The position numbers were made by a program, and so were the translations under genes. This document shows, piece after piece, positions 1 to 64,000 of a stretch of 64,000 nucleotides of DNA. The notes beneath the pieces are model-generated. The model was not told the origin of the DNA and made no database searches. It saw nothing but the letters and a program-made list of their open reading frames with translations. Location of the stretch: contig JAANOX010000128.1 in NCBI GenBank assembly GCA_020184695.1, forward strand, positions 62,001 to 126,000. Direction: 5' to 3'. Numbering within the stretch: the first letter of the stretch is position 1; each line of letters begins with the position of its first letter. This DNA comes from Histomonas meleagridis 2922-C6/04-290x (Eukaryota > Protista > Parabasalia).

Positions 1-1389
1 TCTAAACAATATTTCTCCTGTTGGAGGATTACCTAATGGATTATAATCAAAGTCTTTAACAGACCTTAGTTTCATTTGTATGGATGAACAGACAACTCCA
101 ACATCGCCTGGATTCTTTGAGCCTGTTTCTTGCACGCATCCTCCAGCTGATATTTCGGTAAGTCCATAACCTTGGATCACATTTTTGCTTATGACGCTAC
201 GCATTAAGCCAAAGACATCCGGTAATATTGGCGCGCCGCCACTAACAATTAGTTTGAGCTTGCCGCCAAGAACACTACGGAATTTGGAAAATAAAAAGTC
301 TAAGAGTAATGACGGCTCTCGGTCATTCATTAATGACTCGTTTTTGTTGTTGATTGCCCATGTAACAACCTTACGTAATAGCCATGGTAATGCATTAATT
401 CCATCTGTGAAGGACTGATACAAACGATTCCAAATGCGTGGAACGCCGCACATTATGGTTGGTTGTAATGCTTGGATATCATCAACAAGACGACGTGTGT
501 CACCTGTGTAAAATCCAATTTTAACACCTTGATTAATCATAACAATTTCGACACAAAGTTCATAAACATGTGCAAGTGGTAAAAATGAAAAATATGTGTC
601 TTTCTTAGTGATTGATCCATTGACATTGGATAACCCAACACCACCAGCAATAACTCCTTTTTGAGTTAAGATACAGCCTTTAGGATTACCTGTTGATCCA
701 GAGGTGTACATGTAGATGCAAGGATCATCGGGGTGGGGTTGATTTGGTGTAAAGTTTTGAATGTTCTCTGCTCCAATTTCCATAACTTGGAGAGCAGTGC
801 GGTATTCTCTCGGTGATTCAGGATGTGCCTTTGGAATAATAAAGATTTCTTTGACTGTGGAATTTTTAGATGCTTCAATTGCGGATTGAAGTTTGGCTTC
901 CATTGCAAATATTGCTTTACATTCTGAATGATTGATGATATATTCAGCTGCAGTTGGTCCTAATGAATCATAGACTGGAACTGGAATGCAACCAGCATAT
1001 TGACATGCAAAGAATATTGTTTGCCATAATAAACAACTGTATGAGTAAATTCCAATTGTATCTCCCTTCTGAAAGCCAAGAGCTACAAGACCAGAGGCCA
1101 TATTTAAGCAATTTTTGCGAAATTGACCATACGTAATATACTTGTATTCGCCAAATGAACCATCTGGTAATATTTCTCTCTCAGCAAAGCCGTCAAGCTT
1201 TCCAAATTTAACATCCACAGCATCAATCATTTGAGTTAATGTTCTTGCTTCTGGTTGATTTCTGAATGTTGTGATTGGTTGTCCAGCATTTTCTTTAATA
1301 CACAATGAGTTAATGTATATTGGGCTTTCTCCCTCTTTTTCAGGTGGGAGCCATTCCGTAATTCGTGACATTGATTGTTGTGATCCCAT
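1..1389 (-). CDS. Long-chain fatty acyl-CoA synthetase (AMP-binding family), runs off the left edge of the window
   Basis: My translation from the ATG at 1389 is open to position 1: MGSQQS (N-myristoylation-like), YTSGSTGNPKG P-loop, FLPLAHVYE, GAP and QGYGLTE motifs. An Inr-like TCATTT lies just upstream of the ATG. Absent from the ORF track because there is no stop codon in the window. Confidence 0.93.
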   Translation of the reverse strand, partial: MGSQQSMSRITEWLPPEKEGESPIYINSLCIKENAGQPITTFRNQPEARTLTQMIDAVDVKFGKLDGFAEREILPDGSFGEYKYITYGQFRKNCLNMASGLVALGFQKGDTIGIYSYSCLLWQTIFFACQYAGCIPVPVYDSLGPTAAEYIINHSECKAIFAMEAKLQSAIEASKNSTVKEIFIIPKAHPESPREYRTALQVMEIGAENIQNFTPNQPHPDDPCIYMYTSGSTGNPKGCILTQKGVIAGGVGLSNVNGSITKKDTYFSFLPLAHVYELCVEIVMINQGVKIGFYTGDTRRLVDDIQALQPTIMCGVPRIWNRLYQSFTDGINALPWLLRKVVTWAINNKNESLMNDREPSLLLDFLFSKFRSVLGGKLKLIVSGGAPILPDVFGLMRSVISKNVIQGYGLTEISAGGCVQETGSKNPGDVGVVCSSIQMKLRSVKDFDYNPLGNPPTGEILFR

Positions 1390-2315
1390 TAAATGAGGTG
1401 ATTGGTTTATTTGAGTTGAGGTAAGAATTCAAAATTTGAAAGGAAGGCGGTTGAGACAAGACGAAAATATTTTTTGTTGGTGTTTAAACACAGATATTTA
1501 TATTTTTAAAGAAATATTTAACATTATTACATATGGATAATTCTATTTAATGCTTAGGGAATTGATTTTTTTGAAATTTAAAAATGTTTTTCAAAACGCA
1601 GAAGAAGATGGAAAAAATAAGTCAATTGACCAAAAACACTGACTTTATCAAAATTCTGAGTTTTCAATATCGGCTGTGGCCGGCAAAAAACGCCTGCGAG
1701 GTAGAAGTATTGAAAATGCGATCGTTGTTTATCAATTTATCTGTGCAAAATTTAAGTATTTTTATTCTTTCTTTTCGATAATTTTGATCAGTTTTAGCTG
1801 CTGAGCCCAATAGATTTTCGTAATAAATTGTAATTAATTAAAAAAACATTTGCATTAACCCAATGTCATATTCCGTTGGAATATTTATAAATATAATCAA
1901 ATAAAACCATTTTTATTTTTTGTAAGCACAATATAAAGAGTTTCCCAAATTTGGGTACTCATATATCTATAAAAAAGGATATCATATGTCTTATATGACA
2001 AAAAAAATTGTTTATATTAGATTATTTAATTAAAAATGAATAAAATAAGGTAAAGTGAATATGTCACATGGGGAAAATTATAATTTTAAGTTATTGCTAA
2101 CTTTGTAATTTGATTTATTTGAGTAGATCTTTTTAGAAAAATATGTCAAATTTTGTGAGAACACATTACAATTGGAAAGCGTGATGGTTAAACAATTTTA
2201 AAATATTTATATTAGAATGTATTGGGAAATGCAGATCAGAACACTTTAATTTAATTATAAACGGTTTCAAAAGAAAAGTTTGTCTTAAAATATACGTTTA
2301 ATAATTTCAAGCCAA

Positions 2316-5300
2316 ATGAAAAACACCTTTTCCCAAGAATCACCAACCAAAAATAAATCTTCACAAGATCACCAAATCTCAATCTATGAGCAATGCATTC
2401 AGAATTATCAACAAAATATCCAAGAATTAAAAGATCAAAATGCTGAACTCCAAAAATGTCTTCAACAAAATATTACAAGCAAAAGTCTTTCTAATACTGT
2501 CTCATCTCCAGTCAAAAAAGAACAAGATGATAAAATAATCAAATTACAAATAAAAATTAATGAATTAACCAAACAAAATCAAAGACTTAAAGAGGCACGA
2601 AAGAAAGAACTTCATTGGGTAAAGGATTATCAACTTTTATTAGAAAAAAACAATGATCTTCAAAAAACAATTGATGAAATATCAGAACGTACAATTGATG
2701 AAGGAGAACTTCAACAACTTCACTCACTTCTTCACTATTCCCAATCCAAGCAACGTGAGTCTGAAGAACTTCTTATTCAAAAAGACAATGAGATCAATTC
2801 ACTCAAAGCCGAAAACACAAAACTCAAAAAATCTGTTTCATTATCACTAAAGCATTACAATTCTAGTAAGAACAAGAACGAAATACTTCTTAAGCAACTT
2901 CATGATATGAAAGATGCCAATCATAATCTTAAAAGCACAAACGAATCAACGCTATTAAAGTTACGGGAATGTGCGAAATATCTCGAAAGCGCGCAAAACA
3001 AAATCAAATCGCAACAAAGTGAAATTGAAGAACTTAAAAAAGAAAACGAACTTAACTCCGAACTCGAAACAGAATTTCAAATTTTAAGTGATCGCGTTGA
3101 GGAATTAGTAATGGACAATAACTTATTACTAAAAGAACGTAACGAAGCGCGTAATACATTAGAACATATTCAAGAAGATGTTCACGAAGCGCAAAAGAAT
3201 AATTTTTATCTTAAAAATGAAAACACGAAATTAAATTCGGAAATAATTTCATTAAAAGAGAAAATCGAAACAATGAAACAAATGAAAGTAGAAAATGAAT
3301 TTTTGTTAAAAGAAAATGAAAACCAATTAAATATCATTCATGAAATCGAGCAACAAAACAAAATTCTTTTAAAGGAAAATGAAAATCATTTAAACGCTAT
3401 AAATGAACTTGAGCTGAATAATGATAATATACTTAAAGAAAATGAAAATCAATTAAATACTATAAATAGTTTGAAGCAACAAAATGAAATTCTTGTTAAG
3501 GAAAACAAGAATCAATCAAATATAATGCAAGAACTTGAGCAACAAAACGAAAATCTTCTTAAAGATAACAAAAATCTAAATAACAAATTTTATAATTTGG
3601 AAAAACAAAATGAAAATCTTCAAAAAGAAAACAAAAACTTAAATAACAAAATAAATAACTTCAATAAACAAAATGAAAATCTTCAAAAAGAAAACAAAAA
3701 TTTAAATAACTTGAAAAAAGAAAATGAAAATCTTCAAAAACAAAACAAAGAATTAAATGATAAAATAAATAATTTGAAGAAAGAAAACGACGAAATGAAT
3801 TCCAAAATTATTACAATTGAACAAGAACTTTCGAATCTTAATATGCAAAACATAAACATAAACAAAGATTTAAATATGGAACTTATTGAATCATCGAAAC
3901 AATTAAAAGATTTACAAAAGAAACTTCATAACAGTACTCATGAAAACGATTCAATCCAACAACAGCTGAAAGATTTACAAGAAGAAAACGAAAATTTGCG
4001 AAAAGAAATTTCGTATTTACAACGCACCGATTCGGGGATTCAATCGGATTCAGAGGTCGAACAAGAATTGAATGAAGCGACTGAACGATTAAATGTTATT
4101 AACATATTAAATTCGAGAATTATATCATTACAAAATCAGAACAAAAAAGCGTATGAAATCTTCTCTAAGACACAAAAAGAATTACATAAATTACAAAATA
4201 ATAATAATAACAATTTACAAATTAAGAAAATTCTTCAGATTTTATATTCAATAAATAATTTATTACATAAAATGAAACAAAATAATTTCGATAAGAACAA
4301 AAACAATGAAATTGTGAACAGATTTAATGATAAATTAAAGGAAATAAAGGAATTAATCAGTTTTGAAGAAGATACAAATGAAATTAAAGCGCAAAGTTTG
4401 GAATATATTAACATCTCAAATTCATATGATTCATTATTTAATGATAAAGATCCACTTTCAAAGACATTACCGATATATAATAATAAATTCGATGATGACG
4501 AAGATGAAATTGATTCATTCATTGTATCATTGACGCATTCGAGAGAACTCGAATACAGAGCGAAGATGTTAAAGTTAAATAAAAATATCTCGAAATTGAA
4601 AACAGAAAATTACAAACTGAAAAAGAAATTGGGAATGAAGAAATTGAAGTTAAGCAAAGAAGAAATCGAAGAAAAGACAATGAGCGAAATAGAGGAAATG
4701 ATCAAAGACGAATTTGGCGATGAAATCGAAGCAAACGAAAACAGCGAAGTTGCAGTTAACGAAAGCGAATTAAACAGCGAAATTGTAACGAACGAAAACG
4801 AAAATGTGTTAAACAGTGAAGTTGAAATTGGCGAAGAGGAAAATGTTAATGAAAACGAATTAATCAATGAAGAAGAAAACGAATTAAACAGTGAAGTTGT
4901 AATGAACGAAGAGGAAAATGTTTTAAATAGTGAAATTGAAATTGGAGAAGAGGAAAATGTTAATGAAGAAGAAAATGCTTTAAATAGTGAAATCGGAGAA
5001 GAGGAAAATGTTAATGAAGAAGAAAATGTTTTAAATATTGAAATTGGAGAAGAGGAAAATGTTAATGAAGAAGAAAATGCTTTAAATAGTGAAATTGGAG
5101 AAGAGGAAAATGTTAATGAAGAAGAAAATGCTTTAAATAGTGAAATTGAAATTGGAGAAGAGGAAAATGTTAATGAAGAAGAAAATGTTTTAAATATTGA
5201 AATCGGAGAAGAGGAAAATGTTAATGAAGAAGAAAATGTTTTAAATATTGAAATTGGAGAAGAGGAAAATGTTAATGAAGAAGAAAATGCTTTAAATAGT

Positions 5301-6734
5301 GAAATTGAAATTGGAGAAGAGGAAAATGTTAATGAAGAAGAAAATGTTTTAAATATTGAAATTGAAATTGGTGAAGAGGAAAATGTTAATGAAGAAGAAA
5401 ATGTTTTAAATATTGAAATTGGAGAAGAGGAAAATGTTAATGAAGAAGAAAATGCTTTAAATAGTGAAATTGAAATTGGAGAAGAGGAAAATGTTAATGA
5501 AGAAGAAAATGTTTTAAATATTGAAATTGGAGAAGAGGAAAATGTTAATGAAGAAGAAAATGCTTTAAATAGTGAAATTGAAATTGGAGAAGAGGAAAAT
5601 GTTAATGAAGAAGAAAATGTTTTAAATATTGAAATTGGAGAAGAGGAAAATGTTAATGAAGAAGAAAATGTTTTAAATAGTGAAATTGAAATTGGAGAAG
5701 AGGAAAATGTTAATGAAGAAGAAAATGTTTTAAATATTGAAATTGGAGAAGAGGAAAATGTTAATGAAGAAGAAAATGCTTTAAATAGTGAAATTGAAAT
5801 TGGAGAAGAGGAAAATGTTAATGAAGAAGAAAATGTTTTAAATATTGAAATTGGAGAAGAGGAAAAAGTTAATGAAGAAGAAAATGCTTTAAATAGTGAA
5901 ATTGAAATTGGAGAAGAGGAAAATGTTAATGAAGAAGAAAATGTTTTAAATATTGAAATTGGAGAAGAGGAAAATGTTAATGAAGAAGAAAATGTTTTAA
6001 ATAGTGAAATTGAAATTGGAGAAGAGGAAAATGTTAATGAAGAAGAAAATGTTTTAAATATTGAAATTGGAGAAGAGGAAAATGTTAATGAAGAAGAAAA
6101 TGCTTTAAATAGTGAAATTGAAATTGGTGAAGAGGAAAATGTTAATGAAGAAGAAAATGTTTTGGAAATTTCGGATAATATTTTTGGCGAAGAAGAGAAC
6201 GAAAACGAAAATAACATATTCGAAGAAGAGGACATTGAAGTTATTCACGAAGAAGATAACAACGAAAACACAAATGGAATTTCAGACGTTGACTTTCCCG
6301 AAGAAGAAGAAAACTTCGGAACAAAGCCCAACAAAAACAAAACAATAGAAATCGAAGGCGATTTGTTTGACAGCGATTCGCAACATAACAATAACAACTC
6401 GAAGAGTAACATCAAAAACTCGAGCGAACTCTTTGCGCTGGATGACATCGACCTGACGTCCGACTTCGACGAACTGGACACCGAACAACTGAACGACGAA
6501 CTAATGACAGACTCGGACATAAATTCGTCGTTTGACATACCGGAGTTCAAGACAGAGAGCGAAAAAACGCTTTCGCCGCTGCCGCAGAATATATTTAACG
6601 TGGACATGGAGCAGCATAATGAAGAAGAAAGCGAACTGAAATCAGACGACGCGAAGCAGCTTTCGTTTTATGAACATTTGACAGATAACTCTGAGGAAGA
6701 AGAAAAAAATTCGAACTCTATTCTTAAGGAATGA
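2316..6734 (+). CDS. Large coiled-coil protein with a Glu/Asn-rich tandem repeat region
   Basis: 1472-aa ORF. About 750 aa of heptad-rich coiled coil (ENENLQKENKNLNN repeats), then EIGEEENVNEEEN repeats and an acidic tail. No recognisable catalytic domain. Confidence 0.85.
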   Translation: MKNTFSQESPTKNKSSQDHQISIYEQCIQNYQQNIQELKDQNAELQKCLQQNITSKSLSNTVSSPVKKEQDDKIIKLQIKINELTKQNQRLKEARKKELHWVKDYQLLLEKNNDLQKTIDEISERTIDEGELQQLHSLLHYSQSKQRESEELLIQKDNEINSLKAENTKLKKSVSLSLKHYNSSKNKNEILLKQLHDMKDANHNLKSTNESTLLKLRECAKYLESAQNKIKSQQSEIEELKKENELNSELETEFQILSDRVEELVMDNNLLLKERNEARNTLEHIQEDVHEAQKNNFYLKNENTKLNSEIISLKEKIETMKQMKVENEFLLKENENQLNIIHEIEQQNKILLKENENHLNAINELELNNDNILKENENQLNTINSLKQQNEILVKENKNQSNIMQELEQQNENLLKDNKNLNNKFYNLEKQNENLQKENKNLNNKINNFNKQNENLQKENKNLNNLKKENENLQKQNKELNDKINNLKKENDEMNSKIITIEQELSNLNMQNININKDLNMELIESSKQLKDLQKKLHNSTHENDSIQQQLKDLQEENENLRKEISYLQRTDSGIQSDSEVEQELNEATERLNVINILNSRIISLQNQNKKAYEIFSKTQKELHKLQNNNNNNLQIKKILQILYSINNLLHKMKQNNFDKNKNNEIVNRFNDKLKEIKELISFEEDTNEIKAQSLEYINISNSYDSLFNDKDPLSKTLPIYNNKFDDDEDEIDSFIVSLTHSRELEYRAKMLKLNKNISKLKTENYKLKKKLGMKKLKLSKEEIEEKTMSEIEEMIKDEFGDEIEANENSEVAVNESELNSEIVTNENENVLNSEVEIGEEENVNENELINEEENELNSEVVMNEEENVLNSEIEIGEEENVNEEENALNSEIGEEENVNEEENVLNIEIGEEENVNEEENALNSEIGEEENVNEEENALNSEIEIGEEENVNEEENVLNIEIGEEENVNEEENVLNIEIGEEENVNEEENALNSEIEIGEEENVNEEENVLNIEIEIGEEENVNEEENVLNIEIGEEENVNEEENALNSEIEIGEEENVNEEENVLNIEIGEEENVNEEENALNSEIEIGEEENVNEEENVLNIEIGEEENVNEEENVLNSEIEIGEEENVNEEENVLNIEIGEEENVNEEENALNSEIEIGEEENVNEEENVLNIEIGEEEKVNEEENALNSEIEIGEEENVNEEENVLNIEIGEEENVNEEENVLNSEIEIGEEENVNEEENVLNIEIGEEENVNEEENALNSEIEIGEEENVNEEENVLEISDNIFGEEENENENNIFEEEDIEVIHEEDNNENTNGISDVDFPEEEENFGTKPNKNKTIEIEGDLFDSDSQHNNNNSKSNIKNSSELFALDDIDLTSDFDELDTEQLNDELMTDSDINSSFDIPEFKTESEKTLSPLPQNIFNVDMEQHNEEESELKSDDAKQLSFYEHLTDNSEEEEKNSNSILKE
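4824..6170 (+). repeat. Coding minisatellite, about 24 units of 51/57 bp (EIGEEENVNEEENVLNI / EIGEEENVNEEENALNSEI)
   Basis: Near-identical gaaattggagaagaggaaaatgttaatgaagaagaaaat units are directly visible; all unit lengths are multiples of 3. Confidence 0.95.
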
Positions 6735-6762
6735 TTTTAATAAAAATTGAATAACTATAAAT

Positions 6763-7131
6763 GTGATGAAAATCGTAAATTATAATAAAATTACTGAACT
6801 TTTAATATTTAGAAATTTCTTTTCGCAAGTTATCACTTTAATAAAATGAAGAAATTGCGGTGTATTTGTACATTGTTATGTCTCCATTAACAATGAATTT
6901 TAATGAGAATTTTGTGCTTGTAGAAATTTTGAACGTTCATCATATATTTGATGAGTGATGCAAATCGTGGATTATAATAAAATTCATTTAAATTACTGTG
7001 CTTTTAATATTTAGAAATTTCTTTTTGTATGTTATCATTTTAATGAAATGAATAAATTGCGGTGTCCTTATGCATTGTTTATATTCCAAATTACTAGAAG
7101 AAATTTTAAACGTTCATCATATATTTGATGG
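6763..7131 (+). repeat. Degenerate tandem duplication (about 192 + 177 bp) of the region upstream of the TRIM-like gene
   Basis: Both copies share aaatcgt..attataataaaatt, ttttaatatttagaaatttc, aaattgcggtgt and aacgttcatcatatatttgATG. Confidence 0.8.
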
Positions 7132-8468
7132 GTGAAAACTTGATTTCTTCCTTAATTCAGCAATTCACAAAAGAGCTCACGTGTTTCATTTGCAATAAGA
7201 AATCAGTTAACCCAAAAATAATGCCATGTTGCGGAGAAATAGGTTGTGAAAAATGCATACAAGAATTACTTCAAACAACAAAAATTTGCCCAAAATGTAA
7301 TCATAAAAATAAAAAGAATTCAGCACCAATTCAACTTCATGTGTTAAACACAGTAATTGAACTTCTTCCATATTTCTCGCATACTTATGCAGAAACAAAT
7401 CTTTGCAAAAAGCATTCCAAACAAATTAGCTTTTATTGTTTAACATGTAACCAAAGCCTATGTTCCAGTTGTATCTATGATGAACTATATTCTAATTCTA
7501 AAAATCATCAAAATCATGAAATTAAAAAAACGACTGAAATTGTTGATACTCTCAAACTGCAGCTTCAAAATGAACTTAAATCTCTTGTTCCAATTATGAA
7601 GAATATAGAAAATTCAACACATGATTTTTTGAATACACAATCTAAAATCAGTTCGGAAAAGAACTCAATTCTAATTGAACTTCATTCCAAGTTTCGAGAG
7701 ATCCAAAGTAAACTTGAAAAGAAGGTTAAAGAAGCAGATGCAAATTTAATACAACAAATCAATATTCTCAAACAAAAAGAAGAAAAAGCAATTTCACTTG
7801 CAACACAATGCGAAGCCATTTTAGACTCTTCTAACCCACAAATACTTAAGCAAGCTTCTTCTATCCAAAAAGAGATCGATGAATTTCACTCAGATCTTCC
7901 AACATCTGATCAAGCCATTCAAATACCGGATATACAAAATGAACTTGTGCCTCCATTCCAAATGGTTCGAATCGAAATTCCAAATTTTTGGAAAGAGCAA
8001 GTAAAGTTTTCAAATTCCAACGATAGCCAATTTCTATACTCTGAAAAGCGGTTAATTTGTGGGAATAAATGGCGAGCTAAAATTTATCCAAATGGCAATT
8101 TAAGTGGAAGAGGAACACATTTATCGGTATTCGTAGAGCTTGTTAGAGGATACAAAATACCTAGTAAATATTATTATAGATTAGAAATTGAAAGTCAGAA
8201 ACCACATGTCAATAATTTAGTCAGACAATATTCATCTATTTTCGAATATGAAGATTCTTGGGGATGGAACAAGGCTGCTTCACTGGAAACAATATATCAA
8301 AATGGATATTTGAGCCAGGATGGAAAATTATCTTTACTCCTTGGGATTAGACCAGAGTCATACTATCAGATGTATAGAGACATTAACTGGTCAATTTCGC
8401 TCATGAAAAACAAAATAAAAAAGATACAACAGAAAAAACAAGAAAATGTCCAAAAGAAGAACGAATGA
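7128..8468 (+). CDS. RING-B-box-coiled-coil-MATH protein, TRIM37-like E3 ligase
   Basis: RING (CFIC...CC...CEKC...CPKC), B-box (CKKH...YCLTC...CSSC...H..H), coiled coil, and MATH domain (KWRAKIYPNGN..GRGTHLSVFVEL; WGWNK). ATG at 7128; the track starts at an upstream TTG. Confidence 0.88.
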   Translation: MGENLISSLIQQFTKELTCFICNKKSVNPKIMPCCGEIGCEKCIQELLQTTKICPKCNHKNKKNSAPIQLHVLNTVIELLPYFSHTYAETNLCKKHSKQISFYCLTCNQSLCSSCIYDELYSNSKNHQNHEIKKTTEIVDTLKLQLQNELKSLVPIMKNIENSTHDFLNTQSKISSEKNSILIELHSKFREIQSKLEKKVKEADANLIQQINILKQKEEKAISLATQCEAILDSSNPQILKQASSIQKEIDEFHSDLPTSDQAIQIPDIQNELVPPFQMVRIEIPNFWKEQVKFSNSNDSQFLYSEKRLICGNKWRAKIYPNGNLSGRGTHLSVFVELVRGYKIPSKYYYRLEIESQKPHVNNLVRQYSSIFEYEDSWGWNKAASLETIYQNGYLSQDGKLSLLLGIRPESYYQMYRDINWSISLMKNKIKKIQQKKQENVQKKNE

Positions 8469-8680
8469 TTTTGTAGGATTTTGAACACGATCATTTTAAC
8501 ATGTAAGTAAAATAAATTAAAACACTAAATTTATTTTTCTCATTAACGAACTTTAAATTTTTTTTTTTTACTTGTTACATTTAACGTTCGCAAATGAGTT
8601 TGGACTGCCCCAAATTTCAAACAAAGCTTGTCAAAAGGAAGGCCAACAAAGCTGTTAAAAAGTGAAGTTCGGCCATTTCG

Positions 8681-9109
8681 ATGCAGATCTTCTTGAAGAC
8701 GCTGGATGGAAGGTTTATCAGTTTAGAAGTCGAATCTTCAGATTCTATCGAAAGCATCAAAGCCATTGCAGATGTTAATGGCCTTCTTGTTTTCGGTGGT
8801 AAAGAATTAAACGATGAATTCTCACTTGCTGATTATTCAATCGTTGAAGACTCTATTCTTTACGATTTACCAGAAGTCGATGGAGGTAAAAAGAAGAAGA
8901 GGAAGAAGAAGAGCTTCACAACAAAGAAAAGGGTTCCACATACAAGAAAGAAGGAAAAGATGAAGCTTCTTAAGCTTTTCAAGATCGGTAAAGATGGATC
9001 AGTTGAACCACAACGTAAAGAATGCGAGAACTGCAAAGGATGCTTCATGGCCAAACATAAAGATGGCCGTCTTTATTGTGGAAACTGTCATTTAACCATT
9101 ACCAAGTAA
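8681..9109 (+). CDS. RPS27A: Ubiquitin-like/40S ribosomal protein S27a (eS31) fusion
   Basis: MQIFLKTL..GG ubiquitin-like moiety followed by KKKKRKKKSFTTKK..H..KK.K and the zinc ribbon C..C..CFMA.H..R.YCG.C. Confidence 0.93.
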   Translation: MQIFLKTLDGRFISLEVESSDSIESIKAIADVNGLLVFGGKELNDEFSLADYSIVEDSILYDLPEVDGGKKKKRKKKSFTTKKRVPHTRKKEKMKLLKLFKIGKDGSVEPQRKECENCKGCFMAKHKDGRLYCGNCHLTITK

Positions 9110-9151
9110 ATACATATCCTCTTCTACTTTCCCACTCTATTAAGGCGGGTG

Positions 9152-9367
9152 ATTCAGATGATCAACAAAAGCATCAAAACACAAATTTTGATTAATAATT
9201 TCAATGTTATTGCATAATCTTTAAAAAGCAAATTGTTGGTTTCCTTTTGTGGTATGCCAAGAATTCAACGATGAAATGCTTGATAGAAATATGATAATAA
9301 CATTGAAATTATTATTTATTCTTTGTACTAATTTTGTGTTTTGCTTCGCTTTGCTGATCATTTGATT
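9152..9367. repeat. Imperfect ~36-bp inverted repeat pair flanking ~145 bp (MITE-like relic)
   Basis: 9152-9186 attcagatgatcaacaaaagcatcaaaacacaaatt versus the reverse complement of 9331-9367, aatcaaatgatcagcaaagcgaagcaaaacacaaaat. No TSD identified. Confidence 0.45.
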
Positions 9368-10042
9368 TTGCCCTTTTTTCAAAATTTATCTTTTTTGAAA
9401 TTGCATAATTATTTCAATTTCAAATTTCAACAAGTTTTTTTATGAGCTTTAATAATAATTGGTGGATGTTCGAAACCATTTTATTAACAACCAGGTTTTC
9501 GATAATCTGCAGCATTCCAGTCCGAATAGTGAAAAATTAGAGAAGATTTTTTCAAAAATAAACGGTTCTGTTGTATCAAAATCACCTGTCAAATCTAACT
9601 GTTTTCTGGAAAAAATGATCGATTTCATTCAATTGTTCACACAAAATTCTAACAGAATTCAATTTTTGTTTTAGGTTTGGCGGGTGTTCATAGAATGAAA
9701 ATTTTAGAGAAAAATATTGAAATATTAATATCTCAAGAAATATCAAACCAAAAATCGTTTTGAAGATATCTCTTGAAAAGAGTATATATTAAAGTTTTGT
9801 CATGAGGAAAGTCGAGTAAATGAAAACTTTTTATCTTTATTGTGTAAATGATCATTTCATTCACAAAATTATATCGTTTTGCTTGCAAGCAACTTTTTGA
9901 TAATTTGCGCACATTTGTATAAAAACGATAAGAAAACAGTTGAATTTGAGGTTTCCAAGTCACGCTAACAAAATCCATATTTTATCACAAATTTTAACTG
10001 CTTTACATTATAACTATTCGATTTAAAATCTTCTATTGGCTG

Positions 10043-10717
10043 ATGATGGAGATCGAAGATCTTGAAAAACAATTCATCGTCCATGCAGACAAATTCGATG
10101 AGAGAGAATCTCTTATCAACTTCATATGTTTCCGTGAAAATTTCGCAAAAAATTTTGTATCGACAATAAAAGATTCAACAGAGAATTCAAAAACAAAAAA
10201 GATTCTTGTGCTAGACTTAGATGAAACATTGGTCCACAGTTCTTTTTATCAGCTTGACTATTACGATTACTGTATTCCAATTGAAATTGAAGGAAACTCT
10301 TTCGATTTATATGTACAAAAAAGGCCATATGTCGACAAATTCCTTGATTCTGTGATGAATGACTTTACTGTTTTCATATTTACAGCATCAGTTCCTCAAT
10401 ATGCAAATCCAATTATTGATTTACTTTGTCCTGAATTACCACCTTACAGAAGGTTGTTTAGAGAGCAGTGTACCTTTGTTGAAGGGTTGTACATAAAGGA
10501 TCTATCAATTTTTCATGCACCGCTTGAAAACATAGTAATTGTTGATAACAATCCTTGCTCATTTCTCAACGATCCATCCAATGCAATTCTCAGCGTAACT
10601 TGGGAGGGCGATCAAGAAGATGATGAATTAGTTTCTAGAATCCTTCCTTTACTTCAAGAATGCAAAAATGCGTCTGACGTACGTAATATACTCCCTCAGA
10701 AGATGTTGATTCCCTAG
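10043..10717 (+). CDS. NIF/FCP1-SCP family CTD-like phosphatase (HAD fold)
   Basis: LVLDLDETLVHS (DxDxT), KRPYVDKFL, IFTAS..YA, FREQC, KDLS, IVDN motifs. Confidence 0.95.
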   Translation: MMEIEDLEKQFIVHADKFDERESLINFICFRENFAKNFVSTIKDSTENSKTKKILVLDLDETLVHSSFYQLDYYDYCIPIEIEGNSFDLYVQKRPYVDKFLDSVMNDFTVFIFTASVPQYANPIIDLLCPELPPYRRLFREQCTFVEGLYIKDLSIFHAPLENIVIVDNNPCSFLNDPSNAILSVTWEGDQEDDELVSRILPLLQECKNASDVRNILPQKMLIP

Positions 10718-11015
10718 GCTCCTTAAATTAATGAATTTTCATATGAAAAAAAAAATTAAAATGATAGAATATTTGTATTCAACATTAACCATTGTTCAGA
10801 AACCTAAGGAATTCACGTGATTCAATTTTTTAAATTGAATCAGAATTTGCAATAAATGTGAATGATATTAATATCTTTTTTTTCATTTTTTTTTCTTGTT
10901 TTAACCATCATTTTTGTTGGTATAATATGAATTGAAATGCTTTAGAATGAGGAAGAAATGAATATTTTGGAAATTTTTGATTGAGAGGGTTTGTTTGAAT
11001 CTATGACCACAAAAA

Positions 11016-12602
11016 ATGCATTCACCCAACACCCAACAAAAATCAAGCACAACTCAATTCTTTAGGCATGAAACAGTTCGAAGGATTAATTTTGATTCAT
11101 GTCATATTCTTAACTCAATTACTAAAACAAATATTGGTCCATTTGGATCTGTTAAATTATTAGAAACAGATGATGGAGAACTTCATCTTGTCAAAGACGG
11201 AGGTGAATTTATTCGAAGCATTCAAATTATTCATCCCACAGCAATTTTCATTGGTCGAGCAGCATTATCCCAAAAGAAATCGCATTATGATGGTGTTTGT
11301 TCCTTAATTTGTTTTATAGATTCACTTCTTGAGCAAAGCGAGCATAAAATTCTCGATGGTATTCATCCACGAATTATCGTTAAAGGAATCGAAGAAGCTC
11401 GTGACCATGCCCTTAAAATTCTTGATGAGCTTTCGATACCTCTTCCCACTTCACGATCAGATTTAAAGGACATCATCACCTCAGCGACAATCACCAAATC
11501 TCCAATCCAATTATCCGACGTAATTCTGGATGCAGTTACATGCGTCCACGAGAACGACGTCCCGATTGATTTGGACCGCATCGAAGTCCTCAAAATCAAA
11601 AGCACGCAATCAGCAGTTCGATTAGTCAAAGGTTTAGTCATTGATCAAGGCTTTCGACACGAGTTAATGGCGAAGCGGATGAAGAACGTCACCATTTTAT
11701 TACTTAACGTGTCGTTAGAACTCGAGAACACTGCAGTATCAACGTATATACCAGTTGCAAATAGTGATCAGCGCGAGCGTATGACAATTGCCGAAAGAAA
11801 ATTTGTCGATGAGAAACTCAAACAAATCATCGAACTTCGCTCATTGTTTGACGGAGACTTCTTGTTGGTCAACGGAAAGGGTATTGATGGCCCATCATTA
11901 GATATATTGTCACATGCAAATATATCGGCGTTAAGACGTGTGTCGCGTAAAACAATGAATAGGCTCGTGTACTCTTGCGGATGCCATATGATTAATTGTA
12001 TCGATGATATAAATCCTAATTTTCTTGGATATGCTGGAAGTGTCATCGAAGAAGACTTCAAAGGCACCAAATATGTTTTTATCGATGAAGTCAAGGATCC
12101 TAAAGCAGTAACAATAGTAGTAAGTGGTACAACTGAATATAATTTAAAAATGACTGAAACGGCCATAAGAAGTGGAATTTGCTCCATGAAAAACGCTTAT
12201 AATGATAAGAAAGTTTTGCCTGGAGCAGGTGCAATAGAAGTTGCATTAAATGTCAAATTAAATAATTTGATAAAGGAGTTAACATCCAAGAATAGAATTG
12301 GATATCAGGTGTTTGCCGAGGCTGTTTTGGCTATCCCTAAGGCCTTGATCGATAACGCTGGTTTGGACTCGGTGAATATCATCAATGAAATGTTAAGTGA
12401 AATGGAGAGAGGCGAATTGTCGGGCGTCGACTTGGAGACTGGAGAGGTGATCGACCCAACAATATTCGGCATATATGATAATTATGGCGTGGTCAGAAAC
12501 ATTATTCAAGCGGCACCAATTATTGCATCACAATTGTTATTGGTAGATGAAATTATGCAATCTGATAGAGAGAAAAAAGATAAAAAAGAAAAAGAAAAAT
12601 AG
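11016..12602 (+). CDS. Divergent TCP-1/CCT chaperonin zeta (CCT6)-like subunit
   Basis: GLVIDQGFRH, LNVSLELE, AERKFVDEK..QIIEL, NGKGIDG.SLD.L, ALRR and PGAGAIE match CCT6. The ATP motif GDGTT reads YDGVC. Confidence 0.88.
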   Translation: MHSPNTQQKSSTTQFFRHETVRRINFDSCHILNSITKTNIGPFGSVKLLETDDGELHLVKDGGEFIRSIQIIHPTAIFIGRAALSQKKSHYDGVCSLICFIDSLLEQSEHKILDGIHPRIIVKGIEEARDHALKILDELSIPLPTSRSDLKDIITSATITKSPIQLSDVILDAVTCVHENDVPIDLDRIEVLKIKSTQSAVRLVKGLVIDQGFRHELMAKRMKNVTILLLNVSLELENTAVSTYIPVANSDQRERMTIAERKFVDEKLKQIIELRSLFDGDFLLVNGKGIDGPSLDILSHANISALRRVSRKTMNRLVYSCGCHMINCIDDINPNFLGYAGSVIEEDFKGTKYVFIDEVKDPKAVTIVVSGTTEYNLKMTETAIRSGICSMKNAYNDKKVLPGAGAIEVALNVKLNNLIKELTSKNRIGYQVFAEAVLAIPKALIDNAGLDSVNIINEMLSEMERGELSGVDLETGEVIDPTIFGIYDNYGVVRNIIQAAPIIASQLLLVDEIMQSDREKKDKKEKEK

Positions 12603-13551
12603 ATCTATCGTTGCTTTCAAAAATCGGTGGACAGCCGATAGGAAATTCTGTTAACGATAATTGATTTTCAGAACAATACGGTTTACTGCTTTGAAGTTTG
12701 AAATCTTCCACGGATTTTTGAAAATAACAGTATGTAAAATCATTAAAATAAATGTGCATTATAATTATTTTGACATAAACCATAAGTGGTCCAAGAAAAT
12801 TTAAAACGAAAATATCTCGAAAACGATCCATAGGTGTATAGTAAAAATTTAGTGACATTGCTTCTATTATGTGTAGAGTATAAATAATTCAAAATATCGA
12901 ATTTAAAATTTTGATCATTCCATGCTGGCAGATGCGCATCTGTAATCTCAAAATGTTCATTTTCAATTATCTGTAAGAACAACATTTCTATGTATCTAGT
13001 CATTCTATATATCAAGCATCAACATGATTCTTTCTCTCCTTTCATGAAAAATCAATAGATCAACTTGTTTTACTTATAGAGTAAGATGTACCACTACAAA
13101 TCGCTTAGCCACACCTATTAACGTAAACTTTAAACCTAAGTCTGAACTATATATCAATGTTGAAATGTTTTCAACGTCCGATATCAAGAAAACTAATAAC
13201 AAAATCATTTCATCATGCTTTCTAATATGTAAAAAGACTAAAACTTCTATATTTTTTATAATTAATTGCATGCAATTGGATATCTTTTAGCATAAGTGTG
13301 AAGTTCACTGTTTATATATTCTAGGAAGATCAATTCACGGTAATAAAAATTAACAATCAAACACTGTGCTTTTTATGCAATAAAATTACATAGATTGATA
13401 CACCATCACTCTTTGATCTTTTATATGTTATAAGCGTAGTGGCAAGTGAAGGAGATAAATGCAAAAGCTTTTCTTTTCACTGCTTCTTAACGTATGAACG
13501 ATAAGTTTTTCAATTCATAACGATCATGTTAAATCAATTTTGACAAATTCA

Positions 13552-15530
13552 ATGAGCAAAAAAACAGAGAAAGCAACCCTATCCAGGCAAATTGGTAGGC
13601 TTAAAAAGGATATTTCTAATTTTGAACAATCATCGGGGTACTACAAAAAAAAACCCAGATACTCGAGTGAATAATAGAAGATCATGATCCCACATTACTT
13701 CCACCAAGATTTTTTAAGGGTCAAAGGGAGTTCTATGAAGAATATTTGAGGAAATTAAAATCGGTTGACGGACCCGTAAACAAACCTATATATTTTGGGG
13801 AACAATTATCATTTGAATCACAGAACAATTCCAATCGTTTTCCTAATTATCGGCAATGGAGTCCCAATGTAATTATATTTTGTTTCATATTAAGAACTCT
13901 TGGAAGTAAGTGTTATGACTATCTTCGCTCCGTCATAACATTGCCATGTGAACATACGCTGTACAATCACTTTAGCCAAATTCAAAATTCGTGGAAGGAG
14001 TGTTTAACCAAGTGTTCGGAAACAATCCGCATCATCAACCTATTTAGAAGAAGACATAACATTCAGTATTCTGAGAAAGTGGATATTGTTTTGGGTATAG
14101 ATGCTATGTCAATGGAACCTGTTACAAAAGTAATTTATGATTCAAAGAGAGGGGACAATAATGCATTTTTAATACATTTACAATTTTTATCATGCAAGTA
14201 TAAATGTGTTCCTTTACATGTGTTACCATACAAGAAGGGCAATGCAGATGAAGATGTCAGAATTCGCCTAAGATATCTTGCTGATTTTTTAGGTGCAAAT
14301 GGTTTCAATGTTCGCTGTATAGCAAGTGACGGTGATTCTGAATACTCTATAATTCATCGCTAACAGTTCAACAAGTGGTGGCCTATTTTTAGAAATAATA
14401 GAATTGAAGATGCACTTGGGATTCTGCGAAATGATAGATTGATAATTGGCGACTTCTTACATTTATTGAAAAATGCTAGAAGCAGGATATTGAATGGACA
14501 AATCTCAATATGTACAGACGGTAAGCTAGCCTTCATTGCGCTTGATATGGAAAAAGTACTACAGCTTGGAGCTCCATTAACAGACACGTCACCAAAGGGA
14601 AGGATGAAGGATCATTATTGTTTGAAGATCTTTACTATGGAAAACTTCTTCTAATTGTTACATTCTTATCACATTAACATGGCGTTTTACATAGTTCCGT
14701 ATGCTCTATGGTCACATGCTATTCGTAATTCATCGCTGTCACCTCAAACACGACTGGATTATCTTTGTTCTTCACTTGATATTTTTGCATATCATGCAAA
14801 AAACTTAGACAGGCTAACACCAAATGTACAACAAGTGAAACGTAGTCATGGTACGCAATATTGTTGTTCACTCAATCAATGCATTCGAATTATGAACACA
14901 TTGATTGGTGTTTTGAGAGAGTTAAGAGCAAGGTCTGATGATATGTGTCTGGAAAGATTGGGAACACATAATGTTGAATGTCAGTTTGGTTTAATACGTA
15001 TTATGTGTCATAACAAACACAGTCGGGAAAAGATTATGAGTGCATTTTCACGTCTCACCTTAATGAATGATCTGACAACTGTGATAGGTCGAAAGATCAA
15101 CATAAGAACCAGGATGAATGTAGGTGGAGTGAAACTTACTGAAAAGCAGGGCAATGTATTTGAGGAGTCACCACAAGAGCTAACTATGGAACAAGTGTTT
15201 GAGGCTGTTAATGTCGTCATGGAGAGACAAACTGGAAGTGAAGATATACCATTTGAAACTGCTATTGAGTTATGCCCTGACCTGGCAGAGTTTGATATGT
15301 GGTTGAATAGAATTCATGCTCAGTGGAAGGCGACAGGTGTTAGGTTGGAAGAAACCTACCAAGGAAGTCTAATCAGCAATTGTACAATCTTAGCCAGACT
15401 CATTTCATTTTGCAAACATGAGTATATAAATGATGCAAACCTTGGAGATGATAATACCAAAGAACAACAATCAGTAAGGTTGGAAGAAAATTTGTTTTTT
15501 GAGACAACCACACCTACCAGAAACGAATAA
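13552..15530 (+). mobile_element. P-superfamily (P element/THAP9-like) DDE transposase pseudogene
   Basis: KCYDYLRS.ITLPCEHTL, VLGIDAMS (D1), IASDG (D2), DFLHLLKNAR (D-x2-H), GRMKD, LGTHNVECQFGLIR (E). Three track ORFs share one frame separated by TAA at 14361 and 14652. A frameshift near 13670 links them to the ATG at 13552. TIRs not found. Confidence 0.8.
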
Positions 15531-15929
15531 TAAACGACCGTTTAAATTATTAATCATGAAAATCAAGCATGTTTTCACTTGTTTGAGTAACAAAGACACG
15601 ATAACAGGAATAATGCTTTTTATAAACAGAATTAGAATATGAATTGAGAGTTGAAGAATAAATAAAGACAAATTGCGATTTATTATCTTCCAAACCAACG
15701 TTGTCATCTATGATATCAACATAACTATCTAACATACTGAGGTACTAGGTGAGATATTGCATGTTCTTTTTTACTTTACAATTCCTTTGGTGGGTTGGAC
15801 CACGTATCATAAACCACTTTTAATCGTATTGTGCTTTGTCATACAGCTTTCCATTTTGTTTCTAACTTGCTTTCATTTTATATTATCGGAATTATTTTGC
15901 TCAATTTTTTTGTATGATTTTTAATTGCC

Positions 15930-16800
15930 AATATGTAAAGTATCCATTTCTATTATTTCATCTGAATCATTTTGATAAAGTGATGGTTCAATTATTCCCT
16001 TCTTTGATGAATTTCCTATGAAGTTCCCAATCATTCTTTGATAGTTCTTCATAATTTTCTAAAAATGTTTTCTTTTTCATAAAGTGATGGTTCAATTTTT
16101 TGATTAAAATCCAAATTTCTTGAAGTTTTTGTATATCATCATTTCGAATTATTTCTGCGATTTTCTTTGGATTAACTCCTTCTCTTATTAACTTCTTATG
16201 AAGTTCACAATTATTATTTGAAAGTTCTTCATAATGTTTTGTGACATAATTCCAGTATGATTTCTTTAATTTTTTAATATTTTCATCTGACATATATTGC
16301 ATAAAATCCAAGAATCCGATTAATTGTGGGTTACCTTCGAATTGTAAATGATTTACGACTCCTTGATTATCAATTGTAGTGAAACACCAAAAGATTAATA
16401 ACTCATCACTTTAGAATGCTGTTTCTTTAATGTTTTGGTAATACCAAAATCCATTTCGAATTAACAAAGCAATTTTTCTATTGACTTAATTCGTAAATTA
16501 ATAACAATTTTCTCATAAATATCAACGGATTCAATTGTTATTAATTTATCAGTCGGAAATCCATTTATGAATTTAATGGAATTATCCCAATCTTTATAAT
16601 TCTATATATGATATTTAATTTGTCCATTTTTAATTTGAAGAATTTCATTTTTCAAATTTACGTCATTTTCATAGATACCATTCATCGATGTTGCAAGTTA
16701 TTTCTGCTAATGCATTTAATACTTGTTCAAATAAAAATGGATCATTATTTAATATAAATGTTTTAAGGTTTTGTAAATATTCGGATTGAAAAGTAGGATT
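15930..16800 (-). pseudogene. Decayed DUF3447/ankyrin-repeat family gene
   Basis: EGVNPKKIAEIIRNDDIQKLQEI and IEPSLY motifs typical of this parabasalid family, with multiple stops, frameshifts and an internal duplication. Boundaries approximate. Confidence 0.6.
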
Positions 16801-16889
16801 CTAAATGATATTATTATATGAAGGATTTAATTGTAATAATATTATTAACTTTGTTAAGAATTGTTGAGATTTTTTAATATCATTTCTTT

Positions 16890-16892
<3 letters not shown>

Positions 16893-16924
<32 letters not shown>
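16893..16924. repeat. (TA)16 microsatellite
   Basis: Directly visible perfect TA run. Confidence 0.95.
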
Positions 16925-16927
<3 letters not shown>

Positions 16928-17414
16928 CCTAAGTTAATTAATCAATTATTAATAATATCTTTCGTTTCTGGTATATAAATATTCTTTGAACTTTCTTCAA
17001 TAAATAATTCTAATAAATTTGTTTGATGACATACTGTAACTATTAATATTTTATTAATCCATTTTGTAACTTTTGTTTTTAATTTCATATTCTTTTCTTT
17101 TATAGAAATTGTATTGTTGGATTATTTTCATTCATAATTGAATCACGTATTAATTGATCTTGAATATATTCATTTAAATTATCATCATTAACATTATCAT
17201 ATTTATAATATTCTTCTTAAAATTAGTTCTACTTAGCCATGAATAATCTTATTCACATTGATATATTGAACCACCCCTAATTAAACGTAAAAAGATGTGA
17301 TAAACTAGTTTTCAAAGATATTATTTAACGTGCGCGATATAGCCGTTTAGAATTGTCACTTTTTGTCTGTTTATCGAATCTGTACGTTTAATCGCATACG
17401 TTTACATCATTTTC

Positions 17415-18497
17415 ATGCGGCATCTTCGCCAGTGTTTAAGCGAAGACATCTTCACACAAACACTTACTAATACAGATAATGAATGTTGTAATTCAAAAAG
17501 CTCTAGACCTTCTATTCAAATTATGGAAAATAATGATGATGATTATTCAGATCCAAGTTTTATTGATTATAGTGATGATGAATTTGAAGAAGAAGAAGAG
17601 TTTCAAATCGAAAGCATAAATGTAGATCCTGTTTTCGAGGTAACTTCAAGAGGAGATCCGCATGATGCATCAATATACATTGATTTAATTGCATTAATCT
17701 TACAGAGTGAGGAGCCACGGCACATTATAGAGCATGGTTCCATTGAGAAAATACATGGTTCAAAAATCAAACAACTCAGATATGTATTAGGCGAATGGCT
17801 TTTCAATTTAAGCTTTGTTTATATATCCACAACAGAAACATTGTTCCAAGCGTTTTCCCTTTTTGATAGATTCCTCTCCAAAAGATCACTCAGCACCTCG
17901 AAATTACAATTATTTTGTTGTTGTTGTTTATGGATTTGTTCAAAAATTGAACTTCATGCAGAAGATTCTTTGGAACCATTATTTAAATGTTGTCATAATA
18001 AATTTAATCGAAATGACTTTATCCAAGCAGAGCTCGAAATATTAAGTGGTGTTGATTATGATATTCATACTGTTACGCCTTACTTTTTCGTCCAAAGATT
18101 TAATAATTTAATTGAAGCTGATGAAAGAATGATAATAATCTCAAAATTCCTTTGCGAATCTTCTCTTTTATATATTGATTTCAGTTATATTCGATCATCA
18201 GTAATTGGATTCTGTTCAATTGCAGCTGCATGCTTAATTTTCGAGTGTCCTGATAGAATACAAAGATTAAAAGATTTTGCACAAAGCTTTTCTTGGCCTG
18301 AAGTAAGAAAATGCTTTTCATCTTTGCTCGTTGCGGCAAAGAATTGTTTAGCGAATGAAAAAAGTAGTGTTGTAAAAAAATTTGAAAAGTCAACAGTGAA
18401 CGGCGTTCCAAACTGTGCGTTACAATTGATCAAAAGCGTTGACTTTGGCTCTGGTTTAATTCAGTCCTTAGCCAACCTGTTTGGTCATTCTTTATAA
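17415..18497 (+). CDS. Cyclin (A/B-type cyclin box)
   Basis: LRYVLGEWL..., ETLFQAFSLFDRFLS, LQL...CLWICSKIE, ELEILSGVDYDI..TPY.F. Confidence 0.92.
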   Translation: MRHLRQCLSEDIFTQTLTNTDNECCNSKSSRPSIQIMENNDDDYSDPSFIDYSDDEFEEEEEFQIESINVDPVFEVTSRGDPHDASIYIDLIALILQSEEPRHIIEHGSIEKIHGSKIKQLRYVLGEWLFNLSFVYISTTETLFQAFSLFDRFLSKRSLSTSKLQLFCCCCLWICSKIELHAEDSLEPLFKCCHNKFNRNDFIQAELEILSGVDYDIHTVTPYFFVQRFNNLIEADERMIIISKFLCESSLLYIDFSYIRSSVIGFCSIAAACLIFECPDRIQRLKDFAQSFSWPEVRKCFSSLLVAAKNCLANEKSSVVKKFEKSTVNGVPNCALQLIKSVDFGSGLIQSLANLFGHSL

Positions 18498-18700
18498 ATT
18501 ATTATTAAAATATTTTGTTAATAACTTTTTTCTTTAGTGTTTTTTACAAATTACAATTTAAATACTAATGAACTTTGCAAATTTAAAGGTGAAACAAATA
18601 AAAAGTGAATTAACTATTTACAAAAATGAGAAACTTTCTGAAAAGAAGATGAATAATACAACTTAATTGAGAATTTTGATAATTAAAAACAATGGAATGT

Positions 18701-19864
18701 TTATTCAACAGTTTGTACCTTTAATTTTTGCTGCATGATTGCATCATACAATTCTTTCTTTTTCATTTGTACCTTAATTTCGATTTTACGCGACTTGATC
18801 TTAAGCACAATTCCGCTTTTCTCCATTTTCACTTCGCCAATTGACTTAACTTCGATTTGTTTCTGTATCGCATAATATTGCCTTCTCGAAAGAAGTTCAG
18901 TTTTCTCCTGAACAATGATTATAAGGTCAGAAAACACAAAAATGAACATTTTGTCTTTCATTAACTTCCATTTTCCGACAAATGTGCAATTTACATCATC
19001 TGCCAAATTTGGCGCCCCTTTGATTTTGCGTTGTATTTTGATGAGAGTGATTCGCCTCTTCTCTTCTTTGAGGTTTTGCTCAGCTTTGATTGAGACTGGT
19101 GTCAAAATCTTCAAAACCGAATTTATTGGCTCGTAGTCGGGATGCCAGTTAGGAGTGACTTTGGAGATCTCAGTGAGCTTCTGGACATAGTTGACAATAC
19201 CTTCGAGTGGCAATTTGATGTATTTCATGAATCGATTATTGGATCGACGTTGAAGAGATTTGACTCTCTTGCGGAAACTTTTGTTCCCATAGTACTCGGT
19301 TTGGAAGGAAGTGGAAATGGAAAGGAAGTTGTCGACGCTGTATTGAAGATTATTGAAATCAGATGATAGATCGAGAAATATTTGACCAATAGGAGCATTA
19401 TGGCCTTTTTTATCGTATTCCTCCTTGAGGAGAAGTCTTATACGGAGATTGGTTTCAATTAGGTCATCTAATTTATCGAAAATTTGATGATATAAATCTT
19501 CTTTTAATAGTTTCTTCATACCTTCTCTATAATAATCCGAGAACGATTGTAGCATTTCACCATGGTGGTTTTCAATTGAAATGATTTCTGTGATGCAATA
19601 TTTTCTTTGTCGAATCATTAATTCAGACATTGGTTGCTGATGCTCAGTAAGTTTACGAAGCTTATTTTGTTGAAGTAATTCGGTGTATATTGTTTTTTGT
19701 TGTTCTACTTTTGGAGATGGTAACTTTAAAATGTTATATTTAATAATATACGATATTTGGACATAAATAAAATGTATGGCTCGTATTATATAATTTGAAA
19801 TGAAACATAATGAATTGAACAGCAATCGCTGGGATGCTGTCAAGGGTTTAAAAATTTCATTCAT
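18701..19864 (-). CDS. Divergent DH(-PH) RhoGEF domain protein
   Basis: RKYCITEIISIE, IFDKLDDL, IGQIFL, YIKLPLEGIVNY..L.EI.K.TP..HPDY, followed by a PH-like segment (MFIFVFSDLIII). Confidence 0.75.
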   Translation of the reverse strand: MNEIFKPLTASQRLLFNSLCFISNYIIRAIHFIYVQISYIIKYNILKLPSPKVEQQKTIYTELLQQNKLRKLTEHQQPMSELMIRQRKYCITEIISIENHHGEMLQSFSDYYREGMKKLLKEDLYHQIFDKLDDLIETNLRIRLLLKEEYDKKGHNAPIGQIFLDLSSDFNNLQYSVDNFLSISTSFQTEYYGNKSFRKRVKSLQRRSNNRFMKYIKLPLEGIVNYVQKLTEISKVTPNWHPDYEPINSVLKILTPVSIKAEQNLKEEKRRITLIKIQRKIKGAPNLADDVNCTFVGKWKLMKDKMFIFVFSDLIIIVQEKTELLSRRQYYAIQKQIEVKSIGEVKMEKSGIVLKIKSRKIEIKVQMKKKELYDAIMQQKLKVQTVE

Positions 19865-20169
19865 AGCGAATTGTGAATTGAAACGAAAACGTTAAAAATG
19901 TTTTGAATGAAATTAACGATCTTCTTTTTGTTGTAGCATTTTATCTTTAAAAATATGTTTTTCGCACGTGTTAACTATATTAATTTAATTGTATGCCACT
20001 AAATAACGAATTTTCATGCTTAGTTTATTAAGAAAGCATCAAAATTATTCAAAATTGTACGATTAATAAAATTTTTACTTGTAAAATTTCAAGGAAATAT
20101 ATTCTCTATAACATGTTTATATGTGTAATTCTCAAAACTCTCTATTTTAAATATATATTTCTATAATTT

Positions 20170-20772
20170 TTAACAGCATTTCTTCTCTTTTTTGTCTTCA
20201 GGCTCTAACGTTACTTGGAGTGGCTGAGACACCTTTGAGTTTATTGATATCTGGCCATTTGATAGACGTTTGTGAATTTCGAATGCTAATCTTGTAAATG
20301 CTAATTCAATATTTGAACCATTTTTTGCAGATGTTTCCATTGTTGCAAGGTTATGCATTTCAGCAAAGTTTTGAACTTGTTGAGCACTAACTTGTCTTGA
20401 TTCTTCAAGATCTACTTTATTTCCAACAACCAAAATATAAGCATTGGGACTACATAAACTCTGTAGATCAGAAAGCCATGAAGTAAGCTGATCAAATGAT
20501 CTAATATTAGTAATATCATAAACTAATATTGCACCAACTGAGTTTCTGAAATATGATTTTGAAATTGCCCTAAATCTTTCCTGGCCAGCAGTATCCCATA
20601 TTTGCAGTTTGATATTCTCGTTCTCAATTGGAATAGAATATGTATAAAAATCAGCTCCACATGTAGATCCATCTTCAACAAATTCACCAGTTACAAACCT
20701 TTGTACAATAGAAGACTTACCAACACCAGAGCTTCCGACGATAACAATTTTATATGAGCCCCTACTCGTCAT
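20170..20772 (-). CDS. Rab family small GTPase
   Basis: GSSGVGKS, WDTAGQERF, YFRNSVGA, GNKVD, ETSAK, C-terminal CC. Confidence 0.96.
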   Translation of the reverse strand: MTSRGSYKIVIVGSSGVGKSSIVQRFVTGEFVEDGSTCGADFYTYSIPIENENIKLQIWDTAGQERFRAISKSYFRNSVGAILVYDITNIRSFDQLTSWLSDLQSLCSPNAYILVVGNKVDLEESRQVSAQQVQNFAEMHNLATMETSAKNGSNIELAFTRLAFEIHKRLSNGQISINSKVSQPLQVTLEPEDKKEKKCC

Positions 20773-21698
20773 TTTATTTTTTCTTTAACCATACTCATGT
20801 AAACAATTGAAGAGGTAAATTTGACAGCATGTAAAGCTTTGAAAATATTCGAATTGTTTTTATTTTTTACAACACATTGAAAATTGAAATAAACAGACTT
20901 TGCAATTTAACCTGAACATCCATGAAAAACATGTTTTTTAGTTATCCAAACCACTTCATTTGATTTTAGCTCAAAATGTAAAATGACCTGATTGAGGAGC
21001 TCGAATTAATATAATAAATTCTAAAAAGATATTTATCTGATATACCTTATTAATATTTTCAGATCATGATTTTATATAAATTAAAACAACCAAATGTATA
21101 GAAATTAATTTTCTGTGTAAAATTTGTTAAATTGCTTTTATAAAAAAGATATTATGATTTGAAAAATGATTTTGTCAGATTCCAACACACAGTTTTTCTG
21201 TGGTGAACGTTAAACTATTCTGGCCAAATGGCTTGAAAATTTCCACCATGAATTCTAAATTCGAACAAGCTCATCATTGTTTCCTCCTTTCCTAACACTC
21301 TATAAGATCATTTGTATTTCTTGTTGTCTTACCATTAGATATCTCATCAAATAAAATCTCATCCACAAGTTTATGGAACGGGTTTGGTTTTTAGATCAGT
21401 GCCACTGTTCACTGTTTTACAAATTCATGATACCTTGGAAATCTTTTTCTCATCACAAAATTTCAAAAAAAAAAAACAATCAAAAATTACGAATACAACT
21501 TTCTCCCATGAAATCACAAACATCTTTTTATATGTAACTCAATCATCATTTTCTTGATAACGAAAACAAATGCCATGATGACAAGCTGCCCCATTTCTCA
21601 ATTTTGACTAATTATAAAAGTTAATTTCAATGCAAAACCGTTTTAGACGTTAAATATAACCGTTATTAACATTGCTAATTTAAACCGCCAAATAGAAT

Positions 21699-23477
21699 AT
21701 GGAGCAAGAACCAGAAGGAAGGCGCTATTACCCAAATTCTATTGAGCAATCAATTTTAGTGCAGAACGTAAAAAGATATTTTTCACAACCTGAAAGATCT
21801 CAAGAACGTACAAAAATTGCAAATGAAGTTTCAGAAGAATTACTTAAATATTCACCACACTGGACTCATAGAACTGTTAGGTTATGGTTTAATAATAACA
21901 AACATGCTTTTACTGGAAAAGCTCAACCATTGGAAATTCCTCAATCAAATTCAACTCCCAAATATGTAAATCCAAAACAACGTGCACCTCCAGCTAAACC
22001 GCCTCCACAACAACCATATCCACCTCCTTATCCAAACTTACCTTTTCAATCACAATCAAATTTCCAAAATATTCCAGTTCAATCACCAATAATGCAAAGG
22101 CCAATGCCTCAACAAACCCAAATGCAATCAAATGCTCAGTATTATCAACAGCCGCCTCTTGATTCATATAATAATATTCCCAACAAAATTGAAAATAAGC
22201 CAAATGTTCGTGCTCTTTCACTTCATCTTGATAAAATTATGGAAGCTGCAGTAAGCTCCAATGAAATTGAGATGCCTAATCTAATCAAACAATTTGATGA
22301 AATAACTGCACAAATAAAAACAATGAATGAAATCGACATGCCTTATGCCAATTTTACTCTCAAGAAGGATAGAGGACTTCTTAAAGTGCCCAGTGCTCCT
22401 GATCGAACTATATTCAATTTTGTGTCTGGAGATATTGATAACTCCTCTGGGTTTGGCCATGTTCTACCACGTGGCCTTACACCTGATCCCTTTTGGCGTG
22501 ATCAATTATTTGAGGACACACCAATAACATCATTTGATATAAATTATATTGATCAATACTGTGCTGCCTTTGTTCATAACGCAAGTAGCACGCCTCAACG
22601 CTCTCTGTCCTACTCCTTAAATATGGCCTCTGACTCTTCAATTATCTGGCAAACAATACCATTAAAAATTCAGACAAAAGTTGAGTCATTGGCCATAGAT
22701 ACTGTCAATCAATATAGCTGGCTCTATAGTTCGGGCCATCTTTATCGATATGGCCTGACAAATGACAAATCTGAAATTAATGATTTTGATCTTGTCCCAC
22801 CCATGTCATATCCCACGCCAATCATTCAAATCTCTGACAGAACCATCATAGGTTTTCTTAGTTCCAATGATTTACATCTCATTAATCCAAATTTGACACG
22901 GACAATAATTAAAACTCCATTTCTTAATTCTGGGTTTTCAACAATTTGTCCGCAGGAGAACTTCATAATATTGTCACTTACCACTACTAACTCTTTACAT
23001 TTATTTGACATTACTACACAACAAACAATTCGATCATTTATCGGCCATAATTCACAAGCCAACTTCATCAAAGCGATAAGAAATAACAAATATTTGTTCA
23101 TAAGTGGCTCAGATGACCGCACAGTGAAGGTTTGGGACTCGAGGCAGCATTGCCCGGTGTATTCAATAGTTTATCCCGAAAGTGTCACTGCTATCACATC
23201 AAACGAAAATTTTGTCATCGTTGCAACTTCGGCAAGAGAAAGTCATATATACGTAAGTGATATTAGAGAGTTACAAGCGTATTTTGGATTGAGATTAGAA
23301 GAATATTGTGTTAATGGATTAAATTATTATGATACAAATGATGTGGACCAACTATGTATGTTTGCGGGAGCTTCGAAGGATGGAAGCGAAGATAGTCTGC
23401 TGTTCATGAATGATGACGGAAGTAGCAGAAAATATATTTTTAGGAAATATAAGAATTTCATCAATTTTTGTATGTAA
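21699..23477 (+). CDS. Homeodomain-like N-terminus + Pro/Gln-rich linker + WD40 repeats
   Basis: ERTKIANEVS..WTHRTVRLWFNNNKH resembles homeodomain helix 3; PQ-rich region; FIGH...FISGSDDRTVKVWD is a WD40 repeat. Confidence 0.72.
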   Translation: MEQEPEGRRYYPNSIEQSILVQNVKRYFSQPERSQERTKIANEVSEELLKYSPHWTHRTVRLWFNNNKHAFTGKAQPLEIPQSNSTPKYVNPKQRAPPAKPPPQQPYPPPYPNLPFQSQSNFQNIPVQSPIMQRPMPQQTQMQSNAQYYQQPPLDSYNNIPNKIENKPNVRALSLHLDKIMEAAVSSNEIEMPNLIKQFDEITAQIKTMNEIDMPYANFTLKKDRGLLKVPSAPDRTIFNFVSGDIDNSSGFGHVLPRGLTPDPFWRDQLFEDTPITSFDINYIDQYCAAFVHNASSTPQRSLSYSLNMASDSSIIWQTIPLKIQTKVESLAIDTVNQYSWLYSSGHLYRYGLTNDKSEINDFDLVPPMSYPTPIIQISDRTIIGFLSSNDLHLINPNLTRTIIKTPFLNSGFSTICPQENFIILSLTTTNSLHLFDITTQQTIRSFIGHNSQANFIKAIRNNKYLFISGSDDRTVKVWDSRQHCPVYSIVYPESVTAITSNENFVIVATSARESHIYVSDIRELQAYFGLRLEEYCVNGLNYYDTNDVDQLCMFAGASKDGSEDSLLFMNDDGSSRKYIFRKYKNFINFCM

Positions 23478-24139
23478 ATAAAGTGTTTTGTTGCAATATT
23501 TTTTTAATTTAAAAAAATTACTTTTTACTTATTTTGATGAAGTCTTTCAGAAAGCATTTCGGCGATTTCAGGTTACCTTTCCTTACATCAACGCCGTAAA
23601 AAATTTTATAAATAATTTTCATATAGATTTTTCAAAAAGAAAATCATAGAAATAAACTTTTAAAGAAGTAAATTTACATTTTTAACATTAAGATTAATTC
23701 CTTTATGCTTAAAATGTAATTTAACAACTTTCGGACGACGATTTGAAAATGCAAAAATTAGTGCTGTTTGAAACTTAATAAAGAATTATCAAAAAGAATT
23801 TTATATATTACACAAATAAATTTTCTTTATCATATGTATCAACTCACTTATGATCAAGAATCAATTTAACTATCTCAGCACAACCATTTTAAGCAGCATT
23901 TAAATGTATAATATAAATTCCTAAATACGTATACAAACATCAAATTATTTTTTAATAAAATTGAAATCAAATTAATGAACTTTTCTATTCTTAATTAATT
24001 TGTTTTTAGTTAAATAATCAACAAATTCATAAATCAAAAATATATTACCATTATTAATTGATTATTTAATAATCAAATCATTATTCATTTGTATTCCTGC
24101 TTGATCAAAGAATAAAATAAGTTCATAATTATCACATGT

Positions 24140-24580
24140 GATAATACATTTTCTTATCGACTCAGATATTTTTTTTTATTACAATAACTTTCATTCTCAT
24201 AAATATAATGAAACATTTTATTTATACGAAACCCGATTGCTACTTCGTATGAGCCTTCAAATGTGTCTTTGTTTTCTTCATATAAACAAATTATTCTTGA
24301 CTCCATCCTGTTGCATATTTTCCTGCAATTGAACCTTTTGAAATTAAGAATTTAAAACAATTAATAGAACCGAAAAATGCTGCATATTCAATTAGTGAAA
24401 CATTTTCATAAATAATGAGTGTATATTTCTCAATTGCAAATGGTTCATTTGTTTGATCAAAATTTAAATTAGATCGTGATGATATTTCTTGAAGTTTCTC
24501 TGCATTATCTTCTCTCAGCATTTTCAGATGGATTATTTCCTTCATTTATAAAATGTTTTTTTTTTTATTTCATGGAATCA
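24140..24580 (-). pseudogene. DUF3447/ankyrin family fragment
   Basis: SLIEYAAFFGSINCFKFL signature; continues in a shifted frame (IICLYEENKDTFEGSYEVAIGFR). Truncated; boundaries approximate. Confidence 0.7.
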
Positions 24581-25136
24581 ACCATATCATTTTCACCATT
24601 TAATCAAAAAGAAAATAAGATTATTATCATGATTAGAAACATGAGTAAGCAATTTTGAAAAAAAAAAAAAAATATTAATGATAATAAATGAAGCAAGCCT
24701 GCTTTTTACTTTTTTTCATCATGAAAAAAAAATTATGAAATGAAATAACTGCTACAAAAATGTTTACAAAGTTTGAATCAACTAACACCATTCAGAATTT
24801 TATTTAATTAAATTGTGTCGATCTTGTGAAACTCGCTCAACCAGTCAGCAAATTATCTCTTTGGGGCATTAAAATCATATTTCTTCACTCTGGATACCTT
24901 TTAAAAATAATTTGAATTATAAAAACAATTCCACCAAATTTAAACAATTTCAAAATTTAAAATTTTATTTGAATGAAGCTTATAGAAGTTTACTTATTTT
25001 AGAATTCTTGATAACCTATTGATGAAACACAGTATTTTCATGAAATTAAATCAGTAAAAAGATTCAATTGAAAATAAACGGATTTTTACTATTTAACGGT
25101 CGTTGATGCGCATTTTGATGCATAAATCAAAATCAA

Positions 25137-26117
25137 ATGACTCGTTTAGCACAAAAGACTCGCCAAGCAACAGACACGTGTACCGAAGTTCAATCCATGA
25201 CTCTTGTTCGTAACATTATACGTTCTTCTATTTCATCAATCTCTTATCTTAGATATCTATTTCCAGAAGACAATTTTACTGATACTAACTTAGCTGGATT
25301 AAAAATCAAATCCCTTGTTCCAAATTCAAATCCTGAAATAGAAGCTTTAACAAATTGGATTGAAAAAGGTGCATTTGATGCTCTTCAACATCATTATTTA
25401 AGAGCACTTGTGTTTTCAATATTTAGTGAACCTAACAACCCATCAAGTCTAATCGAATCATACACATTTAAGTTCTCATATCCATCTGATGGAAGTATTT
25501 CTTTTGATATGAAAGCGTCAATGAAAGGCAAAGAAGATCAAAAAATGACATATATGTCACGCGAACAAATCCAGCAAGCATGGTGTACAATGATTAGAAC
25601 TCTAATTACAATATCTCATGCACTTCCACCTCTTCCAAGCGAAAGGTTTCTCTCTATGCGTCTGTATTATTATGATGATGTAACACCTCCTGACTATGAA
25701 CCTCCAGGTTTTTCATGTGCAACCGAAACACCAAACTATGAATTTGTTGCAGATTCAGAGTTAATAGAAATAGGTGGGTCTGTTAATACAAAATATCACT
25801 CTGTCTCGTTAAGACTTGATACAGCAATGCCAAATTATCATCAAATGGAAACAGATGAATTAGATGAAAAAGTCGAACTTGCGATTCTATTATGTGCTGA
25901 ACTTGATTACATTACCAGAGAAAAGTTATCTAAGAACTTGAAAATCCCAAAAAATGATTCAAGTCTTGACGATATCATTAAGAAACTTGAAAAACTTGGG
26001 TTCATACTACCAAATTCTTCTGGGAAAAAAATGGAAGTTATCCATAGTTCTGAGAACCAAAAGCTTATTGATAAAATTGCTGCCAAATACGACGATCTTG
26101 ATGAATCTGATGAATAA
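25137..26117 (+). CDS. HOP1: Meiotic HORMA-domain protein Hop1
   Basis: SISSISYLRYLFPEDNF, WIEKGAFDAL...YL, IESYTFKFSY, TL..LP.ER.LSMRLYYYDDVTPPDYEPPGF. Confidence 0.9.
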   Translation: MTRLAQKTRQATDTCTEVQSMTLVRNIIRSSISSISYLRYLFPEDNFTDTNLAGLKIKSLVPNSNPEIEALTNWIEKGAFDALQHHYLRALVFSIFSEPNNPSSLIESYTFKFSYPSDGSISFDMKASMKGKEDQKMTYMSREQIQQAWCTMIRTLITISHALPPLPSERFLSMRLYYYDDVTPPDYEPPGFSCATETPNYEFVADSELIEIGGSVNTKYHSVSLRLDTAMPNYHQMETDELDEKVELAILLCAELDYITREKLSKNLKIPKNDSSLDDIIKKLEKLGFILPNSSGKKMEVIHSSENQKLIDKIAAKYDDLDESDE

Positions 26118-26485
26118 AACTGACACCAATGACGTTTTTGTAAACAACGATACGCTGAAAAAATTGGACATTGAATAGTTTACATTGAAAATGTTTGTCT
26201 TTGGATTCTTCCGTCAGTAAACAGTTTCATTTGGTGAAGTTGTAATACTGTTGACATTACTGCGTTAAACTTTGCGATTTTTTGGTTGTTTTTGATGTTA
26301 TATCGTATTGATAAAATTAAATTTTATATCACATTTCGGTTTTGAAATTTCTTTTAATGATAATAATTTATGTAAGAATTCTGATTTAATGTATTGTTGT
26401 GTTGATATCTTTTCCAGAAGATGTGTTTGGTTGGTTGTTCTTCTGTTATAAAATTTTTGTGAGGGTATTCGGTCAATTTTAGAAA

Positions 26486-27247
26486 ATGTCTGATAACCCA
26501 TTCCAAGAAGAAGTAGGTGATGATGAATTACAATTTGCAGAAACACCTTCACCAACACAAAAACCTACAGCAGGATATTCTCAAGCAAAAATGTCAAAAT
26601 TGGAACAATTACGTGCTCGTGAAGCAGAATTACTGAAAAGACAAGAAGAAATTAACAGCCTCAAAGAAGATATAATTCCATCACCAAATTTCCCTTCTTT
26701 TTATCCCTTAATTATTTATAACCTTGATCGTGATATCCCTCAAGCTGCACAAAAAGTCATCAAAAACTCGTTGCTTGGCTTATGTTTTGCTGCTGGAATG
26801 GCAATTTTTAATGTCCTTGCAGTTTTGTCAGTTTCAGGCCTTGACAAATATCCTCATATTCGATGTTTTATATTTGCATTAATCCAAGGCTTTGCAACAG
26901 TATACTTTTTATATACTCAATCATATTCTAAGATATATGCAGATTGTAGAAAACACGATGTCTCTTTCCGATGGACAATTGTTCAGTTTATATTCGTCAT
27001 TTGGTGCGTATATTTAACAGTTGGATTCCCTACGAGTGGTAGTGTTGGTTTAGCTACACTTTTAGATCTTATTGCTAAATCCAAAAACGGATTTTCAATA
27101 TTTATGGCACTTGTCAACACAGGGGCCATAAGCGCAATGACATATTTCCAGTTTGTAACTCTCTTCCAAGCTCAGAAATATCAAAAGATTAGTGGCAATG
27201 ACAAAGGTCTTGAAGAAAGACTGAATGATCTGAAAAATGAACTGTAA
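26486..27247 (+). CDS. SCAMP (secretory carrier membrane protein) family
   Basis: N-terminal NPF, RAREAEL coiled coil, PNFPSFYP...DIP and four hydrophobic segments. Confidence 0.85.
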   Translation: MSDNPFQEEVGDDELQFAETPSPTQKPTAGYSQAKMSKLEQLRAREAELLKRQEEINSLKEDIIPSPNFPSFYPLIIYNLDRDIPQAAQKVIKNSLLGLCFAAGMAIFNVLAVLSVSGLDKYPHIRCFIFALIQGFATVYFLYTQSYSKIYADCRKHDVSFRWTIVQFIFVIWCVYLTVGFPTSGSVGLATLLDLIAKSKNGFSIFMALVNTGAISAMTYFQFVTLFQAQKYQKISGNDKGLEERLNDLKNEL

Positions 27248-27521
27248 AGCACACTCTTTTTATTCAGAATGACTTGAGTAATAAAAATCTTTTCACCATA
27301 AATTTCTGATCAATCTCATTTATACCCAAAAATAAATTAATAATTAAATTTAGCTGAGTACTAATGTTTCATTCATGATGAACTTCGATGCATAGAAGCA
27401 AGAGAAAGAAATAATTGATGATTGGATGTGCGGACGTTTATTTCTGACCAAAAAACGAATGAAAAAGTGGATAAAAGTGACTTCATTTTTGGTGGTAAAC
27501 TTTCGCCAAAAACCGTTTTCA

Positions 27522-28616
27522 ATGAGTGAGAAGCAAAGACTCATCACCAAATATGTAACAAAGCTTAGCCAACCAGTGGCGACAAGTTTTTATCTTCACT
27601 TTCTCCTTAATGAATCTGATAGCTCTGCTCGCCACATGTTAATTAGTAATTTAAACCAAATCTCAGAAGAAACAGGAAACCCTAATATTAACAAATGCGC
27701 AGAAGCTGCCGGAAGTGGTAAGGAAATTCTAGATTATGGGATTTATCATAAAAAAGATAAGGAAAAGAAATCTGATAAAGATGATATCAAAGATGATGTT
27801 TGTATAACTCAAGCAAATGCTCTCTTTCATAAGCTTTATCTTATGGATGCGATTATGGTCTTTAAAAGAGTAAATCCTCAAACAATAGATTATAATTCCC
27901 AAAGAGTTCTTGCTGAATCATACCTTGTTTTACGCCACTACGATAAGTCATTCCGCATTGCCAAAAAATTCAAATTCAAGGATATATTATTTGCAAGTGC
28001 TATTTCTCTTTGCCAATTTGACTTTGCGTATTCTATGCTCAAAGAAATGCTGTACGATCTCCGCAATATCCAACAAAGGAATACTGTTGTTTCTTTTTAT
28101 GATTTAATTCACCTTGCGATGATTATCTGTTTCGCAACATCAACCACACGTGAAACTTCGATTATTTCACAGCGTCTTTTTGCAGCCTCTGAGTTTGAAA
28201 CAACAGTCCTTAATGATCTTGTCACAGATTTTATTAATCGAGATTTTACAAAGTTCATTGGAGAATTAGAAATAATCCGAAGCATCCTTAGTTATTCCAT
28301 CTACACTTGTTATAATGCTGATAAAATCATTCAAATGATTCGTGCAAATGTTGTTGTTAATTACGTGCGACCGTTTTCGACGGTTCCATTCAAAATAATT
28401 GAAAACGATTTATCGTTAACCGAAACCGAAATTATAGCGGTTTTAAGGGAAAAAATTAGAACAAATAAATTAAATGCAAAAATCGATCTGGTCGATAATT
28501 GTTATTGTGGTGGATCAGGAAACACTACATTTTTAGATAAACAGGAAATTTATGTTCGAGCAATTTCAACACATGAAAAATTCTTGCTAAAAGAATGGAA
28601 AAAAGAATATAGATAA
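27522..28616 (+). CDS. PCI-domain protein (CSN1/Rpn7-like)
   Basis: Helical repeats plus C-terminal VNYVRPFSTV...I..K..AKID PCI signature. The ATG at 27522 is preferred over the upstream track start at 27426. Confidence 0.7.
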   Translation: MSEKQRLITKYVTKLSQPVATSFYLHFLLNESDSSARHMLISNLNQISEETGNPNINKCAEAAGSGKEILDYGIYHKKDKEKKSDKDDIKDDVCITQANALFHKLYLMDAIMVFKRVNPQTIDYNSQRVLAESYLVLRHYDKSFRIAKKFKFKDILFASAISLCQFDFAYSMLKEMLYDLRNIQQRNTVVSFYDLIHLAMIICFATSTTRETSIISQRLFAASEFETTVLNDLVTDFINRDFTKFIGELEIIRSILSYSIYTCYNADKIIQMIRANVVVNYVRPFSTVPFKIIENDLSLTETEIIAVLREKIRTNKLNAKIDLVDNCYCGGSGNTTFLDKQEIYVRAISTHEKFLLKEWKKEYR

Positions 28617-29790
28617 TTATTATTAAACATTTCATTATTAAGTTGTTTTTATTTTAAAGTAGGAAATGAGTTAAAATTACTTTTCAATGATTGAACATGT
28701 TATCTGGTGAATCGCAATTTTTTTAACTAAGAAAATTATTCATTTTACAGGAGAATTAACTTCGAAAAATATTAAAAAAAATCGATTAATCAATTGATAA
28801 ATAAGATAATAGTAACATATTATGTATGAACATTTTAAAATTGCTAAGCAACGATGCAAGAATTATATTTTCCGATTGGTTATTTATTGATCAGAAAATT
28901 CGCGCTTTTTTATAGATGAGGATAAAAAACTTATTATTTAGCACATTACAAAATGAATCAAAAATAAACTTAGCTATGACAATGAAACATTATGCAATTT
29001 ACAAGAAATTTATTAAAGATGGAACCTATCCAATGAAAATACAAAAACAATATGAAATGCTTCAGCATTGAAAAACACCAGAAAATTTATTATAAACAAA
29101 TCTTGATGTTAACCATATGATTAAACACTACTTATTAAGATATGATTATCATTATATTAATAATATAAGTAAACAAAATTTCATCTCCATTCATTTATGG
29201 AAAGAAAATTATTTACCATTTCGAGGTACATATAAAGCAATAATTGGATGTCATTTCGAAAATACATCTTTTCATCACAAATTTATGAAAACAATATTTT
29301 TTCCTGTTGAAACAACCATAAAAAAAGCAAGACAAACCGTTTCCTATTTTTGTATGGATTACACCATTAAATTTTTCGTAAATCATTCAATATTTGAGTT
29401 CCTAACTGTTCTCATGGTCGATTTTATGCAGCTTACTCTTGTCTAAGACATAATATGAAATTATCATAAAGAAAGTAAATTTTTGAATGATGCATCTTTG
29501 AAACAATATCCTTAGTTAACAGTATAATATTCTCATTTTAAGTAAGTTTATTTTGTCATTCTTTGAGCATTGAAGCTTCTTTCCTATCGTTTTTAATCCA
29601 CCGTAAATTTTGAATGCTCACTTTTTCAGTTGTTTGAAAGGAACCTCCTCAGAAATAACCCTACATTTTCTTCACAAATTTCAAACAACCACCATTAATT
29701 TTTTCGGTTTCTATGAAAATTGAACAGAATAACGAAAACCGACAATACTAAAGTCTCTCAAAAATTGGGGGTTATTTGCTCAAAGTCACC

Positions 29791-29796
29791 TCATTT
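29791..29796 (+). promoter_or_regulatory. Initiator (Inr) element TCATTT of the Cys-rich micro-gene
   Basis: Matches the parabasalid Inr TCA(+1)Y(T/A), 19 nt upstream of the ATG at 29810. Confidence 0.55.
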
Positions 29797-29809
29797 TTAT
29801 TTCGGTACA

Positions 29810-29878
29810 ATGTCTTCATCATGCTCATGCTCCTGCTCAAGCTGCAAATGCTGTGGTTGTAAGTGCAATCTTCTTTGA
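29810..29878 (+). CDS. 22-aa Cys-rich metallothionein-like micro-protein MSSSCSCSCSSCKCCGCKCNLL
   Basis: ATG...TGA ORF forming a GC island, with 8 Cys in CxC/CC patterns, an upstream Inr, and downstream TAAA plus a T-rich tract. Below the ORF track's size cutoff. Confidence 0.7.
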   Translation: MSSSCSCSCSSCKCCGCKCNLL

Positions 29879-29947
29879 ACTCTTCAATAAAAATCAACAA
29901 CAATAAATTTTTTCCATTCTTTATCAATTTATTCCAAACAAAAGTTT

Positions 29948-32770
29948 TTATTCATTTACAGATATTTCTCCTTTGATAAAATCACTGACAAGATCAGATG
30001 GAACAACGAAAGGTATCAAAAAGCAAACAATATAAGCATCAAATGATAACAACTCAGCATTCTTTTTCTTTGATGTTATAAAATCCATTGAAGGGATCTG
30101 AACAGAGGAAGGTCCGGATGCTGAGATCGGATAATCCTTTGAACTAGGAATCTTCAAACTATTATCTTTTGATTTCAAAGCTAACCAAATCGAACTACAA
30201 AATCCTTCATAATCTGTACTAGTGATTTTTATCTTTTCGCTAAAAGGAGACTGATCCAAATATTGTGAAATATGATTTTTCAATAATTCTTTGTGAAAAC
30301 TTATTATTGCAGCTACAACGCCTTTTGCAAATTTTGATATCTCTGAGAGATCACAAGATGTGTTTTTTTTATCTGTATTTATATTTATGAACTCATTTAT
30401 GAAAAAGTTAATATTTCCTCTAACCTTATGCCACCTTGTTTTCCCTACAGCTTCAGGAAAGTCATGTGCGCTCAACAATTTAATATCATCGAATTTACAA
30501 TGGAAAAATACCGAAAATATTTTTGCCATAGCATTAACAATTTGTATTGATGATATACTTGAAAATAATTTTATCATTACACTAGCTGAGAAATCCCTTG
30601 AAGTGTTAACTCTTTTCGAATCTAAAGTTTTCGAGCTTTTTGCTTCTTCTTTTGCCTCATTCAAATTTTCGGTTTTTTCTTCATTCAATTTTGATTCAGT
30701 AAACTTCACAATTTTTCTTTTTTCAATTTTTATATTTTCCAAAATGTTTTTCATAGCATCTGATACAGATTTCTCTGCATATTGACTTCTAATGAATTGA
30801 AGAGACTCCAATGTTTCTGAGTATATTTCAATTGGCGTTTCATCCAACTTGAATTCTCTAAAAAAAGCAATTTTCTTATTTTGATCGAATGAGAAATCCT
30901 TTGAAACATTTGCGAACATAACAGCCATAGAATGTGATTCGAACTCAGATACAATTGAGATATAATATGGAATTTGACCACGAATATTATATCTTAATCT
31001 TTTAATATTTTGATTTAATTGGTTTTGTATCTCTTCAATTGTTCTATTTCTTTCATAAAAATCATTTAAATCGTTTTGGTTCGACACATTTATGTTAAAT
31101 GGTTTAATTAAATGTGCAGCCATTATTAAACAACGTTTTAAAAATTCGCCGTTAAATTTTATTTCTTTTTCATTAGTTTCAGTTTGGAATTTCCATCTTT
31201 TTAATGAGTTATTATTATTGTCGAAATTTCTTTTATTAAGTTCGATTTGTTTTAAATTCATTTCAAGTGAAAATCCAATGTTATGCGGAAATATTGTTTT
31301 CGTTTGTGTTTCTACATCACGAAGTTTATTTTTACGTAATTCGATAAATATGGAATTCTTTAATTCGATATCTGGATCAATATCGTTAATCCAGTTTTGA
31401 TATTTTTTCATTCTAATTCGCGATAATGAATATTTCGCCCATTTTTGGAAACAATTTACAAGAAAAAATAATTCATAATATCCTTTTAAAAGAAAAATAA
31501 TTTTAAACCCATTCGATGGATGCTGTTGAATTTTTGTGATCATTTCTAATTCTTTAGTCTTATTAATTCGTGATATTTGATGCCATTTTAATAACGTTTT
31601 AGTTAAACATCGTTTTTGATCAAAAATTATTGAAACTTTTGTAAGTTCATTAAAATTAATTCGATTATTAGTATACATATACCAACGTTTCATGATTTCA
31701 TGTAATGTTGAGTTTTCTTGGGATCTAATTTGCGCATATTTATTCCATGCTCTATGCGCTTTATTCATTAAATATCGATTTCGAATTTCGTCACTTTTCT
31801 TTATCAAAAATGTTGATGATCGTGATAAAATTAATAGATTAAATAATGCTCTCTTAACTTTTTTAAATAAGCGAACTTTGTTTGCAAAAGATGCTTTGTC
31901 ATTTTTGCTTTTTTTAATAAGAAGTTTCTTTTCAAGACAGTTCCATTTGATGCTGATTTCTGAGTATTGAATTTTGACTGGATTACGTTTAAATTTTGTG
32001 TAACGATACCAAATTATAAAAATTTGATTCACACCACAAAAAGAAACAGTTTTATGAACTGGAAATTTAATACTTCGTAGTTTGGATCTTTGTTGTATCC
32101 TCTTCTTAGCAATTTGGTTCCATGAATCGAGTATTTTCCTCATGGAACTCATCCATAGAAGATGAATTAGTTTGAATTGATCATTATATGACATTACATT
32201 ACTTTTTTTAAAGGAGTCTGAAATATAAAATAAGAAAAAAGGATTGGAATTAAATTGATCACTTAAAACATTTTCAACAAATTTTTGATATTCTTCTTTT
32301 AAAGTTTCGTTCCTTATGGGTGCAATTAAATGCCATGAAAGAAGTGATTTTCTTAAAAGATTTGTTCTTTCTTTAATTAAGATTTTTCCTTTGGAATTAA
32401 GCATTTGACGATATTGATGCCGACGAAATGCTTGTTGAATTATTATAGCTTCACGCTGCTTAGATTTGTCAAGAACAAATCTATGAATAAATTGTGTAAT
32501 ATAACTTGAATCATTTTTGGTTTCTAATTGTGATGTAGAATAATTTAAAAAATTATCTCTTTTGCGTGATCGTTTTTCAAATGCATTTAACGTGTTTGAA
32601 AGCGAGTCTTTTTTTGTAGAATCATGAACATCAATGTTATTTATTTCAAACCATGAATTTGAAGAAGTTTTCCCATTGAATTTTATGCTTGTTGGACTTT
32701 CGACTTTAGGTTTTGTTATCAATGGCCTTGTTTTCTTTTGCTCAACAATTCCAGGATATTTCTTCTTCAT
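29948..32770 (-). CDS. Large basic protein with an IQ-like motif and Sfi1-like Trp repeats
   Basis: 940-aa ORF; AIIIQQAFRRH (IQ-like); recurring LL...L..W units (LLRKSLLSWH, LMNKAHRAWNK, LTKTLLKWHQ, LVNCFQKWAK). Confidence 0.6.
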   Translation of the reverse strand: MKKKYPGIVEQKKTRPLITKPKVESPTSIKFNGKTSSNSWFEINNIDVHDSTKKDSLSNTLNAFEKRSRKRDNFLNYSTSQLETKNDSSYITQFIHRFVLDKSKQREAIIIQQAFRRHQYRQMLNSKGKILIKERTNLLRKSLLSWHLIAPIRNETLKEEYQKFVENVLSDQFNSNPFFLFYISDSFKKSNVMSYNDQFKLIHLLWMSSMRKILDSWNQIAKKRIQQRSKLRSIKFPVHKTVSFCGVNQIFIIWYRYTKFKRNPVKIQYSEISIKWNCLEKKLLIKKSKNDKASFANKVRLFKKVKRALFNLLILSRSSTFLIKKSDEIRNRYLMNKAHRAWNKYAQIRSQENSTLHEIMKRWYMYTNNRINFNELTKVSIIFDQKRCLTKTLLKWHQISRINKTKELEMITKIQQHPSNGFKIIFLLKGYYELFFLVNCFQKWAKYSLSRIRMKKYQNWINDIDPDIELKNSIFIELRKNKLRDVETQTKTIFPHNIGFSLEMNLKQIELNKRNFDNNNNSLKRWKFQTETNEKEIKFNGEFLKRCLIMAAHLIKPFNINVSNQNDLNDFYERNRTIEEIQNQLNQNIKRLRYNIRGQIPYYISIVSEFESHSMAVMFANVSKDFSFDQNKKIAFFREFKLDETPIEIYSETLESLQFIRSQYAEKSVSDAMKNILENIKIEKRKIVKFTESKLNEEKTENLNEAKEEAKSSKTLDSKRVNTSRDFSASVMIKLFSSISSIQIVNAMAKIFSVFFHCKFDDIKLLSAHDFPEAVGKTRWHKVRGNINFFINEFININTDKKNTSCDLSEISKFAKGVVAAIISFHKELLKNHISQYLDQSPFSEKIKITSTDYEGFCSSIWLALKSKDNSLKIPSSKDYPISASGPSSVQIPSMDFITSKKKNAELLSFDAYIVCFLIPFVVPSDLVSDFIKGEISVNE

Positions 32771-33033
32771 CAAGCATCTGGAATTAACGTGTTTCTATCG
32801 TTATACTAACTTTTTCAGCTAAAAATGCAATTAAATATAAAGAAGCACAACTTGAAAATCGAAAAAAAAAATATTTTTAAAATCCAGTTTTTCACTTTGC
32901 TTTGAATGAAGGTTTTGAAGTTTCACTTTCGAGATAATGCAGAAAAAAACATTAAATTTGTGGTATAAAAAAAGATTAATTAACAATTTAATATTTTAAA
33001 ATATTTTTCAGTTTCATAAAAATATTTTTACAT

Positions 33034-35397
33034 TCATATGAAGTAAAGTAATTTCTCTTTCAGTAGCGGTGATGCATCGTTACAACCCAACTCATCCAAG
33101 CAGCACTCTGCAGCTCTCTGTGCGTTTCTCGCAGGCGCTGGTATGTCGTATGCTCCAGCAAACGTTGGATTGTCGCAACATAATGAATATGTAAGCATTG
33201 CCAGATGGTGATCATTCATACGCATATTCGCACTGTTGTACAAGACAGTGTATTTGATGGGCGGAGAGGTACTATTGGGAACAAAATAAAACTCTGCAAC
33301 TCCATTCGTACATATATCATTAAAAACAACAGTTCCTGGTAATGGGCTTTCTGATGTATCTCCGTCATCAATGAAAAATCGCATAAGAGTTATACTTTGT
33401 AAGCCACAATAAACAAATGGAATTCCATTTAGCACTTTTTCTATCATCGGCACTTCATTCAAATTTGAATCAATCAGAAAATCGGCGGTTTCGGCTATAC
33501 GATAAAACACAATTTTTCCCGGTTTTTCTAAGAAATTTTCGTCAAATAACTTCAGAGCTGATTCCATAAAATCACTGAATTGGCTCTCAGAAAGAAATGG
33601 AGATGAATTACGGAATACCTCGGTTTTGTATCTTGCATAAGTTTGATCATATGATGCTGTTATAGCTATAACATATGAATTTTTTCCATTTGGTAGGGTA
33701 GAAATACCAACTATCATGGTATGCCTGAGAGGAAGAGAAACATAGAACGGAACACCACCAATTTTTGCAGTGATTTGTAGAACCATGGAAAATATCTCGT
33801 CATGGATATTTTCGTTTAGCAATTTAGTAGAAAGAAAATGATATGGGATTCCTAATGTTGATGTTAGGAGTTGCTTAAGTTTGGTAAATATATTCATCTC
33901 ATGAATAATTATGATGAATGATGGTGTTCCATAATTTTTAATGTAACCCAAAATTATGTGTTCACATTCACTTGGTTTATCGAAAAATTTATGAACAGGT
34001 TGTGGAAATATGACATCTAATTGAGCAGATATTTCCATAAATAAATTCACGAAATCATTCATTTGTTTGTTAAACGATATATGGGAAACAATTAATGGGG
34101 ATGAATTAACTTTAGGAGGAACTGCTACAGAATAATCGCGAATATTGAAAAGCATTTGATCGTTAGCGGAGACCGTTACCAGTTTGCGTGAAGTGTCACT
34201 TTTTCGCATTGTGAGTAAAGGTTGCTCTAAAATATGGCCTTTAATCACTGTGTTTTCCCTTATATCAATATCAAAATTAGAAAACAATGATAATATTTTC
34301 TGGTCACTCTTTAATGAAGAATGAATAGATTCAATAAATTTTTTTCTATTTAATGGATTCAAATCGGCAAAATCATGATACATTTTCATAATTTTCGGAT
34401 CGAGTTTCTCGGATTCTGTAAGCCCACATTGTACAAGAGCAGATGCAGGATATATTTTTCCATTTGATAATACAATAATTGGATCATCTGGCTTAGTAAC
34501 AAAATTGTAGCGAGATGAAAAGTACTGTGATACAGTTTCCTTAGAAGTTTCATTAATAACTTTTGATTTTGCCGTGCAATCCCAATTAACACTTCTGACT
34601 TTGACAGTCTGTTTCTGTTCAGAATTGGCTGTAATGAACTTCATTTGTATTGTGAAGTCTTCCAATTCTTTTCTTTTCATGGAATCCATAACTCCTGATG
34701 TTAGAAAATCATAAAGATTTTTTTTCCTTTCGATTCGCACAGCAACATCAATAGATAAGTACACTTGACCAGAAAGAGCAATAAGTGATGGTTTATATCC
34801 TAGTACAAATCGAAGATCCATAAATTCCTGGTAATCTGTATCAATGAAAAATTCGTTATCGAGACAAGAATGGCCAAGAAGTGAGAAGCAATTGTTGAAA
34901 AGTGGTCTCAAAAACTGAAGTAAATCGTTTGTTGATTCAGAAATTGATAATTCTCTTTCAAGATCAATTTGAATTGTAGAATCATTTACAATAGCTTGAT
35001 TCTCGCGTGAAAGGTTATCTTTTGATGAAATAAAATATTCTTTGTTATCAATGATTATTGTTTGCCATTCAGGATTTGAATTCATTGGTTCTGAATTTGG
35101 AAATAGAACAGAATACAAAAAATCACTAACAATTTTAATATCATCCTGCTTAGGCGTGATTGTAATTTTATAAAGATAAAGTTTTTTATTTGGTTCTTTA
35201 ATGGTTATTGGATATAGATTCGAATGTAAATAAATTTCAGAGCCATTTTCCAATGAGAAGTTTTCCTGACGATTTGGATTGGGTTGAAATCTGTTTGATA
35301 TGTCTGGATAAACTTGAACGCCTAGATTATCTTCCATCAAGGAAAATGTGAAGGGATATTTTGACAATAATTTTTTTGTATAATATTTATGTGACAT
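33034..35397 (-). CDS. Argonaute/Piwi family protein with a degenerate catalytic tetrad
   Basis: N domain (LHSNLYPI), L1 (VYLSIDVAVRI), PAZ (SQYFSSRYNF..IYPAS), MID/PIWI (LQITAKIGGVP, TMIVGI, PLPGTV, EFYFVP, P.KYTVL, LTYSLC, IPAPAR.A). Confidence 0.88.
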   Translation of the reverse strand: MSHKYYTKKLLSKYPFTFSLMEDNLGVQVYPDISNRFQPNPNRQENFSLENGSEIYLHSNLYPITIKEPNKKLYLYKITITPKQDDIKIVSDFLYSVLFPNSEPMNSNPEWQTIIIDNKEYFISSKDNLSRENQAIVNDSTIQIDLERELSISESTNDLLQFLRPLFNNCFSLLGHSCLDNEFFIDTDYQEFMDLRFVLGYKPSLIALSGQVYLSIDVAVRIERKKNLYDFLTSGVMDSMKRKELEDFTIQMKFITANSEQKQTVKVRSVNWDCTAKSKVINETSKETVSQYFSSRYNFVTKPDDPIIVLSNGKIYPASALVQCGLTESEKLDPKIMKMYHDFADLNPLNRKKFIESIHSSLKSDQKILSLFSNFDIDIRENTVIKGHILEQPLLTMRKSDTSRKLVTVSANDQMLFNIRDYSVAVPPKVNSSPLIVSHISFNKQMNDFVNLFMEISAQLDVIFPQPVHKFFDKPSECEHIILGYIKNYGTPSFIIIIHEMNIFTKLKQLLTSTLGIPYHFLSTKLLNENIHDEIFSMVLQITAKIGGVPFYVSLPLRHTMIVGISTLPNGKNSYVIAITASYDQTYARYKTEVFRNSSPFLSESQFSDFMESALKLFDENFLEKPGKIVFYRIAETADFLIDSNLNEVPMIEKVLNGIPFVYCGLQSITLMRFFIDDGDTSESPLPGTVVFNDICTNGVAEFYFVPNSTSPPIKYTVLYNSANMRMNDHHLAMLTYSLCCDNPTFAGAYDIPAPARNAQRAAECCLDELGCNDASPLLKEKLLYFI

Positions 35398-36223
35398 TCT
35401 TATTTCTATTCAAATGCATTGACGATAGAGCATGTTCATATAAAAGTGTCACTTATCCCGGGTATATTAACGGTCCACTAAATTGAACGTACGTCGTACG
35501 CATTATACTGCCCATCCAATTTTGATTAAAACATGTAGTGACAGGTTTTCATTATTCAAATTATGATGATAAATTTAAATTATTTGAAAGCTACATTCAA
35601 GTATGAAAACTTTATTAAGCCATGTGTTTTTTCATGGGAAGAACCAATGACACTTGTTGCAAGAATTGCAATATAAAGCGTTTGATAATTAATTGAAGCA
35701 TTCAAGAATTCAATTCGTGTTGGTATAAATTTGCAACAGCACAAAAAAAGCTGAGGGACGACAGTTGTAAGCTTGTTATACTGAGATAGCCAAATTATGT
35801 TGAAGACGAAAAGGAATTTCATATTAATGCAATGTGTGAAATTAAAAATCATGCTTTCTATGAGTGATGAATGTTCATAAGGATATGATAAACTGTATTA
35901 AGGAACGTGCTTCATATTACAGTCATAAGTAATAATAGAAATAAATTTAATAGTTCAAAAGAGAAGAGAAAATTGATATTCATGCATAAATATATCTTAA
36001 GATGGTTGTGTACAAAATCTCCAATTTATGCATCTAAAAATGAAATTGTTAACAATATCTTCATTCGTTATACGTATATTTTATATAACTGAAATAGTAA
36101 AAACAGAAAATATTTTTCTTTCTGTAATTTAACACAATTGCATATATAATTTTTTTTTTTTAAAATCAGTTGAATATCATTAATCAAAACATATATTATG
36201 AAATTTCTATTATAAATCATTTA

Positions 36224-37567
36224 TTATAAATTTGACATTAATTTCCTTTCCATGATGAAATTAAACATATTATCGACTTCTTTTCCTGTTTTTGAACTTA
36301 CTTCATAGTATTTAGCATTTATTTTATTTGCCATTTCAATTCCTTGATTAAAAGTCACCTTTCTTTCTAAATCGATTTTATTTGCACATAATATAATTTT
36401 TCCGAGTCCGAATTTATAACTTTTAATCTTTTCATAAAAAGTCATAACGTTATCATATGAATTTTGATCATCAACTGAGAAAATGATTACAGCATAATCG
36501 GACATATCATAAAAGATGTTTAATGCATTATTTAAATGTTCTTCACTTCCTTCTGAATATTGGACATCAAACATTTGATCACCAAAATATTTTGTTTTAT
36601 TTATAATTCTTAATCCTTTTGTTACAGTATCGAATTTATCAAATATAAATCTATCGACAAGACAAGATTTTCCACAAGAAACACTCCCAAGTATTAATAA
36701 TTTAAGTTTAATAGTTTCATCAGTAAAACTAAATTTTGGTTTTTCTGGTTCTTGTTGAGAAATCGGAGAAAGAATTTTTGACTTTGGTTGGAGAAAAGAC
36801 AATGACAATATTTGATTAATATTTGGACGACTTCTTGGCTTAGTTGATAACATTTTTTTAACAAGATTTATTATATTCTTATTATATTGCTTTGAAATTG
36901 GTTTATATTTTCCTTCTTCTATTGCTCTGCGGGTGCTTGCTAATCCATTTACATTGAATGGAGTTTCAAGTGTACATAATTCATAAAGAATACATCCTAA
37001 TGACCAAATGTCTGTCTTGTAATCATATGACTTAAAGCTAATAACTTCAGGTGACATGTACTGATACGTTCCTATTCGAGTTGTACAAGATTGATGAATA
37101 GTTTCAAGAACTTTGATATCATCAAAATCACCAACTTTGATTTCTTCTGATTTAAGAAATATGTTTTGTGGTTTTAAATCACGATGAATTATTTTTTTAT
37201 TATGAAGATATTGAATTCCAAGTGCAATTTGCCGAAAGTAATGGATAACTATATCTTCTGGAATAAGCCTTTTCTTTTGTTTGAAATATTTTATCACTTG
37301 AGATAAATCACCTCCATCTGCAAAGTCCATAACAAGAATTAAATATTTATCTGTCTCAAAATACTCATGATATTTAAGAATATTTTTGTGAGAGAAATTT
37401 GTTAATGTATCATATATTTTGTATAATTGATTCTTCATGTTGTCTGCAATATCTTTTTTTGATGTTCTTTTAAGTACAAAATATTCATGTGATATTTCAG
37501 ATTCCGCAAGAACAACATCGATACTACCAAATTTCACAATATTGTTTAACTTTCTATATTTCTCCAT
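36224..37567 (-). CDS. NEK-like Ser/Thr kinase fused to a Rab/Ras-like GTPase domain
   Basis: Kinase: HRDLKPQNIFL, GT..YMSPE, DIWSLGCILYEL. GTPase: LLILGSVSCGKS, NKID, EVSSKTG. Likely ATG at 37567 (MEKYRK). Confidence 0.88.
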   Translation of the reverse strand: MEKYRKLNNIVKFGSIDVVLAESEISHEYFVLKRTSKKDIADNMKNQLYKIYDTLTNFSHKNILKYHEYFETDKYLILVMDFADGGDLSQVIKYFKQKKRLIPEDIVIHYFRQIALGIQYLHNKKIIHRDLKPQNIFLKSEEIKVGDFDDIKVLETIHQSCTTRIGTYQYMSPEVISFKSYDYKTDIWSLGCILYELCTLETPFNVNGLASTRRAIEEGKYKPISKQYNKNIINLVKKMLSTKPRSRPNINQILSLSFLQPKSKILSPISQQEPEKPKFSFTDETIKLKLLILGSVSCGKSCLVDRFIFDKFDTVTKGLRIINKTKYFGDQMFDVQYSEGSEEHLNNALNIFYDMSDYAVIIFSVDDQNSYDNVMTFYEKIKSYKFGLGKIILCANKIDLERKVTFNQGIEMANKINAKYYEVSSKTGKEVDNMFNFIMERKLMSNL

Positions 37568-37946
37568 TAATGGAGAATTAAAAAAAATGCCCACCGAAAC
37601 AAGCGAATTTTTTGAATACTTCAAACAATTTTTGAATGACAAATTTGAATTGAGAACGATAGTTATGAAAATATGCGTCATATTACGCATAATTGCATCA
37701 TAGAATTGTGATATTTGGCCAGGTGGCTAAACGGTTATGACACAGTTAATAACCCAAAACAACGGATATTTTCGATACAAATAGAACTCCGATAGTAAAA
37801 AGTGACATCGCGCTCTTCATTTAACTTCTTGAAATAAGAAATGTTGAAAATTCGCATAAAAAACAAAATTTCCGTTATTCTATAGCACTCCATATGCTTC
37901 AAAAATTACAATTTTTTTTTTAATTTCTTTTTTATAATCAATTTAC

Positions 37947-40900
37947 TCACCACCATGGGAACCATCCCCTATACATCACGCAAAGGTTATTTAGACTTGT
38001 TGCCTGTGTTATTAGCTTATCCACTTGTTCATTTACGGTCAACACCTCGTCTTTAATGATATCTCTACCAGTCAATTTATCCTCGATTCTTTTCATTATA
38101 TCTATAGCCGAACTACTTTCTTGAGCTGCGAATTCATCGGAAGTCAATTTATCATCTTTCACATTAATCCATTGTCTTAATGGGTCATATATGAAAACCT
38201 CCAATAAACCTAAGAATTGGTTACCGTTCTCTCTGAAAAGTGACATGACATTTTGACAGCAGCTTCTGAACGTCCCCTCAATTTTTGAGACCTCCAACGC
38301 GTTTTGTAAAATCCGTGTTAATCTAAACGGCACCACCTCAGGGAACTTTTCTCTATGCATTGCCACTTCGAAGCAATCACCGAAATCGATGTGCACCAAT
38401 TTTGCGGTATTTTTCTTAAACATAATATTACTTAAATGTCGGTCACCTAACCCTAATATATAACCCGCCATTGAAGTCATTGCTAATGAAGTTGCATAAA
38501 AAGTTCTTCGTTCGATCCAATGATTCGAATCGTTTGAGTTCGAAAGGATAATATGTTTCAAGTCATTACCCGATTGTGCACTTAAACCTTTACGGAACGA
38601 TGCGACTTTATTTGGACATAAAGGTAAACTTTCGAAGTTCGGACAAACTTTTAATGTTGTCTGATGTTCTATCTCCAAAGGGACATTATGTTTTTCACGG
38701 TATTGTTTCACGAGGTCATAGATAGTGTTACATTCTGGAACCCAACCAATCAGTCCGACTTGTCCAGTGATTGGTATTACTTTGTATGTTGTAATTGTTA
38801 ATTTATCTTTTAATGGTATTGATGAATGAGATATTAATGTGTTCACTAAAGCGAAGAATTGCATTACACGTTCATCTAAACGCGTATCTTCATTAGCCTT
38901 AAGTAAGAAGACATATTTAATACCATCATTACCATAGATGGCCATTCTTCGTGGTCTTTGTTTACTTTTCATTACAGTTAATGTTGGCTCGAACTTAAAT
39001 AAATTAATTAATGAATGATGAAACTTAAATGACCCTGGAATGATTAACTCACTATTATTTAATGAGCATAATGAAGGTGATGCATCTATTAATAGAATTG
39101 ATGTTAATTCATTTATGATTGGCTTTAATTGATGGAAAACATTAATATATAATTGCCACGCTTGATATAAACATTCATCTTCTTTAGTTTCTTGATATTT
39201 CTTTATCCATTTCTCCGCTAATGTTAAACTTTGTCCAAATTGTCGAATGAACATTAATTCATATAATGTTTCGGGTTTTTTCGAGATAATTTTATGTAAT
39301 GGTAATAAAAGATTTATCATTTCGTCATTATCTTTCCGCATGATATAAGCACGTGAAGCTTCATCTAATGTACTATGCCACATTTCCCACCAAGAGACAG
39401 CTATACGTATTAATTCATTTGCTAATGTTAACATTTGTTCAACAATTGAAGGATAATCATTACGTAATAAATCAAAGATATAAATTGCAACTTTTTGTCG
39501 TGCACTTTCAACTTTTAATGGTACCATTAATGAATATAAGACAACATGAGGTTGTTGTGTACCTACGTAATATATTAAATCTTTAATTAATTCTCGTAAA
39601 TCACTATCATTCGAATCAGATCGAGCTATAATTTGTGGTAATACTTCAATCCATACTGATATAGGTAAAGAAGTATAATACTTTTGGAATAATGCATATA
39701 ATTCTTTGTTACCTTTCCTAAATAATATACTTAAAATCTTTAATGTAAATGATAATGGATCACTTGGATATAATGAAATACCAACTAATAACCCTTCTAA
39801 TGAATCTAATAAATATGAATTATCTTTAGTTTCTTCATATAACTTTAAGTTAACACTTGACCATAATGACCATTCTTCTGGTGTAGCTTTAGAATTATCA
39901 ATTGCAATTTTGAAGTTATTACGTGATTCATTTAAATGATTTGATTCCATATTCCATTTACCTAATAATGATTGACATATAGGTAAAGTTTTAGGTAATT
40001 CTTTAATCGCTAATTCTTTCTTACCTTTAGCCCAATAATATTTACATTTAATTATATTGATTTCTGGATCATTATGAAATGAATCTTCAATATACTTTAA
40101 ACTATGTTTAACTATTTCTAATTTATTATCTTTAATTGAAGTATCTATGAATTGTAACCATTGAGTTTTAAGTTCATTTGGTGTTAATACTAATGAACGA
40201 ATACATATTATTTCATGCATAATTGTCGAATCTTTAGGTAATTGTTCAAATCGATATTCCCAAGTAGTTAATATTCTAGAAATTTGTTTTTCTGCCGTAA
40301 TTCTTTCATTAGAAGATAAAGCGTTTTTAATTTTATTCTTTAATTTCATATATTTTATAACTTCTTCGATTTCAATTAAATAACATATAAAAGCAAAATC
40401 TTTATAAACTCGTTCATAATCTTCTGCTATTAATGGGAATATTTTATCAATATATTGAGTTCTAATTTCTGATATTAATTCTTTTGCTAATTTAAATTCA
40501 TTTTTAATTGTATGATATAAACTTTTATAATATAATCCATCAATAGTATTATTATCATTTAATTTCGAAACAGTTAATAAGAATTGATCTTTCTCAAATA
40601 AACGCCATTCAGAAGAAGCTAAATATAAAGGCCAATTACCTTCTGATGCAACTTTCTTTAATTCGGAATATTTAGATAATGCTCTAATACAATTAAGTTT
40701 ACCTTGATATAATAATTTGTTATTCGGATCAGATTCGATTTCTTTATTATATTGTTGTAATGCATCTTCCCATAAACCTAATTTCTCTGCTAATACTGCT
40801 TGTGTAGTAGTAAAGCCTCGTTGATAAACTACACGTAAAATACCATTAGCAGCTAAAGGTAAACCTAATTGTTGATTAATAATAATTAATCGTTCAGTTA

Positions 40901-43900
40901 ATGAATTATCACATTCTTCAAATAATAACTCTGAATAACGTAATGATTGTGCTATACATTCTGCTGTTTGTGCTTTCTCTGATAATATCTTCAAAACAAT
41001 TGGAATCTTTGCACCTAAAACTTCAATTAATTCAATCGAAGCTAAGAAATGACGCATTACTAATCGTGGCACATGATTACGTTTAAAGAACTTTTGTAAT
41101 AATATATCAAGTGTATTATTACCTGCAATTTTATATTGGAAATAAAATAATGTAAATGCTATAGGATATAATGCATCTGCTAATCCTGAATATTTCTCAA
41201 TAATACTTTCACAGACAGATATGGCTCGACTTGATGATGATTTAACCATCATCGAAAATAATTCATTACACCATTTAATCCATTGTCCTTCATCAAAATC
41301 TTTTTGTGGCATTGGAAATGTTAATGTTGGGACTTCTGTAGTAGAAGCTACTGATTTAATTTGTTTATTAGTTCGATCGATTGATGGAGTTTTAGGTTTT
41401 TCTTCTGGATAACATGGCGCAGTCATCATTTTAGGTGGTACGTCACCATTTTCTAAACATAATACATAAGCATTTAAATAAGCCTTTTGATTAAAGTTAA
41501 AAGTTGAAGTTAAATGTGGTACATAAAGTAAGAATTGATTCCCAATATGTACTCCAACTACAAATATTATATCTAAAGCTTTTAATTGTAAATTAGGATT
41601 AATTTCTACAATTTGTATCATTGTTTTTAATACTTGTGATGAAAACTTTTGTGCTCCTCCATTAATTAATATATCTTTTAATGTAGCTAAAATATCTTCA
41701 ATATTTTCATTAGCATGAAATATTATCCAATTTAATAATGGTGGATATAATATATGATCAACTGTTTTTACAGCTGTACCAAATGAATATACTGATAATA
41801 ATATAGCTCCAACTGTTTTAACGTCATCATGATCAATATTCTTTACGAAAACAGATGTAATTTGTGGTAAATGTGGTATATAAGCATCTGGTAAATATAA
41901 CATTAACCAATTCGATATACGTGTTAATAATGATTGATCATAAGTAGCCCAATTATGACATATTAAATCAACTACATGTGGTACTAATGGTATAAACTTT
42001 TCTCCTAATATAGTAATGAATGTTGACATGTTTTTAATTAAGACAGATGTAGTTGAAGCACCTCCTGATGTCATTATATGTGTAATACGTTTCATGATAT
42101 GTGCTTCTAATTCTTCTGTAATAGTTAATCGATAAGCACGAATAATATTTAATAATGCTTCCATTGCATTAGAATGTAATGCTGATAATGATTCTTCAGA
42201 TAATATATCTAAGATCTTTAATGCTGCAACACCAATAGATGCCATCGTTAATGCTTCAACTGAATTAGATGCTGTATATTGTGATAAATAAATGTTTGGC
42301 GATATCGTTGTATTAGTTTCATCCGTGTTTTGTGTTTTATCTTGGAAATTAGAGATTTTCGATGGTGATATTGGTCCTATAGAACTTAAAAGTTTTAATA
42401 ATATTATTTTTGTTTGATTTGTTTCAGATGTTTGTGCATTAGCTAAATCAATTAATTTGATGATTAAATTTGTATGTTCTTTATATATCGAAAACTTTAA
42501 ATCAGTATAATCTAATGCGGACTTTAATAAATCTCGTGCAACTGATATTCGTTTAGGTGATGAATGAACTATTAAACAACTATTAATTTGTGATGCTAAT
42601 GAATCAACATCTGCTACATGTGGTGCTAATGGTAATATTTGGGCTAAAAGTTTTAATGATGAATTAGATAATGGTTGATTAGATGATAATAAATGTGTAA
42701 TTAAAAATTGTGCAAATGGTTCTAATAATTTAATTGCATACGGTGCATAAATCGCATTAGGATCAGAAAATGCTGCACTTGATACTTTAAGAAAACATAA
42801 TATATGTTCCTTATATATAATCTTCGAGTTTTCTAAGTCATGTACTTTCTCAGTAAGAAATTCTTTTAATAAATCAGATGCTTCTTGGAAATGTGTAAAA
42901 CCTGCAATGTAATCTAATGATGCTAATCGGATTTCAGGAGATAAATCATGTAATAATGATTGAAGTGATGGTAATATTGTTCGATCTGTCGGATGCTTAT
43001 TTAAATGTTTCATTAAATATATTCGATGTTTATCATTTAATTCTGTGGCTATAACACTTAATACTCGATGAACTATATCAATAGTAGGAATTTGTGATTG
43101 ATAATTTAATACAAAATCAGATGCAATCTTTCGTGTCTCTAAATCTTTGTTTGTCATATGTAATGAATATTGTAAAATTAATTCTACAGAAAAGTTACTA
43201 AATGGGATTTCCATCCTATTAAGACATTTAAAGGCATTAATAATTGAAGTGGATGAATTTTCAACATCAAGCAAAATAACGTTCGCCATTGAAATCACTT
43301 TGTGTTGTATCGGTTCTTTAACGCTAGGAACAATTTGACAAATTGTATACAATGCTTCAATTATCGTCAACGATAGAGGCAGACTATAAACCGCTTGTAA
43401 ACTTTGCAAAATTGAGTCGTCGGATTTGACAGTTGATAATGCAACTGCACAATATGCTGCTTGTTCAGTATCCATTAATTCTTCAACTGATTTAAAACAT
43501 TTGATCATTAGCCTTTTTTCTTCATCATCAAATTGACCTTTTCGAGCAAACAAATATGATCCAAATCCCATTAAAGCTTCATTACGATTTTGAGTTTTTT
43601 TCTTGATTAATGGCTCATAAGCTTTAAAAATTGATTTGTGAATTTCATTATTAAAGATAGTTGGAGTACAGATATAACATAATGTAATAAGTTTAAATCC
43701 GGCTAATCGTGCAGGTACTTCACGAGCTTGAAGTAAATGGACTGGAACTGTTTTGAAGTTTAAGTATTTGACCATTTTTGGATTAAAATCAATGATTAAT
43801 TTAATGGCTTCACATGCGCCATCAATGTATTCAGGCTTATTAGAAGTCGCATTCTCCATAAGGATCTCACATAACTTCCTTAATGGAAATGTACAAACTT

Positions 43901-44555
43901 TTTCGTTGATGGAAGAATACTTTAAACATGTTTGAAGCGCTTTGGAAACTGCTTTGATAACTTCTGGTACTGTGGATTGGAATCCTTTCTTGAAGGCTGT
44001 GAGTATAGTGGCTTCTGGGAGTAATGAATTGACTAAAGATGAAAAATTCTTATAAAGAATGGAAATAATGATAAAAGTGGAGATATCTGATAAGGTGGCT
44101 TCGGATGAATCTTGCTTACTACTAAACGATAAGACAATCCCACGAAGTGAATTTAAATTTTGTTCAACGGTTTTGGGAACAGTATGATATAACCAAACTA
44201 ATACATCTTCTAAATATTCCCAGTAAACAGGATCTGGGTTTGATGGAATACTAGCAAAAGAATGGGCCATTTTGTTGGCTTTTTGAACTTTATCACCAAG
44301 ATCTATTTTGGAAATTGATTTTAATAAAATCACGTTGGTTAATGGATTTGGAACACGCGTTATCTGGTTAAGAAGATCAGTAAGAGTATCTTGTACAACG
44401 TTTTGTTCTTTTTGAATCAAATATTGTTGTTCAACAAAAATTTCAAAATTGTAAATGGCAGTTGAAAACTCTGATGTATTAATTCGATCAAGTTGGTTCC
44501 CAACTTGGTTTATGTAATACCAGAACATATTGATTAGGTTTTCGTTGTCTTCCAT
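37947..44555 (-). CDS. TOR: Target of rapamycin (TOR) PIKK kinase
   Basis: HEAT/FAT regions, FRB (WWEMWHSTLDEAS..QAW), SKQRPRR, FLLKANEDTRLDERVMQFF, GLGDRHLSN, HIDFGDCF, VPFRLTR, FATC ending GWFPWW. Likely ATG at 44555. Confidence 0.97.
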   Translation of the reverse strand: MEDNENLINMFWYYINQVGNQLDRINTSEFSTAIYNFEIFVEQQYLIQKEQNVVQDTLTDLLNQITRVPNPLTNVILLKSISKIDLGDKVQKANKMAHSFASIPSNPDPVYWEYLEDVLVWLYHTVPKTVEQNLNSLRGIVLSFSSKQDSSEATLSDISTFIIISILYKNFSSLVNSLLPEATILTAFKKGFQSTVPEVIKAVSKALQTCLKYSSINEKVCTFPLRKLCEILMENATSNKPEYIDGACEAIKLIIDFNPKMVKYLNFKTVPVHLLQAREVPARLAGFKLITLCYICTPTIFNNEIHKSIFKAYEPLIKKKTQNRNEALMGFGSYLFARKGQFDDEEKRLMIKCFKSVEELMDTEQAAYCAVALSTVKSDDSILQSLQAVYSLPLSLTIIEALYTICQIVPSVKEPIQHKVISMANVILLDVENSSTSIINAFKCLNRMEIPFSNFSVELILQYSLHMTNKDLETRKIASDFVLNYQSQIPTIDIVHRVLSVIATELNDKHRIYLMKHLNKHPTDRTILPSLQSLLHDLSPEIRLASLDYIAGFTHFQEASDLLKEFLTEKVHDLENSKIIYKEHILCFLKVSSAAFSDPNAIYAPYAIKLLEPFAQFLITHLLSSNQPLSNSSLKLLAQILPLAPHVADVDSLASQINSCLIVHSSPKRISVARDLLKSALDYTDLKFSIYKEHTNLIIKLIDLANAQTSETNQTKIILLKLLSSIGPISPSKISNFQDKTQNTDETNTTISPNIYLSQYTASNSVEALTMASIGVAALKILDILSEESLSALHSNAMEALLNIIRAYRLTITEELEAHIMKRITHIMTSGGASTTSVLIKNMSTFITILGEKFIPLVPHVVDLICHNWATYDQSLLTRISNWLMLYLPDAYIPHLPQITSVFVKNIDHDDVKTVGAILLSVYSFGTAVKTVDHILYPPLLNWIIFHANENIEDILATLKDILINGGAQKFSSQVLKTMIQIVEINPNLQLKALDIIFVVGVHIGNQFLLYVPHLTSTFNFNQKAYLNAYVLCLENGDVPPKMMTAPCYPEEKPKTPSIDRTNKQIKSVASTTEVPTLTFPMPQKDFDEGQWIKWCNELFSMMVKSSSSRAISVCESIIEKYSGLADALYPIAFTLFYFQYKIAGNNTLDILLQKFFKRNHVPRLVMRHFLASIELIEVLGAKIPIVLKILSEKAQTAECIAQSLRYSELLFEECDNSLTERLIIINQQLGLPLAANGILRVVYQRGFTTTQAVLAEKLGLWEDALQQYNKEIESDPNNKLLYQGKLNCIRALSKYSELKKVASEGNWPLYLASSEWRLFEKDQFLLTVSKLNDNNTIDGLYYKSLYHTIKNEFKLAKELISEIRTQYIDKIFPLIAEDYERVYKDFAFICYLIEIEEVIKYMKLKNKIKNALSSNERITAEKQISRILTTWEYRFEQLPKDSTIMHEIICIRSLVLTPNELKTQWLQFIDTSIKDNKLEIVKHSLKYIEDSFHNDPEINIIKCKYYWAKGKKELAIKELPKTLPICQSLLGKWNMESNHLNESRNNFKIAIDNSKATPEEWSLWSSVNLKLYEETKDNSYLLDSLEGLLVGISLYPSDPLSFTLKILSILFRKGNKELYALFQKYYTSLPISVWIEVLPQIIARSDSNDSDLRELIKDLIYYVGTQQPHVVLYSLMVPLKVESARQKVAIYIFDLLRNDYPSIVEQMLTLANELIRIAVSWWEMWHSTLDEASRAYIMRKDNDEMINLLLPLHKIISKKPETLYELMFIRQFGQSLTLAEKWIKKYQETKEDECLYQAWQLYINVFHQLKPIINELTSILLIDASPSLCSLNNSELIIPGSFKFHHSLINLFKFEPTLTVMKSKQRPRRMAIYGNDGIKYVFLLKANEDTRLDERVMQFFALVNTLISHSSIPLKDKLTITTYKVIPITGQVGLIGWVPECNTIYDLVKQYREKHNVPLEIEHQTTLKVCPNFESLPLCPNKVASFRKGLSAQSGNDLKHIILSNSNDSNHWIERRTFYATSLAMTSMAGYILGLGDRHLSNIMFKKNTAKLVHIDFGDCFEVAMHREKFPEVVPFRLTRILQNALEVSKIEGTFRSCCQNVMSLFRENGNQFLGLLEVFIYDPLRQWINVKDDKLTSDEFAAQESSSAIDIMKRIEDKLTGRDIIKDEVLTVNEQVDKLITQATSLNNLCVMYRGWFPWW

Positions 44556-45572
44556 TTTTTGAATAACCGTTTTTCTGATTGTAATTGAGCGGTTATGACA
44601 ACGAGAAATTGAAAAATAATGGAAGTGAAGTGCTCTCATCAGAGCTTTTATCAACTAAAATTACTCAAATATAATATAAAATCCTATTCTCTTCAATACA
44701 TTGGAACAACAAATTCGAAATCATTTGTTATTTTAAAAAACTACTATTTTTTTTTAATCAAATGTTATTAATTAGTTTATTATATAATATGTAAATAAAA
44801 AATATTTCATCTGATTCATGGATAATAATTTATTTTATAATAATTTATACGTTAAGCGATACCTTTTACTCAAGTGTAGGGATTGTTCACTGACTTTTTG
44901 CTATGAAATAACTAATTTACTTTGTTTTAATCATAATTTGAATGTGTATCAATGGAATCGATTTATTTATCATATAATTATTTATCAACCAACAACAGGT
45001 AGATAATTTTAAATTATTTTTATTCGAAGAAAATTGTTATCATAATACCAACAAAAATCATCATGAATGGAATAAAAAAATAAAGCATGTGCTTCATCAT
45101 ATTACTCAAAATTACTTTATAAAATAAAAAATATTCAAAACATTAAATTTATATGTATGAACAATTAAATATTAATATCAAATTTATAGAACTTAATTAA
45201 ATTATAATATGAAATATCACATTTTCATTAAAGGAACATTAAGTAATTTGTGACGTTAATTCACAAAAACTAATAATAAAAATATAAAGAAAATAACTTT
45301 TCTTAAAAAATGTAAATATGATTAAATTTTTACAGGCCACAGTTAATAAGCAAGACAAAGAATAACTATAACATTTTAAAATAGTTTATATGTTATTATT
45401 TCGATTAAAAAAAGAACCAGCTCAAGATTTACCTTAAAAAGTGAAACAAAATTGTTAAAAATATTAATTGAAAAAGTTCGCCTTTTATCGGCAATAGAAT
45501 TTTCTGTCGAAAGCGCTATTTCAGAGAAAATGGATATATAAACATTGAATTCCCTAAATTCGGTTCGATATT

Positions 45573-46811
45573 ATGTCCAAGACCATCGGAGAATATCGTG
45601 TAATTAAAATCCTTGGTGAAGGCTCATTTTCAAAAGTTAAACAAGTTGTTCATATACCAACAAATAAAGAATATGCGTTGAAGATAATTGATCAAAATTT
45701 GATCAAACAAAATCATATGGAAAAACAGTTGAAAAGAGAAATTGAAGTTATGTCAAAAATGGATCACCCAGGTCTTATTAAACTTCATGCAGTTATGCAT
45801 TCTTCAAAAAATGTTTATTTTGTTCTTGATTTAGCAGAAGGCGGTGAACTCTTCAATAAACTTGCTCAAGATGGTCCACTACCAGAAGATGTTGCACGTT
45901 CATATTTCCAGCAACTTATTGATGCTCTAGATTATATGCATGAACATAAAGCAATTCATCGTGATCTTAAACCAGAAAATCTTTTACTTGATAGCCAAGG
46001 GAGACTGAAGATTGCCGATTTTGGTCTCTCTGTTTTTTCCAAAAATGATGAACAAATGCTTCAAACTCGTTGTGGCACTCCCAATTATGTAGCACCAGAA
46101 GTTTTCTCATCCGATGGATATGATGGCCGCCCAGTTGATATTTGGAGTGCAGGTGTCATCTTATATGTTATGCTTGCCGCAGCTCTCCCATTCGATGCGC
46201 CAACACTTCCAGAACTTGCACGAGACATTATGGATGTCAAAATCACTTATCCAGACAACTTTCCACCCGGCGCAGTTGATTTGATGAAACATATAATCGT
46301 CGCCAATCCGAAATCTCGTTACACTATCAAACAAATTAGGAAGCATCCGTGGTTTAAAGTCAATTACAAATGCATTAAAGGCAAAGTTAACAAGAAAGTT
46401 TGTGTTGATTCAGAAGTTACAGAAAAGAAAGAAGCTAAAGAGCCAGAACCACCCGACAGCGAAATTAATGCATTTGAACTCATTGCTAAAATGTCAGCGG
46501 TGAGAATGGATCGACTTGTAAATGACTCAGTTCCTGTTAATGCATCAACATCATTCTCGACAACATTTTCTGTGAAAGAAGTAAAAGATGCAATAACAGA
46601 AACATTGACAGGTATAAACGCTCAAATAATGCAATCTAAGGACAACAAAAATGTGATAAAGGCATATGTACAAATTGGAAAAAGTTACGTACATTTAAGA
46701 GTCGAAATCATTGAAGTGCATGGAACAAACTTGGTCGAGTTTAATAGATTGAAAGGAAGCAACTTCGATTTCTTGAGGATTTATAGAATGATTAAGCAAA
46801 GACTTACATAA
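45573..46811 (+). CDS. SNF1-related CIPK-type kinase with a NAF/FISL motif
   Basis: GEGSFSKV, HRDLKPENLL, DFG, CGTPNYVAPE, and the C-terminal INAFELIA motif followed by a KA1/PPI-like domain. Confidence 0.92.
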   Translation: MSKTIGEYRVIKILGEGSFSKVKQVVHIPTNKEYALKIIDQNLIKQNHMEKQLKREIEVMSKMDHPGLIKLHAVMHSSKNVYFVLDLAEGGELFNKLAQDGPLPEDVARSYFQQLIDALDYMHEHKAIHRDLKPENLLLDSQGRLKIADFGLSVFSKNDEQMLQTRCGTPNYVAPEVFSSDGYDGRPVDIWSAGVILYVMLAAALPFDAPTLPELARDIMDVKITYPDNFPPGAVDLMKHIIVANPKSRYTIKQIRKHPWFKVNYKCIKGKVNKKVCVDSEVTEKKEAKEPEPPDSEINAFELIAKMSAVRMDRLVNDSVPVNASTSFSTTFSVKEVKDAITETLTGINAQIMQSKDNKNVIKAYVQIGKSYVHLRVEIIEVHGTNLVEFNRLKGSNFDFLRIYRMIKQRLT

Positions 46812-47393
46812 AATGGTATTTGTGGATTCATAAATTATTTAAATTTCTTTATTTTGAAGATAATAATTGAACATCTGATGGATAACATAAATTTTTCTTT
46901 AAATTTCTTGTTTCTTTTTGACATGATGTAAATTTCTGAAAATTTTGTTTTGACAATGTGTGTTCGACCATGTCTGTCAGACGCCTTTTGGGTGTCTCTG
47001 CGAAATGATGATAACTTTCGACTGATTTCATGATTTAAAGTCATAGTTACTCTGATCGCACCCATTGTTTTGTTTGTTATAATAAATGTTATTTAGTTCA
47101 TTGGAATCGGAATCAATTTTTTCCAAATTCCAAGTGAATTATATTTACCGAATAAGAAATGAGTTTTTTCTTTCAAACGTGCTAGTAAGGACAAAGTAGA
47201 TTATGATTACAATTTTTTTAAAATGATTTATTGATATAAATAAATCATTTAAAAAATAACTATCATTGTTTATTTTGGCAAAACGAAAAAGGAAAATAGT
47301 TAAAAAGCGTATTGCTAATTGATAGAGTTTAATATCTATAAAAAAAAAACTTTATGAACATTACAAGAATCAAAAAAAAATTTATTAAAAAAA

Positions 47394-47465
47394 CTCGCTG
47401 ACCGGGAATCGAACCCGGATCACAGGAACGACAATCCTACATGATAACCATTACACTATCAGCGA
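47394..47465 (-). tRNA. tRNA-Asp (GTC)
   Basis: TCGCTGA/TCAGCGA acceptor stem, D-arm GTGTAATGGTTATCAT, anticodon stem TAGGA-TTGTCGT-TCCTG, GGTTCGATTCC T-arm, G discriminator, followed by an oligo-T Pol III terminator. Confidence 0.95.
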
Positions 47466-47572
47466 TTCTGTTTTATCACCTCAAATATAATTAATATGTG
47501 ATACATTTTTTATCAGGTAAGAAACCTCACAAAAATTGTCTACATTTCCGTTCAAATCTATTGGCCAAGCAA

Positions 47573-48778
47573 ATGGCTCAAGAACAAATTGCTGTAAATA
47601 TAGAATCATTATATCCATCGGCTGAAGCCTTAGGTGCTAAGCCCTTCACTGAAGATATTTCAAAAGCTTTCACCGAAGCAACAGGAAAACAACTTCCTTT
47701 ATTTATTCGCAGAGGAATTTTTAATGCACAAATTGATTTTGATGATGCAATTAAAAGGAAAAAAGAAGGAAAGCCATTCTATCTTTTCCTTTCGATTACA
47801 CCAACAGAAAGATTATTTAATCTTCGTCATATTGTAATGTTCCAATTAGCAAAAGAGCTTCAAGAAGCATTTGATTGTCAACTTGTTATTCATGTTCTTG
47901 ATACCAAAGCAATGCTTCGTGATCCAACTATTAAGTGGACAACAATTGTTCAACATACAAAGGAAACCATAAAAGACATTTTGTCGTTCGGGTTTAACGA
48001 GGAAAAAACTGTTTTGGTTAAAAACTCTGAAGCCTTAAGTTTGAATTATGTATATCTTTGTGATCTACAAAGGAAAGCAAAACTTGGCGACTTTAACAAA
48101 TGTTTCATTGCCAACGATGGAGTTAGTATTGCTCTTCTCGACACCATTTTCCAAAATGCATGCTTTGCAATTCCAAAATACATTGAAAAAATCATTCCAA
48201 ATCACCAAGAAAGCCGCTGTTTAATGCTTCTTAGAGGGTCACAAAAGAACCTTTTCGACTTCATTCCAACATTAGAAGGAAACTTCCATCCGATGGCGGT
48301 TTTCGGCGGTTTTGTTCCTGCTTTGCAAAGCGGCCAAAAGATGCCCTCTCTTGCTGCGTTTGCGCTTGGCCAAACCAGTGGTTCTAAAGGCGGAAAGCCT
48401 AAGAATATCATGCGTGAGTATATGACAATATATCTCAAAGATACACTCAAACAAATCACCACGAAACTTAATAAATCTGCATTCAGTGGCGGCAAAGACA
48501 CTATTGAAGAGCAGAGGGAGAAAGGAGCCAACTTAGATGTTGACGTCTCATTTTATTATTTGAGAATATTCGAGAAAGATGATGACGTCTTCGAAAACAT
48601 CAGAAGAACTTATGGACCGGGAGAACTTACAGAAGGAAACGACAAGCGAATGCTGACGGGACACCTCAAGAAGAAATGTGGAGAAGTTATTACGTCTGTT
48701 ATTAAGGACCTTCAAAATAGCAGAGCAAAAGTTACCGACGAAATGATCGCAAAGGCAACAGCAATCCGCTCTATTTAA
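47573..48778 (+). CDS. Tryptophanyl-tRNA synthetase-like protein with degenerate catalytic motifs
   Basis: FIRRGIF, KPFYL, VPALQ, IYLKDT.KQI..K.NK.AFSGGKDTIEEQREKGANLDVDVSF.YL and MLTG.LKK all match eukaryotic TrpRS. HIGH reads NLRH; KMSAS reads KMPSL. Confidence 0.88.
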   Translation: MAQEQIAVNIESLYPSAEALGAKPFTEDISKAFTEATGKQLPLFIRRGIFNAQIDFDDAIKRKKEGKPFYLFLSITPTERLFNLRHIVMFQLAKELQEAFDCQLVIHVLDTKAMLRDPTIKWTTIVQHTKETIKDILSFGFNEEKTVLVKNSEALSLNYVYLCDLQRKAKLGDFNKCFIANDGVSIALLDTIFQNACFAIPKYIEKIIPNHQESRCLMLLRGSQKNLFDFIPTLEGNFHPMAVFGGFVPALQSGQKMPSLAAFALGQTSGSKGGKPKNIMREYMTIYLKDTLKQITTKLNKSAFSGGKDTIEEQREKGANLDVDVSFYYLRIFEKDDDVFENIRRTYGPGELTEGNDKRMLTGHLKKKCGEVITSVIKDLQNSRAKVTDEMIAKATAIRSI

Positions 48779-49034
48779 ATAAAGGCAATTAAAGATTTAA
48801 ATGTTTTTGATGTTACTTCGCGTGATTGTTCATTCGTTTTGTGCAAGTAATAAAATTATTCAAAATGAACTGGTGTTTTGAAAATCATCATGTAGAACTG
48901 TTGATCACTTGAAAGTGCTTTTTCAATACTTTGTGAGTCTTCTCAAAAGTGAATGACATTTGTCAAAAAGTCAATTGACCACATAAAACAGCCAAATTTG
49001 GAGGGAAAAAATCAACAAAAGATCCGACTTTCTC

Positions 49035-51299
49035 ATGATTTTTTTTATAGTAACACTTTTAACTCTCTCAACAGCAAGTAATGAAATTAGACGTGCTTTT
49101 AATTTGTGTTATTTACAAGATAAAAATGATAAATCAAAACAAATTTTTAAACCATTTTTTAATTTTACACAAGAATATGATAAAATTAATATTTTAAGCA
49201 ATCATATACAGATTTTTACTGATGACAATTTGATTGAGCAAATACTTTCATTTAGAATTTAAACATTTCAAACTAATTTTTTATTATATATAAAATTATT
49301 CGACTATTTTGACATTATAATTTCACGAATTAAAAAATTCAAACTTTTAATGATTTCTTTCATAGAAGAATTAAAACATCATCAAATTTATGAAATAAAT
49401 ATTCAATAATATTTTTGTCCTTATTATTTTATATTTTTATTGATAATTATTTTTCTTTTTCATTATGTAAGAATTTTAATTAATAGAAATAAAATTCAAA
49501 TAAACATCACGAAAAACATAATTCCATTTTTAATATCTTTTTATTTTATCCAAACATTTTCAGAATCATATGATGAAAATACGAAAACACTTACGATAAC
49601 TAAAGAAGATAATTTTGCTGAATTAAAAGAATATCAAAATTATATTGATAAAGTTATTATTGTTGAAGGAGTTACGACGATACCAAAAGAAGGATTCAGT
49701 GAATGGGAAACACTTCGTACGATTGAACTTAGTCATACAATTGAAAATATTTGTTCAAAAGCATTTTATAAATGTTCAAATTTGAAAAATATCACAATTC
49801 CAACATCAGTTACAACACTTGAGAATGAAACATTTAGCGAATGTCTTAATTTAGAAATTGTTGAAATTTATGGAAATATTGCAGAGATTGGAGATAATAC
49901 ATTTTATAATTGTCAAAATATACGAAGTATAATACTTCCGAATTCAATTACATCAGTTGGTCAATTTGCATTTAATGAATGTTCAAAATTAAAAAAATTC
50001 ACAATTTTAAAATCAGTTACAACACTTAGAGGTTCTGCATTTCAATTCTGTACTAATTTAGAAATTGTTGAAATTTATGGAAATATTCCAGAGATTGAAG
50101 GTTATACATTTTATAATTGCAATAAAATGCAAAGTATAATACTTCCGAATTCAATCACATCAATTGGTCAAAATTCATTTTACTATTGTTCAAGTTTAAA
50201 CTCTATTAATCTTGGAGATAAAATTGTGACAATTATGAATAATGCATTCCAAGGTTGTAAAAATCTCGCATGCATATATTATTCTGGAGAAAGATCACCA
50301 AGTATTGGAACAAATGCATTTTATGATATTAAAGCAGATACAGTAATGGTCACATCATCATACAGCGATAATTCATTTGGAGATCTGAAAGTTACAAATA
50401 CAATAATAGATGGATGTACCCCATTAACAACTGCAACATATTCACAATCAAATGCATTCACACAAAGTAATACATTCACTAAGTCAAATACATATTCACA
50501 ATCAAATACATATTCACAATCAAATACATATTCACGATCAAATACATATTCACGATCAAATACATATTCACAAGCAAATACATATTTACAATCAAATACA
50601 TATTCACAATCAAATACATATTCACAAACAAATACATATTCACAAACAAATACATATTCACAATCAAATATATATTCACAATCAAACACATTCACACAAA
50701 GTAATACATTCACTAAGTCAAATATATATTCTCAAAGTAATACATATTCACAATCAAATACATATACTCAAAGTAATACATTCACTAATTCAAATACATT
50801 CACACAAAGTAATACATTCACTACTTCAAATGTATTTATGATTATTGATTCAAATTGTACTTTATAATTAGTTTTCACATTATCACTTTCTCAATCATTG
50901 AGTATTATTGATATATCAATCATTAATACATTTACTATTTCATATTTTTCATCAAATATTTATTACACTCCAACGAAATTCATCAGTTATATATTTACAG
51001 TTTATCAAATATCGACATACGTCAGTTATTATTCTAATTTTATAATATATTCAGAAACACAACAAGAAATAGCGTCAGGAAGTACATCCGAAACGATTAT
51101 TATATCAGTCATATGCGCAGCCATATTCATCTTTCTTCTTATTATTGGAATTGTTATCTTTTTATTTAGTCATAAAACAAAGAAAGAAACAAATAACGAA
51201 AATGAAATCGAAGGAAACATTACTGAAGCGAATACGAATGAAATTGATGAAACATTCAAAAAGAATATTCTTGAGGAGGAAACAGATCAATGGCTATGA
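49035..51299 (+). pseudogene. BspA-like (TpLRR) surface protein interrupted by in-frame TAA codons
   Basis: TpLRR repeats (IILPNSITSVGQFAFNECSKL), an SNTYSQ stalk, a C-terminal TM segment and an acidic tail. The track ORFs 49035-49262, 49440-50867 and 50898-51299 share one frame; stops at 49260, 49407 and 50865 are all TAA. Confidence 0.75.
50440..50830 (+). repeat. 18-bp coding repeat (SNTYSQ/SNTFTQ) forming the stalk of the BspA protein
   Basis: About 20 tcaaatacatattcacaa-type units. Confidence 0.9.
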
Positions 51300-51699
51300 G
51301 ACAAAAATGATAAAATGCGAATGCTCATTACTTTACTTGCAATAAATCGAATTTTATTTTCACAATTTCTTCACTATTCGCTAATTTTATTGTTTCTTAA
51401 TAACAAAATTCATTCACTCACTGCTTATTATTAATTTGCAAATTAATAATAAATACATTAAAAATCAGTACAATTATTTTTATTGATTACGTTTTAATTT
51501 GATCGAGGATGCTCATAAAGATGTTCAGGATTTTAATAAAATTTTCGTATTCATTAATGTTTTTTTAATATGCGTTGTTTGTGTTTCGTGTAATACATCT
51601 TTCTCCATCTAATTTCAATCACATTTCCTAACGCCTACTTTTTACATGTATCATATAAAAGTCATATGAATATATTGTTGATTAACATAAATTGAATCT

Positions 51700-52330
51700 A
51701 AAAGATAAAATGGATGTATCAATGTATGTATTCAACTTGGTGAATTTGTTATATTGTGCAAAAGTGAATGTTGATGGAATACTAACTCAAATATTTGAGT
51801 AACATACAGGCTTCCAGATGTTCCGTCTTGAATGTTTTTCAATGTTATAAGTGTTGTTGTATTTACACCATCAAATGCATTTAGTATATATAATGAAATT
51901 TACCCATAATAATAAATACATTTAAGAGATGCACAATTACCAAATGCATAAGTCCTAATTTTTTCTAACATTTTATCCAAAAACAATTGTTACGAAATTA
52001 GTATGAAAATACATTCTTCATAATCGAAGACACTGAATTCGGAATTGTAGATGTTTTGCTTTTATCATTCTGATAACTTATGATTTGTGAAATATTTTTA
52101 TCATATAAAGCTTTTAACTTAGATAATTCGAATAACAACCATTCTCTGAAACATTAATTAATTGAAGATTTGTACTTCTGGTAAATGTATTTCCTTCAAT
52201 TGAATTATCAGAACTTAATAAGTAAATGCTCATAAGTTTGGAACATTATCTGAGTGCATTCAAACCAATTGCATTCTAAACCAATATCTAAAGTTAATGT
52301 TTTGATTCCAGAACATTTATAAAATGCATT
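51700..52330 (-). pseudogene. Heavily decayed second BspA-like LRR gene
   Basis: Fragments NAFYKCSGIKTLTL, LYDKNISQIISY, TIPNSVSSIMKNVFS and IRTYAFGNCASLKCIYYYG, with many stops and frameshifts. Confidence 0.7.
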
Positions 52331-52433
52331 CACAAATGAAAACTGTTTCAATCAAAACCGATCAAAAGTGCTGCTTCCTTTTTGGCTGATGAATCATCGG
52401 CGACTTTACATAACCGTCGAGGCCCCTCCCTAA

Positions 52434-52454
52434 AACGGTTTTGGTCATGCCTTT
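52434..52454 (+). promoter_or_regulatory. M3 (AACGGTT) + M5 (CCTTT) core promoter of a ribosomal protein gene
   Basis: AACGGTT at 52434-52440 and CCTTT at 52450-52454, with the ATG at 52463. This arrangement is described for T. vaginalis ribosomal protein genes. Confidence 0.7.
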
Positions 52455-52462
52455 TCTGAAAC

Positions 52463-52780
52463 ATGGCATCACCAGAACTTGCAGTTGTTTACGCAGCTCT
52501 CATCCTCAACGACGATGGAATCGAAATAACATCCGATAAGATCAACAAGCTTATATCAGCAGCTGGTGTTAAACTTGAATCATATTGGGTTGATCTTTTT
52601 GCTGAATATTTCAAGAATCATGATATTTCTGAACTTGTTAAGGGTACCGCTCTTGGTGGTGCAGCTCCAGCTGGAGGCTCCGCTGCTGCTACTACTGAAG
52701 AAAAGAAGGAAGAGGAGAAGAAGAAAGAGGAAGAAGAAGTTGTTGAAATGATGGGTGGATTTGATGACCTCTTTGATTAA
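52463..52780 (+). CDS. RPLP1: 60S acidic ribosomal protein P1
   Basis: MASPELAVVYAALILNDDGIEITSDKI..L..AAGV..E.YW..LFA, Ala/Glu hinge, and C-terminal MGGFDDLFD. Confidence 0.96.
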   Translation: MASPELAVVYAALILNDDGIEITSDKINKLISAAGVKLESYWVDLFAEYFKNHDISELVKGTALGGAAPAGGSAAATTEEKKEEEKKKEEEEVVEMMGGFDDLFD

Positions 52781-53010
52781 ATAAACAGCATAACAATATG
52801 AAAACTATATACAAATTTTTTAATCTAAATTAGAAACTTTCAATTTCACATAAAAAATCAAATAACACAAATGGATGTTGAAGATACCTCTTGGCAAGTG
52901 TATAAATTGCTTGAAAATATGATATAAATTGTAACATATAATTAATGAAATTCTTTTGACCAAAAAATCCAACCAGAAGTGTTATCTCCAAATTCTCCTC
53001 CATGTTATTT

Positions 53011-55318
53011 TTATTCATTTGTTTGTTCTTTTAATGGATCTTTTCCCTTAATTACATACATCACAACCAAAACGCACGCAACAATCACTATTACAACAGC
53101 CACAATCACTCCAATTATCCAACCAGGAACGCCACCTGTCATTTCATCTTCTACGTAATTTTCTTCAACTACAGAGCCCATAGGCTCAACTATTTTTCCA
53201 TTTTGCATCGCATAAGTTGAAGAACCGAAATTAACAGTTACTCGCACTCTATTACTGAAAATCGTTTGCTGCACTGTTTTATCGCTCGTCAAATATTTAT
53301 GATCAGTCATTTCTGCATAACCTGTTAATTCTGAAACAGGCTGAGCTAGCTCATGATCATCGCCACCCCAATAAGATATAGCACAACCATGATAAACAAG
53401 TTCGAATAAAGGTATACGTATTGATTCATTTGTCATAACTCTTGTTTGAGATTGAGGTGCCTCATCTAAATAATGTTTAATACTTTCAGCCGTATCAGAA
53501 CCAATTACTCTAAATGCGCCAGGACTCATTATCCCTAAGAAATAATCGCAATAAGGAATTGCTATATCTTTTCCATCTTCACTTCCAATAACTAATTTCT
53601 TATCATGGAAATATTTCAAAAGTTCCAAACGATATTTAATTGAATCTCTACGATTCATTAAATGGTTTGGGTTATAACATTCATATTCAATTGTACATGT
53701 AGCTCCATCTACATAACGCGCAGGCTCTACATAACCTGTTTCATTCATTTGTTCTTCATAACGCTCTTTAGCATATTGTATGTTCATCATATCACAAGTA
53801 GCATATATATCAACATTCTTGCTCGGATCTGACTTATTTACAACTGAACTTAAAGTGACTAATTGATTAGCAGAATTAACAATTACGCCATCAGGATATG
53901 CATCAGGCCAATTACCATTCCAATCAATCCATCCTTTTTCATAATGTTCAGGATTTCCTGTGTTTTGATATATATCATATTTGCCTGGTAATATATCGGT
54001 CATATTATTATTAATATATTCAACTAAACTTATTGGTGCTGCTGAGTCTAATATTTGTTGGATTCCAAGACTTTGGATTTCTTTATATAAATCAATACGA
54101 TTTATACCAAATGGTTCATAGAACATGAAATTAGCACTTCCAATAAGTTTCGCAATATTCGGTTTCGTTTTAACTTTCTCAGTAAATGGTACAAGTAATC
54201 CTTTTTCTTGTGCTATTTTCCGATATCTTTTATCCATTGCAAAATGATCACCATATACAAATAAGATTCTAAATTTCCGTGTATAACCAAAAGTTCCTTT
54301 TTGCTTGAAAAATTCAAGATAATAATAATGTGATTGTAAAGAAGAATCATACATCATTAAAACATTACTATCATCAGGTGTATCAACTACATACATTATG
54401 GAATATTCGCCATTAGTCATACCAAACAATGGCATTGATAATTTGTATACATAATGTGTATATTCTTTTTGACATCCTTCGCGGATACAAACATTTTCAC
54501 CACTTGGAAAGCTTAAACCTTCGCCCGATGCAATGATCATTCGATCGCCTTTATGCGTCCTAAAACCTTGTGGAAATGTAGGTGGACTTACTGGTGCTTC
54601 TGGATCTCCTTCATATGATACATTAAGCTCATCACTTGTTAGTTCTAGTTTTGCTTGAAATTCATATCTTCCATTTCTCACTGTAAATGTGGCTGATGTA
54701 TCTGAATGCAATTGAATATTGGTTAACATAGTGGATATAGCGGCATTATTGAAGAACGGATATGCAATACCCGTAGTTTTATTATAAACAGTGGTATGTT
54801 GAGTGGTGGTATCAATTGAAATGTTAATTACATCATTTGAGAAAACAACGGTTTCTGGAATATCACGATGTGAGACAATTTCATACCAAACATTGCTAAA
54901 TGTTCCTTCAGCATGTCCGTTGCCTAATATGCGTAATGTGATTTTGGTGACTTTGGGTGGGATAATAGCATCAATTTCAGGGATTCTTTTTGATTAGTTG
55001 TAGTTGTTGAATTTTGTAAAAATGTCCAGGAAAGAATGGTGTCATCATTAGATATGACAAGTAACATATTTACAGATCCCATTGTCATAATAAAATCACC
55101 ACCAAACTTAATTTGATCCCCTCCACGAAAATCAAATTTAATGTCATGAGCCATACCAAATTCTTTGGATGATCCAACATATTTGAAATAAGGTTATGGC
55201 TGCCATCTTCTCGTGTTTCATGTTGAATTCGATCTCCTTCATTTGATGGCCATGTGTAATAGCTTCCATTAATGGGAATTCTTTCTGATTTTGCTAGAAG
55301 AATCAACAAACAGAACAT
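53011..55318 (-). CDS. GH129-like glycoside hydrolase with signal peptide, CBM-like N-terminal domain and C-terminal TM segment; two apparent frameshifts
   Basis: YVDG..ECY..NH, IGSEDG.D...PYCDYF.G.MS, RIPLFELVYHGC and TGYAEMTDHKYLTSDKTVQQTIFSN.V.VTVNFG resemble bacterial GH129-like proteins. Three frames joined by 1-nt shifts near 55190 and 54985 give about 770 aa. Confidence 0.68.
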
Positions 55319-55695
55319 TTTCGTTGGGGCGTTTTGGCGTGTTCAATTCTTCTTGTTATAAAATTTGAACCGAAGAATTGAATGGATGTGATTTTATTTT
55401 TAAGTCAAAAAGTCGTTTGTGACTGTATGAAAAAATGTTGCTTTAAAAGAATGAACAGCTTTTTTTGATATCATTCCTCCAAGATATTGTCATTTTACTT
55501 AATTTCGAACAATGAATAGTAACAAAAGTCTTGCTTTAAAGCAATTAAAACATAAGCTCACAAAAAGAGATTAATATAAAACATGTATAATTGCTGCTCA
55601 AAAATTTAAACGCAAGCTTAAAACAAATATTAAGTAGCAGAGTTATTAGTAATTTGTGATATAATAACAAAGTTTTTATTGAAGAAAGTAATTAC

Positions 55696-56064
55696 TTATT
55701 TAAACAATTTCTTAAACCCAGCTTTAACTTGCTTTGCAAAATTTGTTCGGCACTTCACGAGTTGCTTTTTGAGATTACTATTTGTCATTTCTAAAGTTTT
55801 GTCTCTTTGAATTAAGCTATTCACTCTTTCTTTTAGTTCCAAATTTTCCCTTGCGAGCAATGAAGATTGAGGAACAGGTGGAGCTTCGTCATCTGAAGAA
55901 GATCCTATTTCAACCTCTGGGTATGGACCTTGAATATAATTTTGATTAGGAGTTAACGGATTTAAACATGTTGTCTGTTCATCATCTCCTATTTGAAATC
56001 CTTTGTAGTCCATTTCCCATTCATCAAAATCCTGTTCATTCGCCCATTCATCGATTTGGATCAT
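55696..56064 (-). CDS. Hypothetical 122-aa protein with a C-terminal coiled coil
   Basis: ATG ORF with coding-like composition; ENLELKERVNSL..LKKQL heptads. Confidence 0.65.
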   Translation of the reverse strand: MIQIDEWANEQDFDEWEMDYKGFQIGDDEQTTCLNPLTPNQNYIQGPYPEVEIGSSSDDEAPPVPQSSLLARENLELKERVNSLIQRDKTLEMTNSNLKKQLVKCRTNFAKQVKAGFKKLFK

Positions 56065-56483
56065 TTTCGTTTCTTTTGCGAATTGTCACTTTTGAATTCG
56101 ATTCGGCGTGAGAAACGATGATGTTTTTGAATCAATTTATTTCTTGGCAATTGAATTTTTCTAAAGTCAATCAAACTCACAGCCAAAGTGCTGAATTTGA
56201 ATGAAAAATCAATGTATCGTTCACCGTAAAATCTTTTCTTTCCAACAGAGAGGTTTGTAATGAGACAATTTCATATCTTATAAAACTTTATCTATGTATC
56301 ATTTTTTGTTTGGTGAAAAATTATTTTTACTCTACAATTTAAATTTAGATATTTTGAGCTGACTTTTCTTCGCCAGAAAAAAGTTCATTCAAAATTTTTA
56401 TATTTCAATGGCAATAATATGCTTCCTCAAATATATCTATCGGAATTTGTGATAGAAACCGTTAACGAACAAAACCCTTTGGA

Positions 56484-57062
56484 ATGAACAAATCAAAAAA
56501 GGTACAATCAATTTTAAAAATATTAAACTTAGAAAAACCCAAAGCATCTTGCAGCGCATTTGTTTTCTTTGGGAAGTATCAAAGAAAGAAACTTCAAGAA
56601 GAATTTCCAAATGATACCTTTCAAGATATATCTGCTAAATTAGGGAAAATGTGGAATAATCTTCCAGAAGATGAACGCGAATATTATGAAGAACTTAGCT
56701 TAATCGATAAATGCCGATTCAAGGAAGAAAAACGTGTATATCGTCAACAATTATATTCAAAATTATTAAAAGCACTTCATGATGGTACAATTCAACCAAG
56801 CCAAATTGACAAGAGCATTTTAATGACAAAAAAACAACCAAAATCACCATTTATGTTTTATGCAAGACATGTTAAGCCAATGCTCAAAACACACACAGAT
56901 CCCAGCAAAACGCAATTGCTTTCGAAGCCATTGAGTTTAATGTGGAATTCATTGAACTCGCAGCAAAGGATTCCTTTTAATAACATGTCTCAAGAAAATG
57001 TTGAACAATTAAAAGAAGAACACATTCAAGAACAAGAAATATTGTCAATGTTAGACTCGTAA
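56484..57062 (+). CDS. Tandem HMG-box protein
   Basis: KPKASCSAFVFF...ISAKLGKMWNNL.E.ER..Y, plus a second box KQPKSPFMFY...LSLMWNSL. Confidence 0.9.
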   Translation: MNKSKKVQSILKILNLEKPKASCSAFVFFGKYQRKKLQEEFPNDTFQDISAKLGKMWNNLPEDEREYYEELSLIDKCRFKEEKRVYRQQLYSKLLKALHDGTIQPSQIDKSILMTKKQPKSPFMFYARHVKPMLKTHTDPSKTQLLSKPLSLMWNSLNSQQRIPFNNMSQENVEQLKEEHIQEQEILSMLDS

Positions 57063-57451
57063 GAAGTACAAAATGCAGTCAACTAATTCTTGTTAATTAT
57101 TTGTAAAATATGTTTGAATTTCTTTATCATTTTTCATTGTTGTCATTGCGTGTGTGTGTTATGCATGGTTTGAACTTATTTTATTCATATTCCACGATTA
57201 AAATTAATCATTTAAATGTTACACGACAGTAATGAACTCACAGTTTGAAATTGTAAGAACTAATCAATTATAACATAATAACTATGAACATTATGATAGA
57301 AAAATCTTTAAGATAAAAGTTATTTGTCAAATGATTGAGTTCAATCACATGTGATCTTTCAACTGTTTTTTTTGAATTATGTTTAGCGGTTTTGAATAGT
57401 TTATACTCCTCGGTGGTTTAGAATTAAATCTCAAAGGATTACAAACACAAA

Positions 57452-58261
57452 ATGATTATAGAATCTCAAGATTTTCATTCACCAATTAATGAACCATTCC
57501 AGCTTCAAATATGTCCTGCTAGTTTTGTAAGCATAGAATTTGATGACAATATCTCTATAAAATCACATTTCAAAAAAATTGATACTTGCTGCTTGCCCTT
57601 TTATCACAAACCAAAATCTCCTCTTTCAAACTCAGGTTCGTTTGATCATCCAAATTTGCTTTCAAAAAAGATTATTAATAGACAACAATCATCACCAGCA
57701 CCAATAGTTCCCCAGCTTTTAAGTGTCAGTGATTCCGAGTTCATGACGTTATGTAATGATATTGAAGTCAAATTTAATCCTAAGTCGCTTGGTTTTATAC
57801 CATTTTCATTTTGGAATGATGAAGAAGTTACTTTTGGATACCTTGTAGAAAACTACTTCAGAAAGAAGAATAATCCTAACTGTCATTTCTTCATGAAACT
57901 ATACAATGCTTTATTGATAACAACAGATGATCCATTCTATGCTGAATTTCTCGGCGTCGAATGGATAACAGACTCCATTCTAAGGATCGACAAATATGTT
58001 TTTTCAAGACTTTTTGGACTTAAGCAACCAGATAGCTCTTTGTTCCATAGCCATGGATTTTTCTCAACATACGGCTTCGCCGAGGTAAGCCCAAATGAAG
58101 CAGCTTCGTTGGCTCCACAGATAGATCTCTCAGAAATTGATTTTGATAATGTTCGTTTACTGATTCACAAAGACAAAATTTTTACAAAATCTTGTAGCTG
58201 TGATAATTTGTTTGAATATATGCAAAAGTTCAACGCCTTTGTTGGCATTAAGTGTTTATAA
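57452..58261 (+). CDS. Initiator-binding-domain (IBD/IBP39)-like winged-helix protein
   Basis: FFMKLYNAL...LGVEWITD.ILRIDK..FSRLFGLK....FHSHGFF..YGF pattern of the expanded parabasalid IBD-like family. Confidence 0.6.
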   Translation: MIIESQDFHSPINEPFQLQICPASFVSIEFDDNISIKSHFKKIDTCCLPFYHKPKSPLSNSGSFDHPNLLSKKIINRQQSSPAPIVPQLLSVSDSEFMTLCNDIEVKFNPKSLGFIPFSFWNDEEVTFGYLVENYFRKKNNPNCHFFMKLYNALLITTDDPFYAEFLGVEWITDSILRIDKYVFSRLFGLKQPDSSLFHSHGFFSTYGFAEVSPNEAASLAPQIDLSEIDFDNVRLLIHKDKIFTKSCSCDNLFEYMQKFNAFVGIKCL

Positions 58262-58467
58262 AAATTTTCGGATAATTTTGTTTTTACTGACATTGAATTC
58301 CTTTTCAATTCGCCTCTTTTTTTTATTTAGAAAGCGCTGATAAAAAATTCATTAAGCTGTTGATGATGATTGGGATAAATTTGTAAATTTATAAATGTGT
58401 TCTTTTCAAATTCAAAAGTAATCTTATAATAAAAAAAGTTCATTTCTAGTAAAATCAATTTTGTTAT

Positions 58468-58896
58468 TTAGATTTTATCAATATCTTCAGTAGTCCAAAC
58501 GATCATTCCATCATCATCATTTCCGGTAGCGCCACCATCATCTTCTTCATTATTGAAATCACGGTCTGTGAATTCGCCCAACTTCTTAAGTTCATGGATT
58601 TCATCTGGGCGATATTTTTGGATGATATCAGCTTTATCACTATCGTCTTCTCTTAAAGAAATCAGAAGGATATCATGAAGAGCAATATAAAGTCTACCTC
58701 TGAACTTACCTCTTATTTTACATTGTCTTTCTTTCCCATCTTTACACATGCAAAGGAATCTTCTATCACCGAGAGCTTTTATAACCATTGCATATGTTTG
58801 CATTTCATCTTCAGCTAATATAAGTTCATTGTTCTTAAGCCTTTCGTTGTTCTTCTTCTTCTGAGTTACGGAAGCGTGTTTCTTTGTTTTTCCCAT
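58468..58896 (-). CDS. EIF1A: Translation initiation factor eIF1A
   Basis: YAMVIKALGDRRF...C.DGKERQCKIRGKFR, DILLISLR, KADIIQKY..DE. Confidence 0.96.
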   Translation of the reverse strand: MGKTKKHASVTQKKKNNERLKNNELILAEDEMQTYAMVIKALGDRRFLCMCKDGKERQCKIRGKFRGRLYIALHDILLISLREDDSDKADIIQKYRPDEIHELKKLGEFTDRDFNNEEDDGGATGNDDDGMIVWTTEDIDKI

Positions 58897-59024
58897 AAAT
58901 GTGCGACCAAAGACTCTTAACGGTCGTCTGATTTTGTCGTAAAATCTTGTTGGCGGTTTTGATCGGTAATGACATAACTCATAAATTATAAAAAAGAAAA
59001 TCCAACATATTTGTTAGTTTAATC

Positions 59025-59708
59025 TTAGTTAACAGATGGGAGATCGTCAAGGTTAATTGCCGATGACATCTTGAAGAATTTTCCATTTCGAGATTTACGC
59101 AAAACTATAACTGAGATAACAACAACACAAACAGCAAGAAGTGCAATACCGCCAATAATCAAATACTTTCCAGTGCTGCTTTTGGCGTTGGAATCTTGTT
59201 CTTCAACGAAGGAATTACCTTGGGAATTTTCAAGTAAGACATTTAACTCAGGTAAAATTTGAATGGGCTTTTGTTGGCATTCTTCCTTTTCAGAATCCCA
59301 TTGACACTGATCTCTGCAATGTCTTGGTTTTGTGATATGTGAGCATAAATCAATTTGATTAGAAAGAGCCTTTCCGAAAGTGTAGTTTTCGACAGAGCAG
59401 AGGTTATCTAATGCACCTTTAGATGTTCCAGGAACACAGATTTTATTTGTATTGCAAAAACCGCATTTAATTCCCTTCTTTCTTGAGAAGCAAATAACAT
59501 CCCCTGCATTTGTATACTTAGCGAAGCAAGGTTTGATTGAGCTATCCTTATCTCCTGATGATTTATAATTGGAAAATACATTGATACATTTTTTGGTTAC
59601 ATCGTTATAATGGCAGCCATTCAAGGTGCACAGAGTCTCCATCCCATGGTACCTCTTGCACGATTTTGGAAAAACCGACTGAGAAAAGCAAACCAATGCG
59701 AGAAACAT
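59025..59708 (-). CDS. Cys-rich (PSI-like) single-pass membrane protein
   Basis: Signal-like MFLALVCFS, repeated C..C.C.W/FC..C units, TM segment YLIIGGIALLAVCVVVISVIVL. The ATG at 59708 is preferred to the track's TTG. Confidence 0.7.
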   Translation of the reverse strand: MFLALVCFSQSVFPKSCKRYHGMETLCTLNGCHYNDVTKKCINVFSNYKSSGDKDSSIKPCFAKYTNAGDVICFSRKKGIKCGFCNTNKICVPGTSKGALDNLCSVENYTFGKALSNQIDLCSHITKPRHCRDQCQWDSEKEECQQKPIQILPELNVLLENSQGNSFVEEQDSNAKSSTGKYLIIGGIALLAVCVVVISVIVLRKSRNGKFFKMSSAINLDDLPSVN

Positions 59709-60178
59709 TTTTGGGTCAAATCTTACTTTTTCAATGGATTTGACGTCATATGGCAGAATTGAATGATTTATATCAATCAACGATTCCACAGTAAGAATTT
59801 CAAAAACGATTAAATTTAGCACAATTTCTTTTAAGTACTTTACATCAAATGGTTCAACGATCACCAAAAAAAATGTTGATTGGGAAAAAAAAAATATTTT
59901 AAATTTTTTTGTGCTTTATATCTATCTTTTCAAACCATATGAAAGTAAATATTTTTAGTTTTTCCTTACGATTTAACTTTTTTTAATAATAAATTTATTC
60001 ATAAAAATTATGGAATTATAGAAATTTAATTATAATTTTATTACACAAATTTTTTATTGTATTTTATTCTTGAAAAATACGTATGTTACATCAATTAGCT
60101 GCTTAAGCAAGAAAGCGTGTGACATGTGATGCGAAACAGCGTATTAACCGTTAAAATTTATGGAAAATTTCTTCACCG

Positions 60179-60889
60179 ATGAAAGGATTAATGGGTGCAA
60201 TATCTACATCCACAAAAGTTGGAGTGCAATTTGTGAAGCAAAGAGTTGGAATCACACAGTCAAAGATAGATCCTTTGTTTGAAGAAGCAAATCAAAAGTA
60301 TATAATTCTGAGAAACAGATATAAAAAATTTAAGACATACACAGATGAGATACTTGAATCTGTTCCGGAAGTATGTAGAATATGCAATGAATTATCAACA
60401 ACTTTATATGAAGCTGATAATTCATCATTAAATCTTGGGCTACGTACATTTTTTAAAGCATCATCTGACTCTATTCACATGTGTCTTTACGGAAATAGTT
60501 TGATTCCATTAAAAGAAGCAATGAAGTTAATTGAAAATCAGCTGATTAATCTCAAAAAGTGTATTAAAGAACGAAAAAAAATTTCGCTCCTTTGTGGATA
60601 TTGCAGTGACGAGCTTGCTAGAATTAGCAGCAATGGTAAACCAGAACAAATTTCTGAAAAGAAAATCTGTCTTGATAAAAATGTAAAAGCGCTGAAACAA
60701 ATTACTAAGAAATTCATTTCAGAAGTCAACGAACTTTGGGAGCAGCGTTTTTTGTTTTTGGATTTACAATTAACAATTTTTTCTAAAAATCTGGTTGAAT
60801 GTAGTGACCTTCTACAAATTCACACAAGTGTCCTTCGAGAACACATTCCAAGTGAGGAACTCGATGCTGAATATGATGTTTATAAATAA
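60179..60889 (+). CDS. BAR-domain-like protein
   Basis: QFVKQRVG....DPLFEEA..KY pattern and three long amphipathic helices over about 230 aa. Confidence 0.65.
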   Translation: MKGLMGAISTSTKVGVQFVKQRVGITQSKIDPLFEEANQKYIILRNRYKKFKTYTDEILESVPEVCRICNELSTTLYEADNSSLNLGLRTFFKASSDSIHMCLYGNSLIPLKEAMKLIENQLINLKKCIKERKKISLLCGYCSDELARISSNGKPEQISEKKICLDKNVKALKQITKKFISEVNELWEQRFLFLDLQLTIFSKNLVECSDLLQIHTSVLREHIPSEELDAEYDVYK

Positions 60890-61068
60890 AAATGTACTTG
60901 ATTTTGAAACCGTTAATTCTATTGACGATAGAAATTTGAATGCCATCGTTATTGCGACCGTTAATTTTTCTTAATTATGCTTAAAAGATCTTATATAAAA
61001 GAGTAATGTTTTTTCTTTCGATTTGTTTCCAAATAAAATTTTTGAGTGAGTTAAGTTTTACACTTAAG

Positions 61069-62559
61069 TCACTCAGACATTTTATATACATGTGATGTAT
61101 TCCAATGCATCAATAAAGATCCCAACATGAAATTATTTTTATCATTCCCATTTTTAAATTCCTGTTGTGTTTTAAAATTATTCTGACTAAAGAATATTGG
61201 ACCCAAAGCGATTATAATATTTTTTGCGTCCATTTTTGTGTATTGCACATGTCTAATCACATCTTGCAAGAAGCCAATGAAATACATCAATGTGTCTCTG
61301 TGTTCATTTGGGAGTGAATTAGCAATTGCTATACAATCGAAAGGTGAATCTTCTTTAACCTGTTTTGTGAATTCATCAGGTATTAAAGGGACTTGAAGTT
61401 CACGAAAGAATCTTTTAGTTAACGAAGCAACTGTATGAACAAGTGTGAGTGATATTTCCCAATCGCCATTATTTATATGTCCCACCATATTTGTTTCATC
61501 TTTAGAACTTCCAGGCACGCGAAATATTCCTTCTACATGTAATGCGTTTAGATTTAGCATTCTTTCAATAAGTTTTCTTACTATTTGTGGAATTGCTGGT
61601 TCATCATTATTATGTGGAATTCCTTTTATTCTTTCTTTTGCGATTATTTCGGCAAGAGAAGTCCCGAAAAGTACATTTAAATCAGTTAATGTTGTGAAAT
61701 AATGATTAGGGTTAGCACAATCATTTAATGTAATTTGTATACATCTAGAAGCACATGCACGAAGTAATGCGATTAATGAATATTCACGAACAATATTATC
61801 AACAAGTTCACAACTAGTGGCTGCTAAAAGAAAACTAAGAAGATCTTTTTTATATGGCTCAGGAATAGTATATTTTGAGACAAGCAAAAGCATAAGTTTC
61901 CACATTCGAATCGTTGGAGGAAATGTTCGAAGTGTATTAAGTTCAGCAATAAGCATAACACAACATTCGGGAATTAAAAAAGAATTACTATCAAGAAGTT
62001 GATGAAATTCAACAATTTTCCCAATGTTACCACTGCTACGAAACCCATTAATAACTTTAAATAATGAAATTGAAAATGGTTTTGCTTCAGGTGGAGTGGA
62101 AGTTAAAAAGGCAAAATTTGTGGGTTTTTTTCGTGGAGAAAGTAATTCCTCAAATGTTATTTTCTTTTTTGATGTTACCTTTTCTTTTAGAGAATAAAAT
62201 AAATCGGTGGGATTAAGAAGTGAATATAAGTCAAAAGGCAAAATTGGATCATCAAAAAAACTAAGTGGTGGAAAAACAGAGTTTTGGATAATCGATGTGT
62301 CTCCTTGTTCATTTAAATTAAATGTTGATTTACCTACATATGAAAATCTTCTAAGAGAAGTTGGTGAAACAAAAGAACTTGCATGTAAATTCCTACTTTG
62401 TATATCTTGAATTTCATCAGGTGGTTCTATAAAAAAACCATCTGGAGGATCAATATATTCAAACCCAGGAGGTAAAAGCCATGTAACGTCCCCTGTATTT
62501 TTATTAAAATAATATGGTCTGGATGCCATTGGAGAAATTATTTTATAAACAACATCCAT
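61069..62559 (-). CDS. WW-MyTH4-RhoGAP protein (ARHGAP39-like)
   Basis: RPYYFNKNTGDVTW.LP (WW), MyTH4-like middle, LFGTSL, EGIFRVPG (Arg finger), VASLTKRFFREL..PLIP, TKMDAKN. Confidence 0.9.
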   Translation of the reverse strand: MDVVYKIISPMASRPYYFNKNTGDVTWLLPPGFEYIDPPDGFFIEPPDEIQDIQSRNLHASSFVSPTSLRRFSYVGKSTFNLNEQGDTSIIQNSVFPPLSFFDDPILPFDLYSLLNPTDLFYSLKEKVTSKKKITFEELLSPRKKPTNFAFLTSTPPEAKPFSISLFKVINGFRSSGNIGKIVEFHQLLDSNSFLIPECCVMLIAELNTLRTFPPTIRMWKLMLLLVSKYTIPEPYKKDLLSFLLAATSCELVDNIVREYSLIALLRACASRCIQITLNDCANPNHYFTTLTDLNVLFGTSLAEIIAKERIKGIPHNNDEPAIPQIVRKLIERMLNLNALHVEGIFRVPGSSKDETNMVGHINNGDWEISLTLVHTVASLTKRFFRELQVPLIPDEFTKQVKEDSPFDCIAIANSLPNEHRDTLMYFIGFLQDVIRHVQYTKMDAKNIIIALGPIFFSQNNFKTQQEFKNGNDKNNFMLGSLLMHWNTSHVYKMSE

Positions 62560-62620
62560 TTAGTTCGAGCAACGTATCGGAGCACGTTTATTTTTTATGC
62601 AAACAGACTTTGTCAAGAGA

Positions 62621-64000
62621 ATGGCGGTATGCATTTTCTTTGCATTTTGTCATTCAATCGAATATTTTGTAAGTTGGAATGGAGACAATCGAACAATATG
62701 CCACTCGTTGTGGCCTTGTAAATGGGAAGTTGCAATAAATTTATTTAAACGAGATGATATAATCCAAATTACAGATCCCATACTTCAAACGGAAGAACAA
62801 CTAAGAATCTTCCAGAACATGACAAAATATGTTCTGGAAACAGGTGGTGGTATTGCTTCTAGTGTTCAAACTAAAATTGATGGAACTGTTTTTGAACAAA
62901 ACGAAACAGATTTTTTCCTTGAAATTTCACCTTTTAATGATTCTTTTATTTTTGGTTTTGATTTCATCAAATTTCATCATCCAATAATTTCAGTTCGAGG
63001 AAATGAGTTTTTTCTAATTACTAATTGTTCCTTTTACAATAGTTCTGTTATGTATGATTATCCTCTTCTTTCCTTTTGCAATGTTACTGGCATATTATCC
63101 AACACCACCATTTATAATAATTATATTGAAGGATCTTCAGTCTTCGGGTTAAGTACTAGTTCTCTAGGCTTTTATAATGGGAGTATCCAAAACAATGTAC
63201 AACTTTCTCGAGGTTCTATTCCATTAATTGAAGTATCAAATGCAGTTATTGAATTTACAAATTCCACGATTCTCAATAATTCCACTCCAAACTCGCCACT
63301 TTTTGGCTATTGGCTTTATGGTATTATTTATGCGACCAACACTACGATAAGTAATAATTTTTGTGGTCATTCCGCGTTAATTGTTGGCGATTCCATCACA
63401 AATCTCACAATATATAACTCGACAATTTCTAATAACAATGCGGCATTTGTTCATTCCATGTGTAAATCGATGATAAATATAACTAGTTCAGTTATCAAAG
63501 AGAACATCATTATTAATCACGCATTAATATATTCACCACAATCCACAGTTTATATTACTAATAATTCATATCTTGTGGAAAACATTGCCGAAAATATAAT
63601 TTCATCGAAAGGTTATAATGAAACGTATTTATATTTTGATTACGCTGTTTTAACTAATAACACGCATAATGATATTGGGTTTTCTTTAACAGAATCCAAT
63701 TCTTTTCTGAATAATTCATACTTAAGTTCGAATAATGGTATAAATAATTCGACTTTTCTATTAAATTCTTCAAACTTAAGTTTATATCAAACTTCGTTTT
63801 TTAATAATTGGGTAATAAATAATGGAAATGTTGTCCAAACTTTAAACACTAATTTGGATATAAGAAATAGCGCTTTTTACCAAAACGTTGGAAATCAAAG
63901 CGGTGTTTTTGTGGTTTTAACTCAAAAGCCAAATAAAACTATTTATTATCATTTTGAGAATTCGTATTTCTTGTATAACATTGGTAACGAAGTAAGTTCT
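62621..64000 (+). CDS. Secreted/surface right-handed beta-helix (pectin-lyase/Pmp-like) protein, truncated at the right edge
   Basis: My translation from the ATG at 62621 is open for 460 codons to the window end. Signal peptide, VSWNGD..C....PC motif, and many I.NSTI.NN / F.NN repeats. Absent from the track because there is no stop. Confidence 0.78.
   Translation, partial: MAVCIFFAFCHSIEYFVSWNGDNRTICHSLWPCKWEVAINLFKRDDIIQITDPILQTEEQLRIFQNMTKYVLETGGGIASSVQTKIDGTVFEQNETDFFLEISPFNDSFIFGFDFIKFHHPIISVRGNEFFLITNCSFYNSSVMYDYPLLSFCNVTGILSNTTIYNNYIEGSSVFGLSTSSLGFYNGSIQNNVQLSRGSIPLIEVSNAVIEFTNSTILNNSTPNSPLFGYWLYGIIYATNTTISNNFCGHSALIVGDSITNLTIYNSTISNNNAAFVHSMCKSMINITSSVIKENIIINHALIYSPQSTVYITNNSYLVENIAENIISSKGYNETYLYFDYAVLTNNTHNDIGFSLTESNSFLNNSYLSSNNGINNSTFLLNSSNLSLYQTSFFNNWVINNGNVVQTLNTNLDIRNSAFYQNVGNQSGVFVVLTQKPNKTIYYHFENSYFLYNIGNEVSS

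Follow-up and report, generated by a model that had tools for sequence, protein, structure and literature searches.

The stretch of DNA analyzed here, a window of 64,000 nucleotides from Histomonas meleagridis, carries a very short reading frame (hereafter A1) that the initial annotation had singled out as a metallothionein-like micro-gene ending in a CaaX box. This locus raises the question of whether so small a frame is a gene at all and, if it is, whether its product binds metals, is anchored to a membrane by a lipid, or does both. The features that bear on the answer are collected in Table 1.

The A1 frame is present exactly as had been claimed, with 22 codons, 8 of which specify Cys. Upstream of its ATG the frame stays open for 30 codons only and contains no earlier ATG, and A1 is intergenic, lying between two ORFs of opposite orientation. 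Its Cys content reaches 36%, versus 21% for the runner-up among the 667 ATG-initiated ORFs of at least 15 residues in the window. The description of A1 as GC-rich holds relative to the window (43% versus 30%), but not in absolute terms. Since AUGUSTUS, trained on a transcriptome, was the sole annotation method for the H. meleagridis genome (PMC8529796), it is plausible that standard annotation missed a coding sequence of 69 nt.

Table 1. Location of A1, its predicted signals, its paralogues and the GTPase genes compared with them. Coordinates without a prefix refer to the window.
Feature	Location	Strand	Remarks
A1 coding sequence	29810..29878	+	22 codons and TGA (29876-29878); 8 Cys
Putative CaaX box codons, Cys19-Asn-Leu-Leu	29864..29875	+	After Cys17-Lys18; H-Ras-like C-K-C arrangement
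Initiator-like TCATTT	29791..29796	+	Present in the sequence; predicted transcription start A29793
Predicted 3' processing signals	29888..29913	+	TAAA 29888-29891; TAAA and AAATT cleavage-like site 29904-29909; T-run 29908-29913
Conserved, putative promoter block CAAAAATTGGGGGTT	29758..29773	+	~40-50 nt upstream of ATG; common to A2 only
Inverted repeat TTCGGTTT...AAACCGA	29703..29742	.	Arms 29703-29710 and 29736-29742; also upstream of A2
ORF with weak PCI-domain match	27426-28616	+	A1 neighbour
941-aa ORF	29948-32773	-	A1 neighbour, convergent; no Pfam match
A2	C200:36574-36642	-	Peptide identical to A1
B1	C11:548405-548476	-	Type B; 23 aa, 9 Cys, one His
B2	C258:105555-105626	+	Type B; 23 aa, 9 Cys, one His
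A2 neighbour			Low-complexity ORF
B1 neighbour			BspA-type LRR gene
B2 neighbours			Rab gene and unknown ORF
Rab GTPase, complete	L060:617-1234 (C258, ~104.7-105.3 kb)	+	Ends KCGC; same strand as B2
Ras-family GTPase, 188 aa	L097:312-878 (C154, ~28.7-29.3 kb)	-	Pfam Ras, E = 1.3e-51; ends ...PKCKCNIL
Ras-family GTPase, 294 aa	L112:1429-2313 (C113, ~118.1-119.0 kb)	-	Rho-like by eye

Paralogues of A1 and selection on the peptide

The whole H. meleagridis assembly (281 contigs, 43,133,364 bp) was searched for relatives of A1. A translated search with the A1 peptide matched A1 itself and a second copy, A2, only. When 121 nt from the A1 locus were used as a DNA query, the genome returned the locus itself and no paralogue, because synonymous sites are saturated. 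B1 and B2 were found only by means of a degenerate pattern for CKCNLL-stop (six codons plus stop). The four genes occupy dispersed, unlinked and intergenic sites, and their peptides share the form M-S(3-5)-[C/S/K/G/H] core-C-K-C-N-L-L, with an MSSS start and a CKCNLL end in all four. No further member was recovered from the genome with a CC-x-CKC pattern or, among the starts inspected, with an MSSS[S/C] start pattern; the family thus counts at least four members, four being a lower bound.

The coding sequences of A1 and A2 differ at 10 positions, all of them third-codon positions and all synonymous, without a single replacement, while the stop codon is TGA in A1 and TAA in A2. According to the Nei-Gojobori method, 10 of ~13.2 synonymous sites are changed versus none of ~52.8 non-synonymous sites; according to the transition bias assumed, all ten changes would be synonymous by chance with a probability of 1.4e-7 to 2e-6. 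B1 and B2 are separated by seven synonymous changes (pS 0.55, pN 0.05), and the one replacement between them exchanges S-C for C-S (S6C7/C6S7) and leaves the number of Cys unchanged. Comparison of these paralogues within one genome shows that the four peptides are under strong purifying selection, with the last six residues invariant. Since the unlinked A2 encodes an identical peptide with 10 synonymous changes and no replacement, A1 is very likely a real, functional gene and not a chance frame.

The DNA that flanks the four copies has diverged and their neighbouring genes are unrelated; the copies are thus old dispersed duplicates, and neither a repeat element nor an assembly artefact. An artefact of assembly, or a recent gene conversion, is also argued against by the saturated synonymous divergence. 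Among the findings that, according to the initial annotation, would speak against a gene was that A1 prove to be a fragment of a longer decayed gene or of a repeat; the three paralogues, which keep frame, start, stop and C-terminus, argue against this.

The remaining matches to the CKCNLL-stop pattern were attributed to chance and correspond to short frames devoid of Cys, a 49-bp satellite on contig C11, and repeats. The satellite (L065:592-2610, C11 ~445.5-447.5 kb) comprises ~41 copies, and one of its frames reads ...KCNCNLL-stop. As a weak negative, the 52-aa and 47-aa frames around A1 and B1 had three 5-mers in common with no protein of 26-91 aa. One metagenome scan for the codons of CKCCGCKC produced 16 matches, all unrelated or due to chance. 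In two of the metagenome contigs (L009:1193-1216, minus strand, and L014:7233-7256, plus strand), short stop-bounded frames end in CKCCGCKC(N/H)WLL-stop; they have no ATG and no Cys-rich context, and were judged to be chance or alternative-frame matches.

Promoter and 3' signals

The TCATTT described 19 nt upstream of the A1 ATG is indeed present, as are the TAAA and T-rich tract said to follow the gene. Transcription from this element would leave a 5' UTR of ~17 nt without any other ATG. A (T/C)CATTT element is located 12-19 nt before the ATG of all four paralogues, with no intervening ATG, and the distance from Initiator to ATG in Trichomonas vaginalis is 9-20 nt (PMC9222396). At the other end, TAAA occurs 9-14 nt past the stop in all four genes; the rules derived for T. 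vaginalis call for a UAAA signal, AA(0-3)UU cleavage 11-30 nt downstream, and a U-rich downstream element (PMC13515687). The layout of all four copies agrees with these T. vaginalis rules, so that the parabasalid-type arrangement of promoter and poly(A) signals proposed for A1 is kept throughout the family. Not counting its poly(A) tail, the predicted A1 mRNA measures ~115 nt and could therefore escape standard libraries.

Further upstream, the sequences are specific to each type. Alignment of A1 and A2 reveals a common block, CAAAA(A/T)TTGGGGGTT, within which CAAAAATTGGGGGTT consists of an M4-like A-rich motif and a G-run; the position of the M4 motif in T. vaginalis is given in PMC9222396. 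The 12-mer AAWTTGGGGGTT was rejected as a general promoter element, as elsewhere in the genome it falls mostly within LRR coding repeats. The inverted repeat TTCGGTTT/AAACCGA, ~70-105 nt upstream of the A1 ATG, follows a pattern that has 13 matches genome-wide versus 6 for a reversed-pattern control, and is a candidate Myb-like regulatory site. B1 and B2 have in common a different block, TATCGTTT, ~45-55 nt upstream of their starts (L054, L060), which resembles the trichomonad Myb recognition element, TATCGT. The TATCGTTT block in type B and the inverted repeat in type A may thus be type-specific regulatory sites.

The CNLL terminus and the prenylation machinery

For the four genes, the codons for N-L-L are AAT/AAT/AAT/AAC, CTT/CTG/TTA/CTC and CTT/CTC/CTA/CTC, respectively. 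At least six synonymous codon changes have thus left NLL itself the same in every paralogue. In each of the four, C-N-L-L provides a Cys at -4, an aliphatic a2 residue and an accepted X. Leu at position X is preferred by GGT1 and, for some boxes, accepted by FT (PMC1175975). The refined prenylation motif further includes ~11 small, flexible and hydrophilic upstream residues, with Lys or Ser at -1 (PMC1175975); in all four peptides only S, C, K, G and H are found upstream of the box, with Lys at -1, in agreement with this rule. A constrained C-terminus, combined with variable spacing of the central Cys, argues for reading CNLL as a CaaX box, and we infer that it is one.

Two GTPases encoded elsewhere in the genome are informative in this regard. 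The first, a Ras-family protein of 188 residues, ends in the hexapeptide CKCNIL, which is nearly the CKCNLL of the micro-proteins. Together with the invariance of CNLL in the four paralogues, this ending sustains the proposal that the C-terminus is a CaaX-type signal. In the second, of 294 residues, a long acidic linker rich in Asp, Asn and Glu is followed by a ~45-residue tail of S, C, K and G that includes ~30 Cys, without a CaaX box; this tail is probably a massively S-acylated anchor. Homology between the tail and the micro-peptides was considered and rejected, since shuffled sequences attain the observed score in 8-77 of 500 cases and the likeness is compositional only. As the tail has the same composition as the peptides, such strings would serve as C-terminal tails of GTPases in this organism.

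Six full-length genes for prenyltransferase beta subunits are present in the genome (L098-L103, on contigs C279, C116, C214, C200, C50 and C34, respectively). L101-L103 are FTase-beta-like, and L098 and L099 resemble Rab-GGTase beta best; for none of these five subunits, which were compared with solved structures in the PDB, was GGTase-I beta the closest match. The initial annotation had read CNLL more narrowly, as a CaaL geranylgeranylation signal. Its CaaX character is supported, but geranylgeranylation itself is uncertain, because farnesyltransferase beta is the best counterpart of each of the three CaaX-type beta subunits and no clear GGTase-I beta came to light. With GGTase-I beta the nearest relative of none of the five subunits compared, an FTase-like paralogue that has diverged may act on CaaL boxes. 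The genome also contains four Rce1-like genes and five ICMT-domain genes.

We note that the best-scoring ICMT gene (C128:129608-129886) is located on the same contig as A1, 3.6 kb past the end of the window and ~38 kb from A1, and that an FTase-beta-like gene (C200:60265-61227) lies ~24 kb from A2. Both observations were made post hoc, and the proximity is probably a coincidence, since these distances span many genes.

Lipid anchor, metal cluster or both

By composition, the four peptides agree with the operational definition of a metallothionein (low molecular weight, at least 15-30% Cys, CxC, CC or CxxC motifs, and few or no aromatic residues): they are 22-23 residues long with 8-9 Cys, contain CSC, CKC and CC motifs, and lack Phe, Tyr and Trp. 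Searches with the four peptides yielded no metallothionein family, nor any other family, in Pfam at E<=10; in the PDB, no chain matched at E<=10. In addition, the positions of the Cys differ between types A and B and also, as mentioned above, between B1 and B2. The hallmark spacing of a metallothionein beta-domain, which the initial annotation had recognized in A1, is therefore not upheld. Indeed, the potential ligand positions drift while N-L-L is fixed, which is the opposite of what would be expected from a pure metal-cluster peptide. Owing to the lack of a family or PDB match at these thresholds and to the unconserved Cys positions, we do not class the peptides in a metallothionein family, yet they may work like one.

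Taking these data together, we lean, with modest confidence, towards the view that A1 and its paralogues encode prenylated, membrane-tethered polycysteine micro-proteins, in which the other Cys would be S-acylated and/or metal-binding. Cys19 would receive an isoprenoid from a CaaX prenyltransferase in the cytosol; NLL would then be cut off by an Rce1-type protease, and the newly exposed C-terminus methylated by ICMT. The prenylated peptide would lie against a membrane, on its cytosolic side, where the Cys nearby (a C-K-C pair as in H-Ras, and 5-6 more) could become S-acylated; alternatively, they could stay as free thiolates, able to bind soft metals or to buffer oxidants. The role we favour, as a speculation, is that of an "anchor-only" peptide acting as a membrane thiol/metal buffer in an organism without glutathione. 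The CaaX and metallothionein-like readings may be compatible, provided that thiolates of the prenylated peptide stay free where it meets the membrane surface. A composition of 36-39% Cys with Ser, Lys and Gly, and without aromatics, suits a metallothionein equally well. More tentatively, and with a lower probability, the prenylated peptides might form a membrane-tethered polycysteine thiolate/metal cluster, in effect a lipid-anchored metallothionein, perhaps in parabasalids generally. To our knowledge, no free-standing polycysteine CaaX peptide is known in any organism, and the mechanism is without precedent.

Several known systems resemble the proposed anchor in part. H-Ras ends in ...CMSCKCVLS and Rap2A in ...CNIQ, and in Ras-family anchors the CaaX Cys is prenylated while the Cys two positions upstream is palmitoylated. 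The micro-proteins show the same C-K-C-a-a-X arrangement, with Asn at a1 as in Rap2A, and the Histomonas GTPase that ends in CKCNIL provides an example from the same genome. Unlike these anchors, however, the micro-protein stands alone, with its own promoter and start codon, 5-6 extra Cys and no GTPase domain. Cysteine strings, such as those of the palmitoylated cysteine string protein and the SNAP-25 linker, and likewise the polycysteine tail of the 294-residue GTPase, resemble the peptides in their dense Cys runs (CC, CCCC), their small hydrophilic context and the importance of number over exact position, but they are parts of larger proteins and carry no CaaX box. Metal-binding Cys are combined with a membrane location in plant HIPPs, isoprenylated proteins with a C-terminal CaaX box that bind metal through a folded HMA domain, and likewise in DcCDT1, a 55-aa Cys-rich plant peptide that is not prenylated; neither has homology to the Histomonas peptides.

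The main rival is a soluble mini-metallothionein, in which one cluster of Cu(I), Zn(II) or Cd(II) would be enclosed by the 8-9 thiolates, and NLL would have no role in lipidation. This is the picture suggested by a small peptide that is 36-39% Cys, with CxC and CC motifs and, as its other residues, Ser, Lys, Gly and Asn but no aromatic one, and metallothioneins of this size do exist: MMT1 of Magnaporthe grisea has 22 residues (PMC12508003). A1 could thus at most tie with MMT1, and the suggestion that it is one of the smallest metallothioneins holds as far as size class is concerned, but not as a record. Among parabasalids, T. vaginalis has a gene named metallothionein, tvmt-1 (product TvMT-1), that is reported to be induced by Cd (PMC12195773). 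What makes a soluble metallothionein less likely is that, at E<=10, neither a metallothionein family in Pfam nor a chain in the PDB was matched, and that Cys positions shift while the non-ligand N-L-L is fixed under synonymous drift. Two terminal Leu are also atypical for metallothioneins.

The resemblance to MMT1 extends to its Cys-rich composition within the 22-aa length class and to its being a free-standing micro-gene easily overlooked by annotation. Tucker et al., in 2004, are said to have ascribed an antioxidant role to MMT1, reportedly a peptide with 6 Cys and no CaaX end; such a role would parallel that of the thiol buffer proposed for the Histomonas peptides. The latter conserve a non-Cys C-terminus and not the spacing of their Cys, and we detected no sequence relationship to any metallothionein family.

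Less probable again is a prenylated and multiply palmitoylated lipopeptide that would serve as an anchor only, with no role in metal binding, either as an organiser of membrane domains or as a competitor or sink for the prenyl- or acyl-transferases that act on the 416 small GTPases of this genome (PMC8529796). It would share the evidence for the CaaX box with the membrane-tethered polycysteine micro-protein preferred here, and would account for the conservation of Cys number rather than position and for the CCCC runs of type B, which resemble palmitoylated cysteine strings. Such a function is, however, without precedent, and the acylation is a prediction.

That the genes encode the precursor of a secreted, prenylated signalling peptide, which an ABC transporter would export once its CaaX end had been processed, appears very improbable. 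The fungal lipopeptide pheromones of the a-factor type are likewise encoded by tiny, dispersed, multi-copy genes with a CaaX end, their precursors being processed by a prenyltransferase, Rce1/Ste24 and ICMT, and Rce1-like and ICMT genes are present in Histomonas. The known pheromones are nevertheless not Cys-rich, let alone polycysteine, and have a removable N-terminal extension, whereas neither an extension nor a processing site is evident in the 22-aa product. We know of no pheromone receptor, sexual cycle or mating system in Histomonas.

The possibility that A1 is non-functional, either an ORF that arose by chance within simple sequence rich in TGC or the decayed 3' remnant of a Cys-rich GTPase tail, draws on the (TGC)n-like core codons of type B, on the GTPases of this genome with polycysteine or CKCNIL tails and on the position of B2, 216 nt downstream of a Rab gene, but is strongly disfavoured by the exclusively synonymous A1/A2 differences (10/10) and by an ATG, a stop, an Inr-like element and a TAAA that are kept in four unlinked copies. 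A last exon or GTPase-tail remnant is excluded: the Rab gene that precedes B2 is complete and has a CGC terminus of its own, A1 has no GTPase-like ORF before it, and selection acts at the peptide level. The presence of a Rab gene beside B2 is unremarkable: since H. meleagridis has 416 small-GTPase genes among ~11,100 (PMC8529796), one GTPase among eight neighbours would be expected in roughly one case out of four.

As judged from their sequences, the products of the four mini-genes are probably thiol-rich peptides tethered to membranes, a kind that has not been described. If the peptides are made, they would constitute a new class of eukaryotic micro-protein, consisting of a lipid anchor and a cysteine cluster and nothing else, and would join CaaX lipidation with metallothionein-like thiol clusters; few known nuclear genes for a CaaX protein would be as short as theirs. 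AUGUSTUS-type annotation of protists probably misses conserved genes of ~70 nt, and with the invariant CKCNLL end as a simple query, relatives could be looked for in Trichomonas, Tritrichomonas and Dientamoeba. Histomonas is a poultry pathogen for which there is no licensed treatment, which makes its handling of metals and redox stress a relevant part of its biology. For parabasalid parasites, which lack glutathione, the peptides would represent a hitherto unseen membrane-bound thiol/metal buffer, one that might shield the membranes of a microaerophilic cell devoid of glutathione from metals and oxidants.
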